From contig JBLDXI010000015.1 of the NCBI GenBank assembly GCA_047495785.1, positions 1,302,001 through 1,366,000 of the forward strand: a stretch of DNA of 64,000 nucleotides, in the 5' to 3' direction. This DNA comes from Lepidodermella squamata. Taxonomy: Eukaryota > Animalia > Gastrotricha. Position numbers and translations under genes: made by a program. This document shows positions 1-64,000 of the stretch, piece by piece; the stretch's first letter is position 1; each line of letters opens with the position of its first letter. Below the pieces are notes generated by a model. The model was not told where the DNA came from and made no database searches. It saw only the letters and a list, made by a program, of their open reading frames with translations.

Positions 1-917
1 TCGCTGCAATCGATACAGTTTTATTTGACTGTGATGGTGTCTTATGGCGAGGTTCTGAGATGATTCCTGGAGCTATCGATTTGACGAAAATTTTATTAGC
101 ACATGGCAAACGTGTCGGCTACGTTACAAATAACAGCTCTAGAACTCAAGATCAAATGGTGGCGGAGTTACAGAAGCGGGGTCTTGCACTGCAGGAACCT
201 GATTTGATTATGTGCACAGCAAGGGCAACTGCTTTGTATCTGAGCGAAAAACGGCCAAACTGCACAGCTTTTCGTATCGGCAATCCAGCTATTGCAGCTG
301 AACTAGAGCGCGTAGGTGTCAAGAGCTGGACCCTGGAAAACAATGAGAACATCAACTCGGTCAAACCAGAGCAGTACAAAGTTGACGCTGTCATTTGCTC
401 GCTCGATCGAGAGTTCACCTACAACAGGCTCGCTGTCAGCACTCATTTGTTGCACTTTAACAAAGACGCGCTATTTATTGCGTATGTTTTGTTTTACATC
501 ATTATCAGTTGGCTTCAGGTTTTATATTCCAGCACTAATACTGACCCAACGTTTCCCGACGCTGGCGGGAGGGTTGCCCCTGGTTGCGGTTCAATCGTAG
601 CCGCTGTTCAAACAGCAGCTTGTCGCGCTCCAGGCGTAATTATCGGCAAGCCATACCCATTAATGTTTAATCAAATGGCTGCCAAACTGAACCTCGACCC
701 TAAACGAACGCTGATGGTTGGCGATCGTTGCGATACAGACATGGGGTTTGCATCAGCAATAGGTGCCCATTCACTTTTTGTTCAGACTGGAGCTGAAACG
801 CTAGAAGACGCGCAGCGTTATGCCGAACAAGGTTCGGATTTCGCCCCCACCTTCTACCTATCTGGCGTCGAAGAGTTGAATAATATGATTAAAAATTGTC
901 AAACAATTAAAAACTAA
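1..917 (+). CDS. HAD-superfamily IIA phosphatase (phosphoglycolate/pyridoxal phosphatase-like), 5' truncated by window edge
   Basis: Reads AAIDTVLFDCDGVLWRG (DxD motif I), YVTNNS, IIGKP, MVGDRCDTDM. A 51-nt in-frame GT-AG intron at 482-532 restores FIATN. Confidence 0.92.
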   Translation, partial: AAIDTVLFDCDGVLWRGSEMIPGAIDLTKILLAHGKRVGYVTNNSSRTQDQMVAELQKRGLALQEPDLIMCTARATALYLSEKRPNCTAFRIGNPAIAAELERVGVKSWTLENNENINSVKPEQYKVDAVICSLDREFTYNRLAVSTHLLHFNKDALFIAYVLFYIIISWLQVLYSSTNTDPTFPDAGGRVAPGCGSIVAAVQTAACRAPGVIIGKPYPLMFNQMAAKLNLDPKRTLMVGDRCDTDMGFASAIGAHSLFVQTGAETLEDAQRYAEQGSDFAPTFYLSGVEELNNMIKNCQTIKN

Positions 918-1005
918 CATGAAGTCGCCTTCCTAAATTTAATGATTGATTAGATTAAAGTGTGATTTATTTCTCTAAATCTCATAGATTTGCTTTATTT
1001 TTATA

Positions 1006-2010
1006 ATGAGTGACGATCGCAAAAGATGCGAGTTGTTAACTGAGCGAAATATCAGTGATTTGTTGACATCTCTGGACGCAGTTTTCTTCGATTGCGATGG
1101 AACTTTGTGGCGAGGTGATGAAATTTTACCGGGAGCTATCGCGACCCTGGAAAAACTGATCAGCCTCGGAAAGCGGGTCGGTTATGTAACTAATAATTCG
1201 TGTCGAACCCACGCAGAAATGGTGCATGAACTGCAAAAACGCGGCTTTCCTACTCCAGATCTCGACCTAGTGATGTGTACAGCTCATTCAGCGGCTCAAT
1301 ACATCGGGGCAAACCTACCTAAAAACAGCCTGGCTTTCTTAGTAGCACCGCCTGCTTTGGCGGAAGAACTGCATGCGGTCGGCATTCGGACCTTCACGGA
1401 TGCAGATGTTGGTGATGATTTCGATAAATTCCAAGCTGATGCGGTTGTTTGCGCCCTAGACCGAACGCTGAGTTATCGACGGCTTGCTATCGCTACGCAT
1501 TTGCTGATCAAAAATCCGGCGGCTTTATTTTTAGGTAAAGCCTGCAATATATTTTGAATTTTGACATTTTTCGTTTTTTAGCCTTGGAAATCTTTATATA
1601 ACAATTTATTTGTTTTTTTTGCTGATTGAATAGCCACGAATCTCGACTCAACTTTCCCAGAATCAGGCGGCCGTTTATCGCCAGACTGCGGTCCTATAGT
1701 CGCGGCTCTCAGCGTGGCTACCGGTCGCCAGGCCGACGTCTGCATCGGCAAACCGTCGCCGATAATGTTCGCGCAAATGGCCGACATCCTGAAATTGGAC
1801 CCGAAACGCGTGCTGATGGTCGGCGATCGATGCGAAACCGACATGGCCTTCGCTTCGGCTATCGGCGCTCGATCACTCATGGTCGAAACCGGTGTGAGTA
1901 CGCCGAAAGACGCGAAATCCTACGAGATTAGCGACCAGGCTGAGATTTTCGCAAAAGCGCCGCATTTCATCGCACCGAGTGTTGCGTTTTTCGGAGAAAT
2001 TCTACCTTAA
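1006..2010 (+). CDS. HAD-superfamily IIA phosphatase, tandem paralog
   Basis: FFDCDGTLWRG, YVTNNS, CIGKP, MVGDRCETDM. Intron 1535-1633 lies within the same Ala codon (A-T-N) as in the upstream paralog. Confidence 0.92.
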
Positions 2011-2388
2011 TCAAATGTTACCAACTATAGTGTTATTTGAGAAATCTTACTAGTCTCTGTCGAGAATGCAGCTTTGATCTGTCTTAGCAATTAGTTATAT
2101 AATTTTCGAATTTTTATTCCTGGTGATGAAGAAATTGAAGAATCCTCGTGCCATTTTTATACCGTTGAAAAATTGGCTCTATTTTATACCATTGTCTACT
2201 GCCTGCTTTCCCACTTTAACTAGACGAGAATCGCTGTTATAGTTTTTACGAATTTTATAGTTTATTTCCATTGTTGTTTGTTCGAGGTTGCAACCTTTTA
2301 TGAAGAGAAGATATCATATTTTCCATCAAATAAACACCGTGTTTTTCACAATTTGTTGCATAGAACATTTATTCTGAGTTGACTGAAA

Positions 2389-3344
2389 ATGAAAGAGCAG
2401 CTAAAGTTATTGCTGATCGCGGCCATGTGCAAGAGTCGCGGTATTGGCAAAGGAAACAATCTGCCGTGGCATTTACCGTAAATTTCTTATCATGTTCGAT
2501 AAATCATTTTTTGCCGTTTTTTTAATTTTCAAAATAAATCATTTTTCATGAATAAAATAAACTTTCAGGAAAGAATTCGCCTATTTCACTGGTATGACAA
2601 AGGCCGTCAGCAATTCTTCGAAGAAAAACGCTGTAATTTTGGGCCGGCTCACTTGGGAGTCAATTCCGCCTAAATTTCGCCCGATGCCTGGCCGTTTGAA
2701 TGTTGTCATCACTCGCAACAAAGATTACAAAGTTCCAGAGGGCGTGCTCCTCGCAGGATCGCTCGATGAAGCCACAGAAATTGTTCAGCGGCCTGAAATT
2801 CGCGAGCAAATCGAAAACGTGTGGATTTTGGGCGGCGAACAAATTTATCGCGAAGCTCTAAAGTAAGACATGGACTTATTTTCCATTCAAAAATAGCTAA
2901 ATCAGTTTTCCCGAGCTATTACAATCTGGATATAAAATTAACCTTATCGGAATTCGATGTTTTCATTTTTATTTTACGAAAATGTTGGGCACAATTTCTC
3001 AGCTAAGCAATTTTTCTCCGTTAATAAAACTTGGATTTATTTTTCTGAAATCGTGGATGTGTTTTGTTAGAATGGAGTTGAAAAAATAACCCGCCTTTTT
3101 CAATTTTTTTGTTCGAATTGTTAATTTAATTATTTTTTCATGTTTTTTTAGATCGCCGTATTGTCACCGAATTTATCTGACGCACATTGATGCTGATATC
3201 GAAGGTTGCGACGCGTTTTTTCCCGAATTCAACTGCCCGGGTGATTTCAAGGACGTCACCGAGACTGGCGATGATCGCGTGCCCAAAGGAATTCAAGAAG
3301 AAAACGGCACGAAATACGAATTCAAAGTTTATGAACGCGTTTGA
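2389..3344 (+). CDS. DHFR: Dihydrofolate reductase
   Basis: Exons 2389-2477, 2569-2862 and 3152-3344 give IAAMCKSRGIGKGNNLPWHLP, NAVILGRLTWESIPPKFRPMPGRLNVVITR, ILGGEQIY, IYLTHI, CDAFFP, KYEFKVYER. Confidence 0.96.
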
Positions 3345-3992
3345 AGTGCTAACGAACACTCTTTCATTGTCTAATTTGCATGCTTTCACATTATCTTGAA
3401 ATTTTCGCGTGAATTAAAACACGCATTTCGCTGCTTGGGATTGACATATTTTAGCATTTAGCTGTTTATCTCTTGAAATGGGGTGATCAAGTGAATTTTT
3501 GATGAATTTAGCAAAATAAAATGACCAGGCGGAGTTCGGAGAGTCTTGAAGCAATACTAAGTGCATTTTTCGTGAAGTAAAAAATGGTAATCCTTAGCCA
3601 CCGAAATTCCACCAAAGGAAATTCGAATCGATCGCAATACTCCAAATTTAAATGAGTCATTTAGCCATTTTTGATCTTGTCTTAGTTGAGCCACAAGCTT
3701 CAGCGCTGATAATCATTTTTACGTTGGTTGAATTTGACCTGGAAAATTGAACAAAACTTGCTGACTTCATGCGTCTGGATTTGTTTTCTGCGGTCTCTAT
3801 TAGAAACACAGAATGACTTTAAATTTCGACCAGCGATCGATTTTTAGCACTATTATTGCAATTTCTCGGCTATTTCGGGTCCGGTTGCGTAGCGCTTCTT
3901 CAGATGAGACTCTTGAACTGTTTTATTGCGAAAAATTGAGACTCAAATCTTTGCAAGTCAGAGGCAATCGCATTTTTCGCATTCTCGGCAAA

Positions 3993-5502
3993 ATGAGACA
4001 GGTGAATAGGAGCCAAGCCGCTCCAAGTGTTACAGATTCCGGTTCATCGGCGAGTTCTACTTTCATCGAGGCTGATTACGCGAAGATATTGCTACTTTTC
4101 GTCGGTCTGGTTGGCAACATTTTATCACTAGTGGCGTTTTCGCGCCTCCCGAACGGTACCGCAAAATCATTTCGTTCGCTCCTTAACAGCCTTGCTGTGG
4201 CTAATACGCTAACTTTGGCAAGCCTTTGCTTACAGCCATTAGATCACATCTTGAGAAAAGTAAATTTAGCTACAATATTGACCGCAAATATATGCCATTT
4301 TTCCCCAAGTTTGATTTAGATGGTATCGAGGCTAGTGTCGGCGATCTAGGCTGCAAATTTTACTTCATGGTACCCAATATCTTCCACTTCACATCAATAT
4401 GGACGGTCGTATTTTTGACAGCCGAACGATTCTTCGCGATTTTTTCACCGAATAGTCTAACCCCAGCGAAAATTCGTTTGACATTCACCCTTATCGCCTT
4501 TTTCGCGGTAGTCAGCAACGCGTGGCGTTACGAATTGAACTACCAACAACCTGGAACGAATAGAACGATGGTAACCCGAGTTTGGCGGATCGCCATCAAC
4601 AGCAAGACTTTCGAATGGCGCAAGATGGAGGAGGTATTCGTGCCTGCGTATTGCACGAGCTCTGACGCTAACCTCTCGGCATTTCTCGACACATTTCTCA
4701 ATCAGCTAACTCTTCTTTTCGCAATTCCTTTGGGCTTCATGGTGTCCATGTGTTTGGGATTGATTTACTACTCGAATTGCGTGTCACGTGACATGTCGCA
4801 GGTCTGGGGCGATATAGCTAGACGGACAGCTCTGGTAACTGGGACACTGCTTTCACCTGACTTTGATCCAATAGCCGTGAAGGCTCAGCCGGCGATCAGT
4901 GCATCGCGACATCGAGGTCGCGAATCAGCAAAGTTGCTGTTCTTCCTAACAGGAAGCTTAGTGATCTGCAAAACGCCGCATCTATCGCTCGAACTTTTCT
5001 TACGATGCTACGAGCTCAAGTACGAAAGAGCGTTCAATTTGAACCGATTTCCTATGTTTCACAAGGTAACGAATCATTATTAAAAAATTTTGCGTAGCTC
5101 AAGCTGTTCCAACAGGTTCTGGGCGCAGCTTCTGTTTTAAGCGTTTCATACTTCGCGGCCTTGTTCTTTCTTCTGTGTGCAGCGAGCCGTTCCTTCAGAC
5201 GATCAGTCGGCGCCCTTTTCACCTGGAAAACCCGAACGCGTTATGTGACCAGTGATTCAAGACACAGGTACAAAAAGAGTTCAACAGCTCGCACTCCACG
5301 TGGACGCTCGGTATCCGTGATAGCCAGTCGAGCTAATTCAGTCCCTACCATCTACGTGTCAATGTACGATCACAGAGGGTCCGTGGCTAGCGGGATAAGC
5401 TTTGCATCACTTAAGCGACAGCAGTTCGCTTCCAATACTGAATTGACTATAAACGATTCGTTGCCGATTTCTGACTCATCAATGGATGAACCAGAACCAT
5501 GA
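3993..5502 (+). CDS. Rhodopsin-class GPCR (peptide-receptor-like orphan), paralog 1
   Basis: TM1 GLVGNILSL, TM3 GCK...WTVVFLTAERFFAI, TM6 ICKTP. Introns 4260-4309 and 5066-5115. Start codon approximate. Confidence 0.85.
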
Positions 5503-5657
5503 TTTACAGATCTATAAAGAATCGGAACTGTTTTTGTACAAATGTAACTTCAATTTATTCACGCAGCTATTTGATCAAAAATCAGGAATTAGTAATAAAC
5601 ACACTTTTAATCGTCTCTTGAATGTTAAAGCAATTATATTGAGATGCGGTTTTCGCT

Positions 5658-7871
5658 TCACTTCAAAGCATTCTGGACTACTGTGATACCGTCGTCATCA
5701 GAATCAGAATTTTCAGCTTCAGCGAAATCAAGCTTAAGCCTGAACTCGCTGCAAACTGACAAGCTTTGGGGCGTTGGAGCACAGTTGCCGTAGTCGAGCG
5801 ACGGCGCATCCGAAATCAAAATCGGGCTATCAGATGACGTGTCCATAGTTTCAGGGGGTGCAACTTCAAACTCACTCAAGTTAACAGGGTTACTACTAGT
5901 ATTCACGCGGTTATTGCTATTAGTAGCGGCACTCAAATCAGTTGAAATGTTTTCCGACGATGTTACCACATCGTCAGATGATGTTTTAGCACTACCTAGT
6001 AGTAGGATGCCACAACTAGCAGAAGTTGGCTTTAACTGAGGCCCAACCTCAAGTGAGGCTGGGAGAGACCCACCAATATCGAGATCACGTTCCTTTAATT
6101 GAAAAACATGTAACAGTTGACAAAGAGATCGATAAATAGAAGTGTCATAGCTAGTCTACGTCTATGAAGGGTATCAGACTAACTGGAGTGTTGTGATGCG
6201 GCGATTGTTCCTCGTCCAATGTTTCCGGCCGATCACCACGCTTAGTTCTGGACAAAATGAGCTGTGGACCTTCCAGAGAGTCGAAATCCACTGGGCCAGG
6301 TGGAGGTATAGCTGTTTTGGCGGCATCGGGCTTCCGCAAAAGGCAAGTCGGGAAAAGATTATGGGCCACCAAGTATTGAACTATCCGTTTCCTGAAACCA
6401 CGCCCAGCCGCGAAAAATATGAAAAAATTGTCTGCATAGTTGACGGCCTCCAGAAATTGTGTAACATTTAGCCACTAAATGGAAGAAAATTGTTGAAAGT
6501 TGATTTTATCTGCGAAGGCCTTACCCTGCATATATTCATCAACTCGACTGCAGTAGCCCCGGTTCCATGGAAGACTTGAAAGATACTGAGGTAGATCAAT
6601 AAAACCAAATAAGGCGTGAGGCACAGTATAAAGCAACTCGTCAGAGTTAGGAGCAAAACTATCGACTTTCGAGTTCGGAATTTCGTCAAGTTGGACGTAG
6701 CCGTAGCGGCGAAGTTCGAATTCTTCCTCGCCCCTTGTCTAGCCAGACCAGAATTGTCGGAAAATGTGAAGCGGAGGGATTTTTTGGTACGAGCGCCAAT
6801 TTCGCTTAAAGAAACGCTATAGTTCCGTTTAATTGACTGCTTTTTCTGGCCTGCTTCTGACAACTTTCGCTTAGCTTTCAAACTATCGTCATCGACGCAA
6901 CTCAGCCGGCGAATTTCTCGGCCTGCTTTCGTGATATGCCAAGCTGTAGCCGAATTCATGCCGATGATACAAATCGCAGGTAAGAAGAACAAAAGCAAAA
7001 GCCGATGAAAGTAATAATCGATGTGGAAGGAATAAAACGAATCCGTACTGCATTCGTACTCGCATTCAATCGGTTCGGTTTCATTCGCAAACATCTCTTC
7101 ATCGCATCCTATTGCACTGGAATTCCGAGGATTAAACGCCTACAACATGGATGGCTCTAAAAATGTATTCCGATATTAACAATCAGCAAGCTTACCATAA
7201 GACGATCAAGCGCTAATCTCCACGATTGGCTCACAAATGAAATAGCCAATAAGGCAATTAAGGCAATTTTAGTCCCCTGATACGTGAAGAGCCTTCCGAG
7301 AGATAGAGGGTAGCATACTGCGCAAAACCGCTCTGCTGTGACAAGAACGACGACCCAATGAGCTGAAAGTTGAACGACGGGTAGAAAGATTCGATAAAGC
7401 TTACACCCAACATCTCCTAGATACCGTTCAAAAGATCCGTAACCAAACTGAAAGGGTGGTTTATCATTGTTTTGGAATCGAAACTGACAAATAACTCACT
7501 TTTGACGTAACACTTGTCAGTGAATCAACGGCTAGGCCGAATAAAGCTAACGAGTTGAGCACAGTCAGGGCGGTTAGAGTTAACGCATAGGACCTCGCGT
7601 GACTGTTTTGGTTCCGCATGACAAGTAGCGCGATTACATTGCCGATAGTTCCGACAAAAAACAGCACCAGAATAGCGATATCTTTGGCTAAAGTCCAGCA
7701 GTTATCATTATCATCATCACCAGGCGGCTCAATGGGTGGACTTGTGCTATCGTCGAGGATCATCGGGACGAAAGTAGGGGCAATAGGCTTGTGGTCATAA
7801 AATACAGGCTGATGGACTTCATCGATTGCCATATTAATATCACGTCTTAGTGAAGTAAAATCTAGGCGCAT
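5658..7871 (-). CDS. Rhodopsin-class GPCR, paralog 2
   Basis: GTIGNVIAL, HWVVVLVTAERFCAV, TM6 CFILCLTP, TM7 VNYADNFF. Four GT-AG introns and a long Ser-rich C-tail. Confidence 0.88.
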
Positions 7872-8687
7872 TGATGAAATATTTTAAAAGCAATATTAAC
7901 ACCATAACAAGCCTAGATATCTGCGCAAATCAATGTGCAGAGCACAAGGGCGAGAAACGGATGTGCGGAAAGTGACTGCGGTCGAAAATAAATAAATCGA
8001 TAAATTAGCTGCAAACACAAACTGCTCTTTCCGAAGAAATCCGCTAAATAGCGTAATGAAATTACTTTAAAAAAATTGCTATAGATATTACTCTCTGCAG
8101 TTAAAAAGGACATCGAAAGCCATGTTTTTGTTTGTTGTAGCAGCCCTGGCATTCAAGAAGCATTATCAGCATTCATCTTTCGGCCCGTGCAATTATTGAC
8201 CATTTAACTGGATGAAAGCGACAAAAGCCTTACCGGATGCTCATGTGTGTAACTTCCTTCTCCAAACGGCGATAGGAAGTCGGAAATGCTTTCGATCTAT
8301 CGATTAAGACCTTTAGGGAATGTGTAGTGTTTTGAAGGTTCAATTTTGTCCTTTCTCAGTTTGAAAATGAATTTTTTTGCTGGGAAATAGGTGTCACGTA
8401 ACATAAGCCGGGTTAGAAATTGCAATCAGAAAATAGATAAGGTGAATAAAGCGGACGATCCCTGTACTAGAAACTCACTTAACCTTGCAAAAAAACGCAA
8501 GCACTTGAAAAAACATTAATTTAATCATGTAGTTATTAATATCATTCTTTTTCACAATCGATTTAAATTTGATTAGCAAAATGAAACGCCGTTCCCGTAA
8601 GATGCCTTGATCGAGCAGTTGCCAGTAGAAAAATTAGGAAGAAGATTGCTCTGGTTCTGCGAAAAAATGTAAAAATATCGATCCAGC

Positions 8688-10924
8688 TCAACACTCGGAG
8701 TTTTGATCTAGTATTATCGTTCTAGCTGCCGTCAATGCCAAATCACGCTTTCTCGTCTTCGCCTGTGGTCTAGTATTAGCATCATCAACATCATTCACAA
8801 GCAACGGGCAAGTAGCAGCCATATTAGGGTTAGTTGAAGCAGCAGCCGCTGAAAACACTAGACTATCCTCTTCGGATTTCTCCGCCTCGGCCAATGCCAC
8901 ATTAAACAGCAAATCGCTCTGCGAAATGCTTCTCGTCATCAGATCTGCTGTCATGCTAGTAGTAAGCTCATAAGGCACCTGGAAGCTGTCTCGCTTGTAG
9001 TCGGATTGCGTCGTCTCAACTGACGGGCGACTCGCAGGGGTAGCAGTAAAGGCGTCCAACAGTTCCCCTGACTTACTTTCCTGAACAGTCGGCAGCGTTT
9101 GGAAGACCGAAGATTGAGTAATCATGGGAGCTTCCTCCTCTAAAATTGTTTCATTCGCTTGAGGTTGAGGACTTGAGGCGAAATTCTCGTTGTTAGCTGA
9201 TTCACTAACTCGGTTAGATAATGATGAAGATCTGCTGGCAGAAGACCGCTGCCTAGCAAGTGAGTTTCCTCTTCTAATTCGAACAGATCCAACTGAGTTC
9301 ATCGGAACAGGGCCGTCTGCTTGGTTAGCTGGGGAGGGCAAGTTTGATGCAACTTGAGTATCTTCAGCGAAAAATTTCGCCCGAGTGATCAGGCAGTATT
9401 TGAGGACTTTGTGCGCGGCCATGTAATTGACGATTCGTTTCCTAAAGCCGCGGCCGGCTACGAGGAAGATCAGAAAATTGTCCGCGTAGTTCATAGCGGT
9501 TAGCACAGTAGAAAAATTGAGCGGCTGAAATTACAATAACAAAAATTTACGCGAGGTAATGAAGCATGAAAGAGTTGCTAAGTACAAGTTCTATTAGACT
9601 TGGATGCCTGCTGACTATTATTTTGGATATCTGTAATTAGGAAAGAACAAAATGATAAATGACCTGGCATATTTTGACGAAAGCCTTGAAGCTATTCTCG
9701 TGGCCATACACCATGTGGTAGATGCGAAGATACAGCAGGAGTACAAGCTGCGGCATCATACACATGAGGAAACAACCGGTCAGGGTCATCAGCAGTGCTA
9801 TGGACTTTCGAGTCCTGAATTTGGTCACCGTACTTGTCGCATTGGTCGTCGCCTTACGCCGCAGGACCGGCTGCTGTGTCTGCTGTCCGGAAGAACTGGT
9901 CGACTGCTGCTGGCTCAACGGCTCATGCCCGTTTTGCTTTATCATATTGCCATTTTTTCCTAGGTAGGCGGATGGATTGGTTGAAGAAGTTCGCCTTAAA
10001 GGGACATTCGCTCTCGTTTGATAGGGCATAGGGCCATTAGCGGCATTGCCAGCTGTACGACGGATGTCCTTGCCTGCGTTCATGATATGCCAGGCAGTTA
10101 CTGAATTTAAAACTATAATAAAAAGAGCCGGAAGTAGGAAAAGCAGCAGCAGTTGATTAACAAAGGCGTCGATGACGAAATAAAGCGGCATGTTGCGGGC
10201 AGTACAGCCGGTCGGAACAGTGATCGTCTTAGTTACAGTTTCATTGCCTTCTGTTGTCGTAACGACCTAGAAAAGAGGACTCTCAATGCAACTGTCGAAA
10301 TCCGCAAATCAATCTAACCTCTTGATGGTCGAAGGCAAGCCGCCAAGTTTGACTGACAAAAACAACACTTAGGAGTATGGCCAGAGCGATTTTTGTTCCG
10401 CGGAATGTGAACATACGGCCAAGAGACAACGGGAAGACAACAGCGCAAAACCGCTCCGCCGTTACCATGACGACGACCCAGTGGGAAGACATCTGCATCA
10501 GCGGTATGAAGAGTCGATACAACTTACATCCAATATCACCGATATAGATCTCAAAAGTCCCAGAGTACTGCAAACAATCACTCAAAAATAATCAATTTAC
10601 AATTTTAAAACTCACTGTTGAGAGTATTTGGTCGAATGCATCCAACGCAAGAGCAAAAAGGCTCAGAGAATTGAGGGCCGTTAACACTGTCAGAGTTAGA
10701 GCGTAAGATTTCGCATGGGAAGTCTGGCCACGCATGACTAATAGAGCCAGAATGTTACCAACTGTTCCAAAGACAAATAAAGCGAGTTTCGCCACGTTGT
10801 AATTGAACCCTGAGCAGTTGGCGAGTTCTTCAGGGTCGATGCCGATTCCCTCGTGACTGGCATCGTTATCAGGCGAGAATTTGGCAGCGAAAACTGCAGG
10901 CGAAGGCTCGACGTCGAGCGACAT
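8688..10924 (-). CDS. Rhodopsin-class GPCR, paralog 3
   Basis: GTVGNILAL, HWVVVMVTAERFCAV, TKFRTRKSIALL shared with paralog 2, MNYADNFL. Three introns. Confidence 0.9.
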
Positions 10925-11646
10925 TCAGGCCTCACGTCATTGCTTGAAGAAAATATGCCGTTATATTTATCATTAAAAACTCGAAATAGAAGCGCATCTA
11001 TTAGGAAAAAGCGACATCCAATCAAAGTAATTTACTTAATGGAGATCAAATAAAGTGGGCACAATCAGGGGCAATTTTGATTGTTTTCCGAAGCCTTGAT
11101 TCGTTTAGTATTTGGCTGGAAAATCAATAAATCTTAGCTAATAAGTTTGCAGCTCGGAGCTGTCATTTGTAGGCTTTTGATCAGGTTCGGTATGTCTAAT
11201 GAATGATGCCCATTTATGAGCTCTCAAAAGGAGAACAACCTGAATGACATGAAGAGCGGCGCTTGCTTTTAATAGCAAGATTTATGGATGGCGTGAAAGT
11301 TGTCGCGAGGTTCAATAAGAGCGCATTAATCAAACAAGCGCATCCTCTCCAGAAATGCAGGTCTCGCACTGAGATAGCAATACTTTGAATTTGAATGGTT
11401 TAGAAAATGCGTAGGAGAGGGTCATTCACTGAAGGCTAGTGGCGACTCAAAATTCTCCCCCGCCTAGAATCGCCGAAAAAGACAAACAATTACAGTCGAC
11501 TTGTACGTAATAATAATAAAAGATTTCGTACGTAAACGCATTTTTTTATTGAAGGTTTTCCTTATCGTAATCTTGGCACAGTGACCCCTTGGATTTTTAA
11601 CTGCAGCTATAATTTAACATATTACCTAACATCTGAAATCTAAAAA

Positions 11647-11697
11647 TCTCTGTTAGCGGTTAGCGCAATCGGTTTTTAAATCGTAAGCTGAAGGTTC
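11647..11697 (+). pseudogene. Possible decayed tRNA-like fragment
   Basis: TCTCTGTTAGCGGTTAGCGCAATCGG...AAGGTTC loosely resembles the 5' two-thirds of eukaryotic tRNA-Asn. It has no complete cloverleaf. Confidence 0.2.
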
Positions 11698-13281
11698 TTC
11701 ACTTTGTAACAGAACCGGCGCATCGAAGTTGAATGTCGCGTCAATTACAAATTTGAGTCCTAGACATTATTTTCTGGGAAATATAATTCTTTAATTTCAA
11801 AGTGTGCACTACAACCAGTCTAAAAGGTAAAGTATCATCAGACATTAAAAAGATGCGTAGTTGAAAGCTTACACCTCTAGACATTCAATTTGCTATATAT
11901 TTTCCTGGGACGGCTAAGTAATCTTTCAGTTTGCAGCTGCTCGTTAGATACAACATTGGAAATATTCGTGCTCCGCCCGCTGTGAGATCTCAATCTTGTC
12001 TTGATTCAATGGTTTCACCGGTATCTGATGAAGGCACGGCTCTGTAACGGTAACGGTATGTGCCTAATTTTCGAAGAAGAAAATGAGAGCAAAAGATGGC
12101 TCGCAACTTGCAAAGGAAGCAAAACATCCGTTCAAGCCTTAGGCACGTCTAAAAAACAGCTCTCGCAATCAATCGCCAATCAAGCGTGCCATTACGTATA
12201 GCAACAACTAAGAGACTATAAGTATATAGAGCGTTATTATCAAAATGAAATAATCAGCATGCGGAAAAAGTGATACTCAGAACTCACAGATCACGTACGC
12301 GGTATATAGTGTTATAAATAGACCGAAGCGAAAAATCGGCAGTGATTCATAATATAGGCGGCGCAAGAACAAATACACTAGGCCACAGCGATTACCGTAC
12401 AGCACCAAAATAAAAAGGGAGCGGAAAAAACAATTCAAAGATTATCGCGGGCAGCGTTGTTTATTGTCTCGAAGATTAATGTTATAGTAGTCCTTACTAA
12501 AGGAGTAACGCCTTTTGGTCACCGAAAAAGGAATCATGGTCGAATTATTAAAAAGCGAAACACGGCCCCGATAAATAAATCGATTTTATGTCCCAGAACA
12601 TCATTTGACCAGAAATTGCACATTCACACTTGAGCAACAGGCCAATATCCGGTAAATTTCTTGTGAAATCAAAAAGGGAACAAGAAATAGCTAAATATTT
12701 CAATATTTAATGCACCAGACTCCCAGCAGACTTCCAGTGTAATACAAGAAGGCCCATCTAACAATTTTACACAAGAATATCGCGCCCTCATTTGTTGACA
12801 GCTCTCATATTATATATCTCATATGATTTGATCGCAGAGAATTAGGCGCTTGAGTGGTACACAATTCGCAGCGGATATATGTTCTGTGAGCATTTTGTCT
12901 TGAGCGGGATATGGATGAGTCGAACGAGGATATGCGATGTATCGATTTAACCGATACTTACATTAACCCGCGTGCATTTTTACGCTGGCTATTTTATCGA
13001 ATTACACATTTTTATCAAAAAAGCTCACATTTTAGAGCTTGGCACAAATTCAGATTTAATAGTGCTGAAGTAATGTAAAAAAATTGAGTAACGAAGTCGA
13101 TGTTACAGTGTCATTCTCCAGTAGCTCTTCAATAATAAAATATCATTATTTGATTAGGAATCGTCTTAAAGGGAAGGCAACCATTTGTACTAGAAAAAAC
13201 TATTAGTGTGATGAATGATAAATTTAAAGAGTCAACCTTAAAATTGTCTGACCCGGATATTATATTGAGTTTTTACACGCA

Positions 13282-15669
13282 ATGATGAGCACCCTGCATT
13301 TCATATCATTAGGGCTGTTTAGCTGGTGTGTTTTCGGAGGAGAGCCCCTAAGTCAAACGCTTTTAACACACACATGGGATAAGGGCTATTGGCCGCTTGA
13401 TTTTGCGAGTGGATCTGGTAAACTCGACCAGCAACATAGTGAAGATAGCAAGCTGAATGCTGATTATACTCTTTCACCTCAGCCTGGTCCGTCGAACCTG
13501 CTTCAATCTTCTGTTATACCTCATTTTGATAGTCCAGTGATTCCAGTGATTTCTGAGACTTACGAAGAACCGCTGAAGATTCAAGCCGTTACGATTGGTG
13601 GATTTTACTACAGAGGAAATTCAAGTAAAACCGCAACATGGGCTACATTGGCGAGTGAAGGATCTCGATGGAAATTAACAATTTCAGGAAGAGATCTGAT
13701 CTCTCAAATCGCCGGTAAAACTTCTGAAAGTTACAACTCAATTTTTACTCCAAAAAAGTGGAACTTTGTAATTTGGACCCTGAATAGCGCAACGGGTCAG
13801 GTGGCTGTAAGTTGCGGAATCGCTATGGCTCAATGTTATTCGGGAATTGTCGACAATTCTTTTCTGGAATCTGTGACAACTGTTACGCTTGGGATTTTGC
13901 CAAAAGGAGACGATATGGCGGCGTCATTTTTCTATCTTGATGCTTTGTCACCTTTGCAAAGACTCCTTCTACCCTGTGTCGCCAAATTTCGCGGCGGATG
14001 TCGCATTGATCTCTACGGATTAACTTCTTATTATGGACCTAGTTTCAAGGAGTTGACATTCTTTATTCCTCTGGATATTGACAGTCCTTTATTTGATGTT
14101 GTTACAAATAAAGCTCCATTTTCCGTGAATCACCGTATCACGCCTGGTTACGTGATTCTTTCAACCAACAACGGTTCGAGATATCTCGCAGAGTGGGATG
14201 TTCGCGAAATGGGCTTGAACAATATGGAGACAAGTTTTACCATCACATTTTACTTTTATTGCCGGCCTGGTGGCGAAAAGCTTGACATTGACGTTTTACA
14301 TCTCGGTGAAATGGGAATAGCTACGAAGCAGGGTGTCTGCAATTCTATCAAGATAAACCATCACAGCGAGGACATTGCTGTTTTCAAAATTAAACCGCTA
14401 TTTAACAGATGGCAATTCGTAACATTGAGATTCCAGCCTAGTCAAGATTTAGCAACATTCACCTGTGGAACGAATAGATCTGACGTAAGATTTCCTCGAA
14501 TCTTTCGATTGAATTGCCATCTCTCTGCTTAGGAAAAGGCTCAGAACAAGACAGTGCAAGTACCAGAAGTTGTGGACCAGCGACTCATTTTCTCGGTTGG
14601 ATCTAGTGATTTTGTTTCCATCGCCTGCGTTGGCCTGTTCAAGTCATTTGTTCCGAATGAAACAATCCAAAACATGTACTGCCTGTGCCCAGGCCAAGGG
14701 AGATCGACAACACCGGATTTTTTGTTGAGGAATTCTTCCTGTGTTGATACAAAGGTTAACAAATGGATTCGGCCCAAGTGGCTTCAAGAAGTCGCTGGGT
14801 TTTACCCAATGGATGCAGGCGGTGATTTCGGTGATGAGACAAAACGCCGTACTGGTTATTCGTACATTGGCGAAGGGGAGAGACAAGGCATAGCTCCCGG
14901 ATTCCTTCCAGTTTTCAGGGGACCATTCGGCGATCCTAACTGTGCTCATGGATTCACGAATCGCTTGATTAATTACAGTTCAATCTCTGCAGCGGAAATA
15001 CTGGATGCTCTACCAAATATAGGAAGAGAGCAACCCATCGACTTCACACTTGGCTGGTTTTTCTTTATGAATGGACGCGAGGAGGGGGATCGAAGCTTGA
15101 TAAATTTCAGGCTGAATGACAACGGCTTGGAGTTTAATCTGACATGCAGCTCTGGCGACAGGAAGGTTAGTGTCAACTCACTCACCCTGGCTAAAGTTGT
15201 TTGCAAGAAGCAGAAATGGGTCCAGTTCATTTTAACTTGGAGGTCTTCTTCCCAGTTACTGACATTTTACTCGACGAATGGGTCCGTTATTGCGATCGTG
15301 AAAAATCTATTTGATTCCGACATCCCGATGCTAACTCCTAAGGATTTCTCAACTAAGCTTACTATCGGACCTTTTGGAGGATTGAAGAAAGGTGACAGAT
15401 CAGCGTGCCTCTTCGTCGATGACAAGATTCATGATAAGGAGAAATTGGCTAGCTTGAAAGAAGTTTGCCGAACGCGAGGAAGAGTTGAAGAACCTGAAAA
15501 AACATACACAGTAGGGCGGCATCTAGACATATTTGACCGAGCGAAAAATAGAAAGAAGAAGAAGCCACAACAGCAGCAAGAAAGCAAGCGCAGTGGGAGC
15601 ATAGTGCTCACAAAAGATTCATCGCTTACCATATGTTTCACTATGTCAGCTATTTTAATAAAGTTTTAG
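13282..15669 (+). CDS. Secreted/surface protein with three LamG/concanavalin-A-like repeats, paralog 1
   Basis: Signal peptide; three repeats opening with GYWPLD, FFIPLD and GFYPMD, each with W-x-F/H beta motifs. Intron 14485-14532; hydrophobic C-terminus. The fold is inferred by eye. Confidence 0.75.
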
Positions 15670-15729
15670 TAAAAGCTCCTCCTTAAAATAAATTTTCACG
15701 GCTGATAGTCGAGGTTAATTCCCCACGCA

Positions 15730-18119
15730 ATGCTGCCAGGGATTATTTTGAGCATTGCATTTATTGCTCAGCAAATCAGGGTAACAGCAGCAATAGTCCC
15801 GAAAAATCTGCCGGATAATCAATTGCTTACAGGTTACTGGCCGGTGGATTCAGAAAATGGGGCCTCGAAATTCGGCCAAAAATCGGAGGGCGTCAATTCT
15901 GTCTTGAAATTTAGAGAAACTGGTGGTCCAGGCAATCTTTTGTCAGCATCAGTCGAAGCTATTAGCATTCCAGAATCACGTTATTTGATCTCAGAGAGTT
16001 ACGAAGATCAAATCGAAGCATCGGCCTTATCAATCGCGGGTTTCTTTTACAGAGAAGAATGGCCTTCTCATGCGATTTGGGCTGTATTCGAAAATCACGA
16101 ATCGCGATTTGAGCTGAGTTTCAATGGTGCGGATTTAATCGTCAATTCAAGTGATACTAACGAAACAGCCACATCTATCTACGAGTCAGTCTTGCAAATG
16201 AAGCGATGGACTTTTTTGTCTTGGACGTGGAGTTGGTCAAGGGAAGAAGGTACTCTTTCCTGTGGTATCGCTGTGTCTCAGTGCCAAGCACACAGTCTCG
16301 CTGTGTCATCCCCTAAAAGCTACGACACGGTATCTATCGGAAAGTTGGGGTTGAACGACCGCATTGGGGCAACTTTTTCGTACTTCGACAGCATAAGCCC
16401 TTTGCAGCAAACATTTTTACCGTGCATCGTTAGGTTCAGAGGCGAATGCCGTCAGCATCTATTCGGCTTGGCCCCTTATTACGGGCCAAATCACCAAGAT
16501 TTGGTATTCTTCATACCCTTGGATAATGATAGTCCTTTGTTTGACACGGTATCGAGTAGACCGCCTATTATGGTAAATCATCGGCTGATAAAGGAAACTG
16601 GTCTAGTGGGCAGTATTGACGGAAAATGGTTATCTCAGTGGGATTTGACAGACGCTGGACTAAACAACATGGAGACCAGTTTTACAGTGACGTTTTACTT
16701 GATGTGCCATTTGAGAAATACCTTGAAGCATGACATCTGGCAATTAGGCGATCTACACGTTTCAGCTTCTTGCAAATCGATCCATGTTGTTGGGACTGGT
16801 GGAGCCCACATAGTTTTTGACATTAAAATAACCCTTGATAAGTGGAACATGGTTGCATTACGATTCCAACCTGACTCGGACCTCGCATCGCTGACGTATG
16901 GAGAAAGAAAATCCCAGGTAACTCTAAACTAATCTCATTAATTGTCCGTTAAAAAACATCAACTCTTTTAAAGATTCATTCCGTCAATGAGACCATTCAG
17001 GTTCCTGAGGTTCTCGACCCAAATCTAGTATTCTCCGTGAATTCCGGGTCAAAACTCTTAATAACTTGCTTGGGGATATTCAGAACCTTTCTGAGCCTAT
17101 TATCAATCAAGGATTTATTTTGCTTGTGCCCTGGTCAAGGTAGGTCAACCACCCCAGAGTTCGTGCTTCGACAATCTGATTGCAAAAAGTCACCCACGAA
17201 TGAATGGATCTATCCCCGGTGGCTTATGCACGTTTTAAGTTTCTACCCGTTGGATGCCACTAGCGGATTCGGCGATGTCACCAAGCGATTGTCCGGATAC
17301 TCGTTGCTAGGTGGAAATGAGAAGCTAGGAATTGCACCTGGATTTCTGCCTGTCTTCAGGGGCCCGTATGGTGAACCAAACGGAGCGTTCGGTTTTGTTA
17401 ACGATTCTCTGGACGGAGCATCTGCTGCAGAGATATTAGATGTCTTACCTGAATTCGATGGTGAAAAGCCAATTGACTTCACCCTCTCCTGGGCTTTCTA
17501 TCTGAATAGTCGTGTCAAGGGAATCCGTCACATGTTGACCATCAAACTCAATGAAGCTAGGTTAGAATTTAACTTTACTTGTCTGCCGCCGAAATACCCA
17601 ATGGCGATCAATGAGATTAGGCTCAATTTAACTAAATGTCTGCAGTCGAAATGGACCCACTTTATAGCGACATGGGATTCAATAACAATGACTTTGACAC
17701 TTTTCTACCCGAATGGATCCATGTCAGAGAAAGTAAAAATTTCCTTAGCAGCTAAACTCGACGATTTAAATTCGGCTGAGCCGTCCTCGCAACTAAACAT
17801 TGGACCTTCCAGCGGTTTAAAGAGTGGAGACAGATTTGCTTGTCTTCTTATCGATGGGGCAATTTTAAAACCTGCTTTTCTAGCGGATCTGTCAAACATT
17901 TGCAGAACTAAGGGAAGGAGAGTCGAAATTCACAATAGAGAATCTGAATTCGGAAAAGCTCAGAGAACCAAAGAACAATATTCAAATCCGAAACAACTGG
18001 AATTATCGAAATCGAACAAATTAACTGAGAGCACAACTTCACTGGTATTCAACAATTCCATCTGTCATCAACATGGAGTTTTGCTAATATTATTGATGAC
18101 TTCCACTTTTTTGATTTGA
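15730..18119 (+). CDS. Triple LamG-like secreted/surface protein, paralog 2
   Basis: Colinear with paralog 1 (YYGP...FFIPLD, GLNNMETSFT, CLCPGQGRSTTP, GIAPGFLPVFRGP). Intron 16918-16973 at the same position. Confidence 0.75.
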
Positions 18120-18238
18120 TGGCGGAAGATGTGGGGTTCGACAAACGATAGTGTTCCAGACGTTATCAGAATCACTATCTTGCGCCATGCCAATTTTATT
18201 TCATTCTTTCTTGTATTTGTCGCATCGAATAAGTCTTA

Positions 18239-19378
18239 TCAATTATAAGAACTAATGGTAACGATGTTAAGAAGTAGTTGGGCGAGAATAAAGCAAACAA
18301 CTGCCCCGATTTCTACACAACTTCTGACAGTAAGATTAAACCTGCGAAACTTTCCTGACATGGTTTCACTCCATTGGTTTAAGCAGAAGCAGATACCAGC
18401 AGAATAAACCACCACACACATGCCAAAAGCTGTCTGACAGAGGACGTAGTAAGCAGCCACTATACGACTAGGAGTTTTCGGTAGATTTTGCAACACTTGA
18501 TCTTGAATTACGAATATTGCAAGCATAACAGTACAAGCGTAGCACGACCTATCGGGCATATCGGGCGGAATTAGGAATGACGATAAGATCATAATGCTCA
18601 AAATGAGACATGGAGCGAAAGAGTTCAGCAAGTAATAGTCAGGCTTTCGCTTGAATTTGAGGAAAAAAGTTACTTGGGCGATGCTTGAATTGAATTCATT
18701 CGGATACAGGGCTATACCAAGATCGGAGAGGCTTGCTAATTTAGTGAACGTATCAACTACCTCCCAGTTAGAGTTTTTGGGCATGAAATTCGATGTTGAG
18801 AAGACGAAGAAGTTAGCTGACCCGAATTTTACGTTGAATGGCGGCTGAGGTGTGTAAAGCATAATACCACACGTTTGTACGTCAAAAGGGAATAAGCGAA
18901 AATCTAGGTCACAGTAGGTCAAGATCGGGCCAGTTATAGTGGTACCAAAAATCCCACTTAGCGGATGAATTAGAAATGTTGTTATCAACCCGGAAGTTTC
19001 GTCCAGACCCAAACTTCGGATGCCGTTTCTTAGAACAATATTCGGCCTCCAGTATGATTTCAAATCTTCGTTTTGAAGTTGAGCTACTCTTGCTGGCCAC
19101 CAATTTGATGAGTTCAAGTATAATTGCTGGACACAAGGTACTTCCCATTGGAGAATTATTGTTCCTATGACGCTTAGATACTCGCCGACGTCGTTTATTT
19201 CTATAAATCTGTCCACGTAAAATTGTGCCTTCACAGTAGTGGGTATCCCCTCTAACTCTTGAGGGGAATTTTCGTAGTTTGCGATGTGACAATTGCTTAG
19301 CAAGGATTCGGTGTAGTTAGATGCAGCTTTTGAATTACTAAAGAATAACGCAATCATAAGGTGAACTAAAGCCAGCAT
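18239..19378 (-). CDS. Cys-loop (pentameric) ligand-gated ion channel subunit, intronless
   Basis: Signal peptide, YWRPNI, Cys-loop CDLDFRLFPFDVQTC, pre-M1 FKRKPDYY, four TM helices. Confidence 0.92.
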   Translation of the reverse strand: MLALVHLMIALFFSNSKAASNYTESLLSNCHIANYENSPQELEGIPTTVKAQFYVDRFIEINDVGEYLSVIGTIILQWEVPCVQQLYLNSSNWWPARVAQLQNEDLKSYWRPNIVLRNGIRSLGLDETSGLITTFLIHPLSGIFGTTITGPILTYCDLDFRLFPFDVQTCGIMLYTPQPPFNVKFGSANFFVFSTSNFMPKNSNWEVVDTFTKLASLSDLGIALYPNEFNSSIAQVTFFLKFKRKPDYYLLNSFAPCLILSIMILSSFLIPPDMPDRSCYACTVMLAIFVIQDQVLQNLPKTPSRIVAAYYVLCQTAFGMCVVVYSAGICFCLNQWSETMSGKFRRFNLTVRSCVEIGAVVCFILAQLLLNIVTISSYN

Positions 19379-19613
19379 TATTCGGAGTAAACGCTAATAA
19401 AAGGAGAACAAGATTTAGTATGATTTTACGACTCGGCTTTGGTATGGTCGGAGAGACCGGAAGTTTGCGCCAGTTAAACAAAATGGCCTGTCGTAATAAA
19501 TGGTATAGACGTTAGTGAAATCACAATTTTTATTGACAATCACTGCACGACAACCGACAACGTTATAAAAAAGCGATGAAATAACGATAAATTAATGCCG
19601 ATACTTCTGCGAA

Positions 19614-20773
19614 TCAACTGTATATGCTAATTATGATGATGTTGAACATAAGCTGTGCGAAAATGAATGATACGATAGCAACAATCTCCACAAACCCTCC
19701 GAGAGTGAGATTTGAGCCTGCGAAAATTTCGTGCCATCATTTCGCCCCACTGGCTCAAGCAAAAGCAGATACCAGCAGAATACAGAACAACAAGCATTCC
19801 AAAAACTGTTTGGCCCAGGACGTAATAGGCAGCTACAATACGACTAGGCGTTTTCGGTAGATGTTGCAACACTTGATCTTGAATTACGAATATTGCAAGC
19901 ATAACAGTACAAGCGTAGCACGACCTATCGGGCATATCGGGCGGAATTAGGAATGACGATAAGATCATAATGCTCAAAATGAGACATGGAGCGAAAGAGT
20001 TCAGCAAGTAGTAGTCAGGCTTTCGCTTGAATTTCACGAAAAATGTCGCTTGAATTAGGCTCGAGTTGAACTCATTTGAATATCGACTTACACCCAACTC
20101 CGAAACGCTATATAGCTTCGTAAACATCCCTGTCACTTGCCAGTTTGAGTTTTTGGGTGTAAACGTCTGTTGAGTGAAGAAGGGCTGAAACAAAGCTTCG
20201 GCAAAAACAACGTTTGCAGGTTCCTGAGTTGAAGTGAGTACTATCCCGCATGTTTGCTCATCAAATGGGAATAGCCAAAAGTCAAGATCACAATAGGATT
20301 CCATTTGACCTGATAGGTTGATAATGAATGACCCAAATGGCGGGTTTACAAGAAAAAGCGGAGAGAGCCCTGCTGTCTCGTCTAACGTCTGGCTTCTAAA
20401 ACTGTTCCTTGCTACAATGTTTGGCTTCCAGTAGGCGTTCCAATCTTCGTGCAGCAGTACAGTAACTTTCTTTGACCACCAGTGGGAGGAGTTGAGATAC
20501 GTCTCCTTGATGCAAGGCACTTCCCATCGCAGTGATAACGACCCAAAGAGGCTCAGATATTAGCCAACGTCGTTGATTTCATTAAATCTATCCAAGCTGA
20601 AATACGCTGTCACCTCCGTGGGAACACCATCAAATTCTTGCGGAGAATTCGCGTGCGGTGCAATGTGACAGTTCCGGAACAATATCTCCGTGAAATTGGA
20701 TATACACCGAGGGAGCTGTAGCTTGAGAGTTGGCCAACCAAAAAAGGGCCGTCAATGAGCAACAATTTCTCAT
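19614..20773 (-). pseudogene. Cys-loop channel pseudogene
   Basis: Colinear with paralogs but carries three lesions: a frameshift after the signal peptide (~20700-20720), a GAA>TAA stop at 20560-20562 (DVG*YLS vs DVGEYLS), and a +1 insertion at ~19712 before M4. Confidence 0.85.
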
Positions 20774-21975
20774 TTTTCAGAAATGCTACCAAAGATGCAT
20801 AGGTCGCTTCGTCCTCTATAATGTACAGGAAAATGCAATTCTCACAATTCCATGATATTTTTCGCTGAACTTTAGCGCCGATCAATCATACCTTTGGTAT
20901 TAGAAGTGGAAATTAACAGTTGAAGCTCGAATAGGCTCGCATAACAACTGCATGCAAATCGAAGGCTTACAAACGGGTTAGCCTTATATTTTCAGGCAGC
21001 AGATAACAAATCCTGTGAAAAATGTCAGTCATCATCACTCATATCCGGGCTGGCGATCTTCTCGAAATTTCTGCGAAGAGCGGTTGCCTCAACCTACCTT
21101 GGGACTAATCGTAGATGGTTTCGACACTCCTCGAAATTATTCGGACAGGGGCGAAAACGGTTATATGGGAGTAATTTTCACGCTAAAATTATGAATGAAA
21201 ATCATCTATTTTTAAAGCAACCTCCTTCCATTATATGTGGCGAAAATGGCTAATTCTGGGCAATGGGGTCGCGATTGCTTCACATCTATTAGCAATATAA
21301 ACTTATCGTAACATCATCTTTATTCCCTCCATCGTGAAAAAACAACAAACTTTATACAGGAAGAGACAGAGACGACAAGGAATAAACTTCGATCAAGTTT
21401 GCCTGCCATGCTGAGATCAAATAGGCGATCTTTGCGAGTATGGGAGGAGGGGCACGGAAGCGAATTAAATATTCGGCTCCGCCTTTAAAATATATCTTAT
21501 TGACTATGATTTATGGTTATACCCCTCAACCTTTGGTCGGAAGTTTGCGCCGGTTAAACAAGGTGAGTAACAAGGTTTACACTATTTCGACAAAAAGATT
21601 GCAAGGTGATTACAAGGTAAAAATGCCCGTATATTTGGAGCGGTCTAGGAACTCAAACTGTCCCAAAATGTTTATACGCCATCACGCCTCTTACGACATC
21701 AAACTTTTGACATGAATTCAATCGTCAGGAATGCACACACCCACTAAATTATGGAAATGCACATGGGTGGAATTTCATGCTAATAGAATAGGCTGTAGTT
21801 TGCAGGCGTGTAGCGTGTACAGTTTGTATAATCTTCGAATTATCTAAAAACTAAAGGTTATAAAGGGCAATACTAGCCCTGAGTGCCACATGTATTTAAG
21901 GTCAATCACTGCACAAAAGGAATATAACGAAACGGTGAAGTTAAACAAGTTCGCTATGTTTCGAAACCCAACGAT

Positions 21976-23115
21976 TCAATGAAATATGCTGATAGTGATG
22001 ATATTAAACATAAGCTGGGCGAAAATGAATGATACGACAGCAACAATCTCCACGAAACCTCTGAGAGTGACATTGAACCTTCGGAGCTTTCGTGTCATCA
22101 TTTCGCCCCAGTGGTTCAAGCAAAAGCAGATACCAGTGGAATACATAACAATAAGCATTCCAAAAATTGTTTGACCCAAAACATAATAAGCCGCTATTAT
22201 GCGACTAGGCGTTTTCGGCAGATTTTGCAATACGTGATCTTGAATGACAAATATAGCCAACATAACTGTACAGGCGTAACAGGACCGATCAGTCATATTC
22301 GGCGGAATTAGGAATGACAAGTTGATCATGATGCTCAATATAAGGCAAGGGGCGAATGAATTCATCAGGTAATAGTCAGGTTTTCTCTTGAATTGCACGA
22401 AGAACCTCGCTTGGATGATGCTCGAGTTGAACTCCTTAGGATATCGACTTATACCCAGCTCGGAAACGCTATCTAGCTTCGTAAACATCCCTGTCACTTG
22501 CCAGTTTGAGTTTTTGGGCATGAAATTATGTTCACTGAAGGGTTGAAACAGAGCCTCCGCAAAGACAACGTTTGCAGGTTCCTGAGTTGACATGAGCACT
22601 ACCGCACACGTTTGCTCATCAAAAGGGAAAAGCAAAAAGTCAAGATCGCAATAGGTTTCCATCTGGCCTGATAAGCTGATGACGAAAGAACTCATTGGCG
22701 GATTAACTATGAAAACCGGAAACAACCCTGCCGTATCGTCCAATGCTTGGCTTCGAATACTGTTCCTTATAATAATGTTGGGTTTCCAGTAGAATTTCCA
22801 ATTCTCATGTTGCAGTACAGTAACTTCTTTTGGCCACCAGTCGGACGAGCCCAGGTAGGTTTCTTTGATACAAGGCACTTCCCAGCGTAATGCTATTAAC
22901 CCGATGATGCTCAGGTATTCTCCAACGTCGTCGATTTCAACAAATCTATCCAAGTTGAAATATGCTGCTACTTTCGTGGGAACACCATCGAATTCTTGCG
23001 GTGAATTTGCGTACGGTTCAATGTGACAGTTTAGGAACAATGTTTCGGTGAAATTAGATGACGCATCAGAATTAGCGAACCAAAATAGCGTAATTACTAG
23101 GAAGAAAGCCCTCAT
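21976..23115 (-). CDS. Cys-loop ligand-gated ion channel subunit, intronless
   Basis: MRAFFLVITLFWFANSDA signal peptide (ORF open to 23178), CDLDFLLFPFDEQTC, four TMs. Confidence 0.92.
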   Translation of the reverse strand: MRAFFLVITLFWFANSDASSNFTETLFLNCHIEPYANSPQEFDGVPTKVAAYFNLDRFVEIDDVGEYLSIIGLIALRWEVPCIKETYLGSSDWWPKEVTVLQHENWKFYWKPNIIIRNSIRSQALDDTAGLFPVFIVNPPMSSFVISLSGQMETYCDLDFLLFPFDEQTCAVVLMSTQEPANVVFAEALFQPFSEHNFMPKNSNWQVTGMFTKLDSVSELGISRYPKEFNSSIIQARFFVQFKRKPDYYLMNSFAPCLILSIMINLSFLIPPNMTDRSCYACTVMLAIFVIQDHVLQNLPKTPSRIIAAYYVLGQTIFGMLIVMYSTGICFCLNHWGEMMTRKLRRFNVTLRGFVEIVAVVSFIFAQLMFNIITISIFH

Positions 23116-23945
23116 TTTTCGGACAGGCATACCACAAATCGCAATAGCACAAAGAAAATCGATCCTTCCATTTCTCATGAAATTGCTAGCAAGATCTAGT
23201 GGATATGTTTGTAATAATTTTATTAGTATTTAAAAATAGTTTTTTGGTAATATTAGCGGAAATTAATGGGGCTTTATTGACAAGCCTATGAATCTCCACA
23301 ATGTTTGCATCTACTTGGCAAACAGGTAGCTCCAAATTCCAAATTCTAAAACGAAATTTAATTCTCGAAAATTCATCAGCTTGCCAGAGAAAAATGAGAT
23401 TAAAACGCCATAAAGAAGCGTTCAAACAGAGAATGACGAAATGGTAGTCTGCAGCTTACTCACGTTCCTAAGCTTGCTGCATCTCTGATGACAGGGATGG
23501 AGCATGAAATCATGTCCAAGTCATGTCTACGGATTAACCAATGACTGCGCTGTAAAATGCCACTCGTGATAAATTATCACCAGAACTTTACCATATATAT
23601 TTTACTCGGTGGATACTGACAGTAGCTTCAAACATGTTACTTAACAATGGGAAGGCCAGAAAGTTTTTCCAAACTTCGCAATTGCCCGCCCTTATCTATT
23701 TTGGACACTAGCAACTAGCGAAGTAGACGTTTAGTACTAGGCTTCTTTGATGTCAGTGTCTTTGAGCCATGAAATTAGTGCAAACGGAATGAAACAAGAT
23801 ATCGCTAGTATATACGCATCTGGGCTTTGTTTTGGTGTAAGATGGACTCCTTCGTGCGATTAAAATGAAACCTTTGTAACCGAGGTTCAAACCTTTGTTC
23901 GTATACCGCATAGTTTATTTTAAAATCAAATCCGATTGCATCAAC

Positions 23946-25082
23946 TTACACGTATAGAAGGATTGTTATAATGTTAAGTGCCAGCTGTGCAGAAATGAAA
24001 AAAATGACGGCCAAAATTTCAATAACAATACCAACCGTGAGACCGGAGCAGCAAAGCTTCCGAGACATCACGCCAGCCCTCTTGTTTAAGCAGAAGCAGA
24101 TACTGGCGGAATATAGGGATAAAAACATTCCAAAAATTGTTTGGCCGAATATGTAATAAGCAGCTATAATACGGCTGGGAGTTTTCGGTAAGTTTTGCAA
24201 CACCTGATCCTGAATCACAAAAATTGCGAGCATAACCGTACAGGCGTAACAAGACCTATCAGGCAGTTCTGGTGGAATCAAAAATGATGAAATGATCATG
24301 ATACTCAGTATGAGACATGGGGCGAATGAGTTTAGCAAGTAGTAATCAGGTTTTCGCTTGAACTTCATGTAAAAAGTAACTTGAATAATGCTGGAGTTGA
24401 ACCGTGGATGAATAGTCACACCCAAATCAGAAATGCTTTTTAGTTCAGTTGACTTCGAGACAAACTCCCAGTTGGAATTTCGGGGCATAAATTCCGATTT
24501 TGTGTAATCCGAGTAATCAGCATGTGCGAAGGCGACATTTCGAGGTGACCTGGATGACATAAGTGTGACCCCACATGTTTGCTCATCAAAAGGAAACAGC
24601 CAAAAGTTCAAGTCGCAATATGTTACGATCTCGCCAGCTAGATAGTAGACAAAAGTCCCAGTTGATGGTTCAATTTGTATGGCTGATTGTAACCCGGAAC
24701 TTTCGCCCAAAACCGAATCTCCGAGGCTATTTCGTATTCCGATGTAAGGTCTCCAGTAAGATTTTGGGTCGTCGTTTTGCAGAACGGTTACACTCTCAGG
24801 CCACCAGCTAGAAGAGCTGAGGTAAAACTCCTTGACACATGGAACCTCCCATCGAAAACTTATAGATCCAATGATCCTCAAAGATTCGCCTACGTCATTG
24901 ATCTCGAGGAATCTATCCACAATGAAATACACTTTTACTTGTGTGGGTATTCCCTCTAATTCTTGAGGTGAATTAACGTAGTATGCAATGGGACAATTGC
25001 GGAATAGCGAATCGGTGTAATTTGACGAGGGCTGAGAAAAAGCGTTGCCAAGCAACGTCATCAGTAGCATTGATGTAAGCAT
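23946..25082 (-). CDS. Cys-loop ligand-gated ion channel subunit, intronless
   Basis: MLTSMLLMTLLGNAFS signal peptide, CDLNFWLFPFDEQTC, four TMs. Confidence 0.92.
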   Translation of the reverse strand: MLTSMLLMTLLGNAFSQPSSNYTDSLFRNCPIAYYVNSPQELEGIPTQVKVYFIVDRFLEINDVGESLRIIGSISFRWEVPCVKEFYLSSSSWWPESVTVLQNDDPKSYWRPYIGIRNSLGDSVLGESSGLQSAIQIEPSTGTFVYYLAGEIVTYCDLNFWLFPFDEQTCGVTLMSSRSPRNVAFAHADYSDYTKSEFMPRNSNWEFVSKSTELKSISDLGVTIHPRFNSSIIQVTFYMKFKRKPDYYLLNSFAPCLILSIMIISSFLIPPELPDRSCYACTVMLAIFVIQDQVLQNLPKTPSRIIAAYYIFGQTIFGMFLSLYSASICFCLNKRAGVMSRKLCCSGLTVGIVIEILAVIFFISAQLALNIITILLYV

Positions 25083-26202
25083 TTCTCGGGAGAGCTTTAT
25101 AGATTGCAAAATTGATAAGTTTCATGTTTTTAGCTCTACACATCACTTGAAAATTATATGGCATGAGATAGCGGATGTTTGCTCCCTTAAGCAAATAGAT
25201 AATTGCAATAAAAATAAAAAATTATTAATCCAGCATGATGCTCACACCATCGTGAAATTCTTTGGCAACCCGTGAACTTCACGATGCGCAAGTTCACCGA
25301 TTTTATTGATTTTCCCTTTTCGACGTAACTCTGTGTAATTGTGCAGTCATTTGAACCCAATGTTAAATTCCGAATACCTGAGAAAGGATGGAGGATAGAG
25401 CTTCAGCTACGATGGCTCCATAACGGCGAGGAATTCGCTCATGAGATTTCGCGAGCTTATTGAAATGGGTCCTGGCTGTTTAGGGTCAAGATATGGGCTC
25501 GGCGAACCTCATGGTTATGGGATGACAAGCGTTTGAAAAAATGGAAATTTTGCATGCAGATTTAGGTAACCTTACCCTTAAATTATATTTCGCTCTTATT
25601 TTTTGCTCACCAGATACTTTCGCATTTGTCTGTAATGCCTTCTTACATCAATAAAATTTATTGAAAAGCCAATTCCAAACATATACAGCGTATCCTGTAT
25701 AGCGGAGGATAGCATCTCCTGTATAGCATCGTTCCTCGGTGAGATATTCGATCAGCCTACTTTCAGCCGTTTGAGCTTTCGCGCAGACGGCTGTCTTAAC
25801 GAGGGTTGACTTTGGACGTTGGACGAAACATGTTTGAAAAGGCGTTCAATATCGGGCTTTGCTCGCCCGCGGGTAACCTCAGCAGTAGCAACAGTTCGGG
25901 AGTTCCCTTGAAATTCTTTGAATTGTAGTTTGCCGCAGGCATTCAGTTTTCGCCGCATTATATCCAGCTGTGGCCATTTAAGATCTAAAGCGCACGTTTC
26001 CAGCAAATAATATGATATATAATGCCAATTCAAGAGTTCTAAGTACAAGCACGTCGTGAAGATTCAACTTTCCGACAATTAGCGATCTAAATGAGGTGTT
26101 GATCACGTTTCAGTGTCATTACCGAATACTCTATCATACTGTCGCGAGTTGCTTCCGGGCTTGCATATTCGGCGTTCACGTTTATATTGTGAACGCTTGG
26201 AC

Positions 26203-27537
26203 ATGTTGGCGAACCAGACTCAAACTATCATCCAAGGTTCTTGGGTGGTTCTGAATCTAGCAGACGGAGGATTCTCTGGACCGAGGGCGTATTTCATCGG
26301 GGTATTTCATGATCTCAACGCTAAGACGCTGACTGAACGCCTTTCTTATACAGTGCCGTTCCTTCTTGATACTGATACTGATACTGTTTTATTTTGCAAT
26401 TTGTCTTTCGACATTTAGCAATTAGGAATCTTGTGACCGCTTTGATATTTGCAGCAAGTCTGGCAAATGCTATCATTTTCTACCAACGAGGTGTGAAACG
26501 AAACTTTTTCCTTCTCAACAGCGCTCACATGGCATGTAATCTTCTGTTCGCGGTTAATTATTCCGTTGCCCTTGTCGTAGCGCTGCCTACAGGTCTATGG
26601 GAAGCTGGAGAATCCCTTTGTACTGGGATAACTTGGTTTATGTACACAATCGGTGGATTTGGCGTTATCACAATGGCTCTCATCAGCTACGAGCGACGAC
26701 TTTGTGTTCTGGGGATCAGTCCGAGTCCAAATGCCGGTTCAAAAAAGGTTTGAAACATGTTCGTTTATTGATTATCGTGCTAATATGCTCGACATAGATT
26801 CTGGCTCTTACGCTAGCTCTTTTCATCCTGTGCGGATTAATCTCTGCCATATTCACCCTGTATCCATTTCCAACCTTGAAGAACTCTAGTCATCATATTC
26901 CAGCGCTCAATAATGGAAGCCGAGTTGGATTCTGTGCAACATTTGAGTATCGTATTGCCAACGGCTTGGACACTTCCTTACTCTCAATGCTGTACGGATC
27001 AGCTGTGTTAGGAGGCTCTGGCACATTCCTAGTCTACAATTACTGGTAACTCAAATGCTTGTAAGCTGTAAGCAATGCCGTCAGTTTTTTAACTTGAAAT
27101 TTAGGTTGATTTTTGCGAAAATTCGAGAAACACGTCGAAGAAGCGCCACGAGAAGCGGTGATTGGCAGAGGCGGGAGTTTTGGTTTGCTAAGCAATCTCT
27201 TGCTATCTTCTTCTTCTACGCAGTTTTCCGATTGCCCGTCGCTTTTGTCTTGGTATTCATAATGCTTTACGATGGGATAGGGCCTCAGTTGGCGACAGGT
27301 TGGTCTTACAAAGCTACAATTCTCGCCGCGATGGTCGAGATGTTCACAGCGCCAGCAGTTCAATGCATCAGACCAGGTCAGTTCAGTAGGCTTTGGACTG
27401 CCATGAAAGGCGGCGGGAAGTTGAAGCGAGTCTCAACAATGGATAACCCTAATTGGACGACTACAAAAACTTCAAGGAGTAGCGGCACAGCTTACATCGC
27501 AACTTCTTACAATTCAACCGTCGAAGCGAAATTCTGA
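26203..27537 (+). CDS. Rhodopsin-class GPCR, FFAR4/GPR120-like
   Basis: TM1 LVTALIFAASL, WEAGESLC, TM3 ITMALISYERRLCV. Three introns (~26358-26425, ~26748-26798, ~27046-27105); first intron boundaries uncertain. Confidence 0.75.
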
Positions 27538-27810
27538 TTTATTTGTTGTCAACTACGACGATACGGATACAGCGCGAATTAAAATTATCGATCTTGGCGC
27601 TTGGCGTACTGAGTCACGCCCATTGTAATTAATACGAGCTCACAGACATGTCTGATATCTCTGATATCTCGATTTGTAATAGATACATCTATTTTTCCAT
27701 TCTCCTGGTCGAGTTAATTGTCGTAAAAATTATCAAATAAATGAAAGCCCCACCTTAATAAAATGAGTGATGGTGTCAATTCTATTGCAACGAGTTGGAG
27801 GATCAAGGCT

Positions 27811-30129
27811 ATGAATTTAGGCACCATTCTGTCGGTAATATTTTCCTTACTTTTCGATGCATCGGCACAGCCTTACACCCTGAGTTCTGAAGGATTGATT
27901 TCGGATGAAAGCCAATGGCAAGTTGAATACGTAAAGCAGCTACCGATGTTTAGCTCAGCAAAACATGGAGAACGGTTGAACGATGACTTGAAAGCGAGCA
28001 ACCTTCCAGGTCCATCAAATTCTCTCTACACTTCAATTTACTGCAAAGATTCTATAGCCGTATCTCGACCTCTGATTCCGCCTTCAGCTAATTGGACGTC
28101 TGTGATGAGTTCCAGTATGACGATAGCTGGTTTTTACTTCAGAAATTCCACTGGTATGAGCACTTGGGCGATATTTGAAGATGCTGACTGGCAATGGGAA
28201 TTGGTTTTCAAATATGAGGATTTCGGATCAGTTTTGGCGGAAAAATTTGTTCAAAAGAGACCGTCTTGGCTTAATTTACCATCTGAAAGGTGGAATTTCC
28301 TTATATGGACATGGTCATGGAACCAGACTCTTAGCAGTGTGGAGATTTATTGCGGTATTGCAGTGGCCTTGTGCTCAGAGTTCTACTACGACAAATTTCC
28401 ATTGCCAAAGTATCACCGTCTGAGTTTGGGCTACTTGACGCCCGGGGATCGAATGGGGCCTGTTTTTTATTACCAAACTTCCCAACAAGAAAAATGGCGG
28501 CAAACGCTTCTTCCATGTTTCGCCAAATACCGCAGGTACTGCAGACAAGATCTATACGGCCTTGCGCCTTATTATGGGCCGAGATATGGAGATTTGGTGT
28601 TTTTTGCCCCGTTGGACATTGACAGTCCACTATTCGATACAGTTTACAGCAGACCGTCGATCATCAATAATGCAGCCTCTTACTATCCACTTCTGGTCAC
28701 AAAATCAGGCGAAGATTGGCTAGCAAGATGGGATCTGATGTATTTGAACCTTGTTTTTACGAAAACGAACTTCACACTAACTTTTCAACTGTTCTGCAAG
28801 TTAGACTACAATGAAGAAGTGAAATTGTTCAAATTAGACAATTTCGTTGTTTCAGTTCGAAATTCATGCAATGCCATTCGATTGGATTCAAATGAAGAAG
28901 TTATCGATTTTAACTTGGATTATACCCCAGAATTTTGGCATTTGATATCGCTTAGATTTCTAGAAAACTCAAATATTGTCTCCATGAGCTATCAATACCC
29001 CGAAAAAGACTATCATCGTTTCTCAATCGACTATGTGAAAAATTTAATTTTCGGGCCTCAAGTTATTTTGACTTCATACCGGAAAATGATGCTTAACAAT
29101 TCAAAAATAGACTTCTTCGATGTTAACTCCGAAGTGAAAGCCACAATAGCCTGCGTTTCGATTTATAAAGCTTACTTGCACGAGAATGTGCTGAAGGCAT
29201 TGCCTTGCTTGTGCCCTGGTCAAAACCGAACCACAACACCCGACTTTTTACTCTCAGATTCTAAATGTAAAGAGGACCGGTTAAATACCTGGATATTCCC
29301 AGTTTGGCTGAGAGAAGCATCCGGTTTCTACCCGATGGATGCTGCGAGTGGCTTCGCGGATGTTACCAAGAGACTTACAGGGTACTCGGTAACAGGTGCG
29401 GGGGATAGACAAGGAATAGCTCCTGGGTTCATGCCAGCTTATGATGGCCCTTTCGGTGAGAAAAATGGCGCACATGGCCTCACGATGCAGTCGATAATAG
29501 ATCAAGGTCTATCTGCAGGAATTATCAACGATTTTCTAAATGCAGTGAACTCAGATTCTGATCAATATCTCGATTTTACGTTGTCTTGGATGTTCAGCGT
29601 GAAAAATCCAAATCTTGATTATAGGATACTTTTCCGCATTATCCTTGATGGAAATGGATATTATTTTGACATTAGCTGTAATGGTCACCACGAGCTTCAA
29701 GTTAACAATATGAAGCCTGCTCTAGGGAAATGCCCTCAACCTGGGCAATGGCAAATCTTCACAGTGTCTTGGAACAAAACTTCGCAGCAATTCTCGTCGC
29801 TCTTCAACAACGGATCTCTCTACAAATCTGTGAAGATGTGGGATCCTAAAAAAACTTTCCTGACTTCAAAAGGATTTGCGCCTCAATTGCTTATAGGTCC
29901 ATTTGATGGCTTAAAGCCGGGAGATCGCTTGGCGTGTTTATTTATGGAGAAGAAACTGTTGAATAGATCACAGATAGCGGAGCTTGAGAATATCTGCAAG
30001 ACAAAGGGACGAGTTGAGATGATGAACCTTCCATCTTTTCCAACGATAAACTGTGGCTGGAAGGCACCAGTTGTGATGTATTTTATAGGATCCCTTTATT
30101 CATCCCTTTATTCATACGTTATACTATGA
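27811..30129 (+). CDS. Triple LamG-like secreted/surface protein, paralog 3
   Basis: Same motifs as paralogs 1-2 (LYGLAPYYGP, FFAPLDIDSPLFD, CLCPGQNRTTTPDF, GFYPMD). ORF is open from 27763; the signal peptide fits ATG 27811. Confidence 0.75.
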   Translation: MNLGTILSVIFSLLFDASAQPYTLSSEGLISDESQWQVEYVKQLPMFSSAKHGERLNDDLKASNLPGPSNSLYTSIYCKDSIAVSRPLIPPSANWTSVMSSSMTIAGFYFRNSTGMSTWAIFEDADWQWELVFKYEDFGSVLAEKFVQKRPSWLNLPSERWNFLIWTWSWNQTLSSVEIYCGIAVALCSEFYYDKFPLPKYHRLSLGYLTPGDRMGPVFYYQTSQQEKWRQTLLPCFAKYRRYCRQDLYGLAPYYGPRYGDLVFFAPLDIDSPLFDTVYSRPSIINNAASYYPLLVTKSGEDWLARWDLMYLNLVFTKTNFTLTFQLFCKLDYNEEVKLFKLDNFVVSVRNSCNAIRLDSNEEVIDFNLDYTPEFWHLISLRFLENSNIVSMSYQYPEKDYHRFSIDYVKNLIFGPQVILTSYRKMMLNNSKIDFFDVNSEVKATIACVSIYKAYLHENVLKALPCLCPGQNRTTTPDFLLSDSKCKEDRLNTWIFPVWLREASGFYPMDAASGFADVTKRLTGYSVTGAGDRQGIAPGFMPAYDGPFGEKNGAHGLTMQSIIDQGLSAGIINDFLNAVNSDSDQYLDFTLSWMFSVKNPNLDYRILFRIILDGNGYYFDISCNGHHELQVNNMKPALGKCPQPGQWQIFTVSWNKTSQQFSSLFNNGSLYKSVKMWDPKKTFLTSKGFAPQLLIGPFDGLKPGDRLACLFMEKKLLNRSQIAELENICKTKGRVEMMNLPSFPTINCGWKAPVVMYFIGSLYSSLYSYVIL

Positions 30130-30285
30130 TTATATTGGCTATTGTTCCAAGCGCGAACTAATAGATGAAAAGTTTGATATTGAAATATCACAGCACGCAC
30201 ATGAAGAATTTCGTGTCTACGATCTACAAAAAACACTGTAGTTTCATTCCTAAATAAAAACGGAAAGATAATCTCCTGTTCTATC

Positions 30286-31410
30286 ATGCCAAATCGCCGT
30301 GAGATTTTATACCTTGCTGCTGTAGCCATCTTCCTTCTAATAGGGGCAATTCAATGCGAATCGACAAGTGAGAATGTAGTCGACCCAGAAATCATTTGCG
30401 GTATGCCACCGACTACTGGGATGTGCAGGGCTTACTTTACTCGCTTCCACTACAATCCATGGACGAAAAAATGTGAGACCTTTGTTTGGGGTGGTTGCGG
30501 AGGTATTTTATCAACTCAACAGAAGCAATTCAATCTGAAATAATTTGGCAGGAAATCAGAACAGCTTCGAAACATTGGAAGAATGTGAAACTATCTGCAA
30601 TGGGACAAATCCGGTTCCATACTCAACCCGGGCGCCCACCTTGCCCCCGACTTTCCCGCCAAACATAAGTGGGTGACTAATACGAAACATCGGTTCATAT
30701 GTTGCTTTCACCCATCTTAATAGCCCCCATTTGTAAACTGGACAGAAGTCAGGGGGATGGACATGAGATGTTTCGAAAGTTTTTCTACAGTAAACAATCC
30801 GGCGATTGCCAGGGTTTTATCTGGAGTGGCATTGGAGGCAATGGGAACCGGTTTGACACATACGACGAGTGTTTAAGGCAATGTTTCCCGGATGGTCGAT
30901 ATCCGCCGAGACCATCTACCACAAGCCCACAGGTATTTCCAGTAATGAGCCTTATCAATTCTTATGTCTGATTATAGAGGCCGAGTAATATGCCGAGAGG
31001 GTTACCTGTCGAGGTATCCACTACGGTATTCCAGACTTCTCCTACCCCTCGCCCCGAAACCGTCAGTACAACTAAAGTATCAACTCGAATTTTTACTGCC
31101 GGGAAAAGAGGTGCCAATTTTGCTACAAATGAGTGTTCTCGAATTGACAATTATTAATTTAGACGAGCGCTGTAAAATCGAGGACAAGTCCGGTGATTAT
31201 GTTCGTCTGCCAAGCGATATGCTTTCGAAGCTATATTATTACAACGCGGGACAAGCCAAATGCATGGTCATGAAATGTATCAACTGCAGTGTTGACGCAA
31301 TTGCTGCGTTTAAAAGCCAGACTGAATGTGAACAAGTCTGTGGTTCTGCAATTTTCAATCCCGCGTTTTTTACCTTCGCAACATTCTCCGGAGTTGGTGC
31401 AGATAAATGA
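30286..31410 (+). CDS. Secreted Kunitz/BPTI protein A (3 Kunitz-type domains, Thr/Pro linkers)
   Basis: Signal peptide; CGMPPTTGMCRAYFTRFHYN..CETFVWGGCGGN; a 4-Cys second domain; a divergent third domain; four introns. Confidence 0.88.
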
Positions 31411-31724
31411 AATAAGTGTGAATAAAATGTTTATCCCAGAAATAATCGGTCAATAAATCGTCGTTGCTTGCCAGGGAAATGAGTGTGCTTATTCCTTTTG
31501 CTTGTAATCTTCACAGGCTTAACACGATTTCATCGGCCTTACGCATGTTGTTATCATAACACCATTATGACGCGTGGTGAATAAATTGCTTCTGTTTCCA
31601 CCAAACAACAATTTGCTTAATTCTGCTGCGTGGGTCTGAAGACGCTTAATTGCTCGCGCGTGCAGCCACTTCCAACCCAGCTACATATCATTTTTTACAA
31701 GAAACTTCTCCAATTAAAATAAGA

Positions 31725-32881
31725 ATGCGGCCTGTTTTCATCTCCCTAGCACTAGCTAGCTTCCTCATTGGTCTTTCCGCCGCTGTCGACGGTCCAGATG
31801 TGATTTGCGGCCTGAAGCCGGATCGCGGGTCATGCAAACAGACCCTACGACGGTACTACTACAACCCCGACATCAGAACTTGCATGCGTTTTACTTACGG
31901 AGGCTGCGATGGTGAGTTATTCACGGCGAAATGTTTCTAACAATCTATTGCCGAAGAATTTAGGTAATATGAACAATTTTGAGGACATGGCATCCTGCAA
32001 CGCCGCCTGTGGCAAATCGAATCCAAGCACAACTAGGCCACTTAAATCGACCACGACCAAGCAAACAACTCCAGTCCCTCCAAGAATAGGTCAGAATTTC
32101 GGTAATACCTGACCTAGATCTTATTTAGACTTATTTCAGCTCCCATTTGCAAGTTGCCTCTAAATCGAGGCAATGGTACAGTTAATGGAAAGTCTGCCGA
32201 TAGTATTGCTCAGTTCTACTTCAACTTCGCCAGACTTCAGTGTGTGGCATTCATTTACACCGGCGATGGAGGAAATGCTAATCGGTTCAATTCATCGCAG
32301 GACTGCGTTAAGAAGTGCTACCTCGATGGATTGACAACGACTCCGACAGCTAAGGCAAAATACTTATTCAGCAGAAGACTGATTTTACATCTTTCCCTTG
32401 TAGACAACAACCAAACAACAAGACAGCAAGACGACAACCAAAGAAGCTTTTGAAGTCAGAAATCTGGCCGCAACAACAAAGAAGGCCAACAGAACAACCA
32501 CAAAGCGTACTACCAAGAAGCCAGTAGTGAGTTTGACGAAAACAACTCTTGCGACCCCGACAGGTTGGCTCGCGGTAGTTCCTATGAAAAAGATGGACAT
32601 CTATTTTGTTCTTAGATTCCCGTTGCCAACAAGGTATCAATTACGACAACTTTTTCAAAGTGTTCCCAATCGACGTGCCGCGATTTTACTACGACAATCA
32701 AACTGAATCTTGCCGGCAATTTACGTGCTATCGCTGCGGTAATGACCGGTTAAACTTCGGAACTTGGGCATCGTGTTACGAGGCTTGCATTGCGCCTACC
32801 CAGAAGCCACAGCCATTGCCAATCCCGATTTCTCAGCCCGATTTTCAAAGCGATAGCCAGGGGATGCTCTTCTGGTTTTAA
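31725..32881 (+). CDS. Secreted Kunitz/BPTI protein B (3 Kunitz-type domains, Thr/Lys linker)
   Basis: Signal peptide; CGLKPDRGSCKQTLRRYYYN..FTYGGCDGN; same layout as gene A. Includes a GC-AG intron at 32355-32403. Confidence 0.86.
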
Positions 32882-33136
32882 TTGAATGCAAACATTCGAA
32901 TTTCGTTATTATCACAGGCTCTTTCAACTCCAGCTTAATAAGAGTCTAAATCTTTGCCACTGCCTATTTTTTATTCTTCTTAACATTTTTTCTAAGCTCT
33001 AAGCTACTACTATCAGGCATGTATTCCAGGGGAGAGAAAAAATTACTCAGCGCTTAACAAGTTTGCTGCAATAAATCTATCGTGGGGCAGCTACCCACCA
33101 TCGAAAAAAACAACAAAAAAACTTGAGTGTGAAAAA

Positions 33137-36088
33137 ATGGTTAACCCGAGTCGTGTTCTCAAGAAGCCGCTTCCAGTAGAAAACATGCTCTTCAACCTAG
33201 GCACCTTGATAATTCTCGCTAGCTATGGTATCACGCCATTGTTTGGACAAGCCGTCGATCCGGTAAATTGACCAATTTCGCGATTTTAGTGTAAGGTCAA
33301 ATCGAATTTAAGCTCGATGAAATATGCAAAGCTGAGGCGGATCCTGGACCTTGCTACGCCTACCTAGAAATGTTTTTCTACGAAGCAACTACAGGGACCT
33401 GCAAGAAATTTGTGTACGGGGGTTGCCAAGGTATTCCAGACCGTTCTAGCTGTAAACGTTCCGTAAATATCCATCCTTAGGAAATGTTAACAGATTCTGG
33501 AACGAAAGCGAGTGCTTAGCGACTTGCGGAAAGTTGAGACCTATTCGTTAGTAAAAACAGACTGTTTTTTCACAGCCTTTCAAAACTTGAATTTTTTTTT
33601 CAGCGGCCGGGGCCAGTGGAAACGTAGCTTCTCAAATATTATAAGAATTATTCAGGACATATTTTGTCCTTTTTAGGATGACAGATCCGTATGTTACGAG
33701 CCACGATTTACCGGGCCATGCCGTGCCGAAATTCGACGATATTATTACAATTCTGAAGATGGCGAATGCCAAGAATTCAACTATGGAGGATGCCAAGCAA
33801 ATGGCAATAACTTTGAATCTGCAGAGGACTGTAAAGCAAGATGTGTTCAAGTTCCAATTCCTGCCAAAACAACTCCCGCAACTGGAATAGTTTGTTTCCC
33901 CCTGAAAACTCCTTTATTCGCTCAAACCGATATGGTTTTAGGTGGACCCATCAGTTTGTAGTTTGCCACGCAAAGGTGGTCCATGCATCGCAAGGTTCTA
34001 CCGTTACTACTTCAACACTGAATCTGGGAAATGCGAGCGGTTTCTCTATGGTGGCTGTCAAGGGAATGAAAACAATTTCGAGACCGAAGTGGCCTGTCAA
34101 AACGCTTGCGGGGATTCGATAGCAGCAGCAAATCGAGCCTTACCAGCTCCTGAAGGTTACAGGATCCGAATTGTACTTCAAGTTTTACTTTACCTTTACC
34201 TTTTTTACAGATGGTGGAAACGTAAGTCTCAATGATTACTTTCGCATTTTCAATTATTTGAATCGGGATAGATGGCTGTTGATGTTTGCACATTGCCGAG
34301 TTATACTGGACCTTGCCGTGCGCGAATCGAGCGGTACTACTACGATGCTTCTCAAGGAATGTGCACGCAATTTATTTATGGAGGCTGCCAGTCGAATGGT
34401 AACAATTTTGAAACAATTGATGCTTGCCAGGACAGATGCGGAGGAAGCACTTCAGTATCGAGGCGAGGTCTAGCTCAGATGACCACTGTCAGCAGAAACG
34501 TAAATTCTTGATTAATCAAGTCCTGATTATATATCAATTTGGGTTCAGAATGACAGGGCTGTTTGCAGCCTCCCTCGTTACACTGGACCGTGTCGAGCAA
34601 GGTATCGCCGCTTTTATTACAACTCAGATTCTGGGAAATGTGAGCCATTCATCTACGGCGGTTGCCAAGCGAATGGAAACAATTTCGAGACTGAGGAAAG
34701 CTGTCAAAAGAAATGTGGCGGAGCTGAGAGCCGACTGCTAACATCGCCAGGTTTCACCTTGAATAAAATTTTTATCACGAATTAAATTCGAAATTTAGCT
34801 CCGATTAATCAGTCTAGTCCTGACTATATTTGCGGTCTAACGCCCGAAAGCGGCTTCTGCAAGGCCCTTTTCCCACGTTTTTACTATGATGCAAGCTCCA
34901 AGTCCTGCAAGACTTTTATTTATGGCGGCTGCGATGGTAAATTGAGCTTCTCTCGATTAGTTGATTATTTCATCATTTATCCGCTGCTCACAAGGAAATG
35001 CGAACAGATTTGAGAGTGAAGATGCATGTTTGAAGTTCTGCAGTAATAGCCGGTCTCTGCCGTTCACAACTGCCGCTACGACAGAATCGCCAACTTTCGC
35101 GCCCAATACTCGTAAGTAACGAAGCTCCCAAATTTTTAAATAACCTGTTCAGCCTCGGTGTAGCTGAGATCTGCAAACAAGACCGTGATTCTGGGTATGG
35201 ATGGGAAGCACTGAGGCGGTATTATTACGATGCGAAAACCACCAAATGTCAACGATTTTTCTGGAGTGGAAGGGGCGGTAATGACAATAGATTCGAAACC
35301 GAGCAGGATTGCATCAGGCGATGCGTTCAACCTAGCAATAGGGGTAGCCCTACCAAGATAGCCTTTATCACAACGACTCCAATCAGAAAGGTTTGGGAGA
35401 TCGTTTTAATTTTGTATCCGAGGCTTCACTTTGTGTTCTAGGATCTGAATACTACGGTGATTTGCTCGAAATCTGCCGAAACGGGGGTTTGCCGAGCTCT
35501 CATACCACGCTACTACTATGATATAGAGTCAAAACGATGCAAAGAGTTCATTTATGGTGGCTGTGGAGGTTAGCATCAATCCAAATTTATAAAATTGCTT
35601 TCAAAAACCTTGATTTTATAAGGAAATGAGAACAACTTTGAAACGGAAGCACTTTGCAATCAAACATGCAATGCTGTCGTGAGTCAATAATACTGGCTAG
35701 ATAAAACTGATTATTACTAAAAGCATTGCTCTAGAAATCTGGGCCTAGGACGTTTGCTAGAGACCCGTCAGCAGATAATGAAACCTCAACTGCGACTACG
35801 CAAGGTTGCTTTCAACTATTATTCACAGCGCTTGTTTCTATCCTTTTCATATCAGATCCGCGATGCTCCTCTTCTAGGAGGCCTTTCAGCTTTGGTTGGG
35901 GGCCATCATTCCGTTTCCGGTTCGACCAGATAACAAACCAATGTACCCGGTTTTTGTGCTTCAATTGCGGTGAAAATGACGAATTTCTGAGTCAACAAGA
36001 CTGCCAGAAGGCTTGCAGCCCGTCTGCATCGCCAAACAATCTCAACGTATTTGGAATTTTCGGAAATGGATTTCCATTCTTCGGCTAG
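33137..36088 (+). CDS. Secreted multi-Kunitz protein C (9 Kunitz-type domains)
   Basis: Seven canonical FxYGGC domains, one 4-Cys domain and a terminal CxxC variant in last exon ~35856-36088 (missed by the ORF track). Start is 33137 or 33185. Confidence 0.88.
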
Positions 36089-39000
36089 ACTTCTTTCGCT
36101 TCTCGTACTTTCCATTCAGTAGTGCTAATTTATTATTAATGCCGTGCAGTTTTATGATTGTAAGTCGATATTTTATTTCGTTAATTCGCCGTCGTCATCG
36201 CCACTTATCTAGTGCGAAACTCATCACTACAGCAATATAAAAGGCGCCAAAAAACTTGTCGCGTGATGCACATGACGCATATGGTGAACTTGATACGACA
36301 AATATTCTCACGAGTAAAATGCAGTAAAAGCCGGGCGAAATTTGTTTTTTTTAATGCATGACGAATTCACGCAAACCTCATCCACGATACTCAGATAAGT
36401 CAAAAAGGGCAATTAAATCTCATTTTTTTCACGCAACTCTTTTTGAAGTTTTATATGTGAATTGGTTGGTGATATTTTGAGAATAGGAGCCACGGAGTTA
36501 TCTCATTACAAGGTTTTAACTTCAGACCTGCCAATACGTCATTAGTAATGTGTCAAAAGCCGCTGTCACAAATTACCCAGCGGAAAAGTGGAGTTAGTAG
36601 TATTCATTAATGGCCTCGATTTAATTCCCCGATCATGTAAAATTTCATTATGCTTCATATAGCCGTCATCATTATGAGAGGCAAGGCTGCATAAAAAAGC
36701 AGCACGTGCGGCCAAAGTCATTGATTAGGAAATTTGAAGTGAATTACCCTGAAATGCCTCTTTTCCTCACATGTGAAAGGCACAACATAGGACTAGCAAT
36801 TTCCTTAACTGGTTTTCTACTATACATAAAGTGCTTACTAGTTTGGGAGTTGTAATTTTTGATATGTTATATATTTTATTGGTTTTCTCATTTGCCGATA
36901 TTTTCACGCATTTCTTAAAGAAGTTTTTATTCCTATCAATTTTATCTGAGCGGAGATTTATTAAATTTTACCCGGTTGTAAATTGAGGAAGTGATTTTAT
37001 TTACCCGAAAACTCGTCTGGCCGCGCACTTCGATATTGCATATCGATTTGTCTCTATATCGGTCCATATGCAGTCTTTTACGCACATGAGCTCTGTTTTA
37101 GGAAAAATAAAGCGCGCCGGATGCGCAGCGCATGTATGTTATTTCGGCACATTTGTCCACACGCACTTACCAAGTATACCAAATTTAATACTCGCCTGTA
37201 GTGCCGAGCAAGACCATAACGGCTCATGCAAGCTTACTGACTGGTCCCTAGCAGCAACTTTTTTGCGGCCGGACTAAATACTGGCGTGATCATTTTCGGC
37301 TTGTCTTTTTCATATTTTACGCAGTGAATAGAAATTAGCCGTTGTAGTCTCTCAATAGCACCTGATAATTTACCGCACGATTCATTAGCTAATTCGCATT
37401 GACGGTCTTTCACCTGTGTTATCGAGAAGAGAAATTGAACCCGTGATTATTTATTTTTTACATTCCGCGCGCCGCCACAGCCTCGAAATTTCGTTCGTAA
37501 TAGCAATAGGTAGCCCAGTAATTTTTACAAGATCAATTGTTACGCGATGAAAGCTGATTGCTGATGTATTTACATTATATCTATGCAACGGCGGCGATGA
37601 TAAGCAATAGCTAGCGTGTCGACATCAGTTCGCCGTAATTGTAGCTATTATTATCGAAAACAATAAAAATAACAGTTTTCTTTTTGTTGATTCTTCACGC
37701 TACTGCGTGCTAAGCAAATACGTATGCGGCTCGCTTTCAACGCTCATCCGGTCTTTCAGCGCCTCTTCATTTGGCTGCGGTAGCTACAGATGATTCCGTT
37801 TGTAGATCCCATGCCCAAATATCGTAGTGCCACTCGCGCGTAACCGGTCTCTGTACTAACGCATCATGCCCAACTGCGAACTCGCAATTCTCGAATCGGG
37901 CCTACTTTTTTATATTATCTCGCCTGCTTATTCCGGATCAATAATTAAGCGACTTCGGAGGTCGCTTTTTCAGGGCTTAGTATAAGTCGCTTAATCTGGG
38001 ACGTTCTCTTGGAGCACCAAAAGCCCACTGCTATTCTCTTTTTCCGTTTTTCTTACATTTTTACACGGAGTTTTCAGAGCTTTCCGTAAATTTAAATTTC
38101 AATGGCCGAAGAACTTTGAAAGGCCTTGTGATAGCCTAGTGGCTACTTTCAAGCTTTTTCGGCTGCGAATTTTCGGACCAGAGGGTCTCCCCTGTGGTTT
38201 GTTTTTTCGGAATTTATTGTCTCGATCTCTCGAATCCTCCTGTATAACACACACCGGTGCCTATTATACTCACCAAGCTGGGCCAATAATCGCACTGGGC
38301 CTTTAATAGCTAATGGGATATAACATATTTGCTGTACTCCATAATTTTGATCTGCTTAATGAAAAAGGAAATTGAACGTCCGGAGATCTCAAATTTATCG
38401 AATGATAAAAATAGAAAAATGTAAAAATTAATAATGATTTTATGATTTTTGCCATTTATTTCTGCAATCTCTTTTGGTTTAACGTTCCCATTTCCGAATT
38501 CGCAGTTAGATTGGGGCGCGTATAATCTGTGACAAGAAATAGGAATTGAGCTATCTTGCACGTTCCTTTCCAAGTCTTTTACGCAATGCTGCGAAGACGC
38601 GTTAATCCTGCCTTTCTCGTTAATCCAAGAAAAAGCCTGGTGTAAACACGCGCACACAAAAAGTGGCCCTCGTAATTCCAACGCAGGCACAAAGAAAGGT
38701 GAGCGCGCTAATGCTTAATTCTTTGTAAAGTAAGATGCGCACATTAATGTTTTTGCTAGCCATTGCGTAGGCAGCCTTGCATTCATGATCGCGGCTAGGA
38801 CATAAAATAAATCAAAAGCTCATGAAGAGGTAATGATCGGCTAAATGGTGCCAAAAACGTAACCTATACGACGTATTTACATTTCTGGAAAGTTATGGAA
38901 TTATTTGGAGCTTCATTCCTCAGTATTTCAAAATAAATGCTGTCGCCCAAGCTGTATTAATTGCTTGAAGGCGATATGCATTTAATGAAATCTTGGACGT

Positions 39001-40352
39001 AGGACGTTTGGAATAGGTTCCCCTTATTCCTTTCCTTTTGTGTCGCCTTGATTCCTATCGTGGGTGAAATAGGAAACTTCTAAGCGCATAGCTCAATGTT
39101 TATCGATAGCATTAGCTTACATTAATACAAGAACAATATTGGGTTAAATTAATCTTAATGAAAATTCTCCATTTTTTTCATACAAGTGTTGAAGCGTTTT
39201 CCGTTTAAACGTTCGAATATAATCCGGCTCACATTAATGCGGCCCAAATTGCATGGCTGGTGCCTCGGAATGAAATTTACATACAAATGGTTGCAATAAG
39301 CCAGATGACATTAATTCGAACTTGCGTTATAACTTACCAAATGGTGCATCACAGAGTCCAAATTTTTTATGAAGAGCGTGTTCTACCCCAAATTCGATAT
39401 TCAAAATGGGATTCCTTTTCAATCTCCAATTATTAGATGTAGATCAATTTTTCAAGTTTGATAAGAAAATGTAGAATAGCGTTCACTGATATTTTGTCGG
39501 CCAATGAAAAAGCAAAGACAAGGGGAAAATTTCAACATCGATATTTTTTGAGTCACCGATTTAGCCCGGCCTACAATAAAAAGCGGGCTTCCATTAAACA
39601 AAACTAAATTCTCTGGCGAGTCCGGCTCAGACAGAAATTACTGTGATTTTATTGCAATTATATAGCTACTTTTTCATAATTTATCAATAGATTCAGTAAC
39701 ACTATTCAATTTTTCTGTGGCATCGGCGGCTTGCGTACAAATATTTCAGCCAAAAAAATGCACAGCAATCAGTGCATCATGTCCGTTAGTAAGCTCATAC
39801 ACAGAGCCAGCGTTCGATACTTGGTATATTTGTTCGCAGCAACAATGCTGTGGAGAGATAAATGTTCGTGTAATGGCGGACAGCGCGCAATTTTCGAATC
39901 GAGCGTGTTCATTAACCATGGTAATAAGTGATGCGCATATCTTCAACTAGATATAGACGATATTGGTTAAGCATCAATATTATTTGCCGAGACGCACTTT
40001 GTTTACCTGGTTTTTTTCTTTGTAGGATGATACTTATACCTGTTTGCTTTTTTACGACTCGCCGCCTAATGGTTCGACATTCTGACGCAGCAAGTGCCGG
40101 ACCGTTTGCCTACCCAGCGTAAATAAGTTATTTTAGCCATAACGCAAACCGATACATCATGCGATAGAACCGGCGCAAATCGATTATCGAAAAACAACCT
40201 CAACCTCAGCCTGCCCTAATTTTGTGGTTTCGGCCGCGACTTCACCTTAAATGTGACGACCCTTAAAACGCTCGAAATAAGACGACTATAGCAACTTGAA
40301 AATTGCGGTCGTTATTACGACTTGAACCGTTCGTCACTGCCGAAAGGGCTTG

Positions 40353-42986
40353 ATGGCCCTCGCCGCCTTGAACGAGACATTTTTCAACAATGAATCGAGC
40401 TCAACAGATGCGGCAGAGCAAGGTAAGCCACTTGATTTCTTGAGAGATTATGAAAATATCAATGTCGAAAATATTAGGACTTGATTTGGTGTCCTAAAGA
40501 TTGATTTAACTATCCTGTAGAAGTAGATTGTAATTCGGGAATTGCAATTTGAAAGACTTTTTTAGTGTTGAAATCAATTGAAAAGAAAAGTCTGAGATAA
40601 TGTGTATTTCACTTGAAACGTACGAGTTGTTGATTAATGAAATGGACAAAGTATGTGCAATCAATCAATATAAATGACTTGTCTATCAAGCATCCAAAAA
40701 ATATGACTTTTAAAATGTTCTCCGTATAAATAGCGAAAGCCTTTTCAATCAAGTTCGAGGCGTGGTTTAATTCAGCTGAAGACGTAAATAGTATTTGCTG
40801 TTCGTTTTGCATTCAAGATAAAGTTACTAGCGCGAAATATCCTTGGAGACCCTAGGTGGAAATTACGGCTCTCAATTTATTTCTGCGATAATGTAGCCAT
40901 TAGTATTGATTAGGACTCATGGGCTCAATGAAAGCCGATAATACATTATCGAAAATACCTGATTATATCGCTATTATGAGGAAACTTCACGCTGCAATGT
41001 TCACGATTTAACTTGTTCGCTCTATAACACTCAATATTAAATTGAAAATGCGCTTTCATCTCACAGACCTCGGCCCGGAGATAATAGAGAACGACTGCAG
41101 CAGCGGCCCGCTTTACAATGTCTTGATGATAGCTTTATTTGTGTTCGGAACCGTCGGCAACATCGCCTCAGTCGCCGTCATGCACCGGCCATCGCTGCGA
41201 AAACGCGCCGGATCGCCGGCCCTCACTGTTTTAGTCTTTTTCAATACGCTTGGCCTCTTCTTCAACGGTCTTTCTTCCATAGATGACATGAATTCTGTGG
41301 TAAGATTTATTACCAGAATTTGTAATGATTATTCGTGGTATTTCGTCATAGTATAATGGATCAATAGAGGCTCACGTAGGGCCGATTGGATGCAAACTGC
41401 TTCGTTACGTACCAGCCGTTATCCAGCTGATGGGCCATTGGGTTGTTGTCTACATCACAGCGCAGCGATTTGTTGCCGTGTGTCTGCCTAAAGCCGATAG
41501 CGCCTTCTTTCAAGATACAAATGCCAAAGTTGTTCATTCGTCAATATTTATTGTTGTTGCTGCTACACAGTTATGGCGGCCTTATCTCGATACACAAGTG
41601 GTAAGTTTTAACCTAAAAATTGTTGAAAATCACAATTAAATTTCGGACTTTCAGCCTGCTACCTATGTCAATTCAACAAATGGAACTCTCGAACTAGAAG
41701 CGCCAGCCAGTTGTAGCGCTGAACATCTGGGAATTTACATAGACCTCGAATCATTTTTCTACCAACTCGGCCTGTTGTTCTTCCTACCGGCTGTTCTCAT
41801 TCTAGTTATGAACACATGTGTAATCATTAAACTATATCAAGACTACCACCGGAACCGACGGCAAGCTCAAAGAAGACAGCTCCGTGAGTCTCTACGGTTG
41901 CAAATGTTCGAAAGTATATCTACGGGAACCCATGAACATGTGCAAAATGCTACCTCCACGTCAAAGAAGGACGACTTGAAAAATGCATTTCTTGAAGAAA
42001 TGGAAACCGGAGGGGCGGAAGCTCCGCTGGAGACAAAGCTACGCAAGGCAACTGTTGTCCTGTTGGCCGTCACGTGTACGTTCTGGTGTTATATCCTGCC
42101 GCATCTCTTTTTACTGCTGTATGTTCGACTCAACGAACTCATAAACGGCCGTTTGGCCGGCTATAACGCTTTCATGCGAGTTTGTAAAGTAAGTTTCCAT
42201 TTGCTATCTTTCGCATGCAATTTCTTTTTTACGAAACTCCGCCAATTTTCTGTGTTCATTCACCAAACCCATGACTCAACCCTTTTCGACAATTCCTCGG
42301 CCCGGCAAATTCTGAAATATGAGGCCAAAGTGGGAGACAAGGATAGATGGTTTTGAATTTGGAAACACCTTTCCCATATGAGGAATATCCGATAAACCCG
42401 ATGGTTTGATTAGGGATTAGACCCGCTTCCCTCATTATTTCTAGGCCAAGCCAAAATTATAATTGAAAAATAGTACGAATTGTATCCACGTTTCTGATGT
42501 TACAAGTCTGACAATTCTTTATTCTTTCAGATACGGTCAAATTAACTTAATTTTTTTAAATTACCGCAGGCTCTCAATGTGACTAGTTTCTTAGCAACAA
42601 TCAGTAGCGCCGACTACATCCTTCTTCAGCTTATCTTCGACGACATGTTTCGGCGTGAGCTCCAATTCATCGTCTACCGCCTGTTTGGAAAGTGTTCACT
42701 ACGCTGCCAGTACCTCTACATCCGCGAGCGGCAACTGCAACGTCCGCCGCCGGAGCCAGAGCTCCACAGGAATCCTATAAAATCCTCAAGCAGCAACGGT
42801 ATATCGTCCATGTGCGAGAGCAGTTTGATAGCGAGACCGTCTAGCCTCGCCCCGGTAGCTCTTCTCGCCGCGACGCCGACCAGTTGCGACCTGACTGATA
42901 TCCGAAGTACGTGCAGCCAGTCGAAGCCTTTCATTTCTCCATCGCCTACCGTCGATTCCGTCCTGTTCAGAGACAGCCAGGTCTAA
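40353..42986 (+). CDS. Rhodopsin-class GPCR, paralog 4
   Basis: First exon 40353-40422 (MALAALNETFFNNES, N-glycosylation sites) splices to 41067. GTVGNIASV, HWVVVYITAQRF, ISSADYI. Confidence 0.87.
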
Positions 42987-44168
42987 CCCTTCTAATGTTT
43001 CTATCTCTATAACAACCGTCTTCCCCGCTGAGGATCTATACATCATCAGATTTTTATTTCTACTTGAATTGATGAATTATTTCATATTTTGTTTTTGCTA
43101 AAATTAATACTCGGTTTGATTCGCGATTTTATTACGTAAAATATGTTACAACTGATACGTGATAAGAATGCGTTGATATATAGAGCGATAATCTGTTAAC
43201 CACGATACGCATCGTTGAAAGGAGCTACGCAAAAATAAAGAAGCAAAGATTGAACTGAAGTATTTTTTGCTGTTATTAAAGTGTGGAGCGGAAAAGCGAA
43301 GATTGCTCTCATTTTTTATTAATTCAGCTTTTCAATATCCCGCTGAGCCTGCCATTGGCGCGTTCTGTAATCTTTCAGTTAATGCACGTAAGTGGAATTT
43401 TGATAGAGCCGTCGATTTATCAATTTTTCAATCCTTTTCGACAATTCATTCAGCGTTTTTAAGGATGCATACTACGCAAAAAAAATCTCGAATGCTTTGA
43501 AACAATTTGTAATTCATAATGTATTGCACATTTTCTTGGGGTTTCCTAGGGTTTTATGAGTTCACATAGAATTATAAATATGAATTAGGGAGCAGTTCCA
43601 ATTTAGGACAATTATTGTTTCGATGATTCTTCCAAATTTCTGGGATTCAAGATTTTACAACCAACAAAAAAGAGTTCTACAACAATTTGGCCTTTTTGTT
43701 AGCGAAACAAAATTCTATTGATATGTGAAGACCCACTACGACCACCTTTCGCCCTTCTCGATACATGTTTGTTTACCTAAGACTGCAAAAAACTTGAGTG
43801 AAATAAGTTTCGCATCCATTATCTTTTCGATTACTCTTAGCAGGTTCGACGAGGCGGTAAAACTAATATCAGTAAAAACGCGATTTATTTGTTCTTTGCA
43901 TCAACACTAACGAGTGGTCGTCGATTCTTTCCAAGTCATGCTTGGCCGGCTAGCTGATCGCAGTGAATTCGGGAACGAGTGTCTTATATCAATCATCATA
44001 CGCTGATGAGGTAGTAGCGGCTTAGTTTTTTACTACAGCGAGACTACCGCGCAATCAATGTTTACCCGGCTCTCCTTATAACATCATTAGCCGCATTGTT
44101 CTTTATTCCTTCGGTAGAAACAAAATAATGGTCCTCTCGTAGCTCCCACGAGTTAGGATCGAGTTGCA

Positions 44169-46065
44169 ATGTCGGAAAACTTGGGTAATTATTTCTAAAC
44201 TCAATTTCTCGATATCTGAGTATTTTAACAAAATTTAGATTCCAACGGTGAACCATACAACACTACAAATGTTGATACTTCACATTGCAGTGGTGGAAAG
44301 TGGTTCGATTCGATAATTCTCGTGCTTTTCCTTATTGGAGCTGCGGGGAACATGCTTTCTGTGATCGTTATGCGACGGCCGTCGATTCGAAGGCGCAATT
44401 ACTCACCGGCGCTGAGTGTCTTAGCCCTTTTCAATATTCTAGCCTTATTTTTCCAAGCCTTGTTCGCTATGAGTGGTCTCATTGTTGGGGTAAGACCGCT
44501 TTTCTACAGGAGACGCATGGTTTTAATTTTGTTTGCAACTAAAACAGAATGAATCCTTATTCGATCATTTGGTATCACAAATTTTAATTTTTGTATTGTT
44601 TCGCTGTTTCCCCTGATGTAGTCCTTTTCTTCAAACATTTCCAGCAAGACAACGATTATTTATTGCATTTTTCAGAGTTATGACTCGATGGAGAGGCAAC
44701 TTGGCTCCTTCGGCTGCAAAATGATCCGATATATGCCACCCGTGATCCAGTTGATGGATCACTGGATGGTTGTTTTCATCACTGCTCAGCGTTTCTTCGC
44801 AATCTGCTTGCCAAAATCGCCACTGGGTGTGGTTTTCGCTGACACCAACTCAAAAATCGTGTTCCCTGTGATGTTCATTTTTGTGGCGAGTACTCAGATA
44901 TGGCGGCCTTTCATGGACACGCTCGACCCGGCGATTTACGATAAAGAAACCGGTCAGATTTTGGTACCAGAATCTTGCGGGGCCAAATTGAACTACATCG
45001 AGACTTACGTTCAAATCGACTGGTTCGTCTACCAACTCGCCCTTCTCTTCTTCTTCCCGTCACTATTCATTCTCGTCATGAATGCTGGAGTTATTTATAA
45101 GCTGTACCAGGACTATAACATCAGAAACCAGCGCCTATTAAGAGTCCGTTTGTCTATGTCAACCGGAGCTAGGCGGCTGGAGGAAGAGGATGCCGAGCAA
45201 GAGAATGACCTGCTTAAGGAGGTGAAAGATTGCGACGGAGCGGATTCCCTTGAAACGCGAATACGCAAGGCTACGATCCTATTACTTGCCTTAACCTGCA
45301 CATTTTGGTTCTACACTCTGCCTTACTTGTTACTGTTGATGTACGTTAGAATCTACGACATGATATTCGGGCGTCAGGCTGGTCTTCTCGCCTTTGTCAG
45401 AGTGTGTCTGGTGGGTTTTCTATTTTGTCCTAATTCAGGACATTTTTAAATTTTGTCGTTTGCAGGCGTTGAACATCACAAGTATCATCGCCTCGCTGAG
45501 TAGCGCCGACTATTTTTTCGTTCAGTTCATTTTTGACGATCTATTCCGGCTCGAGCTCAAATTCATGGCTTATCGACTCCTTGGCTACTGTTCAAGTTCC
45601 TTCCGCTTCCGTTACATACAAGCTAGAAGGAAACACAGGCTGAGGCTAGCACGTGGTTACTATTTGGACTATAGAATCAATAATTTGAACAAGAAAACGC
45701 CCTCGACTACTATTGAGCAGAGCGGAGCTTGTAAACAGGTCATATCTCTGACTTCTTTCACTGCATCAGCATTCATGGCGCCACAGGTCGTTCGGTACAT
45801 AGATATGGACAGTTTTATGGAGTCGTCGCTCATACTCAGCCAAATGCAGCAAAGCACGACAAGCACAATGTCCCGGTTAACGGATTGCCTATCGATGGAC
45901 ACGAGCTTCGACGCTCGTTGTCGAGACTTCAAACCCATCGATTCATCTGAAAGCAGTGAAAATCGTAGGAATTCGTTGATTCAATCTCGCCTTGTGTTGT
46001 ATCTTTACCTCAACGGAAGCTACCACGACTTGTTAACTACCCAGAATCAAAATCGTGTGGCGTAA
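44169..46065 (+). CDS. Rhodopsin-class GPCR, paralog 5
   Basis: Short first exon (MSENL, intron 44185-44238). GAAGNMLSV, HWMVVFITAQRF, LSSADYF. Confidence 0.87.
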
Positions 46066-46282
46066 TAATGAGAAGGGAAATAAAGAACAATGTCGCAGAA
46101 TCGATTATTAGCTCCGCGTTCTTTTGTCCACAAATCCCTTTATGCCATGTCAAACTTGATATACATAAATCAATGTTTCCGATACGGATATTATACGCGT
46201 AATGGAAACCGGTCGTTTTTTATTTGGAATGAAAATCTGGCAAAAGGATCACATTTTTTAGCAACTAATCAATTTTGCAAAA

Positions 46283-47662
46283 ATGTTCAAGGACTCTAGC
46301 AAAGAAATATATGAGCAAGGTATGGAGCCTGAATAGTTTTAACAAGCTCTACAGTTTTTAGAACTAGATGGCTCCTCGATGTGCTTCGACTCGAATCAAC
46401 GACGTCTCATGCTGATTCTCAACGTGTCTGTATCCGGGGTGGGAATTTTGGGGAACGTGGTATCGCTAACAGTTATGCAGCGTCCATTAATCCGGAAACG
46501 AGCTGGATCTCCTGGTCTCAGTGTCTTGATATGGGTCAACACTCTGAATCTAATTTTCAACTCGATTGCCTCAGCAGATGCCCTTAATTCAGTGAGTTTT
46601 CTTCGCTATTCAAGCACTCAAAAATCCTTCCAAGTACAGAATAGAAGAAGCAAGTATCCCGTGCCCAACTTAATTCATGATTGTTGAAGAATTTCAAATC
46701 GTTTTTCAGGAAGGTGGAGGATCATTAGAAACACTGATTGGCCATTACGGATGCAAAATTTACCGATTCCTACCCCACGCAATTCAAATGATGGGACACT
46801 GGGTTGTAGTTTTCATAACTGCGCAGAGATTCGCCGCAGTCTGTTTGACTACAACTGACAGTGCCGTATTTCGTGATGAGAACGCCATTATTACCTTCCC
46901 AGTTTTAGCTGCATTGGTGGCCATGAGCCAGGCGTGGAGGTTTTGTTTCGATAAGCAAGAGGTAAGTTCCCTCGTTTTTCGTAGAAGGCGGATTTAATTT
47001 CAATTTCAAAGCCTGCCTTGATGAATGGAACCACTGTTCAGGAACCAGCTTATTGTACTGCTGATAACCTCCATTTTTACGTCGATTTTCACTCATTCTA
47101 CCACGAACTAATTTTGTTATTTCTGATACCGGCAACTCTGATTCTCATTATGAACACGTGCGTGATTTATCAAGTCTGCAGGAGTTACAGAAATCGCAAC
47201 CAAAATCCTAAACTCGCTAGGAAGGTCACGATTATCCTACTAGCAGTTACCTGCATCTTCTGGACTTACATGCTACCGCGATTGTCAATTTTGATGTACA
47301 TCCGCTTCATAGACCTCATCTACGGTCCACAAGCCGGAGCTAATGCTTACTTTTCAGTTTGCAAGGTATGAAAGATGATTGCTTATTACACCAACCGTAA
47401 TTTCACTTTAAAGGCCTTGGATGTCACGAGTTTCATCTCGTCCCTCAGTTCGGGAGATTACGTCGTAATCCAGCTTATTTACGACGATATGTTCCGAGGT
47501 GAGCTCAAGAGAATGTTCGCTACTAAGCCAAACTCGGAAATGGCTGATTTGGCCGCTTTGCGACTTCAAAGGCGACGGGAGATTCCTAAAATTTCAACAT
47601 TTTCCACTGTCAGCATTGGCAACGGCGGCACAGGAAGCACTCCTCAACACCAAGACATATAG
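46283..47662 (+). CDS. Rhodopsin-class GPCR, paralog 6 (short ICL3)
   Basis: First exon MFKDSSKEIYEQ. GILGNVVSL, HWVVVFITAQRF, LSSGDYV. Four introns. Confidence 0.85.
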
Positions 47663-49599
47663 CACTTACAAGACTGTTTTCAGAGCTTGGGATCAAATAA
47701 AAAAGCTGAATACAGCCTTCCTACTTTGAATATTTGAAAGAATGATAGTTTTAATGTTATTATATCTGGTAAAAGAGAAGTGCATGGTCTCACACATATT
47801 TACACTTGCTAGCACCAAAATAATCGAGCAACTAAATTAGGCAAATTAGGCCGCGCCCGATCGATTGCACCGATATAACTCTTCAGACGTCACACAAACA
47901 CATAGACTGCGATGGGAACAGAAAGCGGCGCGTCATCAATCAAACTGAATATTAAGATTTCTAAATATCTGCTAATAGCAACCCGTTTGACATTATATCG
48001 TGAATAGTAAAAAAACATCATGGACATGAATAATATTTATAACGATTATGCTTGCGCAGCGGAGCGTTATGAAAAGTCGTTTCGCTAATGTCTTTGCAAA
48101 TTACCATATCGCCTTTCAAAAATTTAGAACTCCTACCGCCTATTGACCGTAATAATAGTGGACGCGTTTTGTAGTTGCCCCTGTCGTAACTTGAACTACT
48201 AATGTATGACGCAGATTCAGGTCTCCCGAGCTACCAATAGCTCTTAAACTGCTAATATAAAATACCATCAGCTATAAATAGCTCCGCATCAAATTCAATT
48301 GTCGCGAACTGATAAACTCGAACAGCATCCTTTTCGCTTTAATCTTATAGCTTCCTCAATATTAGCGGGACTGGGTTGTAAGAGGCTGAAGAAAGTCTTC
48401 CCACAATTTCCTGATGGCTAAGAAAAATTCGATAATTACGATAAATTTAGTTCAAGCTTCCAAGCATTGCCTCTTCATTGCTTCGTATTCACCACGATTT
48501 TAGAAAAATCTTCAAAACTCGAATTTTTTTATATGTTTCTGAAATTCTAAATTTGGCTTTGTAACAGCCTTAAAAGATCAATAACTAAACAGGCGATAGT
48601 ATCCCTTATGTTCCCATTTAGAAATGGGATCAAACTCGGGATTATGCTGAAACTGAGCTGACAGATTATCGATAGATAAGAAAGGTAGCATTGTGCTTGC
48701 TTCATGCAGGATTATTTAGACATTACATTTCACTTTTTCTGCGTAACATCCACTTAGCTGCGGGCGCTGTCTGCGCACAATTTCCCGCCGAAGCTTCCGT
48801 TCATTTCAATCCGCACTTCCCAAAATAGCATAAACATTTTTGTATCGTTTTACACTATAATATATGGTTTGTTTTTCACAGTGCAGGGAATATCAGTTTT
48901 TGCAGAGCAACCATCTGCGCCATCTAAGCAAATTACTGCGCCGAGAGCGAGCCATTGATAAAATATTTGCCAAAGCTATTTCGCCGCTCTCGGGTCAAAT
49001 TAACTTCGACTATCGCTGAAAATGCTATTAAGTCATCATTTTCAACTTCCCATGACAGCAGCGTGGCTGACAGTTGGTGTGATAAGTCATTCTTGGCCGA
49101 CAATTTCATTAAATAATACTGTTATCGCGCAGTTTCCATTATCCTGGAAATATTCTTTCAGTTTTGTTACGAAATGTTAAGCGTTAATCATTTTTGGGCG
49201 AGAAGAATTAATTGACGCACGGTGCGTACCTGTTTATTTAGATCGTACCGCTAGGGCAAAAAATCATCTGCAAAGCAAGAGAGATCGATAATAACCCAAA
49301 ATGCGCGCTGTACAGGATAGATTTACAATACCTGTTCGCTTTGATGTATACATTAGCGTAATGAAGATGTATTCACGCGCCACTAGCAACGTAGCAATAT
49401 GAAACGATAATTCGCTCATGATCATCGCCAGCGCAAATCGTTTTTTCTCGCGCTCATCTCTTATAAGCACAATTGCTTGCGTTTCCTATTTCAGGAATTT
49501 TTCAAGAGTTCTCACCATAATATTGATCGTAGTAGCAGTAAAAAAGGCATTTTTTAACAAATTCAATTTTCACACAATAGGTATGATATCCGAAATTTG

Positions 49600-52500
49600 A
49601 TGGCCGAGACTGTCAGATTTACCTCTTCGTCCATCGAACTGCTGAACGAAAGTTTATACCATGCGACGAATCAACCGCAGCCGGATTCTGGTGGAAATGC
49701 AACGGAGGACGAGCATTATGTCGAAGGTTTTGGCAGTGATTGCGTTAAAACGTTCGCCATGCACATTACTGCCATTGTGCTGTTCGTTGTTGGTGCGACG
49801 GGTAACATCGTTTCAGTTGGTGTCATGTCGCGCAGATCGCTCAGAGCCCGGTCTTTTTCACTCTCCCTTATCATTCTCGCTACACTCAATTCGCTGGCAC
49901 TGTTTTTCGAGGCCCTCACCTCAGCTGATACTCTAATATCGCAAGTAAGCTTTACTTATTTACCAATTATGTTGATCGAGTTTTCGAATTACACTATAAT
50001 TTTGAGAAATTGGTAGTACATTCCAAAAAAGCAGCAAATATCAGTTCAAGTAACGGTCACACAAAGCACATCGTCCTATTATATGAACCGTTAAAAAGAT
50101 GTGAGAATGAGGATTTTTCCTACATCTCACATGCAAGGTAGCACGTCCCAGATATTTCATGCTTTAATTCGAGCGTTGCTGGGATCCGGGAGCTTCTCTG
50201 AAAAAATGTATATACATTAAGGCATACACAATTGGTATCAATTTTCCCATTCATTTAACCCCTTAGTGTTTCCCTGTCTATAATTTGGAACAATCTTCGA
50301 CCTAAATCTCTTGACAGCATTTTCATTTCCAATTTTCTAGGACGCCTTTTACCCCTATGATCTTGATTAAATTCCACGAAAATTGCACGTCGATCGAATT
50401 TAATGCCTATCTAATGCGTCACTCCAACTCATATACCTTGATGGGCATTAATCTAAATGGGCATGGTCCTACTTGTTTGATGAGCATTCCAGAGGACCTT
50501 GCCTAGCTGACCAGGCCCTGACAGGGTTATCAATATTTAAAATTGTGAATTTATTCCTCAGAATATTTCATTCGAGAGAAGCCTCCAGTGGACGATGTGT
50601 ATCATGAAGTTCTTTAAAGTTCTTTACTGTCAACCTGTCCTAAAACAAAAACCAGCTGAACGCTGAAATGCTGATAAACTTACCATAATTGGTAGATAAT
50701 TGGAGATATTAGCGAAAACTGGAATATCTGGACTTCAAATTGGTAGTACTAAGAACTGTCATGTTATATATTTTTTCAGTCCTATGGATCATTAGAGGAG
50801 CATATCGGCGCTATTGGATGCAAGCTGTACCGTTTCTTACCAGCCGTCATTCAACTGATGGATCACTGGGTTGTAGTTTTCATCACAACTGAGCGATTCG
50901 TTGCAGTTTGCTTTCCTCGGTCGTTGAGTAAAGTCTTTTCAGAGCGAAATTCCCGAATCTATTTCGTCATGATGTTCGCCCTTGTTGTCGCGACGCAACT
51001 CTGGCGACCTTATCTGGACTCTCAAGAGGTTTGCTGCTTCAAATTTGTTAATTTCTATAACTCACTGATTTTCCGATAGCCTGCAACTTATAAAAATGAC
51101 TCAGATGGCAATCAGATAGTTGACACCCCTGCGACTTGTAGCGCGGCTGAAATAGCGCTATACGTCGATTTGGACGCCTTTCTTCATCAACTTGCTCTAC
51201 TGTTCTTCTTCCCAGCCGTGGCTATCATGATCATGAACACAGCTGTGATAACTAAACTTTACCACGACAGTCGCCTTCGAGCGGCGAAGCAGCGGCTAAA
51301 GTTGCAAGGCTTAAGTTCTGCTGATGGAAAGTTGCCAGAACTGAGCAAGAAACTGCTCGGCATGCGGAATAAGAACGGATTTGTTAACAACACATCGGCA
51401 TACCTGGCTTCTCCTGATGACGTTAAACAAGCGGCCATTGCAAGGTCTGTGTCGAAGACTGCGAGTGAGGCGGAGCAACGGATAAGGAAAGCCACGCTTC
51501 TACTGCTGACTATTACCTGCAGTTTCTTGCTTTACATCACACCTCAGCTGGCGCTACTGCTTTATGTTCGATTGACGCATTTGATGGGAGGCGGAGAAGC
51601 TGGATTCGATGCTTTCCTGAAAGTCTGTCGGGTGAGTCACTATTACGAATTCTATTACCTGGAAAATCGATTGCCTTGCTTTTCAATTTTGAAATTGCTT
51701 ATTATTTTGCTCGTCGAAATCTCGAATATAATAGGACGAAATAGCAAAATCAGTCCTTCCACTGGCCATCAAAAGTCCGTGGAGAAAAAGTTGGAAACAG
51801 AACTACAAAATGTTGCCCCTGGTGGGACTCGAACCCACAACCCTCGGATCAAAAGTCCGATGCGATAGCCTTTTCGCCACAAGGGCTTCTCGGGGAATTT
51901 ACCTTCCGTTTTGGCTTTGAATCAGCTTTCAATATTCATCCAACGAAAATGATGACACCTGACGCAATAGGTAACTCCCAACGTCAAAGTAATTAAGGGC
52001 GCTTGTTTTTTCCCGAGAAGCAATAAAAGAGGTTATTGCAACATATTGCATCATTCCGGCTAAGCTTTTACCTGTAGAACATGAGGGTAAGACCAATACT
52101 GTAGACGATGTTCGGTAAGCCCTTGTGGCGAAATGGCTATCGCATCGGACTTCTGATCCGAGGGTTGTGGGTTCAAGTCCCACCAGGGGTAAAAACTTTT
52201 GAAACCGCCGATCAAATTTTCATTTTGTCTTAACTTGTGTTGTGTAATACATTTCTTTGCATAATTTTACTATCTCTATTCCAGGCTCTAAATTTCACCA
52301 ACCTATTCGCTGCTATAAGCTACGCGGACAACTTCTTCATCCAACTGGTTGCTGACGAGAAGTTTCGACTAGAGCTCAAGTTCATGTTATGTAGCTGGTT
52401 AGGCAAATGTCTGCCGATTTTCGAGAAAATCTACCAGAAGGAGCGCCAGCGGCAACGTTCGTTACGGGCTAGCAAGTATGTGAATGACTCTACTGCGGCT

Positions 52501-52902
52501 CATCTCGCGAGAAGACGTTCAATGCTTCCACCAACGGAGGATAATGACAAATGCGGGTCGAGTGATTTACTCAATGCGTTCTTCGACAACGTGGACCGGC
52601 CAACGACGCACAAAGTGTTGCCGCAGAAGAGTATAGACGAGAAAATGGAGTTCATTATGAAGTATCCGGTCAAACAGCCGAGTTACGACGCCGAGGTTAC
52701 GATCAGTATAAAAGTGCCGGCTAAAGTTGGAACTGGTATTGTTTCTCGCCTGAGTCGGCGTAGTGATGAAGGCAAGGACGGTGAGGCAGCTTCTCCGGAA
52801 GCTGACTCTCTGACTAGTGAAGATCTTTCCAACTGCAAGCGATGCAGTCTAGCGGCGTTCGACACCCTAGACTCGTTGGGATCCCCGTACGATTCCAACT
52901 AG
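49600..52902 (+). CDS. Rhodopsin-class GPCR, paralog 7
   Basis: GATGNIVSV, HWVVVFITTERF, ISYADNFF. Last intron 51632-52284 hosts two tRNA genes. Confidence 0.88.
51814..51886 (-). tRNA. tRNA gene with Arg-UCU body but UUU (Lys) anticodon; possibly a pseudogene
   Basis: GCCCTTG TG GCGA AAAGGCTA TCGC A TCGGA CTTTTGA TCCGA GGGTT GTGGG TTCGAGT CCCAC CAGGGGC A folds into a full cloverleaf. A TTTT terminator lies 3 nt downstream. Confidence 0.85.
52119..52191 (+). tRNA. trnR-TCT: tRNA-Arg(UCU)
   Basis: Full cloverleaf with anticodon loop CTTCTGA and A/B boxes (TGGCGAAATGG, GGTTCAAGTCC). TTTT at 52197-52200. The body resembles metazoan Arg-TCT. Confidence 0.9.
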
Positions 52903-53283
52903 CATTTTTCATCTGCTTATATTATGTTTTCCAAAGATGACATTGATATTTTTGCATCTAAACGGGAACTTGAAAAGCAATAAAGAGAATATGTGAAAAA
53001 CAGTGTTTTCATTACTTTCTAGGCAATTTAGATTAATTTTCTAATTTCATTACAATTGTATGTGCATACTGTAGCTCATGGTAACTGCGGACAATTTCCG
53101 TTTTGCAGTTAAATAGCTTTGCAACACGAACGGTTGTAAACTGTAAACACAGGGTGGGTTGCGTAAAATACTCCGCCTTTCAAGCTTTTCAATGGCGACG
53201 GCCCAAGGTGACTGGACAAATCTCGCTTTATTGAGAAATATTTAAACATTATGAGCAGGGAAAATCAGAAGTCAATATGACTA

Positions 53284-53328
53284 GTCTGACGTATACGTTT
53301 CGTCTCGGCCAAGAGACTCATCAGAGAC
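53284..53328 (-). ncRNA. Minimal type I hammerhead ribozyme
   Basis: Minus strand reads GTCT-CTGATGA-GTCTC(TTGGCC)GAGAC-GAAA-CGTATACG-TC-AGAC. The catalytic core is intact, stems I and II pair, stem III is palindromic, and the cleavage triplet is GUC. Confidence 0.9.
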
Positions 53329-53714
53329 CTTAGTTAAGAAATATCACTGGCCACGCAATCTAGTATGGAGTCCAATTAACTATTCGAAACCATATGAAAA
53401 CCATTAACTATGAAAATTGGGCATAGTGAGGTCGAAATTGCGTCTCAAGAAGAAATCCAGGAGTGAAAACTTGTCGACCTTCAGGCAAAACCGGCTCATT
53501 TTAGGCCTAATGTCCTTATTTACCAAATCATCCTCGAATAACAAAATTTAGCCTCCAAGGCCATTTTCCGCAAGCTGCTCTATTTTTGGATTTCATCTTG
53601 CAAATTGGACGTCGCTAGTTAACGTTTCATACTTCATGCCAAAAGCGTTTTAAATCAACATAAAGCCATTAGACGTAGCTACGTAGCTTTTAGGGATCCT
53701 TATTTTCAAGTGAG

Positions 53715-53782
53715 TAAGAAAAAATGAAAATTTGATCGGCGGTTTCAAATGTTTTTACCCCTGGTTTGTTTCCAAATTTTTC
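53715..53782 (-). repeat. Inverted, internally deleted copy of the tRNA-pair cassette ends
   Basis: 53715-53765 is the reverse complement of 52182-52232 (49/51). 53767-53782 is the reverse complement of 51784-51799 (15/16). Confidence 0.8.
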
Positions 53783-55136
53783 ACATTAGGAATTAGATGG
53801 TAGGTGATAGGACTAATAGCACAGTACTTTGCCATGTCGGCCCATTCCCTTCGAGATGTCGATGTAAAAAATTATAAGAAATTTTACAATTAAAATCGCG
53901 GATAGGAATAGGGATTCCAGATTCCAGACATTAGATGTGCCTGATCGAGCATTATTAGGTTAACGGATAACCCACGTAGCCAAAAATTAAGGTCGTCAGA
54001 ATTCAGGAATTCAGGAAGTCAACAGTAGAAGCGTGGCTTTCTTGGGGTGTCCACTATCTGATTGACATCTGAGTCATTTTTATAAGTTGCAGGCTATGAG
54101 CTATGAGCTACGAGGAAATTAGGAATTTAAATAATTGCATAAAAGCGACGCTGCAAACCTCTTTAGAGTCCAGATAAGGTCGCCAGCGTCGCAACAACGA
54201 GGACGAACATCATGACGAAGTAGATAGCTACGTCTCATGCATAAATCAGGTCGAATTCATAAAATCGCCAAAATTTGTAAATAAATTGGATACCACCTTA
54301 TACAAATTTTAAAAAAATATCACAAGTTTCTGCTTCAAGGCTCGATTTTTGATCTTCGAAAACATTGTTGTTCAAAAGTACCCGCGCTATACGGTACACG
54401 CGGATAAATTAGCTTATCTTTTTATCAGCATTGTTGCGTGTGTTCGCAAAATAAAACCACCAAGGGAAGCATGCAAAGAGACCTTTGAATCAATTTCTTG
54501 AGAAATGGACACTTATGCTTACGTTTGAAAAACAATTTTTCCAGAGTGTTTTTCCTCGCCAATTTCTTTTTGAATTTCTATTTCGCGTTTGTCGCTGTCT
54601 GTTATCAGTGTATTGTATTGACTTCCCTCGTTCATCGACACGTGATTTTAACTCTGTTTGTTTTCAAACTTCACCACATAGCAGGAAACAAGAAGTCTTT
54701 AAAACTAGAGCAGTAAATGCGATTACAGCATCGGCGCAACCATTTAATGCACACACATCTCGTAGCGCATCAAAAAACTGCCGGAAAATGGCGATATGGT
54801 GTGCGATTATTGCCGGCTAAAAGTCTTATCGCGCGTAATTGATTCCAGCTCCCTGGCGATTCATGATTTCTCTCTTGTTTATACCTGCCATTTTCAATGA
54901 ACCGACACCTGTGCTCATACAATAAATAGAAATATATATCGCACACAAAATGCAATATATCAGGAGGAAATTCGTTTTTTACGCCCGAAAACGTGATTTG
55001 GCACCCAAAATCGATGCAGTGTTATCTCGATGAATCGCAAAATGCTTTTTCACAGAAATTGACTCACTTTTTTAGTAAATTTTCGCCTAATATACCTCAC
55101 GATTTTTTTATTGTGTTTGCTTACTCATTTAATTGC

Positions 55137-56954
55137 ATGCTGCATGACGAAGAAATAATGACAACTCCGCCAATGTCAAATGGTTCAATTTTAGACACGA
55201 CGGATATGCCGGATACATTTATTCCGTTCCTTATATTTGAGCGCGGCAATTCATCCAGTTTCGCGAATGACACAAAGCCAGCTGCAGACGTTGAATGCGT
55301 TACACTTACTCAGATTATCACCGTTCTGGTGTTGTGTCTTCTCGGAATTTTCGGCAACATGCTCGCACTAGTTGTTATGAATCGCGCTAGCAGGAAGGAC
55401 GGCCGAAATTCTAGGAAAACCTACCCCTTCACGCTGAGTGTTCTAGCAGTAACAGATTCAATAGTTCTACTATTCGATGCTATCGAGTCTTGCAGTAAAA
55501 TCAATGTTCACGTCACTCAGCGGCCTGATTTGGACATCGAATCGCAGCTGGACTCTTTTGGTTGTGCAACTTGGCGCTTTCTGATACCTATTTGCCGGCT
55601 CATCTCACACTGGATTGTCGTTGCAATAACTGCCGAGCGATTTCTAGCCATCTGTTTCTACTTCAAAGTCAAAGTCTCGCCGCATAGGTCGAAAATCGTT
55701 GTGGTCATTGTTTGCCTCACTGCTGTGATGTCTCAGATTTGGAGGTTATTTTACGACCGCAGATCTGTAAGTTGTTCGTAAGCTCAAGTTAATTTTCTAA
55801 ATGTCTTGATTCGTCTAGAAATACATTTTCCCAATCAATGGAACAAATTCTACCTCAAACGAAACAAGAAGCTGGTATGCATGTGGACCTCCACAAAGCC
55901 AAGTCTTGACCTACATCAAAGTCGACCAATTCTACCACAAAACCGTGCTACTGTTCGCATTTCCCGCCTTCGGAATACTCGTCATGAACACTGCTGTCAT
56001 CATCAAGTTGTATAGAACGCATTTGAGCATGAAAAAACTGGGAGGTGGCTATTTCACTGGTCGAGCGACTCGAACAACAAGGCGAATGTTACCGGTTAGA
56101 AGTTCAAGCTACATGCCAAGCCGGTCTGAAAGCATACTTTCGACCTCAACTGATGTCACGTGTTGCGGGAGTAAGGCTTCAACAGTTTCGCGAGGCTCGT
56201 CAATCGTCTCGAGGCGGAGTCGAGTTAGCACGGCCCTTCTTTTGTTCAGCCGATTCTCATCTACAACAACAGAGTCGTCGAATGGTAGTGACGAGATTGT
56301 TCAAACAGTGCTAAGCAACGACGAGCGCGCTTTCTTGAAGACGAGTTTACTCCTTCTAGCGGTGACTATGAGCTTCCTTATCTGCATTGTGCCGGAACTG
56401 GTCATGTGCCTCTACGTTCTTATCACGCATCTGGTTGTGAGCCCTGAAACGGCAAGGTCGATTTTCACGCAGCTGTGCAAGGTGATCAAGGTCACGGAAA
56501 TCGTCACAACATTCGGCTACGTTGACAACTTCATGTGAGTTTCGCTCAAACTAAATCTGCAATTTCTTGACATTTTCAATTTAGAATTTTCTCGTTTGCT
56601 TGTAACAAATTTCGCCGTGAGGTTTTGATAATTTTCTTCAAGTTTTTTGGCCGCTGTTCTAAACGGTGCGATGACTATTACTATGGCCTGAAATCAGAAG
56701 CTGGCTGCCGAAGGTATTTGAGAGCCACCGTTTCTGTGTCTATAACGCCGCGAAATGCTGGGAGATCAAGCGTGAAAACTTCCAGTACAACCACAAGTAC
56801 TACGCGGCGAACCCTGGGGCAGCAGTGCCCTATTGAAGAGACGACGGAGTTCATGGTACCAGGTTCTCCTCGCTTAGATTCCGTTTTCATGGACACACCC
56901 CCGACTGCACCTAGGCTGAGAACAATCGCTGAGGATATGAAGACTATTTTATAA
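55137..56954 (+). CDS. Rhodopsin-class GPCR, paralog 8
   Basis: GIFGNMLAL, LAVTDS, HWIVVAITAERF, ICIVP, FGYVDNF. Two introns; start is 55137 or 55158. Confidence 0.87.
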
Positions 56955-57110
56955 AATAAAAGCACCAGAAATCGATTTTTTGATTGTTTGTCGTAATTTT
57001 TGCCGGGTCACTTTCTATATTATACAAGTCCAGAAAACAGGAAGGCTGACCAGTTGATCCTAAAAATATGGCCACACCCAAAAACGCTCAATTTCCTGTT
57101 TGGCAATGAA

Positions 57111-57118
57111 TGACGTCA
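57111..57118. promoter_or_regulatory. Perfect CRE palindrome upstream of the NHL gene
   Basis: TGACGTCA lies about 190 nt upstream of ATG 57307. A single 8-mer can occur by chance. Confidence 0.3.
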
Positions 57119-57306
57119 TACGCGGCGTATTGAGCGTTATTAATAAATTCTTTTTTTTATTCAACGCGTGAATATGTGCGTCTATAGCAACACGCTGTCG
57201 ATTGATTGCGCGAGGATCAAAGGATTTGTGTTGACAAGGTGTGCATATAATTTATCCTACTCTCATAGTTGGTAATAAAAATAGTGGAGTAGAAATGTGC
57301 TGAGAA

Positions 57307-59221
57307 ATGGCAGATTACGCGTCCAAGACTCGGCTCCACGGGACAACTGGTGGCTTCAAAGGTCGATATTTCGAACCAACAGGCCAAGCTGCCTTATCTT
57401 CTCGTCAGCTACGCCAAGATGAATGGTGGTATTCAGGCTGCGTTTCAAATGCCGCTATCGCCTCATCAAATAGCAGTAAGAATTTTCAAATTAAAATTGG
57501 TTAATATCATTTGAAATTTACAAGGTCATGCTTGTAAAAGTACGATTCTCGAAGACCATCGAAATCTTCATCTCTTCGAAAGTGTCATTATGACGAATTG
57601 TATGCGAAAAATCAACACGGAAGTCTCTCGTAACTACCGCGAAAAGACAATCGATGAAAAGTTGAAAGAAGACTGGGCTCCATTTCTTTTCGAAGTCGCA
57701 AGACGCGGTTCTGGCGAGGGAGAAATCTTGTACCCTCGAAGTGTTAGCTGTGCGTTAACTGGCGACATTGCTGTAGCTGACTGTGATAACAACCGGATAC
57801 AAATTTACAATGGCTACGGCATCTGGAAGGATACTATCGACTGTGGTGGCATTTTAGACCGGCCCACAACTATAGCCATGTCCGCCAACGAATCTGCCGC
57901 TAAATTGGGGGCCATCGCCGACCACAGTAACTATGTCTATATCGTGAATATCGAAAGTTTGAAAATTGTCTGCCAAATCAATGTCGGCTACAGGTCAGCG
58001 ACTGTTGGCTGGACTGTATCTGGACATCTGCTTTGCGTCAGACCTTACACAGCTTCTATCGAGAAAAACATGTTCATGACAATTGATGTATTCGGTGTAG
58101 TTAGAAAAGGCTCAGATTCAGTTGCTAGTCCTGCAATGACGATTCAGGTCGAAACTCCTTTCCCCACTAGACGAAGAACACCATACTCCCCAATCATTCA
58201 ACCATTCTACGCTGATGAAAACTGCTTTATGATTGGCCATAGAGGAAACGAATGCATAGCTTGCGTCGATCTGAGAACTCGCAGGGTCAGATTTCGGATC
58301 CAATTGAAGTCACCTTTTGACGGCCTAGCTGTTGATATGGCCGATTTCGCGATGGATCCTAAAGTTCCTGACATCCTCATTGCCGCGGATCAAGCGAATC
58401 GATTCTTGATGTGCTGTCAATTCGACCCGCATAATAAAACACGGTCTGCCACGATTTATCAAACTCGAATTATTTCCAGGCCTCGTGATGGTATCGGCCA
58501 GGTTAGAAGGTGCGCGTTCTCAGTTTGGGGCCATGCCATAGCAGCCGAGTATGGCCAAGACCTTGAAACAGAGGAGGAATTAAGCAAGTCTCGCGATAAG
58601 ACTACGAAAACTAACCATCGCTTGACGGTCTTTCGAGTTCCTCATCGCAAATGCCAATGTCACGACTGGCAACCAGTGAAACAGCATAAGATGGATGCGA
58701 CAATTTACAACCGGGATGAAACGAGCCGGTCGACACATGAAGTCCGCCGTTCTTGCCCTGTTTGGATGAGAGAGAGTGGCATTTTGGAGGATGAGAAGCG
58801 ATTCTTAGATATTAACCGGGCTATCACACCTGATCCACCCGATCTTACACCAGAGCCTTCTATTCTAATCGATGAAATTGGCGTCACACCTGTTACAAGA
58901 GGCGATGGCCTCGAATTGGATGAGGAGCTCATTCCAGCAACTCATACCCCTCAGCAAAGACCATTGAGTCACGAAGAATCTCGAATAGAGCTGCCTGTAG
59001 TTGAGGAAGAAGCAGCCACGCCTCAAAGACCACCGAACCCCGAACCGGCGATTAAGGAGGAAGCTCCGAAGCAAGAAGCTCCACCTGCACCTCTAGATAT
59101 ACCGACCGGTGCTCCTTCTGAGGAGCCGAAAACTATCGTTATATTCGACCCAGCTCTCGTACGCAGCAAACCGAATACCCCGGCATCCAACGTTCGCAGA
59201 GACGTTGATTCAAACACATAA
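57307..59221 (+). CDS. NHL-repeat (beta-propeller) protein with Pro/Glu-rich tail
   Basis: RGSGEGEILYPRSVSCALTGDIAVADCDNNRIQIY is a typical NHL repeat. Intron 57476-57524 joins the 57307 ORF in frame. Confidence 0.8.
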
Positions 59222-59357
59222 TTCATTCTTACCTTTCCTTTCATTGTACTGTTTATTTCATTGTCAAGCCCTGCGTTCTCCTTCTCAATTTATGCTCCTA
59301 GCGCATTTTATACATTCCCATTTGGAACAATCTCTCGTTGTAGAGCAATAAAAATGT

Positions 59358-60959
59358 TCAAACTGCAGAGCAAAGATTTGTTTTACAGTCATCACGATTA
59401 GCACCTCTTTCCAAAAGAAGTCGAACAACATCGCCTCGTGAGTAAGAGGCAGCCTTACTCAGGGCAGTTTCGCCATTCCAAGTGGATGAAGGGTTTTCTA
59501 TTCTGAAATTAACGTTCGCACCACTGTCTAACAATTGCTGAACAACATTTGAGTTCCCAGCTAATGCAGCAAATATCAAAGGTGTGGCTCCGAAAATGTC
59601 ATCGGTTTCGTCCGCCTTAGCCCCTTTGTCCAGGAGTAACTTGACAATATCTGCCCGGGCGTATTCAGAGCTTGAAGCTACCATTAAGGCTGTCCGGCTG
59701 TTCCAATCTTTCGCTTCGATCATGTCATTGGTTTCGCCTTGCAAGTCCCCTTGCTCCAGAAGGTATTTAGCCGTCGCAAAATTTCCAATCTCAACAGCTA
59801 GGTGAAGCGGGGTTTTCAGTTCGTAGGACTCTTTAGCATTAATATCTGCCCCGCCCTCTTCCACCAGAGCTTTAACCACTGCTAAAGATCCATTGCAGAG
59901 AATGACGCGGTGCAAGGCTGTTGAGTTGATAATTGTAGCTTGCCTTGGATAGCAGTTCCTCATTGTTGGGCTTCTCTCATCAACGAGGCTCTTATCAGTT
60001 TTCAGAACTCGGCAAATTTCTTCGACGTTGTTTGCTAGCAGCGCCGAATTGAACATTGAAATAAGTGTTTGCCGTGATAGCTTAAACGTGGCTTCGGTTG
60101 TAGTTCTTATAGCCGAATATGTCGAAAGCGGTGAGTCTTGAGTGGGCCCTGAGACATCACCTGATTGAGAGCACGACCCAGGTAGAGACCAGCTAGAATT
60201 AGCCAGGCACTGTACAAAAGCTCGACCGATAACTTCAAAGCCAGCGGGGCATTTGAAGTACCTCTTTGAGCCAACTCTGGCAGGTGGATTTCCCGGCTCT
60301 TTTATAAAACGGCCACCATTGGTTAGTCTTGGAAGGGCGAGGCGATCACAATCTAAGGGAAATATAGGTATAAGACAGAAATTTAGGAGGCAATCGATGG
60401 TTTTACAAGGTACTATATCACATCCTGTTAATATGTCCTGGATAGGAGGAATCCAGTCACCACTTGCGGTGCAAGACGTTGTCCGGGGGCTATCGCTTTG
60501 CCTCGTATTGTCAAAGCAATGAACTGATAGGTTGTCACCAAGGCCAAGTGAAGCTTGTGGGCCTACAATGAGACCATTCGATGTCAACAATTTTGCGCCG
60601 TCCAACATGTTTTCCAGATCTGGAACTCTGCATTCAACTAAGTCAGTTGGTTTCACGGTCGTTGGAGGGTCAAGGAGAGTTCCATCCCCAAAACAACTAC
60701 CGAAGCTTGTGTGAAAAGTACCGAGTTCAGTGCAGAGGACGAAAGGACTGCCGATATGAACCATATTATCCGGAATGGTACAGTTGACGTAGATAATAGT
60801 TCCAGGGTCAACTTGAGAATCTCCATTCAATATGGTTCCATCGATTAGTTTCAGCACCATGCCACTGGTAACCAGAGTTAATTCTGATGGTAATCGGCAT
60901 GTTACTGCTAGACACTGAGGGGCGAAAACTAGCAGGAATAAAGCCGATAGTTTTATCAT
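59358..60959 (-). CDS. Signal peptide + 3 Sushi/CCP-like domains + ankyrin repeats, intronless
   Basis: MIKLSALFLLVFAPQCLA; Sushi patterns such as FKCPAGFEVIGRAFVQCLANSSWSLPGSC; ankyrin repeats TALHRV, TPLHLAV, TALMVAS, TPLIFAA, TALSKAA. Confidence 0.85.
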   Translation of the reverse strand: MIKLSALFLLVFAPQCLAVTCRLPSELTLVTSGMVLKLIDGTILNGDSQVDPGTIIYVNCTIPDNMVHIGSPFVLCTELGTFHTSFGSCFGDGTLLDPPTTVKPTDLVECRVPDLENMLDGAKLLTSNGLIVGPQASLGLGDNLSVHCFDNTRQSDSPRTTSCTASGDWIPPIQDILTGCDIVPCKTIDCLLNFCLIPIFPLDCDRLALPRLTNGGRFIKEPGNPPARVGSKRYFKCPAGFEVIGRAFVQCLANSSWSLPGSCSQSGDVSGPTQDSPLSTYSAIRTTTEATFKLSRQTLISMFNSALLANNVEEICRVLKTDKSLVDERSPTMRNCYPRQATIINSTALHRVILCNGSLAVVKALVEEGGADINAKESYELKTPLHLAVEIGNFATAKYLLEQGDLQGETNDMIEAKDWNSRTALMVASSSEYARADIVKLLLDKGAKADETDDIFGATPLIFAALAGNSNVVQQLLDSGANVNFRIENPSSTWNGETALSKAASYSRGDVVRLLLERGANRDDCKTNLCSAV

Positions 60960-61056
60960 CACGTTTTTATTTACGCGAAACACATCGAAACACGGGTGTA
61001 AAACAAACAACAAGCAAGGATTGGTTTCAGCGAGGGTGAAGAGAAAATGTTCGCCA

Positions 61057-62501
61057 CTACTGAGGAGAATCATGAGGTGCAGGTTTTGGAACAACATTAT
61101 CTGGTGGCTGCTGCTTTGGTGGACGGGTGTTTGTAAACTCCCGTTGTGGAGGTCGGAAATTCCAAAGGTTTTTGGGAACATAGAAATCTTCCAAGGACCA
61201 TGTTGAATTTGATACAGGACTACTCGGTCTATGCAGGAACTGAACGCGCCAATGAATCCAAGCATTTACAATCTGAAAGAAAAGACGTATAACTTATTTA
61301 ATTTCAAGTCGGTAATATTTTACCCATTTTTCGCCTTGGATTACAGGGCAGGAAGCGTGCTTCACGCGATAGTCGATGGTCTCATTTCTGTGATAATTGT
61401 ACCAAAACAATCCCGATCCTATCTCGGGCTTCACACGAAGAGCTATTTCGTTGAAAATCGTCGCGCCTCCTTCTTCGACCTCATTGAGATGCAGCAGAAG
61501 GGTTGACATTCGGTCGCCTCTGTCACCTGAACCTCGCATGTTCGTATCAATGTGGGGCATGTAGTCTAGAATACATTCTTTAAACCACCTCTATATAATA
61601 ATAGCTGAAACTTACGCCCTCCAATAGGAAACCGAGTCGCATGATAATGCTCCAGGCCATCGCTTCTAACATTCAAGCCTAAGTAAGCCTCGATCCGCTT
61701 AGTCAAAGCGGGCAGAGTATCGTTATCAACGTAGGTTGAGTAGTCGTAGCGGTATCTGCGATGAGATCCTTCTTCGATCTCACGATTATCGTGATAAATC
61801 ACAGCGGTTTCGTGGATAATTTTGCTAGCGCTCTCTATGAATTTCTGCCCCTCTCCTCGGCTTATGATGTCGTGGAAAAGAACTACCAGTGGTTCTAAAC
61901 TGACAATCTCCTCTTTTATAGGAGATAGCAGTAGCAGAGGGTGATTGTTCCGAGTGTCATATCTGCAGAATAAATCAGGATTCGCCGAGTTATTGCGCTC
62001 GATTGGGCTGGAAATGTCATCCCTGCAGTATTCATAGTTGACATGTCGGTCGTTGAGACGTTTCGCCGCTTCGAGTTGTTTTTCAGGTGAGACCTTGTCA
62101 ATTGTGACAATACCATCAGCGAATTCGTCCGAAAGTCGTTGGGAACATTCAATAAAAGCGCCTTCGTATCGTTGTTTCTGAGACCTTTTTAGGCTCCCTT
62201 TCAGAGAGATGATGCGTTTGCAAACTGATATACCGAAGTCCTTCTTGCCCTTGAGGCGAAAAGCCGTGTATTCGATGAACTCGAGGATTTGAATCTCATG
62301 GTCGAGAAGACGTTCCTGGCCAAGTCGCTCGGATTCATTATAAGCCTGCCACGCTTTGTTGAATTTGTCGAAGGCTTTTTCAAACTCGCCGTTTTGGAAG
62401 TAGTCGAAGCCTTTTTTGAAGAATTTCTCGCATTTTTTGTTTGCGGGCGATGTTTCAGTAGAACACAACCCTACTAGTAAGAGGAGAACTAAGGCCCTCA
62501 T
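61057..62501 (-). CDS. P4HA: Prolyl 4-hydroxylase alpha subunit-like
   Basis: Exons 62501-61616, 61565-61324 and 61272-61057 (447 aa). HYMPHID, DRMSTLLLHLNEVEEGGATIF, HASCPVIQGEKW contain the Fe/2-oxoglutarate ligands. Confidence 0.9.
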
Positions 62502-62694
62502 TGCTCTGGTAAAACCACAATTTTTGATTTGAGGAAGGTGCTAGATAAAGGAGTAGTGACGTGGCAATCAATTCAATCACAATAGGGCGCTCATATTGAT
62601 CAATCCGTAAAGGACCGTCAGAATCCGAAATGAGTTAGCATGAGATCGCTTTTGTTTACGTTAATCGATTATTTGTGTACGACAACGCTCAGAC

Positions 62695-64000
62695 TCACTT
62701 GGTTTTCTTTATTTTATCGGCCTCCCAACCTATTTCAGCTTCTTCGTATAATCTATGGGGTGAAAAATCAGCCATATCTTTTGAGGTTCTTTTGATTTTT
62801 CGAGCGGCGGATGAGAGATGTAAATCTTTAAGAGCCCACAATTCGTTTCCTTTCAAGCCATGGGTACGATATAGGAACTGCCCTCGCCAGTTGAACCATT
62901 TATTCGAGACCTGAATAACGAAAAGAAATAACAACACACGTACAATATATATGTAATCAACTGACCCATTTCACGCCATCGAGAACAGGACAAGCTCCAT
63001 GTCGCATCCGCAGATCGTCCGTCTCATTTCTAAAGAAATTGTACCAAAATAACCCCGCTCCAGGCGTTGGTGGGACGTTAAGGCCTAAATGAGAGAAAAT
63101 AGTCGACCCGCCCTCTTTCACTTCATTCAAGTAGAGCAACATTGTAGCAATTCGATCCCCAAAGTTGCGATGAAAGCTTCCCGAAAGACCATCTATGTGA
63201 GGTAGGTAGTCTGAAAAGGCTGAATTAATTGTATAAAATCGCTGGTATCTTCAACTCACGTCCTCCTGTCTCGTAATATCCGATTTGATAAGCTTCAGCC
63301 CCGCCTTGAGCCGCGTACGGATTGAGGCCAGTGCAAGCCTCTATACGTTTAGTCAACCTCGGCACGAGATCTTTTTCGAGAAAAACGACTTTCTGAATTC
63401 GAATTTTAGGCTCTACAGTTGGTTTTTGTCCTGCTTCGGCATGGACGATTGCCGTCCCAAGTTTTCCAGATGCTTGATCGCGCAATGTCTTGCGTTGTCT
63501 CGGAGTTGCTACATTGTGCATAAGCACGACCATGGGATCAGTACTCAGCAATTCGTCTTTAACTGGATCAAGAACCAGTAATGGATTCCGGCCTCTATCA
63601 TCGTATCTGCAGAAAAGCTTTGGGTTTCGAGCTAGTCTCTGGTTCGAAAGTGCTGCAACATCCTGTCGGCAGAGCTTGTATAAAACATGCTTGTCGTGGA
63701 GATTTTTAGCCGCCAATTTTCTCTGCTCCTCTGTCCCATTGACCGCCGCCTTTTGCTCCTCCAGATAAATTTCGCTGAGATGCTTCTCGCAGTTCATAAT
63801 CGCAGGGGCATATTTTTCTCTCTGCTTTTGCGTTATTTCAATTTTGTTGAGCATTCTTTGGCAAATGGATGTAGCAAAGTCGCGCTTGTCTTTCAGGGAG
63901 AATATTACGATATTTTGAAGATAGTCCAGGATTTGAATTTCACCGTCAAAGTAATTGCGCTGGTTTTCTGCGACGGATTTATTGTATAGACGCCAAGACT
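62695..64000 (-). CDS. P4HA: Prolyl 4-hydroxylase alpha subunit-like, tandem paralog, 5' truncated by window edge
   Basis: LFCRYD..NPLLVLDPVK, HYLPHID, DRIATMLLYLNEVKEGGSTIF, HGACPVLDGVKW. Same two intron positions as the downstream paralog. Confidence 0.9.

Follow-up and report, generated by a model that had tools for sequence, protein, structure and literature searches.

Minimal hammerhead ribozymes with a small palindromic helix III are found in the pLTRs of Penelope-like elements, mostly as single dispersed motifs (PMC4209133). Penelope-like elements insert as 5'-truncated partial tandems with the ribozyme close to the 3' end, and they have non-autonomous derivatives (PMC8557442). A 2026 preprint relates the dispersed monomers of animal non-LTR retrozymes to pLTRs (10.64898/2026.07.22.740005). 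We analysed a hammerhead motif in a 64,000-nucleotide stretch of the genome of the gastrotrich Lepidodermella squamata (contig JBLDXI010000015.1, positions 1,302,001 to 1,366,000; hereafter the window, whose own numbering is used for its features). Judged from its sequence and that of its relatives in the genome, the motif would form the 3' portion of a copy, shortened at the 5' end, of a protein-less, low-copy, non-autonomous retroelement of the Penelope/retrozyme type, a reading to which we assign a probability of about 0.68. Such elements are already known from animal genomes, and the window motif is an ordinary, well-preserved example.

Three features of the window are central to the analysis:

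53280 to 53334, minus strand: minimal type I hammerhead motif, found by direct reading of the letters
53272 to 53419, minus strand: 148-bp retrocopy belonging to the "short" 5'-end class of repeat family A, delimited by alignment with 20 other copies
53422 to 53620: decayed MITE of about 200 bp (repeat family B), found by the genome repeat search and adjoining the 5' end of the hammerhead element

Read along the minus strand, helix I opens with ACTA (53334-53331), an AG bulge (53330-53329) and GTCT (53328-53325), and its return strand consists of AGAC (53287-53284) and TAGT (53283-53280), giving an open-ended helix of 4 bp, a 2-nt bulge and a further 4 bp. Between these strands lie the core CTGATGA (CUGAUGA in RNA; 53324-53318), helix II with 5 bp and a 6-nt loop (GTCTC-TTGGCC-GAGAC, 53317-53302), GAAA (53301-53298), the palindromic 8-nt helix III segment CGTATACG (53297-53290) and TC (53289-53288), with cleavage predicted between 53288 and 53287. 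The conserved core CUGANGA...GAAA...UH and the G10.1-C11.1 and A15.1-U16.1 pairs are all present within 53324-53288. An earlier reading made from the letters of the window alone (the sequence-only reading) had described this motif on this strand, with helix I extended across the 2-nt bulge and the same cleavage site, and on re-reading all of its coordinates proved correct. Minimum free energy (MFE) folding of the whole motif does not favour the hammerhead fold (-8.8 kcal/mol, against -11.5 kcal/mol for the monomer MFE; z = 0.42). Minimal hammerhead variants are usually not favoured by MFE folding, and we did not count this result against the motif. Helix III can form at most 3 bp as a hairpin (0.0 kcal/mol) but 10 bp as a dimer (-12.2 kcal/mol for the self-duplex) and, because it is stable only in the latter form, the motif matches the architecture of dimer-acting ribozymes (PMC4209133).

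The probability that the motif is a chance match to the hammerhead consensus is negligible. Within the window, a loose core pattern is not significantly enriched (2 matches, 1.13 expected), and every Rfam model remains below its threshold, as a chance match would have it. A gathering-score scan of the window called two tRNAs only and no hammerhead. In E-value mode Hammerhead_3 alone matched the motif, with 23.4 bits against a threshold of 48.5 and in the wrong topology, and RF00163 found nothing above threshold in the whole genome (best score, 18.7 bits). We read the Rfam hammerhead models as representing canonical rather than minimal variants, and the missing calls are then expected since the motif is a minimal one. 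The Infernal-type check proposed by the sequence-only reading thus returned no call, and support for the motif comes from its recurrence instead. Against chance stand not only the complete set of core bases and three helices but also a genome search (121 Mb, 151 contigs) with the 26 bases specified for stem I, the core and helix II, which gave 19 matches at up to two mismatches, compared with none in the reversed control. Moreover, a general CTGATGAG...CGAAAC pattern is matched 101 times in the genome and 16 times in the control, and the matches form five families (helix II types TCTC/GAGA, TTTC/GAAA, CTAC/GTAG, CCTG/CAGG and TCCC/GGGA) in each of which helix II is perfectly paired, even though the sequences differ. 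Other genomic copies do exist, as the 19 cores and a repeat family of about 30 copies attest, and these copy counts effectively refute the chance reading; at the level of sequence, the motif is intact and embedded in a repeat family. No paper turned up when the literature was searched for the exact core.

Further hammerheads of the genome were encountered in several settings (L-numbers are labels of genomic loci holding copies). CCTG/CAGG-type hammerheads lie in a 1605-bp tandem repeat of eight copies (C32:4488729-4499992), and at the starts of contigs C9, C13, C14, C20 and C41 hammerheads of the CTAC/GTAG and CCTG/CAGG types follow one another every 5-6 kb, an arrangement consistent, as far as sequence goes, with telomeric Penelope-like stacks. 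The TCCC/GGGA variant was located at C12:1258052 and C54:2953019. Hammerhead-only copies with a 12-nt helix III are found on the minus strand at L054:1460-1600 (C7:~4208540-4208600) and L057:1480-1570 (C38:~250100-250160), in both cases in sense orientation within an intron of paralogous P-element-like transposase genes, with the Tnp_P_element HTH and TNP-like RNaseH_N domains upstream of the hammerhead, the TNP-like GBD downstream of it, and a 9-nt microexon directly after the hammerhead-bearing intron. At L056:1465-1730 (C6:12299-12460) and its near-identical duplicate L055 (C54:596459-596620), two direct hammerheads 117 nt apart fill an intron of about 265 nt (gtaaat...tttcag) between two long ORFs, one of which has a weak DUF1258 match. 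The lengthened helix III segments of this pair form stable hairpins (-3.4 and -9.2 kcal/mol), and on this sequence evidence the pair could release a 117-nt RNA; it is the only tandem pair with the window-type core in the genome, and its spacer is unrelated. A GTTTC/GAAAC variant (L080) has neither a proper helix III nor a proper cleavage triplet and was set aside.

A genome search with window positions 53700-53100 gave two independent repeats, A and B. The segment 53397-53269 has 82-91% identity to about 10 other loci, and a search with a longer copy defined family A as a non-coding, dispersed repeat of about 285 nt and low GC content in about 30 places. The likeness between copies stops within a short U-rich tract some 11-30 nt after the cleavage site (positions 272-300 of the reference copy), with most copies ending about 17-20 nt after it. 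The 5' ends, by comparison, are nested, falling at reference positions 1-7 (five independent copies), 75, 133-157 (eight copies, the window's among them), 168-191 and 206-237. The common 3' end, the nested 5' ends and the existence of other copies bear out the sequence-only reading's proposal that the motif marks the 3' end of a truncated or non-autonomous element. The intact motif is present in about 5 of the 21 aligned copies (the window copy, L033, L047, L049 and L052), which speaks against our main reading. Where flanks are legible, target-site duplications of 10-14 bp are found, and four loci have clean ones:

L046: 13 bp
L052: 14 bp
L032: 10-13 bp
L049: 11-12 bp

The longest word common to the flanks of different loci, by way of control, was at most 10 (272 pairs). 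The duplications are T-rich at their start and share bases with the TTGATT at the element's end, an overlap that priming from nicked DNA by microhomology would predict. Family A copies have neither a poly(A) tail nor a microsatellite tail, and an Rfam E-value scan of three full-length copies detected no SINE (pol III) head of tRNA, 7SL or 5S derivation at E ≤0.1. The assembly contains no tandem or dimeric ~285-nt unit; the genome check for tandem copies, which the sequence-only reading had suggested, returned other dispersed copies with no two units adjacent. No inverted adjacent copy, another hallmark of Penelope, was seen either, and both absences count against our main reading. Two copies lie 2.5 kb apart (L038, C50:310382-310502, and L058, C50:307969-308012) and share the core mutation CGGATGA, an early 3' end directly after AGAC and the downstream flank; by these sequence features the pair is a local DNA duplication and not two insertions.

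The window copy spans about 53419-53272 with a minor internal rearrangement close to the 5' end counted in, and its cleavage site lies about 20 nt from its 3' end. It lacks the 5' half of the ~285-nt unit, has no legible target-site duplication and no second ribozyme near it, and is separated by about 600 kb from the nearest other family A copy on the contig. Beyond the hammerhead repeat and the MITE its flanks are unique, and no empty-site paralogue was found, the flanks having no other match in the genome. With the 5' half missing, no ribozyme partner nearby and a helix III that cannot fold alone, the copy is probably an inert, dead-on-arrival relic; its cleavage would most likely require both read-through transcription and pairing with the RNA of another copy.

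Two further elements of the sequence-only reading concern the immediate surroundings of this copy. An AATAAA is indeed present at 53232-53227, but it lies about 40 nt past the common 3' end of family A, in sequence that no other copy has, and because the family likeness ends ~40 nt before it, it belongs to the unique flank and not to the element. The upstream frame said to recall a GIY-YIG tail (RKMALEAKFCYSRMIW, ~53575-53510) is open for 16 codons only before a stop and lies inside the unrelated ~200-bp MITE. The genome holds at least 30 copies of this MITE, which has terminal inverted repeats of 31-33 bp (CATAGTGACGCCGAAATTGCGTC...), and in no other place does a copy lie beside the hammerhead repeat. 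What stands of the proposed Penelope/retrozyme-type terminus is therefore the hammerhead-bearing non-autonomous retroelement, whereas the polyA signal and the endonuclease remnant do not; the window motif itself is explained as a relic.

The site lies between 7tm_1-type ORFs of the opposite strand and is apparently intergenic. The ORFs noted here (51170-51868, 54993-55781 and 49597-50016, all on the plus strand) include halves of rhodopsin-type GPCRs (7tm_1) on either side of the site and, upstream, a weak RVP_2 fragment (retroviral aspartyl protease). Two nearly identical, divergent tRNA genes, at 51814-51886 on the minus strand and 52119-52191 on the plus strand (68.6 and 67.6 bits), differ in the anticodon loop, UUU versus UCU.

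In full-length copies of family A, sequence found after the cleavage site also precedes the reference start. Relative to the cleavage site, these copies, which represent five independent events, begin at about +1, +4, +7, +17 and +31: L043 and L044, which have both flanks in common and represent one event, start exactly at AGACTAGCC, while L037 starts 4 nt in, L032 7 nt, L042 ~17 nt and L031 ~31 nt. In none of these five events does the copy extend upstream through the cleavage site. The resulting terminal redundancy amounts to 3-20 nt in L032, L037, L042 and L043/L044, with no long pLTRs; three full-length copies repeat up to about 15-20 nt of 3' terminal sequence at the 5' end, and in L032 the repeated 13-15 nt lie inside the target-site duplication. 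The redundancy implies a unit of ~285 nt that runs from cleavage site to cleavage site and a template that was either longer than one unit or circular. The positions of the 5' ends, from five events, would fit a linear RNA with a ribozyme-made 5' end, and they are also compatible with a circle copied slightly more than one turn.

These observations can be accommodated by a route in which a master locus would give rise to an RNA either longer than one unit (tandem or pLTR-like) or circularised, and hammerhead cleavage would set the 5' end of the RNA template. A reverse transcriptase (RT), most likely from a Penelope-like element, would be supplied in trans and would be primed by nicked, A/T-rich DNA through microhomology between that DNA and the U-tract, with copying often left incomplete. 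We infer the mobilisation by a Penelope-like RT. On a bolder interpretation, to which we give little credence, family A may preserve the genomic footprint of a Penelope-type transposition intermediate, given that the start of a full-length copy coincides with the cleavage site or follows it closely, and that its end lies in the U-tract beyond a ribozyme left uncleaved. If true, the 5' end of the template is set by the hammerhead, and priming by the RT takes place shortly beyond the following ribozyme.

All ORFs of at least 150 aa in about 40 loci were scanned, and the neighbours tested that had a Pfam match proved to be NB-ARC, disintegrin, ion channel, TRPM SLOG or fucosyltransferase host genes, or a P-element-like transposase. 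At about 25 family A copies there is no RT or endonuclease ORF within 1.5 kb; the RT-linked copies for which the sequence-only reading had proposed to look were not among them, nor was the telomerase-like RT ORF, with or without GIY-YIG, that would mark an autonomous Penelope. Pfam places GIY-YIG at 21 sites in the genome, none of them near any hammerhead, which counts against our main reading, and among these sites no endonuclease-bearing Penelope-like element was found. Searches with element DNA gave short copies only and no autonomous Penelope-like element with the family A 3' end, a further point against the main reading. The genome does contain more than 1000 RT candidates, many with long open frames, and none of the 19 core places is near the best 150 of the >1000 RVT_1 places, a comparison that would miss weakly matching Penelope-like RTs.

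The abundance of these RT candidates, together with the failure to find an endonuclease-bearing Penelope-like element, would suit a SINE-like retroposon moved by a LINE, like schistosome Sm-alpha, with a hammerhead that rides along as a passenger or serves in RNA processing and has no link to Penelope. The 10-14-bp duplications, the 5' truncation and the A/T-rich targets are likewise typical of LINE target-primed reverse transcription. We nevertheless consider this explanation unlikely: the copies have no poly(A) or microsatellite tail and no pol III-type head, their cores (0 of 19) are not near the best 150 RT places, and terminal redundancy combined with a ribozyme near the 3' end is a Penelope-like trait (PMC8557442). 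It is more doubtful still that family A is a retrozyme in the strict sense, with a tandem unit that is expressed, self-cleaved and ligated into a circular RNA of ~285 nt for rolling-circle reverse transcription, the window copy then representing less than one round. The unit length and low GC fit metazoan retrozymes (PMC7229834), and a redundancy of 3-20 nt could reflect an RT that slightly overran one turn of the circle. There is, however, no tandem array or dimer of the unit, the ribozyme is of the minimal Penelope type, whereas that of invertebrate retrozymes is of the canonical loop-loop type, RF00163 has no match above threshold genome-wide, and no copy passes the cleavage/ligation junction at its 5' end.

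Least probable of the biological alternatives, and very improbable in itself, is a ribozyme domesticated by the host for the processing of a local transcript between two GPCR-type genes. The window copy taken by itself might suggest as much, with one difference in its 63-nt ribozyme region compared with six in its 61-nt body. Across the copies, however, the ribozyme shows no slower decay than the body (15% versus 11% differences from the column majority in the ribozyme region and the rest of the copies, respectively). The ribozyme region is thus no better conserved, a point that also tells against our main reading, and the inserted copies decay neutrally. The motif is, moreover, antisense to the flanking 7tm_1 ORFs and apparently intergenic, and its helix III cannot fold as a monomer. 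The preferred reading, a non-autonomous retroelement of the Penelope/retrozyme type, agrees with the frequent 5' truncation with a common 3' end and with the position of the hammerhead near that end, both of which characterise non-autonomous Penelope-like elements.

Family A adds a small, cleanly delimited family to the known association of minimal hammerheads with Penelope-like or retrozyme-type elements, and its value is descriptive. Given more copies or transcript data, its legible target-site duplications, its defined unit and the stop of its 5' ends at the cleavage site could help to test how the ribozyme shapes the transposition template.

Among described systems, Sm-alpha is the SINE-like hammerhead element of Schistosoma, reportedly described by Ferbeyre et al. 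in 1998 and said to be high-copy and to have a pol III-type promoter. Family A resembles it as a short dispersed retroposon with a type I hammerhead, but has only about 30 copies and no detected tRNA-like head. The endonuclease-less telomeric Penelope-like elements Athena and Terminon carry 3' hammerheads (PMC8557442), and in them, as here, the hammerhead adjoins the 3' terminal priming sequence; they attach to telomeric repeats without duplications, whereas family A is internal, has duplications and shows no telomere-complementary tract. MRC1, a non-autonomous Penelope-like derivative of the Chlamys clade (PMC8557442), is likewise protein-less and 5'-truncated, with a partial head-to-tail redundancy that mimics a pLTR. 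Derivatives of its type, however, have 3' ends in common with autonomous families that are identified, canonical hammerheads are absent from most of them, and the redundancy in family A is only 3-20 nt.

With metazoan non-LTR retrozymes (PMC7229834; 10.64898/2026.07.22.740005) family A has in common the ~285-nt non-coding unit, low GC, the type I hammerhead, target-site duplications of more than 4 bp and dispersed monomers. It differs in having no tandem arrays, and so none of the tandem 150-450-bp units, each with a type I hammerhead, by which retrozymes are defined, and in a ribozyme that is minimal and not canonical with loop-loop contacts. Compared with the minimal hammerheads of Penelope-like pLTRs, family A has no copy with an RT/GIY-YIG ORF attached and yielded no autonomous relative, and its helix II has 5 bp, against the 7-8 bp described for the schistosome families. 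The two are alike in type I topology, a short helix I and a small palindromic helix III, which points to a ribozyme acting in dimeric form, and also in the near-3'-end position of the ribozyme and its occurrence mostly as single dispersed copies taken for truncated elements.
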